This document shows, piece after piece, positions 1-64,000 of a DNA stretch of 64,000 nucleotides. The stretch is from Callorhinchus milii. Taxonomy: Eukaryota. Where the stretch lies: assembly GCF_018977255.1 (NCBI RefSeq), contig NW_024704744.1, positions 56,296,001 through 56,360,000 on the forward strand, given 5' to 3'. A program made the translations under genes and the position numbers. The number at the start of each line of letters is the position of its first letter. Positions within the stretch are counted from its first letter, which is position 1. The notes beneath the pieces were generated by a model. It had not been told where the DNA came from. It saw only the letters and a list, made by a program, of their open reading frames with translations, and searched no databases.

Positions 1-203
1 GAGCTTGGTTGAAATATTGGACTTTTGGGTGGTCTAAAATGTGAGACTAGGGCAGAGCCTCGCTATATTGATAGTAAATTCCAATGAAAAATCCACTGGA
101 CAGCAAGAAATGGGACATTTATCAACTGTGGTGGGTCACTTTGTGTTCCCTTCCTTTAGGAGTAGGATTTGTCTTCCATCACTTGACCACCAGGGCTAGT
201 GGC

Positions 204-275
204 ATGCTTACTTTTATGAAAAGCAGACACAAATGTCAAATGCTGATCTTTATGAAAAGTAGACACAAATGTAAG
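204..275. repeat. 36-bp tandem duplication (2 copies)
   Basis: atgcttacttttatgaaaagcagacacaaatgtcaa / atgctgatctttatgaaaagtagacacaaatgtaag. Confidence 0.85.
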
Positions 276-1259
276 ATGAATCGAACAATACACTCACATC
301 CACAATTGTTGGCAAGCACCAAGATTCATCAAAAAATAAACAAAGGACTCTTGACTGATGAAATAGTTATTGCATATAGGCAGATGGCACCAGACTAACA
401 AGTTGCATGAATACATAATTTTATCATTATATGCCAAAGGGGACAATCACATATAAGAAATGAGCTAAATATTCGATTTTTCGGATTGAATCTAATTTGG
501 ACATTGTCAGCCTTGTTACTTGTTACAATTGTGCCTGGTGGTTGTTTGGTGGTAATGTAGCCAGAAGCTCAGTTGTAATTGATTCAATCGTGTTCATAAG
601 GTTAAGTTGTCAAAAAAAAATGGAAATTCACCATTACTGCTGAGGGGAGCATCTGACAAACAACAAATAGAACTGAACTCAATTCTTCCTGACATAATAT
701 CCTTGTCAAGAGTATTTTAAGACAACTTAAATCAATTAACATATGTCAATGTATTCCAGTTATAGCCTTCAATGCATGTAAATTAAGGGGAGTGAATCAA
801 TTTTAAATGTTAAATTTTCTACATCAATGTTCACACTGACATCTAGAGGCTATAATTAAAAAGTTTGCTGGAGAATGGATTCCCTCTGTATATTATGCAG
901 CCTTTTCTATTGCATAAAAGCCAATTACTCTATAATGTTGCTTAGAAGCTGACCCTGCTAAAGGTGTGAATACGAACAGAAGAGAGTATATATCACTGGA
1001 AGGTTGGTTGTCACGCAACCTGCTTTCTATATTTGAAATATCCCATTTTCTGAACCACTGACTTACATTATTCTCTGATATGTGGGGCATAGAATGAAAC
1101 CATTTAGTTAGTCTATAAAATTAAATTCCTGTACCACTGAGAAATTTAAGATTCCTGCACCACGAGTACGCCACTTGCAATTGTCACCGTTGTTTTAAAA
1201 TTTGCAGGTTTATCCACTAGGTCTTGTGGATCTAGGTACCTGATGTAGCAGCTACTCAC

Positions 1260-1390
1260 TGTGTGTTGATAACCAGTCTATCCCACTGTCCTTTGATGTC
1301 ATCCTCTGAAGGTTGCTCTGTGATGTACAGCCCATCAAACTCGAGCTTCCTGGCCACTTCTTTCTCTCGCTTAAAGATAACCAATGGGAC
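1260..1390 (-). CDS. RYR2: RYR2 exon ~95 (131 nt) [43 protein letters not shown] (S2S3 domain)
   Basis: cag/GTGAGT; peptide match. Confidence 0.96.
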
Positions 1391-1504
1391 CTGCAGTTGT
1401 AATAAATAGACAAGCCTGCCTGAGTCATGTCACATCTCCAACGTGAGGATTAGTATTTCACCATTAAAAGGATTTCTCTCATTTAAAAATCAATGAGTTT
1501 ATTA

Positions 1505-1697
1505 GGTCTCTAATCTCTGGAACTCCCTACCTCAATCTCTCTGCCTCACCCTCTTTAGCTGTCTTTAAATCCTACCTGAGGTCTTATTTCTTTAGCTGCA
1601 TCTATGGTCACATCCCCTCCCCCTTTTCCTTTCCTCAGTGTCCAACCCCGTCACTCTGCAGCGCTCCAAGACGCTATCCTGCATTAAAGATGCTATA
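1505..1697 (+). mobile_element. Degenerate L2 LINE 3' end
   Basis: tctctggaactccctacctcaatctct...gcgctccaagacg...atgctatataa resembles the other L2 tails in the window. Confidence 0.6.
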
Positions 1698-2066
1698 TAA
1701 TAATAATCCTTGCATTTGATTATAGTACCTTATCACATCTTCGAGACATCCCAAAGGGCTTCACAGAAGATACTGTAAAGTGAATTGACTATGTATTTTG
1801 TGGGCGAAACGCGGCAAACAATTGCACATAGCAGTGTCCCACAAAGTTGTGGATTGAGTGACCAAATTATTATTATTTTTTTTGAAGGAATTATTATCCC
1901 CGAAAAAGCGATCCGCCAATCAACTAACAACTAGCAGGCTCTTACTGCTAGGTAAACAGAGGAGTGTGGAGTAAGGAAACTTGCCCAAAGTTTCACCCTG
2001 CCAGGAATCAAACCCCAGTCCTCTTGCTTGTGAGGCAAGTGCTCTAACCACTAAGCTACAGGACTC
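1698..2066 (-). mobile_element. tRNA-derived SINE with Deu-like body and (ATT)n tail, full length
   Basis: Head GAGTCCTGTAGCTTAGTGGTTAGAGC (A box)...GGTTTGATTCC (B box); tail caaatgcaaggattatt; same family at 4647 and 32999. Confidence 0.85.
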
Positions 2067-2691
2067 TGCAAGGATAATTGCAAGTTGCTGTTGTCCAGTG
2101 CTGATTTACAGGGTACAGGTCATGCTAAACTGCTGTGCTATTTTTTAGCGCTCAAATCCACCATTCACCACGATTGAGAACCGATGGTCTTCAGACCCAA
2201 CCTCTACAATAGAATTTACATTCATCAGGTGCTTTTCACATCGAAGTCTCAAAATGCTTCATTGTGCAGAATTCAGAAGGAGGGTACCTCTGATCTCATA
2301 AAATGCCCAAACCTACGATGGCAGCTATACCCGTTTCAAAAGCTTCTGCAAACCTAAACCCAAACCATTTTGCCACAGTTTTGGAGGTGGTGTTCATGCT
2401 AATTATTGTTAATTATTGAATGAACTTCCACCACTTTATATAAAAAAAAGCTTGAATTTAATTTTGTGCATTTCACATTGGAAGAATGTCTCAAAGGGTT
2501 TCACAGGATATTCCATAAAGTTTAATGACTGTATTTTGCAGGCAAACTTGACCGCAAGCCCCCACCAATTTGCACACCGCAATCAATCCTCCAACTAGGT
2601 AAGATACAGAATCTGTACAACCATATCCTACATTATGTAACATTAGATTGTATTCCTTGTGGGCGATGACCAAAACCTCTGGTTGCCTTAC

Positions 2692-2904
2692 TTTTAAGCA
2701 ATAATAACCAATGATGCAAAAAAAGGAGATGATGGTGTGTAGGATAGCCAGAATTCTCAGTGTGGGCTCCATATATCCACTACTCTCTTGTAGCACGTAA
2801 TGCACTGTGACCCTGTGCCCACTGCTCCACCGAGAGGTTCCACCTCCTTGACTGTAAACACCAAGAATACTTTCCCGCTCCTCTACGGGTGGAGAGGTTG
2901 ATAC
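2692..2904 (-). CDS. RYR2: RYR2 exon ~94 (213 nt) VSTSPPVEE...SGYMEPTLRILAILHTIISFFCIIGYYCLK (S1-S2 loop and S2)
   Basis: cag/GTAAGG; lies within ORF 2491-2925. Confidence 0.95.
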
Positions 2905-3292
2905 CTGATGGGAAAAAAAACACATTCAACTGACTAATAAATGTCTTGCACAAAGTACTATCTATACACTACATGATATTGACGGGACTCTCGATAGCAA
3001 ATACAAGTTCTCGGTGTTCAAAGTGACAACTGCATGCTGCATGATGTCCTAACAGGAATTCATTTAAACAGATTGGTTAGTATAGTGTAGTGGGATCGGG
3101 ATCAAATTTTAGAGATTTGCCCCCCAAAATTTTAAATCTTGAGCAAACCATATGTCACAGCTGAACTACTATCTATTCACACACCAATTTCACCTATAGA
3201 ATCCATTATCTCCACTGTGCACAGTAAAACCATGTCTAGAGAAAGTAAACTGGTATGTTGGCTACCAGTTACATAAAGCAAACTCATCTTAC

Positions 3293-3379
3293 CTTATAGA
3301 AGAGAAGAATGAAATTAATAGCAAAGGCTACAAACAGCGCAAGCATCCTCATGTTGTAGAAATTACGTGCAAAATAATT
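3293..3379 (-). CDS. RYR2: RYR2 exon ~93 (87 nt) [29 protein letters not shown] (S1 helix)
   Basis: cag/GTAAGA; peptide match. Confidence 0.96.
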
Positions 3380-3654
3380 CTGTAATGATGAGAATACAAG
3401 AGTTAGGATGTAATTTCAGATGATAATTCAGTTTATTATATAATTGCTCTTTAATACCCACTTTAATTATTCTAGGAAAAAGGATCTTTAAACAGTACTG
3501 ATGTATGAACAGACATCTTACAGCAGGTTAGCAAATAACAAATCAGAGAGACACAGAGCACACTTGTGTCCAACAATTGCTCATCACTCAACTCCACTCG
3601 ACCTTCCATAAACTTTGAAATGAATGGCTAGCTATGATTTGAAATTATTGTCTA

Positions 3655-3930
3655 ACTAAGTGGGGAAAGAGCAGGAGTAGGACTGATTGAGTAGCTTTTC
3701 CAAAGAGTCGGCACAGGCAAGATGGGCCGAATGGCCTCCTTCTGTGTTGCAATACTCAAAATGCTTCACGGAACACATTGTAAAGTGTAGTGACTGTGTA
3801 CTTCATAGGTGTAGTGAATGCAGCAGCCAATCTGCACAGAGCAATGTCCCACAAACAGCCATGAAGTGAATGACCAAATTTATTTGGGCGATTGTTACCA
3901 GGACACCAGAGAAACTCCCTTGCTGCATTA
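3655..3930. mobile_element. CR1 3' tail (+) adjoining a Deu-SINE fragment (-)
   Basis: gatgggccgaatggcctccttctgtg CR1 end; gcagccaatctgcacagagcaatgtcccacaaacagc Deu motif. Confidence 0.65.
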
Positions 3931-4646
3931 GGTACACATGGCACATTTCTGTGAAGTTAATTTCTGTGAAGCAGGCTGAGGCCCGAAATTCTTATGGTTT
4001 TAGCTTAAGGCCGTTGTTTTAAAATGTAAGATGAAGAAGTTTGAAAACTCTTAAATAAACTGCGGAAAATCAGCTTCCAAATCTAGGTTGAAATGACAAT
4101 TTTTCCAAAAGTCTGTATAATCGATGGGGTTAAGTGTGAGACGATGAGAAATTATGACAAACCATTTCATTTGCATGCTTATCCGAGCTTCACTGTGAAG
4201 TATTGTAAAATTATGGCAATCTTTACAGTATTATGATGAATTTAAGGTTGAACGTTATTTTGTACCTTTTCTAACTGCAATGAGAGGCAGTGCAAAATGT
4301 GAACTGTACCTCAAATCTATTACTTTTACTTTGCTGTCGTTTGGTAAACTATTAAAATAACAACTCACTGAACAAGTCCCACTCATTGCATGCAACCAAT
4401 GATGTAAACAAGTAAATATAATTATATTAAAAAAATTAAAACGTATACAATCTCAATTGAAATACTATAATATTGGCTTAACATGAGTCATTAATGATAA
4501 TTATCCGAGTAACAATTGCAAAAGATAAGAGTAGAAAATGGTCTGGAATGATGACTTTTAGTAGAGATTGTATGGGAATACACTTGGTTTACACACAGGG
4601 ATAATATATATGTAATTACACATGATTTATCCAAGGGGAATAATAT

Positions 4647-4944
4647 TATAATAATCCTTGCATTTGATTTAGCGTTTTTCCAGACGCCTCAAAGTGCTTC
4701 ACAGAATATACAGTAAAGTAAATTGACTGTATGTTTGTGGGTGAAACGCGGCAGCCAATTGCGCACAGCAGTGTCCCACAAACAGTCTTGGATTGAGTGA
4801 CCAAATTATAATTTTATCTCTTGAAGGATTATTAATCAGGCATGTGGAGTAAGGAAACTTGCCCAAGGTTTCGCCCTACTGGGAATCAAACCCAGGTCTC
4901 TCGCTTGCTAGGCGAGTTCTCTAACCACTGAGCTACACGACTCC
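4647..4944 (-). mobile_element. tRNA-derived SINE, same family as 1698-2066, internally shorter
   Basis: GGAGTCGTGTAGCTCAGTGGTTAGAG head, GGGTTTGATTCCC B box, shared body and tail. Confidence 0.85.
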
Positions 4945-5009
4945 ACCCTATACCCTAGCTAGACACAGAAGTTACACTAAGTTCCCAAGATGAGCAATAA
5001 GATACTCAC

Positions 5010-5166
5010 AAGCAGCTTCTGTTTGTATGCTATAATTTTCTTCCAGAAGGCAGATTCTTGGACATCAGGCTCGTCTGTTTTTTGTGCATGTCGCTGCTTC
5101 TTTTTCTGTTGCGGTTTTTGCTCTGGAACTTTTTCTTCCTTTTCTTCTTTTTCTCCATCTTCTCCA
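5010..5166 (-). CDS. RYR2: RYR2 exon ~92 (157 nt) DGEDGEKEEKEEK...ESAFWKKIIAYKQKLL
   Basis: cag/GTGAGT; lies within ORF 4977-5279. Confidence 0.93.
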
Positions 5167-5601
5167 CTGCAATGCAGATAAGACAATGTTTCCCACAGGG
5201 TAGAAATAAAGCATCCACTTCCCAAAGTGACAATAGCGATGCATGGTGCGCGAAATGAGCAAAGTGCAGGAAGTGACATCAGTGGTGACTTGATGATCTG
5301 TCCTCAGTGTGGGCAGCTGCCTGTCAGCACCGGAAACTGGGTCCACTGGAGAAGCAGCGCTCTTTGGAAGGTGATGCAATGGGCTTCTCTTGTATGTTAG
5401 TTAGTGAAATGGCATTTTACAATAATAAAAGTATTCCTGTGAAGTACTGTAATGCTTGTGGATTTTTTCCTAAATCTGTGCATGTGAGCTAAAATTGTGC
5501 AGAAACAGTCAACCCATAAAAGCTCGGGCAGAATCGTGGGCCAGACAGCATTCCAGATACTAATCCTATTTCTTAAAATCCCAATTCTTCACAGTACTCA
5601 C

Positions 5602-5669
5602 TCAGCCTTTTCCGGTTCCACTTTTGGGTCCTCTTTCTCGTTAGTCTCATCCTCCTTGGTTTCTTCAGC
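5602..5669 (-). CDS. RYR2: RYR2 exon ~91 (68 nt) AEETKEDETNEKEDPKVEPEKA
   Basis: tag/GTGAGT; phase 0-2 fits its neighbours; EPEKA motif. Confidence 0.9.
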
Positions 5670-6070
5670 CTAGCAACACAAATATTACAGAACAATTCAA
5701 TTACACTATCCCATCTTTTTGCAGTGAAGTTTTATCATCAGAAAAAATGAAATGCCAAGATGAATGACAAAAAAAATCAAAAATGGCATTTCTACAGCGT
5801 ATTTCACATAGCATTAAGCACTCCAATACCTTAAGGGTGCTATTTGAATGTGAGTTGTTACTCTGTAGTTGTAGAATGATAATTTATCTTGTTCTGAACA
5901 GATGAGAATGAAAATATTTGGTGGAATGGTGGTGTATGGGCTGCTGAGGTACTGTAAAACCTGAAATTCCCTGATTAAAAATGTTTCCTGCACTTTGGCT
6001 AGCTGAGCATTTTGTGTGAAATAAACTGTTTAGCAACCACTTCAAATGGATAGATAGAATTATATGTCAC

Positions 6071-7376
6071 CTGAGGTTCAGTCTGGAGTTCTGGAAGTGG
6101 CTCACTAGTAGCCTGAGGGCTTATTAGATCAGACATGCCAGCATTTGGATCATGTGGTATGAGCTTATATTGGCCTCCTTCACGCCGTAGGTCCAAACCA
6201 AAGATATCGGACAGGACATCAGTCTCCTCAGTGACGGCTGTCAGATCAGTTAAGTCTTCTGAGGCAGTGCTGATGGGGCAACTTTCCCTTCTCCTTCTCC
6301 AACCTCACCATCGACGTCATCGTGAGTTGGGTCTGGCATGTTGGCCAGCAGCTCCGTCACTTTGATCTTCTTAGCTCCTTCCACAAGACTTCCTCCCAAC
6401 AAAGTGCTGTACATGATACGAAGGAATCCACGAAAAACGCTGAATACAAAGTGGAAGAGTCCGACCAGCAAGCTCCAGTAGAAAGAGAAGAGAGCCATAA
6501 TCAGGTCCTTCACTGTCATCTTTTTCATTTTCTTCACCTGCTTTTTGAGGCTTTTAGTTGTGAACATCTTCATGAGGATCATCACGTTAGACCTCAAGGC
6601 CATCAGAGCAGTCCGAACTGTCGTCAAGGTAAAAAAGCCCATTTTGGGGTCTTCTTCCTCCAATTTGTCCTTCTGGGTGTCCTCTTTGCTCACAGACCTC
6701 TCAGTGGAGTCTGACTCGGAGATTTGAGCTGCCAGCTGCATCTCAAAGATAGTGTCCTCACAGAAGTTCACAAAGAGTTCCATCTTTTCTTTCTCTCCCC
6801 CCTCATTCACCACGTCAAAGATGAATTGTCTCTTTGACTCCTTCACTTGCGGCTTCTCCCATTGGGTTCTGCTGGACTCGCTGATCTCAAAATAAACCCT
6901 CTCGATGCGCTTGGCACTCCCCATGATTTCTATGCGGCCCAGGTACGGTTGAAAATAATTGAGCACACTCTCTGCCAGTTCCAGAAATGTCTGCAGCCGG
7001 GTGTCGTGAGGCATGTGCTCCGACAGGTTTGTCAGCAGAACAGCCACATTGAAACCAATGTCCTTGGCAGGTTCGTGAAACCGTTCAACAAACTCCTCAT
7101 AATCTAGCATCTCATTCTCATCAGTCTCAGCACAAGAGAGCAGGAAATCAGTTTCGGACTGAGTGTAATGTTTATGACTCTCCATAGCCTTCTGAAAGTC
7201 CCTCTTTGAGATCACACCTTTAGTATCAGGGTCATATTCTTTGAATGTATCAGATGTGGTTAGATCCTTTAGTTTAAGGAACATATCAAAGAATTTGAGG
7301 ATCATTTCTACGTTGTTTGAGGATTCCACCAACATGTCAACCATCTGCTTGCCAATTGTTCCATTAACCACATTTC
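6071..7376 (-). CDS. RYR2: RYR2 exon ~90 (1306 nt as given; EF hands, thumb-and-forefinger, start of divergent region 1) with an apparent 1-nt deletion at ~6263
   Basis: tag/GTGACA; ORF 6250-7401 plus continuation ORF 5999-6196 in another frame. Confidence 0.95.
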
Positions 7377-8092
7377 CTAAAGTAAGGAAACCAGACAGCA
7401 TTGCAATATGTTAGAAATAAGCAAGACCAATCAATCAGCTGATTAGATTTAGGCAGATCTTAGTCTGATTTTAAAGCATGCCCCTTTGTAATATTCATTA
7501 CATACTCTTATTGCTAAAGGTCCTTATTGATTACAAGCAGTTTTAATTCCTTCACATGATGTGAAGTATTTTGCTGTCTTTGCAATAATGAAGCCCTTTC
7601 TCACATATGAAGTCTAAAATGTGGGATTCGTAACAAGTAATATCTCCCACCAATAACTGAATATGTATGATACAGGAATTCCATTCTGACAGTCTACTTT
7701 GGGAAAACTCCTTCCAGTTACTGACAGAAATCACTGTTGTGACTTCTATTATGAATTCTGTTGCAGCCTCATTGTTGCGATGTCAAAGAGAATAGTGAAA
7801 TCTTGATGGATATTATTGGAAGGAATATTATTGGAAAAATCATGTTTCAATAATAAATCTGTTTTATTTCTTTCTTTATCCTTTATTGTTCAATAAACTG
7901 TACCCATAAATAATGTTCAGACGTAGTACATCAAATTCTTATTTTCTCTTGCTTATTAAATCTGCGTTGAATTTCAATTTTAAAAAAACAGAACTCATGT
8001 GTATAAAAAAAAGGATAGAAAGTTGAACACAAACTATACTCCTCATGCTCCTTTTTNGTTGGAGAATTAATTCCAGTTCACCTCAGTCATCA

Positions 8093-8182
<90 letters not shown>

Positions 8183-8822
8183 CTAGAAATTAACATTTTG
8201 ATTAAGCATTTTAACTCTTACATCAATTTGCTACACATTAGTTTGCTAAATTCCTTTTTGAATTGAAGATTACACAAGAGAGGTGCAGATGTAGAAGGCC
8301 CTTCTTCACCTCATCCAGAAAACCCACCGTACAATTTTCCCATCACGACTTCATCATAAATTGGGTGGACATTACTCATGTGCACTTTTAGTCAACAATA
8401 AACAAAAAATAGTAACTTTTCTTAAACTGTTACTCTTAAGTTTGAATTGGCGATCTTTCAGTGGGTAAGGCCCTGAGTGCCAATACATTTAATAAACATT
8501 AAACTTAACTATTTAAATTTAATTAAATTTAATAATATACATTATCAATGTGTCTATCAATGTGAAACTCACTGAACTTACTACTTGCAGAACATATCCT
8601 CTGTATTTAACTACTTGAAAACTTTTCACTACTTTTCGTGATCAAAATGCACATCTGTCTGTCAATCACCAACTCATTAACAGTAGCCACATAGAATACA
8701 ACAACAAGATTACATTTGTATAGGGCCTTTCACATCAGGAGGACTACACAAAACATAACACTTAGGTTTAGAACAGATCGAGTGGGAGGGAAAGAGCTAC
8801 CGAGCCACATCTGCTCACCAAC

Positions 8823-8927
8823 CTGAGACAGTTTCATTTGCATGTGGGCAAAGACATGAAGAAAGCCAACCACAGCATCCCACAGCCTGCTATGTGCTAA
8901 ACTCTGTTGATTGCCAGTACATGGACC
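8823..8927 (-). CDS. RYR2: RYR2 exon ~88 (105 nt) [35 protein letters not shown]
   Basis: cag/GTTGGT; peptide match. Confidence 0.95.
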
Positions 8928-9289
8928 CTGCAGAACAGAAAACGGCTTGATAAAACAACATTGTATATAGAGCAGGAGTCACTTTTCCTTACCAGGAAAG
9001 GAATTTACTGGAGTAACAGGAGTAACGGGCACATTCACGCTGTTGTAACTGGTCCTGTTGTGCTGAACTAACTGGTGAGCCATGTGGTGAGGAGAAGTCA
9101 GGATTGGATTGCATTGTCTCAACACCTGGATGCCGATTTAGGATTTAGGGCCTGGTATTATGTTGACAGGTATCAGTCCAATGTCGAGATCCAAGAATGT
9201 TGTGGCAGGTGAGCATTTAATTAAACCATAAAGCATAGCAAAGGCAAAGAAGACTTGGTTCGTCTTTTGTCAAATGCAAGGTACAAAAA

Positions 9290-9472
9290 AAATAATAATT
9301 TGGTTACTCAATCCACGACCATTTGTGGGACACTGCTATGTACAATTGGCTGCCGCGTTTCGCCCACAAAATATATTGTCAATTCACTTTACAGTATATT
9401 CTGTGAAGCGCTTTGAGGCATCTTGAAGCCCTGATAAGGCGCTATGTCAAATGCAAGGAGTATTATTATTAT
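9290..9472 (+). mobile_element. SINE 3' half
   Basis: tttgtgggacactgctatgtacaattggctgccgcgtttcgcccacaaaa...caaatgcaaggagtattatt. Confidence 0.8.
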
Positions 9473-9792
9473 AGCAACAAAGGAAATTTAGAGTCTGGCA
9501 ATTATTATTTTAATCTCGAGTACATTGACTTGTTCCAATCAAATATTTTGTTCTATTAGGTGATCTCTAGCTTTGCATAGTGTGCGATTGAATAACTGAA
9601 CTTCTGCCATGACGGGTTGCTGAAAAGTTCCACAGGAGTCTCAGTGCCAGATAAATCCACTGACCTGCGTTCCCTTCGATATCACCTTGGAGTGGTTTTG
9701 TTGCAGAAATACGTAAATTAAAAAGAAAACCTGAAGACTTTAATTCGGGTTTATAAGTGTTGTTACATATTGACTTAGTTTTGTGCTGGTAC

Positions 9793-9921
9793 CTGGATGT
9801 ATTCTGTAAGTGTATTGAAGACTTGCTTTGCCACATTGATTGCCTTTGAGAAATTACGCTGCCCTTGTTCGTCAATGACATCTTTCCCAGAGTAGTACCA
9901 ATAGAAATCACTGATCGATTC
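9793..9921 (-). CDS. RYR2: RYR2 exon ~87 (129 nt) [43 protein letters not shown] (Ca2+-site Glu/Gln)
   Basis: cag/GTACCA; peptide match. Confidence 0.95.
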
Positions 9922-10214
9922 CTGTCAACGGAAAATGTTTGATTCACAACCAAGAACATCCAAAATAAACTAATTTAAGAGATATGAGTTACACTGTTCT
10001 CTAGTTTTGTTACAAATTAGTTTTTATTATGGTTAAAGCTTCCCAAGAAATCAAAGAGAATATCAAATGCATCATGTCAGCTATTTTAAATCAAACTATT
10101 TCTTGTTCCTTACCACCGGAGGCATCTGACCCCCCCAGCAATATTCTAACACTGCATTAAACTAGAAAAGAAACTTTAAATATAGGAGCAATCAAAGAAA
10201 ACTGGGTTGAATTA

Positions 10215-10543
10215 CAGAGAAACTGTTTCCTCTAGTAGGGGAATCCAGAACAAGGGGGCATAATCTTAAAATTCGAGCTAGGCCATTTAGGAGTGAAATT
10301 AGGAGGCAGTTTTTCACCGAAAGAGTAATGGAAATCTGGAACTCTCTCCCCCAAAAGGCTGTGGATGCTGGATCCATTCACATTTTCAAGACTGAGATAG
10401 ATAGATATTTGTTAGATCAGGGTATCAAGGGATATGGGCAAGGGCGGGTAATTGGAGTTGAGGTACAGATCAGCCATGATCTATAGAATGGCTGAACAGG
10501 CTCCAAACGATGAATGACCTACTCCTGTTTCTACGTTTCTATG
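10215..10543 (+). mobile_element. CR1 LINE 3' fragment
   Basis: Encodes RTRGHNLKI...FFTERVMEIWNSLPQKAVDA, the CR1 ORF2 C-terminus, plus a 3' UTR ending tttctatg. Confidence 0.85.
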
Positions 10544-11036
10544 AATTCAAAGCATTCAAGAGGAAACTTGAAAATCAAAGTAGTAGTATTAATTTTAGGA
10601 ACAGGACAGAGCTATCTATACGACCCAACCAATCTTTCAAAAAGGAAGAGTTGGAGGTAACCTGTCATTTTTAGGATCATTTACAGAGTAATCCACTGGA
10701 GAAACTCTTATTTAATTTCAAATATAACATCCCAGTCATTCAACCATAAAGCTATATGCTTTTCACAAATAACTAAATGCAGGGTTGGGTTGTATAGAAC
10801 CAAGTGTATCTATAAACATTCAGATAAAGGTTGAAGCTGATTTTGAAAGTTATTTCTTGAAAGTGAAACCAGCATAATTCAGGAAATCAGATGACTGGAT
10901 CAGAAATAGATTCTCAATTGCTTCTTTCCTTGCTTTCTTATAAATGCTTATGAACAATTCTCAAAATTCATCTCAATCAAACCAAACGGTTTCCAATAAA
11001 AGATGCAGATCTTCCCATAAATCAAATCAAGTTTAC

Positions 11037-11125
11037 CTGAACTCTCAAGAGGTAGTCCACGGTGGAGATAATGATATTTACTGTTGTGTTATTGCCTGTT
11101 TGAGTTCGTAGGTAGTTCTGGAAAT
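11037..11125 (-). CDS. RYR2: RYR2 exon ~86 (89 nt) [30 protein letters not shown]
   Basis: aag/GTAAAC; peptide match. Confidence 0.95.
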
Positions 11126-11662
11126 CTTTAAGACAAAGAGGTCAGACTTGAGAGATTGATCAATGGTTCAGAACTATTTAAATGCTTATCTCTGCAATTT
11201 GGTTTAAAAAAAAAGCTTGTATTTTTAACAATTCACTGTTACCCCCAAAACATCTCAAAGCAGCTTGCAGAAATAACTGTCAAGTGCAGTGACTGTTTTA
11301 GTAGGTAAATGCAGTGAAAATGTGTGTCAGTAATATACCAATCTGTGAATGACCAGTGAATTATATCATAAAACATGACAGTTTATGTTAAAATAGTCTG
11401 AAATTAACCGAATTACAACCAAAAAGGTCCCATGAACATTCAAATGATAATACTGTAAATGACTGATTTATCTAGACTGATCACTGCAGAAGATTCTACC
11501 AAATAGTAAAAGTAGGTTCATATCAGAGTCTTTCTCAATACAAAGTGCACAAGTTAAAAGGCGGAAATGATCCAGGTGAAAAAGGGTTAACAGATGATGA
11601 CTTATCAAACGATGCATAAATGATTCCTATCACCATCGGCCTACCTGAGGTTTGTTACACAC

Positions 11663-11743
11663 CTGAGTTGTGGCCTTCACAGAGCAGTTGGAGAAAGCGA
11701 AAGAGATCGCAAGTAAACTCATCGTCCTGCATCACCTTCTCAC
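11663..11743 (-). CDS. RYR2: RYR2 exon ~85 (81 nt) [27 protein letters not shown] (Ca2+-site Glu in LCEGH)
   Basis: cag/GTGTGT; RIH-associated domain motif. Confidence 0.95.
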
Positions 11744-14299
11744 CTGGAAGATGTCAGCGAGAGTGTTAGTACTCACGAGTATGGCCAGAAAGCTGTGTTC
11801 TTCACTAAAGCACATCCAGAACTCTCCTACTTTCCCAATATTTGCTAATCATAGCTACTGCTCTATCGGAAGCCCACAAGGTGCACTTCACAGATAGAGA
11901 ACAAATGTAAAACAGCCACACACAAAATATGCAGACTAAATAGGATGGAAAACAAAATCTAAAAACATTCAATAAAAACACATAAAAAATATTTTAGGAG
12001 TTGACATGGCTGCAACCTTTTTTCATGAATTTTCCTATCATATTTTAAATATGTAATAAACATTCACAGGCTTTTTTTTAAAATGAGTTACAAAATATTT
12101 AATGCTTGTGTAATGCCAGTATACATTAGAGATTGCTTATTGTAATCTTTGGTGAGCCCAGAACATCATTGATGTCATGAGGGCAAAATTGCAGTATTCC
12201 TAAACACATTACACAAGGCCAGTATTCTGTGCGTTACTGCAGCAAGGCCTAATACAAACAACAGACAATCCATGGCCTATAAAGGTGGTGCTAGCCCTTT
12301 TCATGCTGTGTTTGCAGTCAGAGTTGATGTTTGAGTTCTTCAGTGCGTGGACTTTCAGTGCTACTTAACAGGGAAACAATATAGCTAAATAAATATTATA
12401 ATAATAATCCTTGCATTATCCTGTAAAGTGACATCTGAAAGGGCCCAGGCACTTCAAAAGAAATAGTTCCATTTAATGAGAATCCAAGATAGAACCCACC
12501 AGCATTTTCAGTCAACTTTGGGTGTTATTATTATTCAGAAGTATTCTAAAACACATTTTAATGAGGATCCTTAAATAAAGAACAAAACAATTAGGAACAC
12601 CACAAGATTGAGCCCAAATAATACAACAATGCGCCTCTCGTATTGCTTCATTCAGCAAAATAACAAGGCAGCAGAATTTGCAGATAATAATCCCCGACTG
12701 TCCAGCATCTTGGGATGCCCTCCCGAAGTGAAAGGCGCTACACAAATGTAATTTGTTGTTATTGCCTTAATAAGCTCTCTTTGATGCCCAAAGCTGTAAT
12801 TAGAAACTCTTCAATGGGAACAGAGCTGCACATCTTCAGTGGTCTCTTACCTATAGTAATTTGAACAAATATCCAAACAAAATATCTATTTCAGTAGAGA
12901 GGAACAAGCAAGTAATGTGGTTCAAAGACTACCTTAGCTGCTTAATCCTGACCTCCAATCATCGATGTTAAGATGATCTTTACAAATGCCTTCTATACCA
13001 GGAATTGAATTTGGATTTATATTATGCTGCGTTTGGACTGTAACTGGGAGAGAGGACATTCAACAACAAGATTTCATTTAGATGTAACATGTAACATTGT
13101 AACATTCAAGGTTACAAGTGGCCAGTCTCTGAGGGGTGGGAGAAGGGGGCCAGGATCACTCTCCTGCCGGTCTTGGAGTCAGGATTGTCTGAGGCTGGGA
13201 AATGGCCAAAGCGTGGACAGCGTGGAGATCATGCTCCCACTGAACAGAGGAGGTGCAAGTGGTGAGGAGCAACCGTACAAGGCTCCCAATGAGGTAATGA
13301 GTCTCCCCTGCAGCCTGTGGATGATTGTTGGGAGATTGAGGGGATGGAAGAAATTTATTCCACAGCTGAGAACTGTGAATGTGGAGAGACGCAGGTGAGG
13401 GAGCTGACATGCCTTGCTGTGGATTTACGCAACACGCTGTTATCTGATTGGTTAGCATTGGGCCCAACAAAATTGACTCTTTTGCTCAGCAAGAAGTGAC
13501 GTAATCAGCTGTTCCGTCCACAACAGTATTATTTGTTACCAAAATCAAAAAGGATCAGAATACTTAAAGAATAAAACTAGTTTGGAGATATTAGATGAAT
13601 ACCCAATCTCCCAAGTGTGTGACCAAACTGATTTGTTACAGGTGCCACTATCTAAGGTGAAAGCACCCTGTGCACATCTTGTATGCAAATATACTTGTGT
13701 CTCTTGTCTTGCTGCACTGGCCATTTTGCTAATAACTTGTATTATGCTCCTGATAAACCAATTTCTTAATGTTAAGATAAAACCTAGCAGAATTTAAGAA
13801 AGAAAGAGGCAACTAAAGAAATAGAGACAGGTGACAAATGTAGAGAATATGGAAGGACTACATAAAGGTCTTAAGAGGGAAAGGTGACAACAGTACGACT
13901 GATTAGAAAGGAAAATAAATGACAATCTAAAAACCTTGATGCTATCATTTAAATTTGGAAAGATTTAAGAATCAATAAAATATATTGCAGGTTACTGTGA
14001 TTAACTTTAAGCTTCAGTATTTTAATAACATTAACCCTTTAATCACCGACAAATTCTTTATTAATAATCACAGATGGTTTCCAAATTCCAAAACACAACT
14101 ACCAAATTAAATATCGCTTAAACTGAAGGATTTGAATTGGCTTCAAACAGCCTGTCGAGTTTCCGACCTGATCTCAGGTGTGGTAATCTCACAAGAAGTT
14201 GAATAATGTTAGCTCCTGGTTCAACTGATCTCTGCCTTTCAGAATAACCACCCTAACAATTGCCCATTAGAGCAAGTTTTTTTTCTTAAAAAAGTGTCT

Positions 14300-14625
14300 T
14301 TGCCCCCAACTTCTGGAATTCCATCCCCCAGTCACTCCACCTCGCCCCCTCAAGACCCTCCTCTTCAACCATGCCATCGGCCACCCCCTCCCCTCCCTTA
14401 TCCCCCCAACCCCAGCTCAGGTCTGAAATGCTGTACTCTGTCCAGCGCCTTGCGACATCCTCCCGACGTGAAAGGCGTTATACAAATGTAATCTTGTTGT
14501 TGCTGTTGTTGTGTCCTGTCAGCAAACACCTTCTGTGGTAACCCATTCCAGCTGTTTTTTATTCTCTGTGCGAAGAAATATTTTCTGGTAGCTGTCCCTC
14601 CATTTCTTGCTGTACTAGCCAATGG
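14300..14625. mobile_element. L2 3' tail (+, ~14300-14510) next to a CR1 fragment (-)
   Basis: cctcccgacgtgaaaggcgttatacaaatgtaatcttgttgttg tail; KYFFAQRIKNSWNGLPQKV CR1-like peptide. Confidence 0.7.
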
Positions 14626-16225
14626 CATCTTAAATACTCTATAAGGAATTTGGAAAAGCACCTTTCAATTCAGGAGAACGTCTCAAAGGGCTTTGCAGGA
14701 CATACTGTAAAGTGTAGTGACACTGTATCATGTAAACAGATGGGATTCTATTTCTACTGATTATACCTAGTAACCAACACACAATTGTAAGTAGTGGAAT
14801 CTAAATGCCTCGACAGCTTCCTATTGGAGTTCAATTCTAATCTGTGAACCAACATAGTTAAAATGGTAATGCGGACCATGTCAACTCTCCTAAAATATGA
14901 AGACCACTGACAACAGGTTATGGTTGATGAAAAAGCTTAATGGCTTTATGACTTCACATGGGACTATTCAGATGTGTACTGCGGGTGATTTACAGTAAGT
15001 GAAAGAACAAAGTAGAAAAAGAAAAAGTGCAATATGAAGTAGTGAATTTAATTTACTGACTAAATCTTAAATAATATGGATGGAAAAGCATACTGGATTC
15101 AGAAAGAGAGGAAATGGTACCTGCTGTGTAATCTGCAGTTCCTATACAGCACTACAAATACTGCTAGTGTTTGCACTGCAAAATCACTGAGAATAAACAC
15201 TTGTGAAACAAGGACACAATATGATCAAAGGGGGATTTTGAAGATATAAAATCACGGGAGCATTGTTTGGGTGAATGGTTTATACAGTAGCTTTCAGAGG
15301 AGCCCCAAAATGCAACTACTACTTTGAACTAATGCCAATAATAATTCCATTTTGCACATTGTTTATATAATCAAGAGAGTATTTATCCAGTTTGGGGTCT
15401 TCTTGTTAGGACAGCTATTGTTTATAGAATGTAGTGGTCATTGTATTGACTGCCAGAACATTCCCCACTCATTACCAAGTGGCATCCTCAATGATGGGTT
15501 AAAACTTGGGACATTGCAGCTGAGAGTTTTATTGGGAAATAGCTGGCAATGGAGAAATACTGTGCACTGTAAAACATTACTTCATTTCTAAAACCAGTAT
15601 GACAGATTTGAGTTGGATCTTCAACCTAAAGAACCTGCACCAAGAAAGTCAAAACATATTAAAAAAAAACCTACACACAAAGTATGATTTTTGCATCACA
15701 AAATATGTTGGTTGTAAAGGTTAGCAAAATAAAGCAAAGAGTAAAACACACACAGTAAACTCACACAGACATTGTCATCTGCATCACAACAAATAGTCAA
15801 CATCAATGCACGTCAGTTTGTAAAGCAACTGAAAAGTTAAATTAGAATACAAAATTTAATGCTAAAAGTCCCTTAGTTGTTACTTGCACAACGACAGGTG
15901 CAGCCATAAAGCCACATTGAATACACAACAAATACTACAGATAACTGTACACCACAGTTTGGCACATCCAACCACTGCAATACTACGCCACTTAAAGGCT
16001 CACAGTTCTTACATCTAGTGTGCCAGTTACTGTGCAAATCCTGAGAGAGAGGCAAAACAGACATGAAGTTGGCTAAAGGGCTTAACGTTTCTAAAAGCAA
16101 AGTAAGAGGTTTTTTTATTGATTAACAACTATGCACAGAGTCTGTAAGTGCAAAAATTGGCAAGAGTTCAGGACCTGTACAGTGCTGACACAATGTAACA
16201 GAGGAAATGGCAGAGTTATAATTAC

Positions 16226-16243
16226 CGCGCTCATGAGTGATGA
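16226..16243 (-). CDS. RYR2: 18-nt microexon VITHER, positional homolog of the RYR1 ASII exon (VINRQN) and RYR3 LIVRER
   Basis: CTAAC/CTAAT branch candidates, long AG-free pyrimidine tract, ctcctcag|TCATCACTCATGAGCGCG|GTAATT; phase 1-1 matches the flanking exons. Confidence 0.8.
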
Positions 16244-17139
16244 CTGAGGAGGGGGAGACAGAACAATTGAAATTAAAAGAAAAAAAAAGATGAGATTAGG
16301 TAGTTAGGAATTATACTCAACTTCATTCTACATTTTATAAGAAATTGGGTAGGTTGAAAGAGGATAAAACAGAATTATAAAAGTCACGCTTTTTTTAAAA
16401 AAAAACAAGAGATTTTTGCTATGCATCAATCCAAAAAATGGTGCATATTCAACAGCTAAAAGATTCTGTGTTTATTTCAGTATAAAAGCAATGAATTCAT
16501 AATGAACAATTCAACACAGAAACAAATGGGTACAAACACACATATCTATACAGATACAATATCTCACTGCACAGGTACACATGTTTAATACATCCCGGTG
16601 TTGTAAAAGTACAAGAAAAATATATTGATTTAATATTTGATGCTAGCCTAGCATGTGTTTAGTTGATTGTTAGCTGCAACCTGGCAACTGCCAACACATG
16701 TTTAACAGAGCGGGTTTGGGCGAATCGTTTGGCTTTCATAACATACTGAAATATAACAATTGTTCTTAGTAATACAATATATATATATAAAAAATAACAC
16801 TCACATGACAATCAAAGAAGTGACAGTTACACCACAATATATTGTGTGACTGTCACACAATATGAAACTAAATAGACATGGAATGCTTCAAAATTAAAAG
16901 TGGAATAAAAAACATCATAAAGAACAAAGAACAATTTGAGCTTCAGAAATAGACAGTCCAGCAGTATGATTGGCTCATGTCAGAGCAACGTCTCCCTCTC
17001 TGGTGATATTTTACATTTGATTTAAACCACTTTTATAACAGTTTATCCATTTTAAGTCTTTTCCACAAATAATATTTTTCAAAACAGAATGCTGCATAAT
17101 GCCAAAGCCTGAATTAAACATGGGACTTCCAGTAACGAT

Positions 17140-17425
17140 AATCCTTGTAGTTAACATGGCACCTCATCGCAATGTCAAAATGTTTCAATGCACTTTACAT
17201 GATTCTACTGCAAACTGCAGTGACTATTTTTAGGTGAATGTAGCAGTATATTTACATGCAGTAATGTCCCACAAACAGACACAAAAAGTATGACCTTTTA
17301 TCTGGTATCTGGAAGAATGTTGGCCAGAACACTGGGAGAAGCTCTCTTGTCAACTAATGCCATGGGTTCTTTACCATCCATCTGAACAAGCAGACAGCAC
17401 CTTAGTGTAACGTCTCACTGAACCA
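17140..17425 (-). mobile_element. Old Deu-domain SINE fragment
   Basis: gtcccacaaacag, gttggccagaacactgggagaa and gccatgggttcttt motifs. Confidence 0.6.
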
Positions 17426-17639
17426 TGGCTAATTTTGCCTTCTCCTAAACCAAAGAGGCACTGAAGTCTTTTGTAGCTTTTCCAATATTGCCCTGAGATC
17501 ATAATGGAGTGCAGATTTGAATCTATAATGACCTATATAAGTATTTTGCAGGAGATTTCAGTTGTTAGGAATACCATCAGAGGACTGTCATTAATCTCAG
17601 AAAGGTTTACTTCACACGTTTGTTGACTATTCCTCCGTT

Positions 17640-17972
17640 CCTCATTACGGTCTGCTCCACGTCCCCCGCCCCAACCACCCTACCATCGGTGGCCGGACTT
17701 CAGCCTCTCAGCCCCTAGGCTCTGGAACTCCATCCCCCAGTGCCTTTGCCTTGCTTCCTCCCTTTCCTCCTTCAAGGCCGGTCTCAAGACCTTTCTCTTT
17801 GACTGTGCCGTCAGCTCCCCTCTCGACTCTCTACCCCCTCCTCGCTCTCTCCCTTCCCTCCCCTCACCCTGACCATTTCCCCCCTGCTCGGGTCCTGACA
17901 CAACTGTCCAGCGCCTTGGGACGTCCTCCCGACGTGAAAGGCGCTCTATAAATGGAATCTTGTTGTTGTTGT
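17640..17972 (+). mobile_element. L2 LINE 3' fragment
   Basis: ggctctggaactccatccccc...ttcaaggccggtctcaagacctttctcttt...tail tcttgttgttgttg. Confidence 0.85.
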
Positions 17973-18333
17973 ATTCACAATAGTGTCTGCAGATTGATCA
18001 TAACTTGTCACCTCTTTATTGATGCAACTCAGCATTGCATGATCATCAACAGTTTTTCTGTGCAGTTCAAATTGCAAGAACACCCCCAAATATTATCACA
18101 CTTTAAACTTTATACAACAACCTGTCAATATGTGCTGCAATCATTAATGACAAAACAGTATTGCTCTGTGAATATCATATTCAAATAGCAATACTCTTTC
18201 GCCATGAATGATTCTAGCACACATTGGCAGGTTGTTGTATAAGATAGAATACTACTGGTAATTTTTTTTGCCTATAATCAATATACAACACATGGAATGA
18301 GAGTAGAATCGTATATACTACTTCAATGTATAC

Positions 18334-18407
18334 CTGAGCCCTCCTCTGTCACCATGCCGAGTCCTTCTGCTTTGTTCTGTCGTTCAAATGCATTTAGGTC
18401 AAGCACA
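18334..18407 (-). CDS. RYR2: RYR2 exon ~84 (74 nt) [25 protein letters not shown]
   Basis: cag/GTATAC; peptide match. Confidence 0.95.
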
Positions 18408-18659
18408 CTGCAATTGACATAAACAAACAATTTGATTCTTTAGCCTCCTGGAAAAAAAACAGCACGTTGACCAGACTTATGTAGGTGACATTTTGCATGG
18501 CTCTGAATTCCTAGCTACATTACAAATGAATGGCAACACCAATAATTTACATTTATGTAGCACCTTTCACATTGGGAGAATATCTCAAAGCTAATGAAAC
18601 ATAAGAATATAGAATATTTTAAACTGGACCAAGAGTGAATGGTTTGCCCTATGAGTGCA

Positions 18660-19080
18660 AACTGGAGGAAGTGGGACTTTCTCCACTGGAACAAAGTTGA
18701 AGGTTATCCTGATGAGTCTTTAAAATTATGAGGGGTTTTGATAATCAATAGTAAGAAATTATTTCCACTGGCCAGTGAGTCTGTAATTAGAGGGCATCAA
18801 CTTAAAATAGTTGATAAACAAGAGAATTGGGAGACAAGGAGAATTTGTTTCATGCAAAGAGTAGTTAGGATAGGGAATGCCTACCGGGCACAGTGGTTGA
18901 GGCAGAATCCATAATGGTTTTCAAGAGGAAACTAGACAAATACTGTCCCTTAAAAAGAGTCAGCTATAGATGTCGGGGGAAAGGGCAGGTAAATGGGACT
19001 TAAAGGATTGCTATTGAGGCCGCCCATACACACGATGGGCCGAATGGCCTTCTGGCACCATAAATTTCTAACGTTCTATG
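18660..19080 (+). mobile_element. CR1 LINE 3' fragment
   Basis: tttaaaattatgaggggttttgat...agagggcatc...gatgggccgaatggcctt...ttctatg. Confidence 0.75.
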
Positions 19081-19370
19081 GACAGATTCATACGTTGTAT
19101 TATGCCACATTGTCACATTTCCAGAACAAGAAAATGGCAGAGTCCAACTGATTCAGTGTTACAGCCTCCACTCTCGCTCCCCACATCCCCCCACCCCCCC
19201 ATAAAAGATTTTGTTTTGAAACAATTTCATCTGAAGGATAAAGCTGGAATGATAGAGCAGAACTAGAGAGCATTAGTTTTTTTTAAAAATTCTCCAAAGA
19301 TGGTAAGTGGGGAAAAGATTCCCAACTATTAATCACTGCACAGCACTCATAGCTTCAAAAAGACCTGCTA

Positions 19371-19585
19371 AGAATATGCTTAACAACAGGTTTGAAAGAT
19401 GGAGACTGATAACAAATATTGCATGGGACAATGGTTTCTATAGAGACTTTGGGGACAAGGGGATTGATTGAGGTGTGAAAGGGAGATGTATAGAGACCAA
19501 AGGATATGCCTCACAACAGCACTGAAAGATGGAGGTATAGGTGCAAACTGAGAACAAATACTGCATGGGATAATGCTTTCTTACA
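19371..19585. repeat. Imperfect direct repeat, ~130-bp period
   Basis: agaatatgcttaacaacaggtttgaaagatggag...aacaaatattgcatgggacaatggtttct vs aggatatgcctcacaacagcactgaaagatggag...aacaaatactgcatgggataatgctttct. Confidence 0.75.
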
Positions 19586-20203
19586 TTCCCTGTGGAGTGA
19601 CTGAGACAACGACTGAACAGCGGTGATGTAGGATTGACTAATGTATTTGAAAGATTGCTGGTCAGGACACCAAGACATTACCTTGGAATCTTTGATGTCA
19701 ATCTGGAAAGGCTGATGGGATCTCAGTTTAACTTCTCATCCCAAGCACAGCAGCGTCAACAATGCAACGCTCCTCCAGCATTCAACTGTGCTCAAAGACT
19801 CAATACAGGGACCTGAACCAAGACTGTTGAGACCCAGAAGAAAGTGAGCCAGGTTGAGACCTTACCCTCCATTCTCTGTGTTAGGAAACAATTCCTGGTA
19901 TGTACCGCATGTTCTGAAATCTCGCTTCACAATCAACTGGAATCAGACTCAATATTTTTTGCTCTCATTGTACGAGTAAAGCACCAGAGAGCTAGTTTAT
20001 ATTTGAAGCAAGAGACTAGACTCTGAACATGTGGGAAAGCATCAACAGCTGATTAAGTCTGACCAGAAGATTTAGTTACAAGAAATATCAAGCAAGAGGG
20101 ACTAGCTGCAATATTCCCAGATCAGAAATGCATCAATTAGAAAATGATATTAAGGAGGTCTGGAATGACCCTGAAATGGAGGTAAAACAAATGGCATTCT
20201 TAC

Positions 20204-20280
20204 CTGCAAGACTGCATGAGACCAGCAAGACTTTGAAAGAAGCCCACATCCTTCTTCTCCTTGAGATAATCAAGCATTTT
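20204..20280 (-). CDS. RYR2: RYR2 exon ~83 (77 nt) KMLDYLKEKKDVGFFQSLAGLMQSC
   Basis: tag/GTAAGA; peptide match. Confidence 0.95.
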
Positions 20281-21050
20281 CTATAGAACATGAAAACCAG
20301 ACTTCATCCAACGGAATTAATTCCACATGTCAGAGATATAACCTCGAGGCTCACTGTATTTCCATATCTCTGCGATAACCATTCCGAGGAATAATCCACA
20401 ATATGGAGTGTGACCAAAAGAAGGCAGATAGAACCTTGTGGCAACATCTATCATAAGGTTTATATGTCAGCCAGCTTCTTGCATGATAGATTTACCGACT
20501 TCTGAGTTAGCAGGGAGTTGCTGCCGCCACCTCCTATATGCTATGCATGTACAGGAAGAGATGACAGCAGCGAACTGTTTACCAGGAAACAGTTGTGGAT
20601 CAAAGGGCACCCGTGTTATAAACAAATCCACGTTATACCATTTGTTGTTTGCATAAGATCTCAGTCTTCCACTTTGAAGTAATTACATTTTATGCGCATG
20701 TTTAATAAACACTTTGGCAGAGATTTGCGAAGCACATGTATTATACACTACATGTAAACTATAAGTAACATATGCTACAATTAAACCATGTGTATTATAT
20801 GCTAGATGTAAACCATGTACATAGAGGGAATTGAAAGTACTCTGAATTATGAAATTAGCTGAACCTTTTCATTGCTTTTTACATCTTGAAGGGAACCTGT
20901 AATTGACTCTGTAATACATATATATTTACACATGGTGCACAATAGACCCAAACTCAAAAATACAACATGAAGAAAAGTCATTTATCAACTATGTGACTTT
21001 CAGTTGCACACATTTCCAGCAATTCCAGTCTTCAATGTAAATAGATTTAC

Positions 21051-21130
21051 CTGCTGAACTGTGGAGTTTCCACCATTGAGAATAGAAATCCCAAGCTTCA
21101 GGGTAGATGCGACCATTGGCCCCATTTCAC
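21051..21130 (-). CDS. RYR2: RYR2 exon ~82 (80 nt) [27 protein letters not shown]
   Basis: cag/GTAAAT; peptide match. Confidence 0.95.
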
Positions 21131-21685
21131 CTGAGATGAAGTACATTCATTGTCAGGTACATTTATTTACACCTCCAACATAATGTATACATCCCATGCT
21201 AAGGTTGAACTCCACCATTCTAACTGCTGCCCTGACTGTGATCGTCTAATTCAACACAGTCAGATATTTGAATCTGCAATGTCCTGGTCTGAATGACCCA
21301 CTGCTCACTGAGTGGTGTCTTTAAAGATGTTTCACTTGTTCCATCTTAGGCCTACTTCTTTGACTATGCTTTTGGTCATTTTCCCCTCCCCACCCCCCTA
21401 GGCTCCCGAGGTGCCAAGCCAGGATTGTTAATTGCCTTAGGACGTCCTCCCGACTTGAATGTGCTACATAAGTGTAAATTTGTACTGTTGCTGTATTACA
21501 CTCTTCTTTCATGACTAACACAGTCCTATTTGGTTTCATCCTACCAAAATACCTATTCTAGTCTTCCCATCACTGAGCATTAAGCTCCTCAGTCTAATGT
21601 ACTGTCCTCAACCACAATTCCTGATACCCTGTTCCAACTCAGGTTCATGTTGACAATCATCCAAATAAACCAGAGTAAGACGACC

Positions 21686-24600
21686 ACAACAACATCAAAA
21701 TTACATTTGTATAGCGCCTTTCATGTCGGGAGAATGTCCCAAGGCGCTGGAAAAACAGTTACAGACCCGAGCTGAGGATCACCATGGGGGAGAGGGGAGG
21801 GCGGAGGGGAAGCAGGGAAATCGAAAGCACGGTCAAAGAGGAGGGTTTTGAGGTGGGTCTTGAAGGCAGCGAGGGAAGGAGCAAGACAGAGGGACTGCGG
21901 GATGGAGTTCTTGAGGGTGGGTGCAGAGTGGCAGAAGGCCCGCCCGCGGGGCGAGCGAGGTGGGGGACGTGAAGCAGGCCGGAGCCCGCTGAGCGCAGGG
22001 AGCGAACAGGGTGGTAGAGGGTTAGGAGGTCGGAGAGGTAAAGGGGAGCAAGACCGTGGAGGGCTTTGAAGGTGAGGACCAGGATCTTGAACTGTATCCT
22101 CTGTGTAATGGGAAGCCAGTGGAGTTGGGGAGGCCAACAAGCAGTGAGTTTGGATAGTTGAGCCTTGATGTAATGAAGGCATGTATGAGGGTTTCAGCAG
22201 CCTGTGGTGTGAGACAGTGTCGGAGCCTGGCGACGTTGCAGATGTGGGGGAAGGCAGAGTGGGTCATGGCGCAGATGTGGGGTAGAAAGGATAGTTGATG
22301 GTCAAACAAGACGCCAAGGTTCCGGACTGGCTTAGTAAGGTGGAGTGTGCAACCATGGATGGTGATCTTGTCAGCACCTGAGGTCAGGAGGCACTGACAG
22401 GAGCCAATCAGGAGAGCCTCGGTCTTGTTGACACTCAACTCAAGAAAATTAGCTCTCATCCAGGACTTGATGTCTGACAGACATTCTGTCAGGACAGCAG
22501 TAGTCCTGGAGTCAAGGGTGGAGGCAGAGAGGTAGAGTCGGGTGTCATCTGCATACATGTGGAAATTGACCCCATGTCTATGGATGATGTCACCAAGAGG
22601 GAGCATATAGATGTTGAAGAGGAGGGGACCAAGGACAGAGCCCTGAGGAACACCACACGAGACGGTCGGGGGCTAGACGAGAAGCCGTTCGAGGAGATGA
22701 AGTGCAGGCGGTGTGAGAGGTACGATCTGAACCAATCAAGGACAGCACCGTGGAGGTTGAGATGAGAGGAGAGGCGGTGGATGAGGATAGAGCAGTCAAT
22801 GGTGTTTGAAGAAGCAGAGAGGTCAAGGAGGACGAGGAGGCAGAGGGAGCCCTGGTTGCAGATTGACAGAATGTCATTTGTCACTTTGACAAGGGCGGTT
22901 TCTGTGCTGTGGGCGGCACGGAAGCCCAATTGGGGTTCGAGAAGGGAGTGATGGGAGAGGAAGGAGCAAAGTAACAACTCATTCCAGGACCTTGGAGAGG
23001 ATAATAATAATCCTTGCATTTGATATAGCGCTTTTCACGTCGGGAGGACATCCCAAAGCGCTTCATGGGGAGGTTGGAGATAGGGTGGTAGTTAGGGAGT
23101 AGAGAAGGGTCCAGGGAGGGTTTTTTTAAGGATAGGAATCATGACAGCAGTTTTTAATGGGGCGGGAACAGTACCAGAGGACACGGAGAGATTAACGATG
23201 TCAGTGAGTAGAGGGGCAAGGAGGTGGAGCTGGGAGGGAAGGAGAGGGGTAGGGATGGGGTCGAGGGAGCAGGTTTCATATGGCTTATGGTGGTGATGAG
23301 AGAGGAGGGGTAGACAGGTTCAAAGGTGTGGAGGGAGGGGTGGGTAGGGGCCGGGGTGGAGGAGGAGATGGGGAGGGGGTAGCAGTTGCAATGGCAGAGG
23401 CAGCTGAGTGGATTCCCTTGATTTGGGATTTGAAGAAGTCCAGCATCACCTCGTATTTGGCATTTCAGGTGAGGATGGGTGAGGGTGGGCGGAGGAGCTG
23501 TGATGGAGAAGAGGAGTCTGGGGTTGTCCTTAGCCTCCAAAATTGTCTTGGAGTAGAACGACGATTTAGCGGAGGCGAGGGCGGAGCATTAGGATTTGAC
23601 ATGGTCCAGTCAAATCTGCCAGTGGTCAGTTAGGTTTGATTTAAGCCAGGTGCGTTCAGCGGAATGCGCCTGGGCTTTAAGGGAGCGGAGGTGTCTGGTG
23701 TATCAAGGTGATTTGCGTGAGTTGGAGACGGTTCTGGAAAAGAGGGGAGCAAGGGAATCAAGAGTGGAGGAGAGGGAGCTGTGGAGAAGGTTGACCGAGG
23801 AGAATAGGTCATTGCGGGAGGACGCCCAGAGGAGAAGGAGTTCAGATGACTCCAAGGCAGCCGAGAGGGAGGGGAGGGAGATTTTTTTTCCAGAGGCGGT
23901 ATGAGTTGGAGGTGGGTTGGGTGGTGGTGAGGAGAGGGATTGAGGAGTTAAGGGCGATGAAGTGATGGTCCAATATCACTTTGTCGATGATGGTAAGGTC
24001 CAAGACGGTGAGGCCCCGAGTGATCACCAGGTCGAGGGGGTGACAGCGAATGTGGGTGGCGGAGTGGATGTGGAGGGAGAGATTGAGGGAGAAGATAAGG
24101 GAGGAAAAGTCAGCAGAGGTAGAGCAGGAGGGGATGAAGTGAAGGTTGAAATTGCCAAGGATGAGGAGGCGTTCGGAGCAGAGGAAGAGGGAAGATAGGA
24201 GGGTGGAGATGTCGGGGATGAAGGTGGGGGAGGGCTTGCGGGGGGCGGTAGATCAGGAGAATTTTGAGGAAAAGGTTGGAGTGGTGATAGAGGGCAAGGT
24301 GCTTAAAGGAAGGGAAAGTTCCAGAGGAGTAAGGGGATAGGCCGAGCGGGGACTGGGAGATGAGAGCCACACCGCCACCACCGCGGTTTGGCCGAGGGGT
24401 GTGATGGAAGGTATAACCAGGTAGTGTGGCCTCAGTCAGGGGGAAGGTGTCACCTGGAGTGATCCAGGTTTCAGTGAGGGTGAGGATGGCGATGTGTTCA
24501 TCGACGATGAGATCTTGGAGGTGTCTGTTTTGTTGGAGAGGGAACGGATATTTTGTAGACCGATAAGGAGGGGACAGTTGGTGGTGGAAAATGGGGCGCA

Positions 24601-24830
24601 AGGCTGGGGAGGGGGGCGGGGACTGATACGGGGGTTAGGGATGTGGATCAGGAAGGAGTGGTTGGCCCCTGCATTCGGGGACCAGTGAGCGTTGTAGCGA
24701 GAGTAGGGGATCAGTCAGTCAGAGTGGCCTCTGTTAAGACAGCCAACGGCCACTCCCACAGAGGATTCGCAGGTTGGAGCAAAGGGAGGCTGTGGGATGG
24801 TCGAACAGGGATAGGAGTCGGGGAGGGCTA
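21686..24830 (-). mobile_element. L2-clade LINE, near-complete but frameshifted ORF2 (APE endonuclease + reverse transcriptase) with 3' tail
   Basis: LTLTETWI...GYTFHHTPRPNRGGGGVAL (APE); [39 protein letters not shown] (RT); [19 protein letters not shown]; (TTG)n-like tail at ~21690. Confidence 0.93.
23001..23065 (-). mobile_element. Short SINE/L2-type 3' tail nested inside the L2 ORF2
   Basis: ataataataatccttgcatttgatatagcgcttttcacgtcgggaggacatcccaaagcgcttca interrupts the peptide YHPISNLP|LSKVLE. Confidence 0.85.
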
Positions 24831-25414
24831 AATTTGTGAATGGAAGCAGCATCTTTCTTTCCAACAAATAAACAAGACTATCCTGTAGGTACAACTAGAA
24901 CCAAAAGTTTCCAAGAGTGCAGGCTCAGAATCCTAGGCACACATAGAATGGTTCAGGAAGGGAGAAAGATGAGACATGATCCTGGTCTTTTAAGTACTGA
25001 GATATAGAGAATGTAGATTTATCGGTCTGTTTGACTTAACTGTGAACACAGAATTAGAACAGAGCAGTTTCAATAAATAAAGGCTTAGGCAAGACTGACT
25101 TTCTCTTCCCGTCCCACCTCCAACATTCAAAACATAGTGGATTCATGAAACATATTTGGTAAGAACCTCTTTCATTTCTAAATGGCTACCCTTACTTGAT
25201 GCCTGAATACAGCAGCATATTTAGTGTCAATGAGGGATAATTTTTGCTATCTCAATTTAAACAGTTTTAGGCTATGAGGACTCATTTTACTATAAAGGAG
25301 GCAGTAAAAAAAGGAATCTTGCATCTCATTGACCCAGGTCTTAGTGTTGATGGAGCATCACCCGGTCCACTGTGCAGCTTCCGTTTGATTCAGTTTAACT
25401 AATGGCTGCTTTAC

Positions 25415-25514
25415 CTTTGCAGGCGCTGATCATCTGCAGAACCATCTCGGCTGCCCCTCGGTCATGAAGCCTCGCTTGCTGATACAGGAGCTTTTGTTTC
25501 TCCATTTCCTTTTC
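25415..25514 (-). CDS. RYR2: RYR2 exon ~81 (100 nt) [33 protein letters not shown]
   Basis: tag/GTAAAG; peptide match. Confidence 0.95.
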
Positions 25515-26467
25515 CTAAATGCAAAAAACCAAAAGAAATGTGTGAATAGAAGCAGCATCTTTCTTTCCAACAAAGCATTTTTCTTTTGATGCTGCAGTTG
25601 CCTGCAGCCTAGAGCGCTACGCTAACTTCTCAGGCCATGCACATTTGAGGCCTAACATTGGAATTTCTAAAGTAATACAGCTCTTCGGTTACCTGTGTAC
25701 AGCCCGTCAGCAAGATGCTGACAAAAGAGGTCATGGCATCTGCCCAACCGTTGTTTGGAATAGTTACTGGTTTCTTCAACCATCTTGAAACTGCCCATTC
25801 AAGCTTAAGTATTCTTTTTTGGGCTCTGTTTCAAAACTATGGAAATAAATGAAACCCTTTTTTTTCCAACATTAACCTCAAGCTCCCCTCATAGATGTGT
25901 GCAGCCTCTCCTTGGGATGGCTTTGCATTTTACAAATTAGATTTACAAAGAATGAATAGCATGGAAACAGGCCATTTAGCCCTAACAATACCTATGTTCA
26001 TATTCCGCATAAGTCACTTTTTTTTTAAAAAAAAGTTTTCACAGAGTGGAACAAAAAGATGTTCTCTTTCCTTCTACAATCGTTGCTGGAGGTGCTGCCA
26101 TAGGACACTTTCCCAAATAAATAACCAGTGCCCTTTTTTCCTAAATTTTTCACCTCCAAAATTGCTCCTCTCCCCTCCCTTCCACCATCACCAAATCAAT
26201 GTTCCACATCCTACTCACACCTTCCACCATCTTTCCCAAATAGTCATTATTTCGAGTTTCAACAAGACAAATCACTGGGTATCACATCCAAACTCAGTCT
26301 TGTCCTCACCTGATACCCAAGCATACACATCCCAGCAGGAGTCTCTAATTAGTGATTATGAGCAGGAATGTTGACTAAGTTTTCTTCTCTCCTAAGGCCA
26401 GGGCATTGATACTAACAGCTGTCTTGGTTGAGATCTACAAAACCAATGGTGGCCAACCTTCCTAATA

Positions 26468-26562
26468 GTAAGGAAACCTGCCTAAGGTGTTGCCCTACCC
26501 AGGAATTGAACCCGGGTTCTCTCGCTTGCGAGGTGAGTGCTGTAACCACTATACTACAGGCC
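26468..26562 (-). mobile_element. Isolated tRNA-derived SINE head
   Basis: GGCCTGTAGTATAGTGGTTACAGCACTCACCTCGCAAGCGAGAGAACCCGGGTTCAATTCC followed by SINE body ggcaggtttccttact. Confidence 0.7.
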
Positions 26563-27718
26563 ACCACCGTACTAAACTATCTGGTCTGAATGGCTTCTGG
26601 CTTCTCCAGTGGGTACCTTTACCCACTAAGCTATTTAAGGGGCTCATTGGCCTTTTTAAATTTGCTGCAACCCTCCAATCACTAGCAGTCTGGTTCACAG
26701 CTTCTAGTGCACTTGTTTCAGTTTTTGTAGTCCTTCCTTGTGTAAATATCACTTCACCGACAGTACAACAAATATTTATCATTACTTAGAAAGTGTGAAT
26801 GAAAGAGGTCCCAAATGTACTTGAACCTGCATGATACTTTCTGTATTTTTCAAATTCCACCCTCCTCCCCTATACAAACATGGATCCATATTTCTGAGGA
26901 CAAACTCCTCAATTCAGGGCAACTTTGGAAGAAAACCTGGTTTAAGCATTCAACTGAACAAAGACAATGCAAGTGCATCCCCAAGTGTTCCAGACAGTAC
27001 CAGTAAGATGTGTAACTGTGGGTAACTCTTCTGGCAGACTTTCAAAGCCAGGGAGTTTGTATGTGGCAGCAGTCATAATTTCTGACAGTTTTGGAACTCA
27101 CTAGCCAACCAAAAGGAGGATACCACAGGTAGGGCAGCGCCACAATAGCAATAGAAGGAGGTTCAGAGCCCTGCAAAGGAAGGGTTGGGCGTTCGATGGT
27201 GCAGCTCAAAGCTGGGAGAGGAAACAATTAAATCCGCATCATGTCCAGACAAAAAGAAGATTTTGAAGACATGTGTGGCTTTTATGAGGGGAGCAGCAGC
27301 AGCTAAAGCAACCGCCATGAAAGTGGCTTTGCTGCCTAATATTCTAATCAAAACTACTCAAAGGCACATAGGAGGAACTAAAAATTTGGATGGAAGAGGT
27401 TAAAAAANTGAAGGCTTCTATTACAAAGCATATGATAAAAACACAGCACAAACGAAGAAATAGGTTAGGAAGAAAATGAAAATCATTGGAAGTGCCGCAG
27501 ATGAAACTTAACACAGACAATTAGCATTTTGGTTTTCATCTTTTCATTTTTCGTTTTACCAGTGACGTTTCCCAGAAGCTGCCAAATTTGTTTCGCAAAT
27601 CTTTGATTATATCACGCTGCAAAAACAAAATTAATCAGTTTTCGTCATTTTCACGGAGCGTGGAAAAACTCTTAAGCCTGGAAGTAGAAATGTGGCAAAT
27701 CTAAAATGGCAGCAGAAA

Positions 27719-27745
27719 GTGTGTGTGTGAGAGAGAGAGAGAGAG
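27719..27745. repeat. (GT)n(GA)n compound microsatellite
   Basis: gtgtgtgtgtgagagagagagagagag. Confidence 0.9.
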
Positions 27746-28938
27746 CAGCCTTGCTTTACTTAGCCATGCGCAAGTCTGACAGTTTTGCCTTCATTTTCAA
27801 CCTCTTCCTTAGTAATTGCACAGTGAAAGAAAAGAAAATTCTGTCAGTTCAGTGGTAATCATTGTTAAAGCCGCAGCATTTTTTCTATGACCTTGACAGG
27901 ATGGATCCTACACTTTTCCCCACTTTTTATATTTTCTTCCCTCCCCATTCTTTCAATCCCTTATCTATAATGCTCCTCTCAGACCAGCAACTAGGAAGTG
28001 GCTGAGAGAGGCCCAAGTTGTTTGTGGGACACTGCTGTGTGCAATTGGCTGCTGTGTTTCGCTCACAAAATATACAGTCAATTCACTTTACAGTGTATTC
28101 TTTGGGGCTTGTGGAAAGGGAGTGGGAGCATTGACAAATGAAGCTGAAGTGATAAGAGTGCCTGATTTCCATTAACATCCTTCCCTATATTCACTCGGGC
28201 ACTCTCATGGTTGGAATTTGTGTTCAACAAACCCTACAGCTCACTGCTCCTTAGGGTGGTACTCTGTGTCCCCCAATCACCCACCAATCCATATTCTACA
28301 AAGTGGAAGAATTTGGAAACCACTTGTGGAGTTTATTTCTTTCTGAAAGGATATTTTATCTGTGTTTGAAACCTATCCTGCCCAGGTCAAAAAGGGGATA
28401 CAGCAACTTTAAGAACACTAAACAAAGGACCTGAGATATCACAGTGATTTCAGTTGAAAGCATGCAGACTCGGACAATTAGATTACACCTTGTCAGAAGT
28501 TCAAACCATTACTGACTGTACTCTGATGCTCATTGTCTAGTCAGCTCTAGTTTTATGACAGGTTTCATTGGTATCCAAGGAATGTCAGGCTACAACCGTA
28601 TAAAACAAAGCACAAGGGATTCTGGAATCTGCAAGGATGTAATCTAATGACAAGAATGAACCCAAAGCTTCTCCATTATGGTGGATGTCGGCATTTGGAG
28701 GACCTGTTTTAATACACGTGGATGGCTAGCGACCAAATCAATACTGCTATCCACATCCCACACTGTTCATTGTTGTTGTGTATGATTATTGCTGAAATTA
28801 AAGATATTCAACTTAATGTAAGCAATATGAGAAAGCTCAAAGCACACTACACTAAGCAAAGACGTCTAGAAAGGAAAATCATTTTAGACATCAAAGCTAT
28901 AAAGGTAATCTGCGTAAAGATTACTGGCAAGAACTTAC

Positions 28939-28992
28939 TTCAAAGCTTTTGACTTCTTCCTCACCATCTTCATCTTCTTCAACGTGACAGCT
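28939..28992 (-). CDS. RYR2: RYR2 exon ~80 (54 nt) SCHVEEDEDGEEEVKSFE
   Basis: tag/GTAAGT; peptide match. Confidence 0.95.
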
Positions 28993-29429
28993 CTAGGGGA
29001 GAAGAAGTGCAGATGTGTCACTAAAATATTCTAGATAACTATGACCTGGTACGAGAAAATGGAACTGAACCATCAGACTTCCCAAGGAAAATGCCAGATG
29101 TAATAATCTGTTGATTAAATAGTTCAGTTCATTACCCATCCTAAGGGGGTTGATGAAAGTAATATTCTTTTCTCAGAAATTGGGAGAGTTTACATGAGGG
29201 CATCAATCCACTGGATTTGTGGCCTTGCCGAAAATTGTTCTCCATTTATTTCTTGTGCACTGAGAAAATTTACTTTTGTGCATCAATCTGAGGCTAAACA
29301 TGGCTAAATATCAGATCGTAGAGCAGGTAATAGTATAGAAGAATAATCCAGTGCAGAATACAAATAATTTCAGCTATTGAAAGGGTTGGCTTAATACTCT
29401 GCTTCCATCTCTCCACTTCATCCCTAACT

Positions 29430-29865
29430 CCATCTACTGTTAAATCCAACCTTAAAGTCTACCTCTTTAACCATGCCTGTGGTCCCCTCCACCTTGCTCC
29501 TCCCTTCCTCTGTGACCTCCTAATCCCTTCCAACCTGTCCAATCCATCCGGCCTGCTTCACATCCCTCGCCTTGCCCAACCCACCATTGTCGGGCAGGCC
29601 TTCAGCCTCTCTACCCCCACCCTCTGGAACTCCATTCCACAGTCCTTTCGTCTCGCCCCCTCCCTTGACTCCTTCAATACCTGTCTCAAGACCCTCCTTT
29701 TTGACTGAGCCTTCGGTCACCCTCTTACCCCTACCCTCCCTGCCCTCCACCGCTCCTGATCCCAACCACTAGCTTGGGTGCGGATCCGACTGTCCAGCGA
29801 CTTGGGATGTCGTTCTGACATGAAAGGTACTGTACAAATGTAATTTGTTGCTTATTGTTGTTGTT
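29430..29865 (+). mobile_element. L2 3' fragments
   Basis: ccaccctctggaactccattcc...ctcaagaccctcctttttgact...tgtacaaatgtaatttgttg. Confidence 0.8.
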
Positions 29866-30303
29866 CTCCAATCCCAGCACTGGGAAGAGCTCAGAGATGT
29901 TATCCTATGCAACTGGCACTGTATAAATGAAGTTGTTGTCGTCGTAAACTGGATGGAGGGACCAATGGTCAAAAACTGTTACTATCTTTTTAAACCATTT
30001 ATTAACATTATGGTACATTACAAGTTATTAATCATGTATTTAACAACCACTAGATTTAAAAATATCTTCTTATTACCAGAGCAAAGTGATGCAATACAAA
30101 AGCTTTTGACTGCATGAGGAAAACTGGTTTGTAAAACAAAATAATGGGCTGAGTTCCTCCTACTCATATGTACAAAGGCATGGTTCTGTGGTTTATGATA
30201 AAGGAACATGCACAATTTTATTAAACAATTTTAATCTTAAAAAACAGAACTCATGTTTTAACAGTTATAATTGGTATTAGTCATCTATCAATACAACCGT
30301 TAC

Positions 30304-30355
30304 CTGAGCCATAATGTCAGCATAAGCCATATAGAGAAAATCTTCTTCCAGTTTA
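30304..30355 (-). CDS. RYR2: RYR2 exon ~79 (52 nt) CKLEEDFLYMAYADIMAQ
   Basis: cag/GTAACG; peptide match. Confidence 0.95.
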
Positions 30356-31587
30356 CTGCAGAGAATAAATTTAAGAGCGGATTAGCAGATGGCAAATTAC
30401 GGTACTAACTTCAAGAGAAAAAGAGCACTGGCTTAGGCTATTCCACATATGCCCCATAATAAGACTTGTGAGGGACATAAAGTCCACAAGCTTACAAGAG
30501 ATTTGGATGAAAAAGAATACTTAGCACATTTAATATCATCAAAATGAATACTAGCGCAGATGCCAAGCCCGAACTGTCCTTCCAACATAAAAGGTGCTAT
30601 TTTAATGTAAATTTGCATTATATTGTACTAGCCTAACCATCTACCTAGCATAACATAATGGCTTATGAAATAATGAGTTCCTATCTCAGCAATGCCATGG
30701 GAGATAGCTGATCATGACAGGTTCTTTCACATGGAACAGATACAAGGATCACAAAGCAAGTAATTATCGGTCATTCTCATATGCTCACATGCTTCTCCGT
30801 CATCAACATAGACAAAGGCTTGAAAGCAGATCATCAGCACACTCTCTCAGACTCTCATAGGCTCAATATATACACAAAACTGAACACAATTTTTCAAGAA
30901 TTAAAAGGCTTCCAAACTGAACACCGCAAATAAATCTAAGTATGAATGAATGAAACTAAAGCACAAACATAAAGTTATTGCAGCAGTATTAATATTAATA
31001 AGCATGGAGTGTATTAAAACAGGTCAAAATCTAATTGCTGACATCCATTAAACCCCATTTTTATAAACAGTCCTGGTTCTTGGTAAAAACATCTTCCCCT
31101 CAATATTAAAAGCAGCTTTCTACAGGTTACAATCCAGAGAAAATGAAACAAAATACCTAAATCAAACAAATGGGAGTCATGATAACCTCATAAGTGATTG
31201 GATTTGTGACGTTTATATTAGGATTTTGAAATAAACTGTTTAAAATATTATTGTAACTTTCTAAAGCAAGAAAATCAGGTCAATCTTCTCTTAAGATGGG
31301 TCAGTCATTATAATACAACTTTAACCTCCACTGTTAAGAGCTCTGGGGTGTTACCTTGCCCAAGTGTCACTATATAAATGCAAGTTGTTCATGACAGCTC
31401 TTCACACAGAGCTGGTAATACAATAAAATAATTTTTTGCTTCAATATGTTATCGAACAAACTACATTAAATCTCGTCTCCAAGCTGGGGATTTCTACACG
31501 ATAACTGCACTGACAAAGTGACTACTGACTGCTCGAGTTTGAACAGAGCACTCTCATCATACAGAACCACTGTTCTGTTGCACTTAC

Positions 31588-31694
31588 CATTTCTCAGTCA
31601 AAGCCGTGCGACTGAAAAGCAGAATGAGTTGGTGAAGAGGGTCAAGTCGTTTGGTTCCCTCCTCTTCCTCTGCTGGCGCTTTCCCACCTGGTTT
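31588..31694 (-). CDS. RYR2: RYR2 exon ~78 (107 nt) [35 protein letters not shown]
   Basis: cag/GTAAGT; peptide match. Confidence 0.95.
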
Positions 31695-32235
31695 CTGAGC
31701 AAACAAACAGAGGATTTATACAGACATAGCTTTTCTGCACAAAAAATACTTACTGGAGTTTGCAGCCGAATAATTTAAAATCGTTTGCACCAGTTCATCA
31801 GAGAATGCAGAAAAATTTAATATCTGTGAAAACAACATTTATCTCACATCAACTCCATTCAACTGACTAATACAGTATTATCGAATTATAACACGATATT
31901 TGCGATCCATAGATTCCTAATGAGGCACATCATTGGGTTTCACTGCATACTGGCTTGGTCGGTTCCTGAGAGTTAACTATTATGAAGTGACGCAGGTGGT
32001 ATCTTGATTGTCTGGAAGTGGGTTTGGAAGCTAGAATGGCCGACTTACAGGTTGTTACCCACATCACTTCCTGCTTTGCTCATTACAGCAGGAAACGGCA
32101 ACTTGACTCAGAAGTCAGCAATTTAGTGCAAATGCTGACCAGCAGAAGTGAGTAGGCTGGCTACACCAAGAGTGAGTGGGGCGAAGGGGTTTGGACTGCA
32201 GCCATATTATAATCAAACATGTGTTACAAAGTGCA

Positions 32236-32410
32236 TTATAATAATAATCCTTGCATTTGACACAGCACCTTATCACGCCTTTGAGACATCTCAAAACTCT
32301 TAACGGAATATACTGGAAAGTGAATTGACCGTATATGTTTGTGGGCGAAACACGGCAACCAATTGCGCACAGCAGTGATCCACAAACAGGCGTGGATTGA
32401 GTGACCAAAT
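32236..32410 (-). mobile_element. SINE 3' half
   Basis: Family tail and Deu-like body. Confidence 0.8.
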
Positions 32411-32664
32411 AGGTAGGGTGGGAGGGTGAGATCATGGGCCAATGGGACTTTTCATCTACAATATGTATATAATATATATATTTTTATAATTAGCTGCACC
32501 AGGTGCAGTTTTGCTTGCAACCAAAGGATCCAACTTCGAATGTAGATTGACACACACACAGACACACATTTCATCTTTATCTATACTCATCTGGGAGGAA
32601 TCCTGTGGGAGGACTTCTTTTGGGAGGATTCGGCGCTTTAAAAATGTAATTTTGTTGTTGTTGC

Positions 32665-32992
32665 CTCTTGGCTACGTGCAGGATGCTAAAGCGCCACGGT
32701 CAGCTGACGCGGCCACGAGGTGCAAGTGCAGTGGGTGCTTACATACGTGCTCTGTGACGCAATATGACACAGCGCCAGCACTTTGCCTCGGCAGCCACCA
32801 GGTGTAACTACAGCGAAAAACGCAAAACTGAAAATAACTCACGAACGATAGGAGATACCCAAAAACAAATATGCCCATGTCACTCCCAGTTTCAAGAGCT
32901 TTCCGACAAGGTACAAATCATGTCTCAATGTCAACTGGTTATTGAGATCTTTCTTGAAACGCAAACAGAAATTGTTGTTTTACTAGTATAAT
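32665..32992 (-). mobile_element. Possible non-autonomous Helitron-like fragment
   Basis: Minus strand begins tattatactagtaaaacaacaatttctgtttgcgtt...gatctcaataacc...tcggaaagctcttga, reminiscent of Helitron-N 5' regions; CpG-rich relative to its flanks; pattern recognition only. Confidence 0.3.
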
Positions 32993-32998
32993 AAAAAG

Positions 32999-33362
32999 AT
33001 AATAATCCTTGCATTTGATATAACACTTTTCACATCTTCTAGACGTCTTAAAGCGCTTCACAGAATATACCGTTAGGTGAATTGACTGTATATTTGTAGG
33101 CAAAACTCAGCAGGCAATTGCGCACAGAGGTGTCCCACAAACAGTCATGGAATGAGTGACTAAATTATTATTGTTTTTTTTGAAGGATTATTATCCCCGG
33201 AAAAGCGATTCCACAATCGACTAACAACCGGGTTCCTACTTACTGCTGGTAAACAGAGGCATTGGAATAAGGAAACTTGCCCAACATTTCACCCTGCCGG
33301 GAATCAAACCCAGGTCCCTTGCTTGCAAGGCAAGTGCTCTAACCACTGAGCTTAAGGACTCC
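32999..33362 (-). mobile_element. tRNA-derived SINE, full length
   Basis: GGAGTCCTTAAGCTCAGTGGTTAGAGC head; colinear with the 1698-2066 copy. Confidence 0.85.
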
Positions 33363-34274
33363 ACATCTAAGCCTCTGATGGAGATACACTGAATATGCAG
33401 AGTTATTCTATTAACACATCCTAACATAATGTTAAGAAATTGACCAAATTTTATACTAGGGTCATGATGCCATTTCAACCTCTCTGTGTGTTACTGTCTT
33501 TCCTATTCACTGAAGATGAGAACAATAGCAAAAACATGAAGTCAAGAAAAGAGAATCAAGGCGGAGGGATTAAGGCATGGGGTTTCAGCGATTCCACAGG
33601 TCCACACGGCCTTCAGTGTTGGAGCAGAGGTGGCAATGGATGTGCAGAAGAGAGTACTAAGGTTAATACAATAAAGGTGTTCAAGACAATGAAGTTGTTT
33701 CAGAGGATGGATGCTGAGGAACTATTTCTGTTGGTAAGTGATTTGAAGCAAGAGAGCGTGATTTATTATTACTGGGAGCATGAAAGGGAATTTGGGTGAA
33801 AAAATAGTAATCTGAAAAAAGCTTGTTGATGGTTAGAAATTTACAGCACAGAAGACAGCGATTTGGCCCATCATGTTGTTGCTGGCTCTTTTAAGACAAA
33901 TCTCTTCAGTCCCTTTTTCCTGCACTTTCCTTATACCCCTGTACATTAATATGAGGAATAGTTCGCCCAGTGGTAAAGTGAAAGCATTGGCATCAAGTCA
34001 AAAAATAGTTCCCTATGATACGCCTATAGTTTTTCTCTTGGTCAAATACACAACAGGAGAACCCATTATAAATCACCATTTGAAGCCATAAACCCAAACA
34101 TCATATTATAACAGGGCATGAAACAAAAATGGCCACCACTGGCATCACTTCCTGCATGGCAGATGGCTTTCTCTGCGAGTCCAACAGGTAGGAAAGCTTC
34201 CAACAGATGAGGTGCATTATTGTAGGATTGTCCAGTATTAAGTTTTACCGAACAAACAGCTGAGTGCAACTCAC

Positions 34275-34371
34275 AGCTATATCTTCTATCAGCTTGTCTT
34301 CAAAATAGTGATCCTCAGTCTCAATCCAGGATTTCTCATAGCCTTGAAGGAAGAGATTGACAGCTCGGTGC
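34275..34371 (-). CDS. RYR2: RYR2 exon ~77 (97 nt) HRAVNLFLQGYEKSWIETEDHYFEDKLIEDIA
   Basis: cag/GTGAGT; peptide match. Confidence 0.95.
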
Positions 34372-36056
34372 CTGAAGACAAGATACATGAATGACATTCA
34401 GAACAAATTTATTAGCTTTGTTCATTATAGCCCACAACCAGCATAATGTTGTGTTACATCCAGCATAATGTTAAACTAGTTAGGCAAATGAAATGTTGCT
34501 ATGTGGAGCTGAGCTATAGCCTTGTCAGAGTCCCTGCTATCTGCTTTAATAATATCTCATATAATTTCTTACCTCAGGGAAGCATCTTATCTGCCTCAAC
34601 CTGATTTGGGCCTTTTTAATAATAAAATGGCAATTTTTTAACACCAGAATAGATTGGCTACGAGGCTCAAGTTTAAATTTATGTTAATACATGCATGTGT
34701 TTATCATTTCCACATTCATTTTTATAAGAACGTTGTTCAGCATAGAAACTTTCAACCCGTCTTACCTTTTAGTTTGGTCAGCCGGGTGCCTGAAACAGAA
34801 ATCCATCACCACGTTTACGAGTACCCAAACCACACAGAGTTCCATGCATGGTACATGCATGGAAATTCCTGTGTAATGGAGTGTGCACTCTCTCCCAAGA
34901 GGGACACCCTCTGCTTACCTAATTCCAGAGAGTATGAGGCACAGGTTGGCAAGTTGGGGTACTAGTGGAATTATCCAGCTAAAACCACATAACTTGCTAT
35001 TGAGAGCACTGGCTGGTAAGCTTCCTGCTAATTGTCCAACTGGGTCCACCTGCCCATGAGGGCTTTGGCTTGCAGAATTAACAGGAACAGAGTGGGAAGA
35101 ATCCCTGCCCACTGACTAATCTGACCCTCCAAGTCCTACCGATGAGCCAGGTTGGTTGTTTTGTCATCAGCAGTGCCCTGGAGTACCACAGACCCACTTG
35201 GCTCAGGAACCAAACTACCAAGACCACCACAGAGGGTTGAATCAATGATTCTCTGTCCTTAAGATAGGTCTTAAGACAAGTTTTACAGGTGGAGAGGAAG
35301 GTACAGCAAATTAGAGGCATTCCACAATGGAGTTCAAGAGAGCGAAGACAGAATGGTTGAAAGGTCACCTGTCGATGGTGGAATGGATCAAACGGAGGAC
35401 GTGAAGCAGGCCAGTATTTGGTGAGAGAAGGGAGGGGCCTGGAGGGGAGGTAGAATTGCAGATACTGTACTTCCAAATTTTTGTGTATTACAATTGGCCT
35501 CATAGAAAATGACATTCCTCCCAAAAATCATTCAGTTCACCATTAGATATCAGAATCAAAGAATTTGTGCCAATTTTTAAAGTTGCTACATTTAGAATAC
35601 TGTGTTTCTCATCCCATTCATGCTTCCTTGTCATTTTGTTTCTTGTTGAAACTTCAATGAAATGTGCTGGCTGTGATCTGCACACATTAGAGTTGTGACT
35701 ACCGAGGAAGAAGGCTGTCCTTTGTGGGGTATGGAAAACATTCTTTCTTGGTGCTTTGTTAGCAACGCTGCATATTTAGTGGCTGTGCTCAGGAGTACTA
35801 AGTACATATCACATTATAATTATACCACTAATAATCATTGCATTTGATATCGCACCTTTCACGTCAGGTCAACATGTCAAAGTGCTTCACAGGATTTTAC
35901 CGGAAAGCGCAGTTATTGTATTTTGAGACAACCAATTTGCATATGGCAATCTCCCCAAAACAGCCTTGAAGTGAATAACTGATTATTGGTCAATGTACAC
36001 GGCTGATTTCTAACTGCTAATGTGAGGCTGAGGAAGGAAAACTATGGAGTTCATAC

Positions 36057-36169
36057 CGTGGCAGGTTGTACAGTGGTGCCATCCTGAAGCAGGCAACCAC
36101 TGCTCGCTTCCTCTGCTTGGATAGTAGCTTATGCCACACAGCTTTCTTAGATCTCTGAGGATGTTCAAC
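36057..36169 (-). CDS. RYR2: RYR2 exon ~76 (113 nt) [37 protein letters not shown], calmodulin-binding domain
   Basis: tag/GTATGA; canonical RyR CaM-binding peptide. Confidence 0.96.
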
Positions 36170-37156
36170 CTAAACCAAGGAATATGGATGGAACAGACAG
36201 CTTTATCGTTGTAATTCTTGTGAGTTTCTTTTGACTGAAAATCCAATCATTTGAAATGTGAATTTCCCCCTCCTCTCTCGCAGTGCTGAATCATGTTAGA
36301 ATAGTCTTTCATGGATGCTGACTGCCCTCTGATAGCTTGTTCAAATGGTCATTATTCCTCTGCGAGCCTCAACATTGCGTGTTGAGCTACTTGACATGAG
36401 GAAGACATTAGCTGTGATTCCAATTCCAGCCACAGTTCACGGACACACATACACTTTCTTGCAAGATTTCTAGATAGAGATGAAGAGTAGGAACACTGGT
36501 GGATTTTCCCTTCCCTATCCCACGGCTTGAAGGTCGGTTATCAAATTCCCCTTATGACTGATCCAGCTGAAATTAGCTAACTCTGTACGGTATATTAAAC
36601 AAACTGGGACATCCTGACCCAATGGCATTAACCAACTGAGTCACCAAGGCGATCCCATCTGCAGATATTGCCTAATTCAGGAGGTGTATTTAGCCCATTA
36701 AAATCAGACTGAGTCCACATAAGACAATGAACTCTGAGATTACCATCAAAAGGCTCAAAGCTAGAATTCACAATGCATATTTGGCTCATATCTTTAGTTT
36801 AACTCTGCACTGAATCTCCATTGGAAATTTAGCTTCTTAATTTTAATTAAACAAACTGTTTAATTTTCCTAAAGTACTTCCTTTAGATTAACAATTATCT
36901 ATTTTTCTACTGACGTTAAGCCCTGTATTACTGCTGCACTAGCATATCTGACTAAAATTAGAGAAAGAACAAGTGAGTATGAATTAAACTCTCTCTTGAC
37001 TTAAAGGAACCTCACAATTCCAATTCCCCAGTAACTCAGAGAAGGACAACAAAACAAGACAGTGTAACTGAAGTCGAGAAGCATGTGGCTCTGGGAAGAG
37101 AGTGGATTTGAGAATGTGGTGAGAAGTCAAGTAGCTGGGGTTACGATACATTAAAT

Positions 37157-38005
37157 AACAACAACAAAATTACATTTTTTTAAAGCGCCTTTCATATCAG
37201 GAGGGCGTCCCAAGGCGCTGGATAGACAGAGTTACGGACCCGAGGGTCCTGGGTGGGGGGAGGGCAGAGGGGGAAGCAAGGAGATCGAAAGCATGGTCGA
37301 AGAGGAGGGTCTTCAGGTGGGTCTTGAAGGTGGCAAGGGAGGGGGCAAGAGGGAGGAACTGCGGGATGGAGTTCCAGAGAGTTGGTGCAGAGTGGCGGAA
37401 GGCCCACCTGCCGATAGTGGGACAAGCAAGGCGGGGGACGTGAAGCAGGCCGGAGCCCGCTGAGCGGAGGGAGCGAACAGGGTGTTAGGGGGATAGGAGG
37501 TCGGAGAGGTAGAGGGGAGCAAGACCGTGGAGGACTTTGAAGGTGAGGACCAGGATCTTGAACTGTATACTCTGTGTGATAGGAAGTCAGTGGAGTTGGG
37601 TGAGGATGGGAGTGATAGGGTCGCGGAGCCTAGTGCGGGAGAGGACACAGGCTGCAGAGTTCTGGATGATCTGCAGCCTGTGGAGGGAGGAGTTGGGGAG
37701 GCCGACAAGCACTGAGTTTGCATAGTCGAGCCTCGATGTAATGAAGGCATGTATGAGGGTTTCAGCGGCCTGCGGTGTGAGACAGTGGTGGAGCCGGGCG
37801 ATGGTACAGAGGTGGGGGAAGGCAGAACGGGTCATGGCGCAGATGTGGGGTAGAAAAGATAGTTGAGGGTCAAACAAGACGCCAAGGTTCTGGACTGGCT
37901 TAGTAAGGTGGAGTGTGCAACCATGGACGGTGATGCTGTCAGCACCTGAGGTGTGGAGGCGCTGACGGGAGCCAATCAGGAGGGCCTCGGTCTTGTTGAC
38001 GTTCA
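37157..38005 (-). mobile_element. 5'-truncated L2 LINE, same family as 21686-24830
   Basis: ORF 37587-38006 NKTEALLIG...NLGVLFD...[15 protein letters not shown], near-identical to 22022-22440. Confidence 0.92.
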
Positions 38006-38090
38006 AATGAAGAAATAAGCTTCAACTTGTTGAATGTAATGACCTTCTCCAATCCTATGAATATATATTCTCAAAGTAAAGAACACTAAC

Positions 38091-38225
38091 CTGTTCCAAG
38101 TGAAAAACTACATTGGAAATATCTAGCACTCGCTCCACTGTTTTCCCAGGATCGGACGAGTCTTCACTTCTGTTCGGCAGGTCTTTATATAGAGCCATCT
38201 GCCACCTAATGGCAGGATCTTCCAA
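38091..38225 (-). CDS. RYR2: RYR2 exon ~74 (135 nt) LEDPAIRWQMALYKDLPNRSEDSSDPGKTVERVLDISNVVFHLEQ
   Basis: cag/GTTAGT; peptide match. Confidence 0.95.
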
Positions 38226-38945
38226 CTGCAGGTTGGGATTCGTATTAGTTATCAGTCAACAGGATCCACAAGATACCATAAATTACTTATCAGATGACAT
38301 AATAAATGCTGACTTTTAGCTCTACTCTGCTTAAAGTTGCACCTCTAAATCGACAACCAATACATGTTTTCAGCCTTGCACTAACTCACCCTTTTGAGGT
38401 TAATGTCCAGGCATCTCAGAAGTTTGTACAATTTAAATCTGGGATTGTAGATCAGAATGGTAGGAGGGAATAGATAGCTTTGCTTTTGAATTAAGGGCAC
38501 TGAAAATTGCTGATGACATTATGTACTACTGTCTACAATGTAGAGTGGTGAATTCCTTGGAATATCTGTTCAGACTGTAATTTACTCCCATCTATCCACC
38601 TCTTCGATCATGCTTATAGTCACCTCACTCTCTCTCCAGGTTAGTGTCAAGCTCGACCACTGTTAAGTGCTCCAAGATGCTGCCCCACATGAAGGACACT
38701 GTATGAATGCAAGTTGTTGTTGTTTACTTCAAGGATTCAGGTGACATTTTAGGAGTTAAGTGAATTTGTTTTAATGTTACTTTCAATAAAACTTTTAATA
38801 AGTGTTAATGATTTAAGACTTTACAGAGAATGATACGTCACAGAAACAGACCAATCGGCCCAACTTGCCTGTGTCGGAATTTGATTATAGCAAGATATAT
38901 TCTTTTTTCATGCATTTATTCATTCAACAAAGCAGCCACAGGAAT

Positions 38946-39365
38946 CAACAACAACAAAATTACATTTGTATAGCGTCTTTTATGTCGGGAGGACATCCCA
39001 AGGCGCTGGATAATCAGTGTTTCGGACCCGAGCTGGGGGTCGGGATCAGGGAGGGTGGAGGGTGACCGAAGGCACAGTCGAAGAGAAGGGTCTTGAGACA
39101 TGTCTTGAAGACGGCAAGGGAGGGGACGAGGTGGAGGGACTGCGGGGTGGAGTTCCAGAGGATGGGGACAGCGTGGCTGAAGACCCGCCCACCAATGGTG
39201 GGGTGGGCCAGGAAGGGTATGTGAAGCATGCTGGAGCCCGCTGAGTGGAAGGTGCGGGCAGGTTGGTCGGGGGTTAGGCGGTCGCAGAGGTAGGGGGCAG
39301 CAAGGCAATGGAGGTGAGGACCAGGATCTTCAACTGTATGCTCTGTGTGATGGGAAGCCAGTGAA
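38946..39365 (-). mobile_element. L2 3' fragment
   Basis: GGRVFSHAVPILWNSTP...FKTCLKTLLF peptide plus tail. Confidence 0.85.
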
Positions 39366-40433
39366 GTCAGTCAATCAAACCTGGATCAACAGCATACTGG
39401 CCGAGAACAAGAGCAAGGGCAAGAGTCACAAACAAAAATTGCACAATCAGTATACACCATGAGAAGGGCTCTTATGCAATTTTGAAAGATGTACATTACA
39501 GTTATAATGTACCTCTCTAGGGCATGGGTGCCCTTCTAATGTGGATGTCCTGCGGATCCACAGTTACCACATGTAGGATGCACTTCAGACTTTCAACATG
39601 GATTAGTTGGCTTCCCACATTAATAAATTCCAACTTCCAGAACATCAGGTTGCTGCCAATGCCACTTCTTGCACTCTGCAAATGTGAACTATACACAGCA
39701 ATCATTTTGCATTGGCATCCCTTTATGAAGGCAGCAACTGCAGAAGCACTTCTTGTAATGTTATGCACAATTGATGGGAAGTCACATCAGTAGCGATCTG
39801 ACGACCTGAAAATCAGCCATTTTTTCATGCTCTGTTACAATGTGTCTGCTGAAATACTGGACCCAGATGACCACGTTTCAATGGGCCTGCTTTGTGTTTG
39901 TAAGTAAGTTAGAATTGAAGCACAAACTGTATTGGAATGACAGGCATTAAGGCTGCAGAAAGGCAACTGATCTATCTGGAATACTGAAAATGCAATCTTT
40001 TGACAGCCTGCATCAGCTTAAGACAATTAGGAGAAGGGATCTAGTAACTAAACTAAAGTTCCACTATTGTATTGAAATCTATTTGCGTACAATAAAATAC
40101 AAAACAAGCAGAAAAAGAAAGTTTCCCATCGTATATGTGCATTCTTATTTATTCTTTTAAAGATTGATAGCTCTTGAAGCAGCGTAGATTGATCAAACGC
40201 TTCAGGATAGTTATGCCATTTATCAATCTACAGAGTTTGAGCTGTGAACGACAATTGTGAAAATGCTCAAAATGTTAAAATATCAATTACGAAAGCACCT
40301 TTTGCTAAAATGATTTTCTCTAAACACAAGGAATAAGCGCAATTCTATCCCATACCAAAATCAAAACAATACAGAATCATCATACGATGGGTATCCTCTT
40401 GCTTCAAAACCACAGCAAGTTATTCAGACTTAC

Positions 40434-40685
40434 ATGACCACTCTGCATATCTAGAAACAGGCTGTTACACCCAAGCAAACCATGCACGGTTGTAGTCCCA
40501 TCCTCTTTCAGGCCTTTCCTGGGCTTACTAACCATCAGCTCAAATGGCCTTGACAGGACCTTTGAGTGTTGCGCCACAGACACATGGTGAATTGAAGAGG
40601 ATTTTTTAAGTGCCAAAACAATCTTGTGATTTTTTGATCTTGTAAGTGTAGAGAAGAGGAGTTTTTTGAACTCTGGGAATAATGT
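40434..40685 (-). CDS. RYR2: Candidate alternative cassette exon in intron 73 (252 nt, 84 aa, phase 0-0); a longer 421-nt form would start at 40854
   Basis: ctctgttattctag acceptor, stop-free frame TLFPEFKK...DMQSGH, CAT|GTAAGT donor in phase; no homology that I recognise. Confidence 0.35.
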
Positions 40686-40865
40686 CTAGAATAACAGAGT
40701 GTTTTTGCACGGTCAATTTTTTATGGCTGTAAGTGCCTGAAAAATCTGAGCCAGAGTTATTGGGCCTGGAAGCGGATTTGGGTGGTCTGTTCTTCATCCA
40801 TTTCATAATTATGATGAGTCTCTTCACCAGTTTCTTGAAATGAAATACTCGATACTGATAGACGG

Positions 40866-40879
40866 CATGCAGGCATGCA
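40866..40879 (-). promoter_or_regulatory. Tandem Rbfox-type UGCAUG motifs
   Basis: TGCATG twice on the transcribed strand (40874-40879 and 40866-40871), in the tract just upstream of a candidate acceptor at 40855 and ~170 nt downstream of exon 73. Confidence 0.45.
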
Positions 40880-41047
40880 AGGAAAGAGACACAGACATGT
40901 GTGAAATGAACAGGTACAAGATCTCAGAAGAGCGACAACGCTGAACAGAATTCATGCTTCAACATAGCAGTGCAATTTATAGAAAGCAGTTACCATCCAC
41001 TCTAAAAACAACATAAATTGTTTAACACTTGGACACCATCAACCTAC

Positions 41048-41107
41048 TTTGCCCTGAAGATGAAGATTATTGCGAATTATTTCTCTAACTTCAGCCTCCG
41101 TGTCTTT
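41048..41107 (-). CDS. RYR2: RYR2 exon ~73 (60 nt) KDTEAEVREIIRNNLHLQGK
   Basis: cag/GTAGGT; peptide match. Confidence 0.95.
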
Positions 41108-41546
41108 CTGCGTCAAAGGGGGGGAAAAGTTAAGTTTCAGAAAACTATCTCCAAGAGAATTACAAAATTTCTACCCACTTAAGCTCTCGCACTTTAACAG
41201 TCAAGTGATAATAAAAGTGCTAACATAAAGGGCAAAATTTTGTTTCTCAATGGAATCTTGAAATTGTTTTTCGCAAAAATCACTGTATCATTTGGAGTCA
41301 CTCAGATCTAGCCGTTGCTGACGTCAAGGCTAACAGAACAACTGTCTGGAATGGTACGGCACGGAAAGAAATCAATCAGCCCAACTAGAGTCTTTCTCAT
41401 ACAAACACACACCATCATGTACAATTGTGTCTTTGCATGAGAAAGAAACCTGGGCAAATAACATCTAAAGAATGGTATACAGCACTCCAAGACATTACTC
41501 CATGTGAAGGGGGCTGTATAAATGCAAGTTGTGTTGTTGTACCTAC

Positions 41547-41717
41547 CAGGCTAAACCGATTTTTCGCCAATGAAATTAGTTCCTGGTCACCAGGCGCACA
41601 GATGTTTAATCCAATTGGAAGTAGTCTCTTTAGTGCTGCGACAATGAGTGACGTTTGAAGAGAATATCGGTCTCCCTTCCTCTTTGACTTCTTCCTCTCT
41701 TGATCGGAAACACACCC
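41547..41717 (-). CDS. RYR2: RYR2 exon ~72 (171 nt) [57 protein letters not shown]
   Basis: cag/GTAGGT; lies within ORF 41415-41822. Confidence 0.95.
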
Positions 41718-41920
41718 CTGGGGAAAGCAGCAGAGAAATGTATTCGCTATTGTTACAGTACAGATATATTCTGTGCACAAAACACACAGTTGCATCATTT
41801 TACAGTGCATCCTCTGAAGCACTTTGAGATGTCTTTATTCTCAATCATCAACAATCTATCACCCATTTCAGATTGTCATGGGGGTGGGGGGGTGAGATCA
41901 TTTCTGATCCATGTCTTTAC

Positions 41921-41926
41921 CTGTAT
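41921..41926 (-). CDS. RYR2: Possible 6-nt microexon (IQ) or relic at the RYR1 ASI position
   Basis: aag|ATACAG|GTAAAG between KSKMSK and GCVSDQER; RYR1 ASI (AGDIQ) ends in IQ; the acceptor is weak. Confidence 0.25.
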
Positions 41927-42025
41927 CTTTGGTTCAACATTTAATGAACAAACACCACCGTTGGCAGATATTCCAGATTAAAAATTCAGAACTGCACATC
42001 TGTCAGGTATGAATTCGGGGCATAC

Positions 42026-42118
42026 CTTTGACATCTTAGATTTTGTGTCAGTGATGAGGAACGACATGTTATTGATTTCGTTCTGCACCACAAAGTTCTG
42101 CTCCTCCCTCTTGAAATT
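42026..42118 (-). CDS. RYR2: RYR2 exon ~71 (93 nt) [31 protein letters not shown]
   Basis: cag/GTATGC; peptide match. Confidence 0.95.
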
Positions 42119-42239
42119 CTGCAAAATTAACATTCACAATCATTGATACGGAAAAGATTTTAGAAGGGTATCACTCAGTCATCATCTTTAGTAACTCAAT
42201 GATTTTACACACTGGGTTCTCGACTATACTTTTGCTCAC

Positions 42240-42327
42240 GTGAGATTTCGCCCAGTAAATAAACACTTCAGCCACCATTCGGAACAGTTCTTCAGCCTCA
42301 GGATTTGGTTCTTTGAGCCATTTGGCA
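42240..42327 (-). CDS. RYR2: RYR2 exon ~70 (88 nt) [29 protein letters not shown]
   Basis: cag/GTGAGC; peptide match. Confidence 0.95.
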
Positions 42328-42769
42328 CTGCAATAAAACAGAAAGGTATTTCAGACAGAAATCTGCAGATGTTTTGAAAGGAGTGAGCTATTTAATGAGT
42401 AAAATATTGGTTAAATTTGAGTTAATATGGATAGCATCAAAAGGGAGCTTTTCTCGTTTCTGAAACCAAATTTAGGACCTTTGTTCTCCAGTCTTGGTAA
42501 GTTGGGAGCTGCAGGGTAACATCTACTTACCAGGGCGAGCTCAGTATGATGATATGAGACCTTGTGAAATCCAGGCCACAATTTAGTACCAGTGTTTGTT
42601 AGCCTTCGGCACCCACTTGGCAAGTATTGATCAGCAGAAGCAATAGACTATACTTGCAGGAATCGTCATTAAACCACTGCAAGTTTACAATAGCTACAGG
42701 TCATCCTGCTGTGTCAGGTCAATCAGTTCAGGGTACAAAAGAAACCCATTCCCCACACCAAAGAGCCAC

Positions 42770-42955
42770 AATAATAAATTGGTCACTTCAATCCAAGACT
42801 GTTTGTGGCACACTGCTGTGTGCAATTGGCTGCCGCGTTTTGCCCACAAATATACAGTCAATTCACTTTACAGTCTATTCTGTGAAGCACTTTGAGACAT
42901 CGAGATAACGTGAAAAGCGCTATATCAAATGCAAGGATTATTATTATTATAATAA
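42770..42955 (+). mobile_element. SINE 3' half
   Basis: Family body and gctatatcaaatgcaaggattattattatt tail. Confidence 0.85.
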
Positions 42956-43334
42956 TATTCAAACCCAGGGTTACACAGTGAAATTCATTTTCCTCAGTTA
43001 ACTATTGAAGTGTATCTTTGCCAGCTTTCTCAACAAAAGCGAACTCTATAAATTATAATAGCAGGTATTTCCCGATTAAGATTACTTTGCCATTCAGTAT
43101 GCGGTGGACCCCTTGATAGAACATATTGATCTTGGGAAGGGGATAAAAAGCAAGAAGCCATTCCGCCCGCTGCTATCACAACCATGATGATGCACTTTGA
43201 TTTGATTTGCGTCATGGTGCTATATTCTTGTAAACAAACGAACACAGCTCTGCTGCCTCTTTAAGCAAGTGAGACAAATGAGTCAGGGCATTCATAGATC
43301 TTAAGGGGATCATTTTGAGAGTAAAATAAATTAC

Positions 43335-43575
43335 CGGTTATAATCCACAAATCGAATTAGCAACGGGTAGAAAGCGTACAGGTCCCGGGCCAGCACAGTG
43401 AATTCATCCAGGATGAGGAGCTCAGCCTCAGACATGTCCCCTCTGCCCTCCGCTTTCAGGTGATCCTCCTCCACCACCACTGTGGCCACTTTCTTTTTCA
43501 GCTTCTCCATGAGGGGCAGGAAGTGTGTCTTCAGGAGCTGGGCTTTCACCTTGCTGATAATGGGCTGTGAAAATA
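43335..43575 (-). CDS. RYR2: RYR2 exon ~69 (241 nt) VFSQPIISKVKAQLLKTHFLPLMEKLKKK...RDLYAFYPLLIRFVDYN
   Basis: cag/GTAATT; overlaps ORF 43331-43549. Confidence 0.95.
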
Positions 43576-43978
43576 CTGTTCCAAAGCAAAACGTTTGGAG
43601 ATGGCATATACAGATGCATATGTGTGTATGTGTGTGTGTATATATAGTATAGAGAGATATTAATCTGTTTTTTAAGCAATAAGGAAGCCAAGATGGAGAT
43701 ACTTCCAGGGCATTAGGTTGCTGGTGATGTCACTTCCTGGACACAAAGAAATCAACATCCAGAACGTGATATCCACGTCAGTGGCAAAAGCTAATGGCCT
43801 GGAAGTTAGCTGTTTTGACCTGCTCTCACTGGCTATTGTTATGAAGCAGCAATGGAGTAGACTTTTGGAATGTTTGGGTTAGTAAATATAAGGGTCCACA
43901 CCCCAATATAAGCAAAATCGTATTCCAACAAATCGCTATATAACAGGTGCAAGTTGCCCCCTGCTGATCAGACAGTAC

Positions 43979-44299
43979 CTGCTAATCTCTTCATCCAAGC
44001 TCCTTCGTCAATGCCCAGGTTGTTTGATATAATCTTCAGAATGTTGCCCAGCAAAGTGTTCATGTGCTCGGAGGTGAGAGCAGTACAGCACAACTCTGCC
44101 TTCTCAGGGTTATTCTCTGGCCCGTGTTCCCACCAGTGAGACATGTAATTGCACAGCATGGGCAGGATAACTTCCATTATATGGGGCATCTGGGTGTAAC
44201 GTATCCCAGATTCTGCCAGCTCCATTATCTCTTCCATCAGACTTTCCAGGGAAGGAATATTGGGACACATCTCTTCCACTCTGGCTGGCAAATTCAGAG
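43979..44299 (-). CDS. RYR2: RYR2 exon ~68 (321 nt) [19 protein letters not shown]...[12 protein letters not shown]
   Basis: cag/GTACTG; lies within ORF 43968-44360. Confidence 0.95.
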
Positions 44300-44714
44300 C
44301 TGAGGCAGGTTTATTTGAAAAGGTACATGTAAAAAAAAAGTTACTACAATAAATAAACAAAAAATTGTAAAATTGTGTAGTTTAATGCAAGCTGTAAAGT
44401 TCTGATGAATGCTCTGGGAAAAAAAACAATATACTTTTGATGGTGTCTCATTTCCTCAACAATACCTGGTGATGTGCAGCAATTTCTAACAAGATACTTT
44501 AATAAGGAATAGGGATAAAGCGTAAATATTCCTTCAGGTAATGGTCAAATGTTCTTCAACCCATAAAAATTCCTCTCCAAAGGTAAATAGCATTTAGTTC
44601 TGTCCAAGTAAGTCTGTGTAACAAATATCTGGTTTGTTTATTGAAGAATCCAGGTAGAAATCACTGTATATTAGATCCCTTAACCTTTATGATGTTTATT
44701 AATAAGCAAAAGAT

Positions 44715-44885
44715 TTGGTCACTCATTCCACCCCTGTTTGTGGGACATGACTGTGCGCAATTGGCTGCGGCGTTTTATCCACAAAATACGCAGTCAATCC
44801 ACTTTACAATATATACTATGAAGTGCTTTGAGATGCCCCAACAACCTGATAATGTGCTACATCAAATGCAAGTATTATTATTGTA
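44715..44885 (+). mobile_element. SINE 3' half
   Basis: Family body and tail. Confidence 0.7.
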
Positions 44886-45179
44886 AACAAATTTAAAATC
44901 AATCTTGGTTGCTGCAATGTACTTGTTTAGCCGAAACTTGGTTTCATCTAACATTTACTCCTTGGCCGATCTAATTGTCTCTCCACTCTTAACTCTTTTC
45001 TAACTTGGTGGAGTCCTCCAATGGGTGACTTGGGTCTTGGTCTTCTGTAGCACAGTACATTACAACCTCAAGATCTTACTCCTCCAATCACGTAATTCTG
45101 GCATTTTAGACTCAGCAACACATCAAGTCAATGAACAGCCTGAGGCAAATGGTGTTAGCCTCATGTGGAATCAGTCTAC

Positions 45180-45310
45180 CTGCACGATCCTTTGAAGTCT
45201 TAGTGTTGTAGCTCGAGAAAGGATTGTGTTTGTTCAGGTCAGTCTCGAGAAAAGCCACGGGGAAAGCACCCGAAAATGCTGCCAGACACTCCCCTAGAGC
45301 TGGCCGCTGC
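45180..45310 (-). CDS. RYR2: RYR2 exon ~67 (131 nt) [43 protein letters not shown]
   Basis: cag/GTAGAC; lies within ORF 45112-45360. Confidence 0.95.
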
Positions 45311-45444
45311 CTGTGTAAGAAAATCACAAACAAGCGATAAAGAGCATCCCTTCTGAGCAAGTCTCACTTTCACAAAGATGTTCAACGTGCTTCTTCATTA
45401 ATGGAAATCAAATATTTTCCAATTGGTAACATAACATTTGAAAA

Positions 45445-45670
45445 CAGAAGGGAGTTTCTCTCTCCCAGTGTCCTGGCCAACAAATCCCCAAAATAAAATG
45501 TCATTCACTCCATAGCTGTTTGTGGGACACTGCTGTGCCTAAAATGGCTGTCGCATTCACCAACAAAATACACAGTCAATCAGTACCACTTTACAGCATA
45601 TCCTTTTGAAGCACGTTGAGACAACTTGACGCAATAAATCACACATTATTAATGCAAGGATTATTATGAT
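45445..45670 (+). mobile_element. Deu-SINE 3' fragment
   Basis: ccagtgtcctggccaaca...gctgtttgtgggacactgctgtg...aatgcaaggattatt. Confidence 0.7.
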
Positions 45671-46999
45671 AAGAATGACAAGATACCACTGGAGAAAAGA
45701 GACTAGCTTCAGGATTCTGATACATGGGCATTATTCTCTTCCGTTTATTAGAGGGGAAGATCTGACCATTCAGATTCCCATGTCTACCCAAGCTCTCTCT
45801 TTCTGATATAATCGGTATTATGAAATGCAGCACTGGGTGCTCAGCTACAGATCGGGGCCCCTGAGAGCTTCTGGCTGGTTTCAGGCCCAACCATCATGTT
45901 CCAGTCTGGGGAGGGGAGGGAGTGGATTTCACCCTGGCAGGCATTTGATAATTATCCTTCAGTTTGACTGTAATTCTACTCAATGTGAGAATTATCATCT
46001 CTGTTGATTATCATTTTCACCCACTTAATACACAGAAAAATCCAATTACAGTTTATACTGTGAAGCACTTTGAGATGTCTCAACAACAGTATAAGGCGCT
46101 ATACCAAATGGAAAGATTATTGTCATATTGTTCGGTGCATTTTGCATTCTTTTGTGCTTTCTGATAAAGTGAAGCAACAGCTGTCTACCACCACCTAGTG
46201 CTAACTTGTTCTTGTAAGTAAATCTCATGGAGGAGTAACAGGGAAGTGACCCTCCTCTCATTTTAGTGACATGAAGCTCAGAGGCTGAAAAAAATATCTT
46301 ATTACACAATAAATGGGAAGCCTCTCAGTGAATTGCATGAAGAATAGCAGAGTTCTGGAGACTGATTAATCGGCTACAAAAAACTGAGAGAGTTCACACA
46401 CTGTGAGAAAGCATAAGAGCTAAGCCTTGGTAGTATGTAACCATCAATAAATGACAGGATTACAGCTTCAAAATCACTCCCAGGCAGCTACCATTTTTAA
46501 TAATGTTCAGCATTCATCACTGCTAATTCCAACACCAGGGATTGGACAAACCAGTAATCCTACCAACCAAAATCGTCACAATATATCATGTCTTTCTCTC
46601 CTTTTATGATCCCTCACTCCGATTTTACACCCCCCCCCCACCCCACCCACATCTCCTCCCTCCCACTTGTATCCTTTGCTTATTGCTGATCCTAATCAAA
46701 AAAACTACTAATCCTTTACAGGGATGTGTCTTTGTTTTGGATGTGAGAGTTGGAATGGATGGAACTCTCCTCCAGCTGCACAACTGGGAGAAGAGAATTG
46801 TTACAATGGGAATAGGAGATGGTATGTGGTGACGATATTTACCATGCTGCAGTACTAACAGGTTATTTTTGATAGTTAACTACAGGGACCTTCACTACTA
46901 CATCCAGATTACCTTGGTTCTTTGCTCCGAATAATCACAAACGTATTCTGAAATATAAGGTGTCTGCATTCATTTTCCATTCATACAGCTCCTCCTTAC

Positions 47000-47081
47000 C
47001 TTTCCACGTAGATGCTTTTACCAGTACCCAGCGCGTATAAGCTACTTAGTATCCTGTAGCCAGAGACCTGGACATCATCCA
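47000..47081 (-). CDS. RYR2: RYR2 exon ~66 (82 nt) LDDVQVSGYRILSSLYALGTGKSIYVE
   Basis: cag/GTAAGG; peptide match. Confidence 0.95.
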
Positions 47082-48553
47082 CTGCAAAGGAAAATTTACA
47101 TCAGCATTTTAGCATCTTAAATACGTAGTGCATGAGAAATCAGAACATATGCCTCTCCCTATACATCCTATCTCAAAGGCAAGGGTATGCTGTCTATTCC
47201 AGACAGACATTTCCATGTGTAGATGGCATAAATTTGTGGAACTCTCAGTACGGTGACAGGTTTTCGCATCTGTCAGACACCCGACTGACCAAAAATAATA
47301 CTCTCCCTGGTTAAAATGTGGAGTTTGAAGATCAGCGGTGATCACCATTGACTCAGCTACTGCAGAAGGCTTGTGCTCAGACTCAGAGGACCAAGAATAA
47401 TAGCTGCCAGCTGGCAGGCAGGAATGAAAAGGACACCAATCTTCATTGCTTCAATGATCCAGACAGGCCAAGCCTGGGCTCTTGTACTCTTGGATCTTTC
47501 TGGACCCGAAATGTCTCATCACGAGTGCAAACAGTGAACCCACTCCTCCCGGTGACTTCAGTGTCTGGGAGGAGTTAGTACTGACAGCACAAATACACAA
47601 AGTGGGAGTCATGAACAGAGGGAGTCATTACAGAGAGGGAAACTCAAGATAAAGTACTTTCTGCATTCATCTACCTAGAGCTCAAACTCCACATACTGGT
47701 GTTAAAGCACATACATTGAGAATTATCACCAGAAAAAGAAAATGGTGAGATTGGAAGAATTATTTTTACCCAGAGTTTGTTAGAATATGGAATACTTTAC
47801 AACAAATGGTTGTTCAAGCTGAGTCCTAAACAGTATTTAAAAAGGGAATTGGATAAATACTTGCAGGAAAAATAATGCTACAGGTTATAGGGAGAGCAGA
47901 GGAACAGGATTAAAGCAGATAGCTCCAATGGGGGAGCAAGCACCTGAACAGAATGATGGGCGGTAAAGAAATACTGATCCCAAACTACTTAAGATAGGAG
48001 CCTGAATTATAGTATCTTGTAATCTTTCACACGACCAGTAGAGGTCACATTCTCTCCACGTTCAGCAATTCTGCATCAGCTGCTGATGTTAAAATCACAC
48101 AACAGCAGCACACATTGGATTGCAAGCCAGAATTGAGCTTGCCTGTGATACTCCCTGTGGTAAAATTGGTTGAGTTGCCCCAACACTCACCATCTGGGCT
48201 CTCACATGAGAGGTTGCGGAGTGCAACACAGAAAAGTCCACAGAGAAGAGTGAAGTCTGAATAACATGCTGCTCAAATAAAATTGACAGGGGAAGTACAG
48301 GTACTTAGTGGTACTGTTTCTTAACAACAATGAAAAAGAATGACAGAATCACACCTCATCCTTTTTATTTGTTAATATTTGTGTAGTTATGGACGTCTGT
48401 ACTTTCTTCTGTAAACAGTTACACATTATACTAATAACTTGGAAATAGAATCTGGGCGGAGGGGGAAGATAACATTGGATACAGATCACATTTATCATGC
48501 AATTTTTTTTAAAATTAATTTTTTAGATTTTTTAAAAAAGAATAAAGCCATAC

Positions 48554-48792
48554 AGATGAGGTCTTCTCCAAACTGGTGCTGGGCAATGTGTTCAAACAGT
48601 GATGATAAGACTGGCAGCAAGGCCACAGTCGTGTAATTGATGATCTGCGTCACTCCTTTAGGCTGTGTCCTGGTGTGAGTGAACTGCCCCAGTTTAAGAT
48701 TCTCAATAGTTTTCTCCAAATCCTCTGCTGCATTTTCAAAGAACGCTCGTAAGGCCAGCTTAACTGATTCCAGACCTGTCTTCATCACAGTC
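48554..48792 (-). CDS. RYR2: RYR2 exon ~65 (239 nt) [27 protein letters not shown]...HQFGEDLI
   Basis: cag/GTATGG; lies within ORF 48495-48884. Confidence 0.95.
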
Positions 48793-48820
48793 CTGAACAG
48801 ACAAGACAATCCTTTAGAGT

Positions 48821-49330
48821 CAACAACAATTTGCATTTGTATAGCACCTTTCACATCAGGAGGACGTCCCAAAGCACTGGACAATCAGTGTTTCAGACCC
48901 AAACTGGGGATCTGGGAAGGTGGAGGGCATGGGGGGGGGGGGGGGGAAGGAGGGTGACCGAAGGCATGGTCAAACAGGAGGGTCTTGAGACGGATCTTGA
49001 AGGAGGCAAGGGTGGAGGCGAGGCAGAGGGACTGCAGGATGGAGTTCCAGAGGGTTGCAGAGTGACCACCCGATAATGGTGGAGCGGGTGAGCCGGGGAC
49101 ACGAAGCAGGCTGGAGCCCACTGAGCAGGCAGGTTGGTAAGGGGTTAAAAGGTCGCAGAGATATGGGGGAGCAAGGTTGTGGAGGGCTTTGAAGGTGAGG
49201 ACCAAGATCTTGAACTGTATTCTCTGTGTGATGGGAAGCGAGTGGAGTCGGGGGAGGATGCGGGTGATAGGGTGGCGAAGCCTGGTGCTGGAGAGGACTC
49301 GGGCTGCAGAGCTCTGGATGATCTGGAGTC
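48821..49330 (-). mobile_element. L2 3' fragment ending 28 nt before the exon 65 acceptor
   Basis: ORF 48885-49205 [15 protein letters not shown]...LWNSI...FKIRLKTLLF. Confidence 0.88.
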
Positions 49331-50107
49331 AGGTGAAGTACAGGCAGCCTGAGGATCATGGACCTTTAATAAATGCTCTTGTTACAATTATTTAAAAATC
49401 ATTTTCTTTTATGAAATAAAAGCTTCCATACATGCTCTGATTGGATGCGGGTTCGCACCGCACAATGTTGTGATTTCTTCACTGAAAAGGGGAATCTTGA
49501 AACTCAAATCTTCTTTTATGTGGGTTTCCATTTATAGAGCCAGGCTGCAGGGTTCCTCTTCCACACCTTAATCTTGTGCATCTTTCCACAATGGATGCAA
49601 ATTGTGCCAAATTTCAAATGGGGTTTCTTACTAAAGACAAAGACTTGCAGATGGGGATTCCTTTTGTTATCTGGCAGGAAGACCCACAGGTGTGCAGTGC
49701 CTCTGCTCTGACTTGACTTACAGATACAGTCCCTACACTCTATATTAAATACTATGAAATGTTTTGAGACGTCTCTACAGCATGATAAGGCACTATATCA
49801 AATGCAAGGCATCATCATTATTATTCTTACAATAATACTCTCAGAACACAGGTGGACATGACTTCCAGTATTTCTGGTTACTGGAAGGAATTTCCAATTG
49901 TGAGTAGGATTCCTTAGCAGGAATTTCCATTTCCACAAATGTTTGTCACTACACTTCACAGTATGAAGTACTTTGAGACTTTGAAGCACTTTGAGACATC
50001 GCAATGACGTGATAAGGTGTTATATCAAATGCAAGGAGTATTCTTATTTGAAATTGCTCCCTTTTAGCACCCAATGAATTGATGAAAGAGTGCACACAAC
50101 TGATTAC

Positions 50108-50168
50108 CTGGCATCCAAAGTCTGGCCCAATATGTGCAGACAGTTTACTATTGATGTGGCATCGCTTC
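50108..50168 (-). CDS. RYR2: RYR2 exon ~64 (61 nt) GSDATSIVNCLHILGQTLDA
   Basis: cag/GTAATC; peptide match. Confidence 0.95.
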
Positions 50169-51488
50169 CTGTATTGGAATAGAAAAAAGGAACATGGATT
50201 ATCGCAACAGTAAAGAAAACCAGGCACTTGAAAGGAAACATCCCAAATTAACACTGATTCTGGTGACAGCTCTGGAAGAGGGGGCTGGAGACTGGCACCA
50301 ATGAAGAGTTTGCATTTATAAATTACAAATGTTCTCTCATTGAAGACAATATGCATTATGTCTGCCTTTGCACTGTTGCACCACCATCGACCAGTGTCTA
50401 ATTTTGAATGTCCTTCCTTAGAGATCAGGAAAAGAGCTCTCATCAGGCACTGCTCTTGGCTTGTGCTATTTGATTCAACACTTGAATCCAACCAAAGAAA
50501 ACCCATGGCCCATGTCAGAAATACATTGGTATAATTCTAGCAGTTAGTTCACAAAAGACATTTCAGGACAACTTGAAGTGAAAACATGTCAATGTCTTGT
50601 GCCTTTTATGGCAGTCCGTCTCATGACTCACTTCAAGTGCTCCATTCATCAAAAAAAACTATTACAAGCGGGTTTACTGATAACGGGATACTGAGCCTAA
50701 TATATAACACTTGCCAATGGATATTTTATAATAAAAAAACCCAAGTGTGACTCCTTCCAGTAACCAGAAGCACATCATGCCAACCTGTGGGAACTCCAAT
50801 CTGAAAATGAGTGGTGTTCCCGCGAGTCAATGAGACATCAATTTCCTCTATTGTGCTGAGCAATTGTTTCCTCTCAACAACTTTCAATTCTTTACATACT
50901 GGGGCTGCTTCCATATTCAGCACTTCTCCTATACTCCTTGCTAGGTTCCAAACAACAGGCTTGTCCTCCGACAGATGAAGATCCTTTTCTCGCTTTTGTT
51001 CCTTTGTAACATTTTGTATCTCTTTTCTGCCTCACTGTCATTAGGGAATACCACTCCAACGCATAACCTACTTCAGACTGAGTTCACACAGATTTGCGTG
51101 AATCCTAGAAATTTACAGCACAGAAGAAGGCTTTTTGGATTTATCACATCTATGCTGGCTCTTTGAAAGAGCAATCTATTCAGTCCTATTTACCTGCCTT
51201 TTCCTCAACCTCCTACACATTATTGGGACTCATAGGGTGTACTTCTGGTTACTGGAAAGGGTTCATTCAATCCCATATAAAGAAATCCCATTAGAAAGCA
51301 CAGCATATCAGGTCCCAATGACAATAATACTACCCCGTGCACTTTATTATGCCTACATGAAGTGATATGAAACAGAAACAAGAGGACTGGTATCCCCTAA
51401 AGGAAATTCAGCCCCTGCTAACCAGCCATGCAAGAGAGCAAAGCACAAGATCACCACATGCCACAGCATAGCCCCATGCTCTCCTTAC

Positions 51489-51538
51489 CAAACAGTGATA
51501 TCCTATGTCTGACAAGTACTCCGAGTTTGCAGAACAGG
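51489..51538 (-). CDS. RYR2: RYR2 exon ~63 (50 nt) SLFCKLGVLVRHRISLF
   Basis: cag/GTAAGG; peptide match. Confidence 0.95.
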
Positions 51539-52919
51539 CTGAGGTGGAGAGAAGAAAGAAAAGGGAAGGGAGAAAAAACACAAAAGAAGGAAACAGCTGA
51601 GATAAAAGCCTGCAGAGTAATGACGGCATCACGCAGGAAGACCCCTGGATCTCCTCTCAGAGCTGAACAGAAGGAGATATCCACAGACATGTTATGTAAT
51701 GATAAGTCTAACACCAAAAGCTTTTATTCAGATGATACAAGCATATGTTAATAAATTAAAGTTAAAGAGGAGCACCTGTTATTGAGCGGAACGGGCACTT
51801 ATTACTTGACTGAAAGGTTTAATTTCACACAAAAAGCACAGGGAAATATAATCAACAAAAAGCATCTCGGGGCCAGCTGGAAGCAGTTTTACAATCAGGT
51901 CTAAAATGCCATATTCGTCCCAGCAAGTCGGCAATAGTGCCTCCTGCTGGTAACTGAAGTAAGTCACACCTATTCCACAGGACCACCACTCCAGAGTAAA
52001 GCTCTCATAACTCAGCGGGATACATAACATAATGGGACATATATGTGGATATTAAGACCAGGTTTGTAACTTACTGTTGCAAGTACCAGGCTTTCCCCAC
52101 CAATGTAGCTTTTCATTCTCCATTCCATACTTTCTTCACTTTCTTACAACAACTTGCACTTATATAGCGTCCTACATGCAGGACAGCTTCTCAGAGCGCT
52201 TAACAATGGCGGAGCCTGACTCCAAGGACTCCACTTTCTTAACCCTTTTCTTGCTTTCTGGCTCTCTTCATGTATCATTGCATGCTATGACAGGAGAGGT
52301 CTTCTCTGAGAGTGCTCTGGCCATTGTGATCTAAAACCAGCTGCTGGATTGCACCTGGTGCACAGGTAGCTCGTGGTCTGATTTTATACCCTGGCAAAAC
52401 ACCCACGCTCTGCTCCAAATCTCTCTCCAATTTCCTAGCCAGGAAAGCACACTGGCTTGCTGTGCAGGTATGATTCCAGGTCACAGGCTGTTTGTTGAGC
52501 AGCATGTAGGAATGCTGCAAAACAGTACTGCTGGGAGCTCTCCTTTACTTTTACAATAAGTGTGAACTAAGTGAATTGTATCCTAATGTATATTTGTAGC
52601 ACATTTGTAACCTTCTCCTTTTGATTTGCAGTGCGTGGCCCCATTGCAAAATTCAGACCCTGCCATTGTCAATCTAGCAGGGGACACGAGTAACAACGTT
52701 CAAGTGCACGACCAGCATTTAAAATAGTTTTCTTTTAAAGCAGCAAGGAATTTTTTTTACACAAACGTAGGCTGTAACTTACAAATGTAATCTTAAATGC
52801 TAAATTACAGGCTAAAGAGATGCACATGTCTTCCCTTTCGTCCACCTCAGCAGTGCAAGATCTAACATTTACCAAACAGTGACAATAGTTGGCAGGCAAA
52901 TGCAGACATGGTTAATTGA

Positions 52920-53440
52920 GAGCATAGGTAAACAGGAAGAAGCCATTCAGTCCATCGATCCTGTTTCACTCATGTATTAAATCTTGGCGCGTCTTTTAAT
53001 TCCAATCCTCTGCCCTTGTGCCATATCCCCTATTATCGCTAATTAAATCTGTCTGTCTCACTTAGAAACATCCCTATTGATTCCACCCCTATAATTTTGG
53101 ATCACAGCATTCCACATCTTCATAACCTTGTGACAGAGATGGAAATATTTTTTCTTCTTTTGCATATGTATCCAGAGCCAAACCCAAACCTCAACAATGT
53201 CCACATTAAAACAACATCCAGCAGGGAGAACAGTACAGCACAGAAACGGGCCATTTGGCCCAGTCAGTCTGTGCTGGTGTTTTTCTCCACCTGAACCACT
53301 TTTCTCCACTTTATCCAACTCTCCTTCTCACTCTCCATAATCTTTAATTCTCCTCTTTTTCAAGCATCTAATTACTTTTTAAAATCTGGAAAGGACTCAC
53401 CTCCAACAACGAGCTGAAGAAGAGAACTCCACATTCCAAA
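52920..53440 (-). mobile_element. Degenerate CR1 3' fragments (two)
   Basis: gaagaagccattcagtccatcga..., acagcattccacat..., gggccatttggcccagtcagtctgtgctgg. Confidence 0.6.
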
Positions 53441-53831
53441 TGTTATTCACAATTTCCATTCTCTACCCTTTTATGTTCGGCACACACACACACACAGAAT
53501 TGGACTCTCTCTGCATAGGTCTTTCACTAAGGCTGGGTTGGCCATTATGCTTTGTTTGTTCAGTTAGCACAAATATGATACATCTGTCTGAATTTGTGGA
53601 TGAAAACACAATGCCAAACCATGTACAGTTTTGTCCCATTAACCCACTCACTCACCCTGTTATAAGGTGATAATTGCACTGTGGGAGATGAAGCTGCAAC
53701 AGGGGATACTGAGAAATAGATTTCCTGTTATCCCCGAACACTATCAATGTGCACTGTACTCTGAGGTGTCTGGACCCTAAACGTGAAAACCTCACATCCA
53801 AACGCACACTGAAAAGAGCGCTCGATGTTAC

Positions 53832-53953
53832 CTTGTTACCATTTCCTTCTCCTTGTTCGAGGCGTGGCCCCCACTACTGAGAGGTCTACTTGCAGTGGAC
53901 AAGAAGTAAAGGCGATGATTCTTAAAGTATTGATCGGTTAGAGGAAGAACAAC
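53832..53953 (-). CDS. RYR2: RYR2 exon ~62 (122 nt) [40 protein letters not shown]
   Basis: cag/GTAACA; peptide match. Confidence 0.95.
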
Positions 53954-55533
53954 CTGTGGAAATGAAATGAAATTCAAGCTGGTGCATTTCTGGAAATAAA
54001 TGTACATCCACTGTGGCTAAAGCAGCAATATTCCAAAATTACAACACACTGAAGGAGTATGGGGAGGAACAGGATTATATAATATCGAGAATGCAAATTT
54101 TCCATGAGAAGGAAGCATCTTACAGCTTCAGGATGTTCTGCTGCCATCAGTGTTGGTGTAAACCCAAGAGAAGATAATGGTTTTCAAACATACATGGTGT
54201 ATTATTATAAAGGGACACATCTTTATAATTATAGCCATCCTGATTTATATTTTCCTTTCAGTCCAAATTTACCCCCAAATTCAAATGAATTGGCTGCTCA
54301 TCTTTTTTCTGCTTATAGGGTACTGCTGGCACACATCAACTGCCAAAAACAACATTCCCTTTCATTTCAAATCAGTAAAATACTTCAAGACGATTAATTT
54401 AATGTGAAAGGCAGCATTAATTTAAACTATTATGTTATATTAGTAATTTGTTAACAATAATAACATTACAAATAATCATTATCAAAAACAGCAGCTGGAA
54501 GGCAGGCAGCCTATTCTCAACGACAGGGAAGACATGAGTGTCAGTTTCACTCCCGTTAACGCCACACACAAGTGAATCTGATCTGACAGAATCAAACTAC
54601 GTCATGTGCCGTTAGCATGTAAACAGCAGCAAAATAGTTTAAACATTTTATTCATGAAGACAGCTCCAAGGTGTGCTCGTGTTTATTAAAAAACATGTGA
54701 ACACAATGATGCACATCGCCACGTTGTCCTGAAAAAGATACACAATTGGACCACCCTCCACACAATGATCAAGGCAAGGCTACTCCTGCCCTCAAACGAT
54801 AATATCCTCTTCGCCTTCACTCCTGAAAATGTCAATTCTTTTCTGGACTACAGAGCTCCAGGCTCCCCATGTTAGTTCACCCAAGTGGCTGTTCTTCACT
54901 TGGATTGAGCAGGTGATTTGATCAAGAGAATGGGAAGTATTAGCAACATAGAAAAACAGGAACAGGAGGGAGTCATTCAATCCATTTTGCCTGTGTCACC
55001 AGTTTATAAAAGATCTGCCAAGATTTAAATCTCAATACCCCGCTCTTTTGCCTTACCCTTTAATACCACTATAATCCACATATGTGTCTTCTCTCTTTTA
55101 AACATCCCTATTGATTCTGTCTCTCGAGCTTTCTGATCCCATCCTTACTTAATGCCCACTGGATTCCCTGGATCCCGTATGGTAATGATGTCCCGAAATC
55201 CCAGGATTACAACCCCTAGTTCCAGTATTAGCAATGAAGGACTTATCTGTGCTCAGCGGATAATGGAATTTTCGAGCTAAACTCCTGATATGCAGTTAGA
55301 ACCATATTTCCTGTATTTGCGTTCCCACTAGCACTGGGAAGTTCAATGGGAAGGACTGGGGAGGGAGGCTGGCCCTAGCCAGCTGGGTACAAGTAAGTCC
55401 TTCATTAAGAACATTAGTACTAATTTATGAACAAGAAGAAATGTGTTGCTTTTCCTTATCTTATTCTTGGGCAAATAAGAATGGGCTAAGAAATGATTCC
55501 AAATAGTATCCCCATAGTTCTAAAACTTTCTAC

Positions 55534-55598
55534 CTTGGCAAAGAACTTGACTTCCTGTTCATGAGGGAACCTTTCTCCTTTACCTCTGGAACAAACAT
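55534..55598 (-). CDS. RYR2: RYR2 exon ~61 (65 nt) DVCSRGKGERFPHEQEVKFFAK
   Basis: cag/GTAGAA; peptide match. Confidence 0.95.
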
Positions 55599-56094
55599 CT
55601 GGAAACAGGGACAAAAAGAGGACAGATTTACAAATAATTCAATGCCTCTCAAAGTCTAACCACTGAAGTTGCTACAATCTATAAAATATGCAATTTTTTA
55701 AAAATGCAGGATTTAAAAAGCAACATTTGGAAATTTGGAAGAAATCAGCTAAGATATTGATGATGCCAAACTTGTGGGAACAGGGTTAACTTGAGTCGGG
55801 AGTGATATCCCTGATGCAGTTCCAAGTACTGGAATAAGTAACCCCTCACATCCTTGATAAAGGAACACCGCGAATATTGACCGCAATATCATCAAATAAA
55901 GGAACATGGTTTACACTATTCTTCAATTAATGGATAATGTTCTCAACAGTGCAAATGGAACTCAGAATTCTATATTAAACATAATTTGATAATCTGGAAA
56001 CAAGAACAGGTTTAAAAAATAAAACATATTTTTAAGTAGACTTTTCATACCCCCATTCCTCACCTCAGGTCAACTCAACCCCATACGCTTATTA

Positions 56095-56255
56095 ATAATA
56101 ATAATCCTTGCATTTGATATAGCCATATCACTTTGTTGAGACGTTCGAAAATGATTCAAAGCATATACTGTCATGTGAATTGACTGTGTATTTTGTGGGT
56201 GAACTGCAGTAGCCAGTTTCGCACAACAGTGTCTCACAAACAGCCATGGAATGAT
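56095..56255 (-). mobile_element. SINE 3' half
   Basis: Family tail and body. Confidence 0.75.
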
Positions 56256-57263
56256 CAATTACAGATGTGCAGGTGACCTGCACTGAGACCACCAACAGCC
56301 ACTCCATGATAAACAGCTTGTGCTGGCTTGTGATCAAGGGTGAACTGTAGTCCGATCTTGCCTTTCTTCATGAGGGGAACAAATTTCCTCCACACATTAC
56401 TTTTGCCCAACAGAGTGGCTGAGAGTGGAGGCTTCCTGTGTGAGAACAGTGGGTGTGATCCTACATAAGGTGGCAAAAACACTTTGGGAATCCCAGCACC
56501 GTCCCTCCAAAAGCAATATTCTGCTTTGCATGTTCACGAATTGTTTTTTTTACCATCTTTGTTTTCGCCCACAAAATACACCGTATATTCTATGAAGCAC
56601 TTTGAGATGTGTCTCAACACTTTGAGACATCTCAAAGACATGATAAGACGGTGTATCAAATGCAAGGATTATTATTTTTATTTTGACTCATGTTGAGTAA
56701 ATAGTTGTTATTGCAAGGACCTGCCATCGCTGGCATTCAAGCCACTGTAATGACCCTGGAAGAAGGCCATTTGACCCATCGTATCTGTGCTGGCTCTTTT
56801 AAGAGCAATCCCTTCAGCATCAATACCACCTGGGATTGACTGCCATTGTGTGGATGAAGGAAAGCTCTACAGTCTGCTGTTGTCTCGCAGTCTATTCAAA
56901 ATCAGAGCTCAACAAGCAGTGTAGCCTATTTTACATTAAATTAATCATTCTATTTCATAATCGGGTGGCTGTTTTGAAAACTGGTTAAAAAAAATGGGGT
57001 GGGGGTGTTTGGGGGCGGTGAAGAGAGAAGAAATATGCCATGTAACATTAAAATCATTGAACACTGACCAGGGTGGGGGATGAGAGAGAAGAGGAAGCAG
57101 TTAATATAATCCATTTTTCTGCATAACAAAAAAAATTGTTACATATTATGTTGCATTCTGCTGGTTTATTAAGAATATATATTGGAGCTGAACAGTCAGT
57201 CTGATGAACTTTGCATTCCAAGTGCTTTAGGTTCAAAGTGATGTTAATGTGCAAGGACTTTAC

Positions 57264-57379
57264 CAAACTGCAGAATGTATTCATGAGCCTGATCCACGTA
57301 TTTGATGAGCTGCTGAAGGAAGCTGTAGGCAAATCTCTTTTCAATTGAAGGTGTATCCAACTCCATGTCCTTTAATCCC
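57264..57379 (-). CDS. RYR2: RYR2 exon ~60 (116 nt) GLKDMELDTPSIEKRFAYSFLQQLIKYVDQAHEYILQF
   Basis: cag/GTAAAG; peptide match. Confidence 0.95.
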
Positions 57380-57812
57380 CTGGGGACAAAACAAATGGCT
57401 AACATCAGAATTGTTCTCCTTTATTCCAATGGTACTTGTAATTTTCTTTTCTTGCTATTTCCTCTTCTGCCTTATAGATACCGTTCTATGGGCTCCGTGA
57501 GTACCTTACCCAAATGCAAATTTTTCATGCCTGGTTCCAGACATCAAGTGTCAGCAGGCTGTTTAACAGCAGAGAGTATCAAAGCCAAGACAATTTAACT
57601 ATAGCTGGTGTTCTATGAAGTGACACTTCAGGAATCTTCAGATTGGCCTCTGATCTGATCAAGATGCCAAAGTCAGGGGGGAAGGAAATTCATGCCCAAA
57701 TTCAGTCCTTAATAACAGATTGGAAACTGTAATTTTGTTTTGCAATGTGACAATATCATTTGAAATGTGGTACCTGGATTGGGTAAATGTGCCTTGCAAC
57801 AGAGAATATTAC

Positions 57813-57936
57813 CTTGAGACTGCGTAGCCATTGATCTGAAGAAACTTGAGAATTTCCTGTGCTTTCTCCCTGTCTCGGGATTTCTCCTTGGCTGTGAGTG
57901 TATCGTATGGCACCAACAGAGGATGGTTTCCTCCTC
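57813..57936 (-). CDS. RYR2: RYR2 exon ~59 (124 nt) [41 protein letters not shown]
   Basis: aag/GTAATA; RyR repeat motif [11 protein letters not shown]. Confidence 0.95.
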
Positions 57937-58819
57937 CTTTGAGGAACAACAGTAAGCAGAAACAGCAGCAAGAATCAGTTCCCTCCCATCACAATCCTTA
58001 TTTCTCCTCTAGATGAACCCTCAAAGGAGGGTATGTGCCAGTGACTGCGCAGCTAATCTCATCCAGGGCATTGAGAAGGAGAGAGGAAGGGTGGGGTGTG
58101 GGGTAGTAGGAAGGCACTTGTTAGGTAGATCAATGATTCCCAATAGGAGGGAGGGAACATCAGCAAGTAAGTTAGGTTGCCCTGCTCTCACATATCTTTC
58201 TTTGATCTTGCAATGGGAAAACAATAGGTTGGGTATTCTGGAAGGATGAAATCAATGGGCTGATGGACCTTCTACATCCATATCTCTCATGTGATCTTGT
58301 GTGAAGTCCTAAGTGCAGATTATAGAATGAGGGGTTAGCGATGATCTGATCTTACACCGACCAACTGAAATGGATTATGCTACAGTGGGACTCGAAAGGG
58401 GGAATTGAGAAGGATGAATAACAAAATAAAGCTACATAGCAGATGTCACGTGCTCTGATTAGGAGTCCTCTAGGATGCTTGTTGTTAGAGGAGAAACAAT
58501 TAAAGAGGCTTAAACTGGTCAGACTGCAAACCTTAAAGCAACTAACAACTGCCAAAATAAAAGCTACTTGAGGAATGGCACTTTTACCTTCATCAATAGC
58601 AAACGTGCCATTTCCTATACAGAGGAGGTGAACATCGAAGGAAAAAAAATAGAAAATGAACAATGCATCCATCTGTCAGTGTCTTATTGTATTGAAATGT
58701 CTCAAAGTGCTTCACACAATTAATTACTTTGAAACCTAATCACAATCATTATGCTGGCAAACACTGCAGTAGCCATTTCCAATAAACAGCAAGAGGAAGA
58801 ATGACCAAGCAATTAACTG

Positions 58820-59240
58820 ACTCAGTTGGTAGCACTCTCAACACTGAATCAGCAGATTGTGCGCTCAAACCCTATGTCAGCACTTGGAATGACATAGTCT
58901 CAGGTGACACTCCAGTGCGGTGCTGGGGTAGTGCAGCACTATTGGTGGTGCCGTCCTTCGGAGAGTCATAAAACTGAGGTCCTGTCTGCTTTTCAGGTGG
59001 ACAATAAAGATCCCCTGGTGCAATTCAAAAAGAGAAGGTTACTCCCGGTGCCCTTTCCAACAATCCCTCAAATACAATTGGTCATTCACTTCATGGCTGC
59101 TTTTGGGACATTGCTGTGCACAAAATTGGCTGATGAGTTTGCCCACTAAACACACAGTCATTCCACTTTAGAATAAATCCTGTGAAGTGCTTCGAGACTC
59201 CTCCCAACATGAAAGGCCCTCTACAAAATATAAGGATTAT
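58820..59240 (+). mobile_element. Full-length Deu-domain SINE (SacSINE1/AmnSINE-like) with tRNA head
   Basis: ctcagttggtagcactctc head; gacactccagtgc...ggtgccgtccttcgga...aaactgaggtcctgtctg...aaagatccc Deu core; L2-like tail. Confidence 0.8.
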
Positions 59241-59479
59241 GGGATATGCAATATTCGCCCAAACCATCAGAACAGAGAGAAGGGAACTTGGTTTAACAGC
59301 TTATCCAATGGACAGCACCTCTGACAATGCAGTGTTCCCTAAGTACTGTACATGAAGAGTCAGGCTGTACTTGTGAAGTTGGTCTCAAACCCATGATATA
59401 GAAGTAAGAGTTTTACCAAATGAGCCAGACATACACACTGAAATTTAAAACCTAGTGCGTGAACAATGACAAATATATT

Positions 59480-59616
59480 CAACAACAACAAGATTACATT
59501 TTTATAGCACCTTTCACGTCGGGAGGACATCCCAAGGCACTGGACAGTGTACAATATTTCAGACCCGAGCTGGGGTCAGGGAGGAAGAAAGTAGGGGAGG
59601 GGAAGGGGGGGTGGCC
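59480..59616 (-). mobile_element. L2 3' tail
   Basis: caacaacaacaagattacatttttatagcacctttcacgtcgggaggacatcccaaggc. Confidence 0.8.
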
Positions 59617-60621
59617 GCTTATTCATTATTAATATTCATTACAGAATTGAAACCAATTCAATTTGTTGCAGCCAAATGCTCGAAAGAGCTATTTTAAACA
59701 ACAAAATGGCTTTTGTCGTTTAATAATTAAATTGGAACTCAACACAAAATTAAAAATAGCTCTCTCTTTGTAACATGAAGCAGATTAACTGCATCTTGAA
59801 ATTTCTTTCAAAACTGCATTTTTCTTGAAAGGTAATTATTAAGTCAAGGTGGTTGACCCACTTATTTTCTTACAGATTGCTACTGTGATTTGTCTTCTCC
59901 TCTCTATATACAGAGGAGACACAATGGGGAACTGCAGGACACTAAAGGAATTGTAAGTGAGTCATAACAATGCAACATTAGTAGCTCCAGTGGAGATGTA
60001 CATACAAAAGACTGATCCAATATTTCTAGCAAAATAAATTTACCTCCGTTTGTGTCTGATAATCACACATCTGCAGACAGTGGATAGAAGCGTCATGCAA
60101 ATATTACAGAGTTAATGTGTGTTGAAATCAGTACACAAAGAGTTACTGGAAATCGACAGCAAAGACAGGGCACAGATTTGATTCTGTTCATTTTGATCAG
60201 CAAAAGAGCTGGGGCGAAAAATTCTTCTCATCACTAAAGGTTTTAGCTATACTCTTCTGAAGCTAAAATCGCACAGTTGACTCACATCAATATCACTACA
60301 CTTAATGACAGGAATTCCTCAGTGAGGCATGAAAGTTATTTCCACTGGAGAAGGGACAATATATATCATAAAGATATCATAACGTTATTTTGTCAATCTG
60401 AAAACAGCAAGGCAGTGCAGCACTGGTGCATTGTACCATAGAGTAACTGATCATGGGTACATTCCTATTACCGTACACTCGCTCAGTAATTGAACCTCCG
60501 CATGGATAATACAAGGATGTATATAAATTGAATGACCAACATAAAGTGGAACCTAACAATAATATTTTTTACATTGGTGTAGCTTCTTTCACACCGGGAG
60601 GATGTCTCAAAGCACTTCACA

Positions 60622-60876
60622 AGGCGAAACCTTGGGCAAGTTTCCTTACTCCACACGCCTAATAATAATCCCTCCAAAACCAAAAACAATAATAAATTGG
60701 TAATTTTCAATCCACGACTGTTTGTGGGACATTGCTGTGCGCAATTGGCTGCCGCGTTCACCCACAAATATACAGTCAATTCACTTTACAGTATATTCTG
60801 TGAAGCGCTTTGGGACGTCCTCCCGACGTGAAAAGCGCTATATCAAATGCAAGGATTATTATTATTATTATTATTA
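60622..60876 (+). mobile_element. 5'-truncated young SINE inserted antisense into an older SINE tail
   Basis: gcgaaaccttgggcaagtttccttactccacac...(att)n; flanks 60565-60621 and 60877-60915 rejoin into the minus-strand consensus cacttcaca|tatactgtaa. Confidence 0.8.
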
Positions 60877-61161
60877 TATACTGTAATGTGTAGTGACTGT
60901 GTTTGTAGGCGAATGTCCAATGTCCAAGATGGACCATTGCACGGCTGCACCATATAAAACCTGGTGGCTCAGCAGAGAAGCACCAGTCTGTCAATGCAAG
61001 CAAGCAATGTGCAAAGATAAATCAATGCACATACAGAAATCCTCTCAGAACTGGAGTTCAGACCTCAGCCACCAAAGCACCAGGAGTACATGAAATCCAA
61101 CTGACTAAAACCCAACTGGAAACAGCAATATACTGGATTACAATGCAACATACTTCATTAC

Positions 61162-61237
61162 CTTTAACTTCCAGCTCAGTTTTCTTCTTCTTGGCCCAGA
61201 TGTTGTGATAGTTCTCAGCTAGGAGCTCTGCCATGGC
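61162..61237 (-). CDS. RYR2: RYR2 exon ~58 (76 nt) [25 protein letters not shown]
   Basis: cag/GTAATG; RyR repeat peptide. Confidence 0.95.
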
Positions 61238-61649
61238 CTGCAATCCACCATAAGAACATATGCTCAATTACTTAAAAACAGTTAAAATCCTGTGGGGCAT
61301 AATTTGTGGAAATGGGGAAAATTACAATCCACAAAGCAACATCCCATTTATAACAGAGTTCAGCATTAAAATCACAAGAGAGGAGAAGGTGATATCCTAT
61401 TTTGATCCTTATAGTTCTGGCTGCTGCACACCAAACAGGTCACCCAGAAGTAATGCAGATTAGAATAACAATGATGATCCCCAGTTTTACATGGATAAGC
61501 TATGAAGAATGACTAAATAAACCAGGACTCTCTAGCCTTGAAGAAATGTTTGAGTAGACCAGCAATATCACTGTCCAAACTCTCACATGAAAAATGCCCC
61601 CTTGGGCAGGGCATCATTGCCTGTTGAACCATACCATGGCACAAGGGAC

Positions 61650-61990
61650 TGCTTTATACTTATATAGTGTCTTTCTCATTAAGAGAATGTCTCAAAGTGC
61701 CAAGCACTGCTGTGTGGGCACCCAAGCCGGGGCGAACATCTCAAAACCTTTCAGTTTCTATAAAGTGTAGTGATTATGTATTGGTAGGTGAAAACAGCAG
61801 TCAATTTATGCACAGCATGTCCCACAAACAGCCATAAAGTGAACCACCAACTTTATTTAGGGGATCATTGATCAAGCCATGGGGAGAAACTTCCCTCTCT
61901 TATCGAATAGCGCCATGGGGTTTTAAATGATCACTTGGTCAAACAGGCCTTGGTTTATCATCTCATCTGATCCATGGCACCAACGACAAT
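61650..61990 (-). mobile_element. Old Deu-SINE
   Basis: gtcccacaaacagcc, tcgaatagcgccatgggg and ggccttggtttatcatctcatc motifs. Confidence 0.6.
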
Positions 61991-62603
61991 GTACAGGAGC
62001 GGCATCTAAGACAAAGTTCAAAGGTCTGATGTGGAACCGAAACCCATAATTTTCTGGTGAAAGTCCAGGTCTGGTGACTTACTGGAACTGAGCCAGGTTG
62101 ACAGCAAAATAATAACACAAAGTGCAGTGATAGGTTACTGGGAGCAAGGCGTCTGCTCAGCTGTGGGCTGTGTGTGAGAGAAGCTAGACTGTGGGAAAAG
62201 ATTCACTCTGGGTTGCTGGTAACAATCAATCTCACAACTACAATCCTTTTGGGAGTATGCAATCACCATCTGATGCAGCAGAAGAGAATGCAGCTCCTTC
62301 TTTCGAATAGAAACCATCGTTGAATTACTCTGCGAGGTGATGTTAAGAATGTAGCACCTTCAGCTTGATCTGGCAGTTTGTTGTAACTGGACACACTACG
62401 GTCTCAATTCCAAGTGATCAGTCAATAACATTCACTTAGCCGACACTGGGTACAGTGACATTAGGGTTGCACTGAAAAAATGGTTTCAACTTCTAAAGGC
62501 TTTTCATGACAACTCAACAATTACTTTCAACCACAGGTCACGCGCTCACTCACATAGAATGCAGGCAGAACACATGTCTTTGATAGCAATAGAGACAACT
62601 TAC

Positions 62604-62681
62604 ATGCAGGTCTCTGGAAAGTGTGACATTGCTCATGTCGATGGGTCGTGGGCTGTAGCCATGTGCAGAATCAACAGAAAC
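62604..62681 (-). CDS. RYR2: RYR2 exon ~57 (78 nt) VSVDSAHGYSPRPIDMSNVTLSRDLH
   Basis: cag acceptor, GTAAGT donor, phase 0-0. Confidence 0.95.
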
Positions 62682-63564
62682 CTGAATGACACATGCAAAG
62701 ACAGTTTTAATGCCGGTCGGTAACAGAGGCACAATTTCCTTTTGGACCAATTTGAATAAAAATTACACCATATACTGCAGAAAGAGCCAGCAAAGCAGCA
62801 TTCAGTAAAACAAAACAGGAAGGGAAATCTTACATCCACAAAATAACTTAATTTTGAAAGTATGGTATTTATTATTTTCTCCTCAAGCCTCAGAATATCT
62901 ATTCTGTGTTACTGTGAGGTGAACCTTTGCCGGATCTCAAACAAAATAACCATAACTGTAGCCTGGCCTACCTATTACTACCTCTCCACATTGGCATAGC
63001 TAAGGTCAGAATTTCCCGCATGGGGGAAATCATGAGCGTAAACTTGCATCTTTCTACACTGCGCTGCAAGAAAGTGAAGTGACTGTACCAAACCATCCTT
63101 GAAAACATTGCTCCAATATTGTAGATTGGCCATAAATTTGATACACCCTTTGAAAGAAAATTTCCAGTAACCATGGTGTCCATTAACTGGTGAAAATGGC
63201 AAGTGACATGGCAGGTTTAACAATGAGTAACTATTGAACACACACATATACACACACACTGGACTGCTTTTGTGCTCAAAATCAGGCATCATCACTTTCT
63301 AAATCTCTCGGAAGCCATATTTATGCAAAATTTTCAAATAATAAGTTAGCTAGGATTCAGATTGTTTGGATTGAAAACCAATAAAACTCAGCTCACACCG
63401 ATTCCAATTGCATGGAGCTCAAAGTGTAACACTTGTTAAATTTAACTTGACTTTTTTCTTGCTTTTATTGCCTCGCATTCTTTTTGATTTAGCCAAATGC
63501 AAGAGAATAATATTATCTGGAGACCAATTTAGACCAGTCTGTTTAATTGAACAAATCAATACAA

Positions 63565-63860
63565 TTTGCATGTACATAATGCCTTTCAGTTGGGAAGATG
63601 TCTCAAAGCCCTTTATAGAGTTGGCTGGGCACCCAAGTTAGGGTGAGGAGGGATCTGAAGAGGGGAGGGGGAAAGATGACCGAATGCACAGTAAAAGAGG
63701 TAAACCTTAAACTGAGCTTTAAAAGAGGGAGGGAGGGAGCAAGTCGGAGTAACATCAGGAAGGAGTTCCAGAGAACAGAGGCAAAACAGCTGAAAACTCA
63801 TCCAATGATACTGTGTGCCCTTGATTACAATTATACAAGGGAGGCAAGGTACTCTGATGA
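63565..63860 (-). mobile_element. Degenerate L2 3' fragment
   Basis: SFKAQFKVYLF-like peptide, ggagttccagag, tail. Confidence 0.6.
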
Positions 63861-64000
63861 CCAAGCTTAACATGTAAAGCTGTGAGCTTCCTCCCTACAC
63901 TGCAATACAACCCATTTAAAAGGAGAAACTAATTTAAACATAGAGCTGCAAGAATATATTTTAAAATATCTACACACTGCTATCGGGGTCTATTATAATG

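What the first reader, a model, noticed from the sequence alone, without database searches (positions are those of the whole stretch)
16226..16243. 18-nt ASII-type microexon retained in an RYR2 gene
Seen: in the 6.6-kb intron between ...GMVTEEGS and GEKVMQDD..., the minus strand reads cctaactacctaatctca-(U-rich, AG-free)-ctccccctcctcag|TCATCACTCATGAGCGCG|gtaatt. It is phase 1-1 and adds VITHER. Known: RYR1 has an alternatively spliced 18-nt exon here (ASII, VINRQN), RYR3 has LIVRER, and canonical mammalian RYR2 has no insert. Inference: the microexon predates the RYR1/2/3 duplications and is kept, probably as a regulated exon, in this lineage's RYR2 just upstream of the Ca2+-activation site. 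The surrounding ~1.5 kb looks repeat-poor, consistent with constraint.
Basis: partly seen in the sequence, partly recalled or inferred. Interest (0 to 1): 0.8.

Follow-up and report, generated by a model that had tools for sequence, protein, structure and literature searches.

The report
Ancient optional 18-base exon in RYR2
The gene for the heart-and-brain calcium-release channel RYR2 holds a tiny 18-base exon that public gene models from sharks to birds and a macaque already include as an optional piece, so it is a real, very old and little-studied feature rather than a discovery, and its six residues likely fine-tune a flexible loop of the channel.

Summary
Observation confirmed: an 18-nt, phase 1-1 exon (16243-16226, minus strand) adding VITHER to RYR2, with the strongest acceptor among 80 candidates in its 6,590-nt intron. 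It is not special to this lineage. The same peptide stands in public RYR2 isoform models of sharks and rays (6 of 14), coelacanth, gar, teleosts, birds (44 of 65, search biased to inclusion) and one macaque (1 of 41 mammalian models). Several species have models with and without it, so it is a cassette exon. This genome's RYR1 (VIKRES) and RYR3 (VIVREH) carry an 18-nt phase 1-1 exon in the same intron, which supports an origin before the RYR1/2/3 duplications; it aligns exactly with RYR1 ASII (3865-3870). In this organism only the skipped junction was seen (2 of 2 covering runs); inclusion was not shown. The insert falls in a low-confidence loop leading into the helix that ends at E3848. Tissue and function are untested. 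I found no paper on it, and no solved RYR2 sequence (0 of 13) contains it. This scan found the same exon earlier on other DNA (e1-7856246). Verdict: known from annotation, under-studied.

The parts
16226..16243 (-). 18-nt phase 1-1 cassette microexon, adds VITHER to RYR2
   Evidence: same peptide in public RYR2 isoforms
16244..16310 (-). Acceptor region: two branch-point-like CTAAY motifs (candidate branch A at 16304 and 16296, i.e. -61 and -53), U/C-rich tract, 71-nt AG-free zone, CAG; no UGC within 180 nt
   Evidence: branch points inferred from motif only; mostly unpaired in the centroid fold, z -0.30
16220..16225 (-). Donor GTAATT
18334..18407 (-). Upstream exon (ends ...GMVTEEGS + G)
   Evidence: its 3' end joined to the downstream exon in contigs of X2 and X3
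11663..11743 (-). Downstream exon (GEKVMQDD...CEGHNS); encodes the residue equivalent to human E3848
14729..17130 (.). Repeat-poor intronic stretch around the microexon
   Evidence: no self-match 14729-17311; repeat hits only from about 17130; low repeat depth

Best explanation
This is an optional 18-base exon of RYR2, shared with RYR1 and RYR3, that is skipped in the transcripts seen here and is likely included in a subset of tissues or stages, where its six residues would lengthen a flexible loop and so likely tune gating or partner binding. Shown: the exon and its splice signals; matching exons in this genome's RYR1 and RYR3; with-and-without isoform models in many vertebrates; the skip junction in this organism. 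Predicted: the insert lies in a 22-residue loop between two helices of the central domain, leading into the helix that ends at the E3848-equivalent. Inferred: the ancestral vertebrate RYR had the exon before the duplications that gave RYR1/2/3. Inferred: the distant branch point and long pyrimidine tract make room for exon definition. Inferred, about 35%: the twin CTAAY motifs at the branch point let QKI compete with SF1, so heart skips the exon and QKI-poor cells such as neurons include it. Inferred: the effect on the channel is modest and allosteric, not direct Ca2+ coordination.
For: Best acceptor of 80 candidates. 18-nt phase 1-1 exons starting TCAT in the same intron of this genome's RYR1 (C68:43530-43513, VIKRES) and RYR3 (C9:9885518-9885501, VIVREH); each is the top peptide match among 66 and 13 candidates. 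A six-residue insert is present in 48 of 120 mostly ray-finned-fish RYR2 models (39 exactly VITHER), 70 skip, 2 other. VITHER in 6 of 14 shark and ray models spanning the junction, coelacanth, 44 of 65 bird models and macaque isoform X18. Both forms occur within one species for bamboo shark, sawfish, bichir, reedfish, bowfin and crab-eating macaque. E5 and R6 are invariant in 109 of 109 six-residue inserts (redundant isoforms counted, searches seeded with inclusion forms). It aligns on RYR1 3865-3870, the ASII residues named in PMC7437583 (passages). Loop position: AlphaFold2 residues 122-143, pLDDT below 50 at 126-136. Skip junction 18334>11743 in X2 and X3, two studies.
Against: No inclusion junction was seen in this organism. 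Of five runs laid only X2 and X3 covered the downstream exon usably; both skip, and contigs drop minor isoforms. Only 1 of 41 named mammalian models has it. The MicroExonator mouse table lists three other Ryr2 microexons but not this one (PMC7821500 supplement 2). None of 9 non-avian reptile or axolotl models has it. RefSeq X-isoforms are computed models, and I could not see their read support. The QKI idea rests on two CTAAY cores, with no full ACTAAY, and these may be plain branch points. Tissue of inclusion and functional effect were not tested.
Confidence: 0.8

Rival explanations
1. The exon is functional and regulated in fishes and birds but vestigial or nearly silent in mammals. Mammalian RYR2 uses other optional exons nearby (the 24-nt exon, exon 75, the 33-nt exon).
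For: 1 of 41 mammalian models, although one search was built so that any mammalian inclusion form would rank near the top. Absent from the mouse microexon table. 0 of 13 solved RYR2 sequences.
Against: The macaque peptide is letter-for-letter VITHER, which a long-dead 18-mer would not keep (inference). Members hidden in large clusters were mostly not seen (14 of 510 listed besides the representative). The mouse table is embryonic only.
Confidence: 0.35
2. It is a classical SRRM3/4-driven neural microexon.
For: 18 nt, frame-preserving, highly conserved. Candidate branch points at -53 and -61 compare with medians of 45-47 nt for neural microexons and 34 nt for the comparison class (PMC12871342 section 20). 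RYR2 is expressed in brain (PMC3989282 passage).
Against: The nearest upstream UGC is at -182. No ryr gene name was found in 12 supplementary files of a zebrafish neural-microexon paper (files may use event ids, so inconclusive). The RYR1 counterpart is a muscle-maturation exon. Non-UGC neural microexons exist, so neural inclusion is not excluded.
Confidence: 0.15
3. It is a developmental switch in muscle or heart, like RYR1 ASII (skipped in immature, included in mature tissue), under CELF/MBNL-type control.
For: Same ancestral exon as ASII, whose switch from P0 to P21 is reported in PMC3852932 (passages). UG-rich and YGCY motifs lie downstream (common motifs, not tested against chance).
Against: All 13 solved RYR2 sequences, the canonical forms, skip it. 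No significant intronic similarity with the RYR1 or RYR3 flanks (about 9-63% of random stretches score as well downstream).
Confidence: 0.2
4. It is a chance pseudo-exon or a dead relic in this genome.
For: Only the skip junction was observed here.
Against: Exact peptide shared with sharks, birds and macaque. About 3e-7 expected by chance. Intact splice signals and the best acceptor in the intron.
Confidence: 0.03

Closest known systems
Annotated RYR2 isoforms carrying VITHER (e.g. Chiloscyllium punctatum XP_072436665.1, Latimeria XP_014340342.1, Lepisosteus XP_015218325.1, Gallus XP_025004814.1, Macaca fascicularis XP_045250623.1)
   Same: Same six residues at the same junction
   Different: None at protein level. 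These are computed gene models, and I found no paper that studies the exon.
RYR1 ASII (exon 83, Val3865-Asn3870)
   Same: Same position, 18 nt, phase 1-1. The mouse exon in PMC7821500 supplement 2 starts with the same TCATC (assigned to Ryr1 by its translation and by recall). Optional.
   Different: ASII is included in adult skeletal muscle and in the solved RYR1 sequences, and is mis-spliced in myotonic dystrophy and SMA models. The RYR2 exon is skipped in canonical RYR2, and its peptide varies less among species than the RYR1 inserts seen (IIRREN, IISREN, NMKLER, NLNLDR).
RYR3 six-residue optional exon (LIVRER)
   Same: Same junction; with-and-without models; VIVREH exon in this genome; the solved mink RYR3 sequence lacks it
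   Different: Different peptide. Its literature was not retrievable (one search found nothing).
Described RYR2 splice variants: 24-nt exon (VTGSQRSK, RBM20-repressed), exon 75 (QKI-dependent), exon 4
   Same: Short in-frame optional exons in the same third of RYR2 (24-nt exon, exon 75), with tissue-dependent use
   Different: Different exons at other positions. None of the passages read mentions the 18-nt exon.

Membership tests
ASII-type RYR microexon (paralogue of RYR1 exon 83) | Same position in the protein as RYR1 Val3865-Asn3870 | tested here: met
   query V maps to RYR1 3865; between S3825 and G3826 of human RYR2
ASII-type RYR microexon (paralogue of RYR1 exon 83) | 18 nt, phase 1-1, in the orthologous intron | tested here: met
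   RYR1, RYR2, RYR3 of this genome; mouse 18-nt exon
ASII-type RYR microexon (paralogue of RYR1 exon 83) | Related peptide (hydrophobic-I-x-R/H-E-x) | tested here: met
   VITHER, VIKRES, VIVREH in one genome
ASII-type RYR microexon (paralogue of RYR1 exon 83) | Alternatively spliced | tested here: inconclusive
   Both forms in public models of several species; in this organism only skipping was seen
ASII-type RYR microexon (paralogue of RYR1 exon 83) | Immature-to-adult muscle switch | not testable with these tools
   Runs are contigs without tissue labels
SRRM3/4-dependent neural microexon | 3-27 nt, frame-preserving, conserved | tested here: met
SRRM3/4-dependent neural microexon | Extended branch point to 3' splice site distance | tested here: met
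   Motif-predicted branch A at -53 or -61, 71-nt AG-free zone; reference medians
SRRM3/4-dependent neural microexon | UGC motif close upstream of the 3' splice site | tested here: not met
   Nearest TGC at -182
SRRM3/4-dependent neural microexon | Neuron-specific inclusion lost without SRRM3/4 | not testable with these tools
   Not in the mouse MicroExonator table; no tissue-resolved reads available
RYR2 orthologue | Closer to RYR2 than to RYR1 or RYR3, with separate RYR1 and RYR3 loci in the genome | tested here: met

The most novel reading that the evidence does not exclude
Human RYR2 still carries this exon and uses it in a specific cell type (probably neurons, by release from QKI repression). 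That would give an uncharacterised RyR2 isoform with a six-residue insert 23 residues before the Ca2+-activation glutamate. It is absent from every solved RYR2 sequence, and arrhythmia or neurological gene panels built on the canonical transcript would not cover the exon or its splice sites.
Probability: 0.3. Interest if true: 0.6.

Novelty: already known. Interest (0 to 1): 0.3.

Why it matters
The exon itself is already in public gene models, so finding it in one more genome adds little. This window adds a clean one-genome demonstration that RYR1, RYR2 and RYR3 share one ancestral optional exon. The open point is that an RYR2 insert kept unchanged from sharks to birds and a primate appears to have no functional study and no structure. 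If it is used in human heart or neurons, it is a cheap, testable modifier of a major disease channel.

Tried and rejected
Run search: no listed holder is on record as RNA; spliced joints show X2 and X3 hold spliced transcripts. The first read-laying on 9000-21000 was swamped by repeats and showed no informative joint. In one search, X4 gave only two 31-nt intronic pieces and X6 nothing; lack of cover is no evidence. Shared intronic elements among the three paralogues' flanks: an apparent common CTGTTACA downstream in RYR1 and RYR2 is not beyond chance (464 of 5000 random stretches, 102 of 942 GTRA sites), so rejected. No RNA structure signal around the exon (z -0.30). The 33-nt tetrapod insert has no counterpart in this intron (best ungapped scores 17-18 against self scores 58-62). 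Literature: searches gave no paper on this RYR2 exon. One search for the peptide word was swamped by an unrelated species name (363 papers, 20 seen) and is uninformative. Three papers were not held (including Futatsugi 1995), one supplement was unreadable, and one MicroExonator file is too large; these could mention the exon. Motif searches in the zebrafish MicroExonator table found no match but covered only some codon choices, and one search showed only the first two hits per motif. The fold search only confirmed the RyR fold.

Full report
Observation. The minus strand holds an 18-nt exon candidate at 16243..16226, between an exon ending at 18334 and one starting at 11743. Skipping reads [16 protein letters not shown] and inclusion reads [22 protein letters not shown], in frame. 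Among 80 in-frame YAG..GTR candidates of 3-51 nt in the 6,590-nt intron it has the most pyrimidine-rich acceptor (0.82) and a 71-nt AG-free zone. Two branch-like CTAAY motifs lie at -64 and -56. The stretch is single-copy and is read without differences in an unspliced contig of run X1. The surroundings are repeat-poor from about 14,730 to 17,130; other gaps of 1.4-2.1 kb exist in the window, so this is weak evidence.

Gene identity. The large exon downstream scores 662 bits against solved RYR2, 526 against RYR3 and 441 against RYR1, and its best named database hits are RYR2. The genome has three matches to the downstream exon. The other two read as RYR1 (C68, 100% identity to a tortoise RYR1 exon) and RYR3 (C9, 93% to a RYR3 exon). 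The organism was not determined by any search.

Conservation. Among the 120 best long relatives of a ricefish RYR2 model (nearly all ray-finned fishes), 48 carry a six-residue insert at this junction (39 exactly VITHER), 70 skip it and 2 are other. A search built to favour inclusion forms outside teleosts returned VITHER in bamboo shark, coelacanth, many birds and Macaca fascicularis isoform X18. Cluster look-ups added catshark, sawfish, two stingrays, bowfin, bichir and reedfish. Tallies of models spanning the junction: sharks and rays 6 of 14, birds 44 of 65 (biased to inclusion), named mammals 1 of 41, non-avian reptiles and axolotl 0 of 9. These count isoform models, not species, and only part of large clusters was seen. 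Several species have models with and without the insert, so it is a cassette exon. A composition-based estimate for a chance match of the full pattern is 3e-7 per intron.

Origin. In this genome the orthologous introns of RYR1 and RYR3 each hold an 18-nt phase 1-1 exon beginning TCAT, with a long AG-free zone (98 and 68 nt) and a GTAAAT donor. They encode VIKRES and VIVREH, each the best peptide match among 66 and 13 candidates. The RYR2 insert aligns on rabbit RYR1 3865-3870, the residues given for ASII in PMC7437583 (passages). One ancestral optional exon before the RYR1/2/3 duplications is the simplest reading (inference). The intronic flanks of the three copies are not more alike than chance.

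Transcripts. Thirteen runs were listed, none on record as RNA. On 10700-12150, one contig each of X2 and X3 (two studies) splices 11663 to 11125 and continues from the downstream exon straight into the upstream exon, i.e. the skip form; X4 and X6 did not cover the exon. X1 had no depth on that exon. Inclusion in this organism is thus not shown. Contigs drop minor forms, so it is not excluded either.

Protein. The junction is S3825|G3826 in human RYR2, 23 residues before E3848 (the Ca2+-ligand role of E3848 is recalled, not from a call). It lies just before the RIH-associated domain. All 13 distinct solved RYR2 sequences and the one RYR3 lack the insert, while full-length RYR1 sequences have it. 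An AlphaFold2 model of 300 residues of the shark inclusion form (29-row alignment, mean pLDDT 77) puts VITHER (131-136) in a loop between helices 110-121 and 144-158, with pLDDT below 50 at 126-136; the glutamate follows at 159. The model matches RyR structures (TM 0.8). The insert is therefore predicted to lengthen a flexible loop, not to touch Ca2+ directly.

Regulation (inferred). A distant branch point and long pyrimidine tract are typical of microexons (PMC12871342, abstract and section 20). No UGC lies within 180 nt upstream, against classical SRRM4 control. The twin CTAAY cores could be QKI/SF1 competition sites; QKI binds RYR2 transcripts and controls exon 75 in cardiomyocytes (bioRxiv 10.1101/2025.09.04.674271, passages). 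This is a hypothesis. The RYR1 counterpart switches on with muscle maturation (PMC3852932 passages; PMC5840707 passage).

Literature. Described RYR2 variants in the passages read are exons 4 and 75 (PMC12109991) and the RBM20-dependent 24-nt exon (PMC8228627, PMC9691496). The MicroExonator mouse table lists three Ryr2 microexons (24, 15 and 21 nt) and an 18-nt exon that reads as Ryr1 ASII, but not this exon (PMC7821500 supplement 2; searches and part 21). Ten searches gave no paper on it. The library lacks most subscription papers, three papers were not held and some supplements were unreadable.

Verdict. Novelty: already known (from annotation). Interest 0.3. The remaining value lies in its unexamined use and function in mammals.

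Noticed in passing
Same RYR2 junction in other species: P0291-P0296 (Old World monkeys), P0364 (loggerhead turtle), P0354 (axolotl): A second, 11-residue insert (ASHFESHRLRT; APHFGSHRLRT in axolotl) is conserved across tetrapod models, probably a separate 33-nt cassette exon. It was never seen together with VITHER in one model and has no counterpart in this window's intron.
   Followed up: partly
L005 = G000:C68:43530-43513 and L007 = G000:C9:9885518-9885501 (minus strands): RYR1 (VIKRES) and RYR3 (VIVREH) microexons of this genome; both acceptors end in TTGATCC-R-CA(A)G.
   Followed up: yes
window 21700-24700, 37200-39300, 48900-49400: Broken LINE-like copies (endonuclease- and reverse-transcriptase-like ORF pieces, judged by eye) inside RYR2 introns; repeats also dominate RNA-like runs.
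   Followed up: no
P0361 (skink RYR2 model): Insert ASGFST at the same junction resembles the intron end read in snake models (…IDFSTG, P0005, P0008), so it is probably an alternative acceptor 18 nt upstream of the downstream exon, not this microexon.
   Followed up: no
P0033, P0065 (teleost RYR3-like models): The insert is five residues (IHTQR), so the microexon has shrunk to 15 nt in some teleost RYR3 genes.
   Followed up: no
window 13043-12999 (minus): Second-ranked acceptor candidate in the intron (45 nt, open frame, 82-nt AG-free zone); no matching insert in any fetched RYR2 protein, probably chance.
   Followed up: partly

What the first reader, a model, noticed from the sequence alone, without database searches (positions are those of the whole stretch)
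40434..40879. Candidate unannotated cassette exon in intron 73 with tandem Rbfox sites
Seen: a CAT|GTAAGT donor at 40433 closes an 84-codon stop-free phase-0 frame that starts at acceptor ctctgttattctag|40685 (252 nt; TLFPEFKKLLFSTLTRSKNHKIVLALKKSSS...DMQSGH). A second acceptor (ctctttccttgcatgcctgcatgccgtctatcag|40854), with two UGCAUG motifs in its tract, opens another 82-codon phase-0 frame (YRVFHFKKLVKRLIIIMKWMKNRPPKS...). The long form is 421 nt, one base more than an in-frame 140-aa exon, and the overlap of the two frames contains A6 runs. Inference: one of three things - a basic, Ser-rich insert about 45 aa upstream of the CaM-binding domain; a 420-nt exon hidden by a homopolymer error; or an Rbfox-repressed poison exon. 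Known: Rbfox bound upstream of an exon typically represses it. I know of no such RYR2 exon.
Basis: partly seen in the sequence, partly recalled or inferred. Interest (0 to 1): 0.7.

Follow-up and report, generated by a model that had tools for sequence, protein, structure and literature searches.

The report
Large hidden optional exon in RYR2
The gene for the heart's calcium-release channel contains an overlooked 140-amino-acid optional exon, shared with bony fish and hidden here by one extra base in the sequence, that may add a second calmodulin-binding helix and kinase sites near the channel's main control site.

Summary
Window 40854-40434 (- strand) is a conserved protein-coding exon of RYR2, between the exons that join at human residues 3518/3519. 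The window shows 421 nt. Contigs of two runs from two studies both lack one base at 40654, a TT dinucleotide and not an A6 run. That gives 420 nt, 140 codons, no stop. A cutthroat-eel gene model begins with a homolog of this exon, joined to the same downstream RYR2 exon. Three unnamed contig ORFs are homologous too. Similarity switches frame where the base is missing. One RNA-type run shows the skipped form, and 18 of 21 spliced homolog models join the flanks directly, so the exon is optional. No inclusion junction was seen. The 252-nt exon and the poison reading are not supported. The insert starts with a conserved basic amphipathic helix (calmodulin-binding-like), followed by a disordered tail with kinase-type motifs; both roles are inferred. 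I found no paper on it in 10 searches, but proteins over 5,000 aa were outside the homolog searches. The scan's earlier notes hold only a different RYR2 microexon.

The parts
41048..41107 (-). Upstream constitutive RYR2 exon (60 nt, phase 0/0, ends ...LHLQGK)
   Evidence: tblastn of RYR2 homologs; splice sites; covered by a spliced contig of X3
40866..40879 (-). Two TGCATG (Rbfox-type) motifs, 8 nt apart, in the acceptor's pyrimidine tract
   Evidence: 19 sense TGCATG in the window, 2 pairs within 30 nt; 0 of 31 listed constitutive acceptors have one within 40 nt
40855..40857 (-). Acceptor CAG of the exon, phase 0; weak
   Evidence: 1.5 bits; 25% of other AGs score as high. All 4 homologs have Gln before the first conserved Tyr, and conservation begins there
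40434..40854 (-). Alternative coding exon: 421 nt in the window, 420 nt (140 codons, no stop) in the reads
   Evidence: homologs
40792..40854 (-). Codons 1-21: conserved basic amphipathic helix with hydrophobic anchors at 1-8-14 spacing (F6, L13, W19)
   Evidence: 14-18 of 21 residues identical to each homolog; net charge +7/+8 over residues 1-25 in 5 of 5; AlphaFold2 helix 2-21, block pLDDT 78 and 89
40684..40704 (-). Motif block 2 (KHSVILD here; RSATLD or RSSTLD in 4 of 4 homologs): CaMKII-type site in the homologs, without the Arg and the Thr here
   Evidence: kinase consensus recalled
40654..40654 (.). Extra base in the window (one of a TT pair on the - strand), absent from X1 and X4
   Evidence: table 4: left out at depth 4.3 of 4.3 and 10.7 of 10.7
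40614..40649 (-). 12-codon stretch found only in this genome; short low-copy similarity elsewhere in the genome
   Evidence: 12-residue gap in 3 of 4 pairwise alignments; depth 45 (X1) and 27 (X4, baseline 10.7) in bin 40546-40649
40593..40613 (-). Motif block 3 (ALKKSSS), basic residues followed by a Ser run; PKA-type site
   Evidence: matches KKSSS, KKASS, KKAAS and RKSSS in the homologs; kinase consensus recalled
40428..40433 (-). Donor GTAAGT, phase 0; strong
   Evidence: 8.1 bits; top 1% of 3,656 other GTs
38091..38225 (-). Downstream constitutive RYR2 exon (45 codons; human RyR2 3519-3563)
   Evidence: E 3e-20 to RyR2, 1e-10 to RyR1, 4.5e-7 to RyR3

Best explanation
This is an ancient, frame-preserving 420-nt cassette exon of RYR2, present in this genome (probably a cartilaginous fish) and in ray-finned fish, and usually skipped. 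Shown: coding conservation, an intact frame in the reads, the same place in the gene in an eel, and a skipped transcript. Inferred: in some tissue or stage the exon is spliced in between 41048 and 38225 and adds 140 residues to the late bridging solenoid, 50 residues before the main calmodulin-binding domain. Its first 21 residues form a basic amphipathic helix that most likely binds calmodulin, or else an acidic surface of the channel. The rest is a disordered basic tail with PKA/CaMKII-type serine motifs. Inclusion would therefore retune Ca2+/calmodulin and phosphorylation control of the channel. The weak acceptor with two UGCAUG motifs suggests that Rbfox proteins block inclusion where they are abundant. 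My odds: real coding exon 0.92; in-frame cassette included somewhere in this species 0.78; helix binds calmodulin about 0.55; Rbfox repression about 0.5.
For: Reads: base 40654 is left out in X1 (study P1) and X4 (study P2), each at full depth. The 420-nt form has 0 stops. Homology: eel protein P0017 (KAJ8365606.1) came up with the flanking exon as query. Its residues 6-65 match 40860-40654 (41% identity, E 5e-12 in the window), and it runs on into LEDPAIRW. phmmer of the first frame against 1.84 billion proteins gave 3 hits, E 1.4e-5 to 5.8e-4. The 140-aa form scores 124-149 against the 4 homologs; the best of 500 shuffles reach 53-58. The unused frames score at chance (18-23 after the break, 17-21 before it). 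The second half beats 500 of 500 shuffles against P0027. Skipping: X3 contig 17 covers 38088-38225, and its other 63 letters fit depth over 41048-41107. 18 of 21 spliced homolog proteins join HLQGK directly to LEDP. Hint of inclusion: X3's only other non-repeat piece (40439-40590) lies wholly inside the exon. Helix. Rbfox positional rule: PMC5840707, passages.
Against: No contig joining 41048 to 40854 or 40434 to 38225 was displayed. The joint and loose-end tables were cut, being filled by repeat matches. Pieces of X1 and X2 cross the splice sites unspliced; neither run covers the flanking exons, so they are DNA or pre-mRNA. A stray 152-nt piece would land inside the exon about 1 time in 6-7 by my estimate. 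The second half is weakly conserved: 20, 213, 0 and 18 of 500 shuffles reach the score against P0017, P0026, P0027 and P0028; BLASTP to P0027 gives E 0.26. P0026-P0028 have no genomic context, so their place in RYR2 is assumed. The eel model treats the exon as a first exon. This genome's copy has lost the Arg and Thr of motif 2. My 1-8-14 scan hits neither known site (CaMBD2, CaMBD3) in RYR2 homologs, so it lacks a positive control.
Confidence: 0.76

Rival explanations
1. Alternative first exon. An internal promoter starts a transcript at or just before this exon and gives a roughly 1,550-aa N-terminally truncated RYR2 that keeps the pore, as the eel gene model has it.
For: P0017 starts 7 residues before the conserved block and is 1,555 aa long. 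The three contig ORFs have an in-frame Met shortly upstream. An ATG|GTAACT donor-like site at 40994 (6.4 bits) could supply a Met in phase.
Against: The window has no in-frame Met in the 23 codons between the last upstream stop and 40854. The internal Met codons (17, 20) come after most of the best-conserved residues. Conservation starts at a Gln|Tyr boundary that reads CAG in the window. There is no CpG-rich promoter signal (observed/expected 0.28-0.66). Split RYR2 models are common among the hits.
Confidence: 0.08
2. A real ancestral exon that is decaying in this lineage. It is rarely or never included any more, and the extra base at 40654 is a true null allele rather than an assembly error.
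For: Motif 2 is degraded, there is a private 12-codon insertion, the second half is weakly conserved, and the acceptor is weak. X4 differs from the window at other places, so it is probably another individual. No inclusion junction was seen.
Against: Both runs that cover the place keep the open frame (2 of 2). The first 21 residues are as close to the homologs (14-18 of 21) as those are to each other (12-17 of 21). The donor is strong. The window has a second frame change, inside the essential large exon near 6262, so the assembly is probably indel-prone.
Confidence: 0.09
3. Poison exon, or the 252-nt exon from acceptor 40685, used to down-regulate RYR2 by nonsense-mediated decay.
For: In the window's letters the 421-nt form shifts the frame. 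In the read-supported letters, use of the inner acceptor 40685 would shift it (251 nt).
Against: The read-supported full exon has no stop. Amino-acid conservation with conservative changes is not expected of a poison exon. Acceptor 40685 scores -0.2 bits.
Confidence: 0.03
4. A conserved non-coding element or a transposon remnant that happens to be open in one frame.
For: Inclusion is not shown. A short part has low-copy similarity elsewhere in the genome.
Against: Similarity is frame-specific and spans three motif blocks. DNA depth over the exon is single-copy (10.7) against 10^4-10^5 over the repeats in the same intron. There is no second copy in the window, no Pfam family at its cut-off and no Rfam match.
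Confidence: 0.04

Closest known systems
Mammalian RYR2 exon 75 (skipped in islets, PMC12109991 passages; QKI-dependent, bioRxiv 10.1101/2025.09.04.674271 passages)
   Same: Optional in-frame exon of RYR2 just before the calmodulin-binding domain; the nearest known alternative exon, one intron downstream
   Different: About 12 residues (inferred from numbering; 36 nt recalled) against 140; a different intron; GG donor against a strong GT donor
Human RYR2 24-bp and 30-bp insertions (George et al. 2007, as cited in PMC11263117 passages)
   Same: Optional inserts that change channel location and Ca2+ release
   Different: 8-10 residues; other positions (recalled); RBM20/SRSF2-linked
RYR1 ASI (exon 70) and ASII (exon 83) (PMC5840707 passages)
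   Same: Developmentally switched exons that tune channel activity; ASI lies in the same region of the protein (recalled)
   Different: 5-6 residues (recalled). The one RYR1-like locus fetched, L001, has only about 116 nt between the two flanking exons, so no room for this exon
RyR2 calmodulin-binding domains CaMBD1a, 1b, 2 and 3 (PMC6340113, abstract and introduction)
   Same: Basic amphipathic 25-31-residue segments; the exon's helix has similar charge and hydrophobic moment (0.55-0.66 against 0.58 for the CaMBD2 exon)
   Different: No sequence similarity to any solved chain; optional; binding untested
Gene model KAJ8365606.1 (Synaphobranchus kaupii, hypothetical protein)
   Same: Holds the homologous exon joined to the same downstream exon
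   Different: Annotated as the start of a split, unnamed protein, not as an RYR2 insert

Membership tests
RYR2 gene | Flanking exons closest to RyR2, not RyR1 or RyR3 | tested here: met
   tree on 1,478 columns
In-frame cassette exon | AG acceptor and GT donor in the phase of the flanking exons | tested here: met
   phase 0 at all four sites; donor strong, acceptor weak
In-frame cassette exon | Length a multiple of three, no stop | tested here: met
   met in the reads of 2 of 2 covering runs; not met in the window's own letters
In-frame cassette exon | Skipped transcript exists | tested here: met
   X3 contig 17, inferred from its length and the depth bins, joint row not displayed; 18 of 21 homolog models
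In-frame cassette exon | Included transcript exists (both junctions) | tested here: inconclusive
   no junction displayed; one exon-internal contig in X3; downstream junction only in an eel gene model
In-frame cassette exon | Coding conservation across species | tested here: met
   (protein level; no homolog DNA for dN/dS)
Poison (NMD) exon | Inclusion creates a premature stop | tested here: not met
Rbfox-repressed exon | UGCAUG close upstream of the acceptor | tested here: met
Rbfox-repressed exon | Motif conserved in orthologs | tested here: inconclusive
   no homolog DNA; the intron read-through of P0028 has ACLHV where the window reads ACLHA over the motifs, which is suggestive only
Rbfox-repressed exon | Rbfox binds and inclusion rises on its loss | not testable with these tools
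   needs CLIP, knockdown or a minigene
Calmodulin-binding domain (1-8-14 class) | Basic amphipathic helix with spaced hydrophobic anchors | tested here: met
   5 of 5 sequences; 0 hits in four RYR2 proteins of 1,723-1,994 aa, known sites included; motif classes recalled
Calmodulin-binding domain (1-8-14 class) | Binds calmodulin | not testable with these tools
Transposon-derived exon | High copy number or similarity to a mobile element | tested here: not met
   no repeat library was searched
Known RyR alternative exons (ASI, ASII, 24/30-bp, exon 75) | Same position and size | tested here: not met
   position 3518/3519 and 420 nt

The most novel reading that the evidence does not exclude
The ancestral RYR2 of jawed vertebrates had an optional 140-residue regulatory module: an extra calmodulin-binding helix plus PKA/CaMKII sites next to CaMBD2, switched off by Rbfox. 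Cartilaginous and ray-finned fish kept it, amniote gene models lack it, and it has not been described. It would define a fish RyR2 isoform with different Ca2+/calmodulin gating and offer a testable cause for weak or plastic calcium-induced calcium release in fish hearts, or for a neuronal RyR2 form.
Probability: 0.3. Interest if true: 0.78.

Novelty: new variant of a known kind. Interest (0 to 1): 0.58.

Why it matters
The vertebrate RyR alternative exons named in the passages I read or recall add 5-12 residues and still change gating. This one would add 140, in the flexible late bridging solenoid. In human RyR2 that region (BSol3) was seen only when calmodulin stabilised it (PMC9299551, passages); placing residue 3519 there is recalled. 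If included, the exon gives a natural, switchable probe of how calmodulin and kinases act on this part of the channel. It also bears on why calcium-induced calcium release differs between fish and endotherms (PMC9527923, passages). In practice it corrects an assembly indel and explains a split eel gene model. It appears absent from mammalian proteins, which limits direct medical interest.

Tried and rejected
No whole genome is held for this window, so there was no genome-wide copy search. No listed holder run is on record as RNA. Search of the 84-aa frame among proteins of 148-2,000 aa: 44 candidates, none at E<=1; its first 11 codons are out of the true frame. Search of the eel insert among proteins of 2,723-5,000 aa: 40 candidates, none at E<=0.1; an RYR2 with the insert would exceed 5,000 aa and lies outside this range. 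Metagenome scans: the exon alignment found 0 relatives among 165 pattern matches; the flanking exon found 1 locus among 312, RYR1-like. Pfam: no family at its cut-off for 5 proteins. PDB sequences: no credible match. ESM Atlas: best 0.82, no usable hit. Rfam: 0 matches in the intron. Cluster members of 8 RYR2 proteins: none of the 19 new proteins holds the exon. An inner donor at 40533 would also keep the frame (321 nt) but cuts off the Gly-Cys motif shared with 3 of 4 homologs; it is rejected as the main donor, not excluded as a minor one. Extending the upstream exon to the donor-like site at 40994 meets an in-frame stop. Ten paper searches listed nothing on this exon. Most hits were seen as listings only. 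Supplements were searched for one paper (PMC9770155): only gene-level rows for ryr2, and the three files with hits were cut when stored. Subscription papers and bioRxiv supplements were not seen. No complex prediction was run.

Full report
Setting. The window holds 31 mapped exons of a ryanodine receptor gene on the - strand (tblastn of five homologs; splice sites). The exon at 38225-38091 matches human RyR2 residues 3519-3563 (E 3e-20), better than RyR1 (1e-10) or RyR3 (4.5e-7). A tree on 1,478 columns, rooted on an RYR1-like locus, puts this RYR2 outside teleosts plus tetrapods with support 70. That fits a cartilaginous fish but is weak. The candidate lies in the 2.8-kb intron between exon 41107-41048 and exon 38225-38091, both phase 0.

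The observation. On a matrix built from the window's own 31 exons (boundaries picked by a heuristic, a few of them wrong), the donor at 40434 scores 8.1 bits, the top 1% of 3,656 other GTs. The acceptor at 40854 scores 1.5 bits (25% of 3,961 other AGs score as high) and the one at 40685 scores -0.2. Of 98 GTRAG donors outside the exon list, this one has the second-longest open phase; the longest overlaps RYR2 coding hits.

The exon is conserved and coding. A search with the flanking exon returned 25 proteins. One, P0017 (KAJ8365606.1, Synaphobranchus kaupii), has unrelated sequence in front of LEDPAIRW. These are unnamed ORF calls on short Logan and ENA contigs, with no context. In all four homologs conservation starts at a Gln|Tyr boundary, which in the window is the CAG acceptor at 40855. 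Over the first 21 residues the window shares 14-18 with each homolog.

One base in the window is extra. Four runs were laid on 38050-41150. Two cover 40654: X1 (study P1) and X4 (study P2). Both leave one base out there, at depth 4.3 of 4.3 and 10.7 of 10.7. The base is one of a TT pair, not part of an A6 run. One contig under depth 5 could be an error, but two studies agree. Without the base the exon is 420 nt, 140 codons, no stop, with 26 K+R, 6 D+E, 26 S+T and pI 10.8. It scores 124-149 against the four homologs, where 500 shuffles reach at most 53-58. The first frame after the break and the second frame before it score at chance. The second half alone is weakly conserved: 0 of 500 shuffles reach the score against P0027, but 20, 18 and 213 do against P0017, P0028 and P0026. 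Whether the base is an assembly error or a rare allele cannot be told. A second frame change inside an essential exon near 6262 favours error.

It is optional; inclusion is not shown. Run X3 behaves like mRNA. A 215-nt contig covers 38088-38225, and its other 63 letters account for the depth over 41048-41107 (bins 0.97 and 2.83), which is the skip junction. X3 has no cover in the unique intron, except one 152-nt contig at 40439-40590, wholly inside the exon. By my estimate a stray piece would land there about 1 time in 6-7, so this is a weak hint. Pieces of X1 and X2 cross the splice sites unspliced and miss the flanking exons, so they are DNA or pre-mRNA. No inclusion junction was displayed, and the tables were cut by repeat matches. 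Among the 47 proteins held, 21 show spliced sequence before LEDP: 18 join HLQGK directly (salmonids, a cyprinid, birds, reptiles, mammals), 2 rodent models join from one exon earlier, and 1, the eel, has this exon. The one RYR1-like locus found has about 116 nt at this place.

Not a repeat, not a known family. Depth in the DNA run is single-copy over the exon and 10^4-10^5 over repeats in the same intron; one bin shows a short low-copy similarity. There is no second copy in the window, no Pfam family at cut-off, no PDB chain, no Rfam match and no usable Atlas hit.

How it most likely works (inference). Skipping is the default. The acceptor is weak and carries two UGCAUG motifs 8 nt apart. The window has 19 sense copies and 2 such pairs, and 0 of 31 constitutive acceptors have one within 40 nt. 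Rbfox bound upstream promotes skipping (PMC5840707, passages). When included, 140 residues enter 50 residues before CaMBD2 (R3581-P3607; PMC6340113, introduction). AlphaFold2 on a 4-sequence alignment of the first 66 residues gives one helix, 2-21 (block pLDDT 78 and 89), and no other structure. The helix has net charge +7 or +8, a hydrophobic moment of 0.55-0.66 and anchors at 1-8-14 spacing in 5 of 5 sequences. The same scan finds 0 sites in four RYR2 proteins of 1,723-1,994 aa, so the pattern is rare, but it also misses the two known sites in them. Two further blocks are kept: RSATLD or RSSTLD in 4 of 4 homologs (KHSVILD here) and a KKSSS-type motif. By recalled consensus these are CaMKII- and PKA-type sites. 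The region is the flexible end of the bridging solenoid, which calmodulin stabilises in human RyR2 (PMC9299551, passages; the assignment of residue 3519 to it is recalled). I therefore favour an optional calmodulin- and kinase-sensing arm. Binding, phosphorylation, tissue and Rbfox control are all untested.

Rivals. An alternative first exon, as in the eel model (0.08): the window has no in-frame Met upstream and no promoter signal. A decaying exon in this lineage (0.09): one motif is degraded and 12 codons are inserted, but the helix is intact and both runs keep the frame. A poison or 252-nt exon (0.03) and a non-coding element (0.04) conflict with the frame-specific conservation.

What is known. 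The RyR alternative exons in the passages read are the 24- and 30-bp RYR2 inserts (PMC11263117), RYR2 exon 75 (PMC12109991; bioRxiv 10.1101/2025.09.04.674271) and RYR1 ASI/ASII; none is at this junction or near this size. Passages of PMC3262159, PMC9527923 and PMC13174225 on fish RyR2 do not mention it. Ten searches listed no paper on it; most hits were seen as listings only. One gap is large: the word-based homolog searches stop at 5,000 aa, and an RYR2 with the insert is longer, so annotated fish isoforms may already contain it. The phmmer library holds one protein per 50% cluster and may hide them as well. Six other look-ups in the scan's notes found nothing.

Verdict. A real, ancient, probably undescribed large cassette exon of RYR2, masked by one extra base: a new variant of a known kind. 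Interest 0.58. It would be higher with an inclusion junction and calmodulin binding, and lower if fish gene models already list it.

Noticed in passing
window 34766-34789 (- strand): Possible 24-nt frame-preserving microexon (CAG acceptor, GTAAGA donor, phase 2) directly after the exon with the main calmodulin-binding domain. It has the window's only other close TGCATG pair upstream (34859, 34848) and one copy downstream (34695). Its start resembles the start of the next exon (34371). It is absent from all 19 homolog proteins that show the junction: 18 join directly, 1 diverges.
   Followed up: partly
window near 6262 (- strand): tblastn changes frame inside the large RYR2 exon 7376-6071 (1,306 nt) with 4 of 5 homologs; probably a second assembly indel.
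   Followed up: no
window 37150-37990 and 38940-39400 (- strand): Two related high-copy repeat remnants, LINE 3'-end-like by recall; depth up to 4x10^5 over the second.
   Followed up: no
window 38647-38748: A second short high-copy repeat in the same intron.
   Followed up: no
window 36170-38090: No equivalent of mammalian exon 75 was looked for in this intron. The X3 contig appears to run from 38091 on into other spliced sequence (14 letters, not shown).
   Followed up: no
window 5016-5297 (- strand): Divergent RYR2 coding stretch with a 288-nt open phase before the donor near 5010; matched by 3 of 5 homologs.
   Followed up: no
L001 1764-7127: A compact RYR1-like locus in a metagenome collection, probably host DNA; the intron matching the one studied is about 116 nt.
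   Followed up: partly
window 38157: One-letter difference in X3 inside the downstream exon; allele or error.
   Followed up: no
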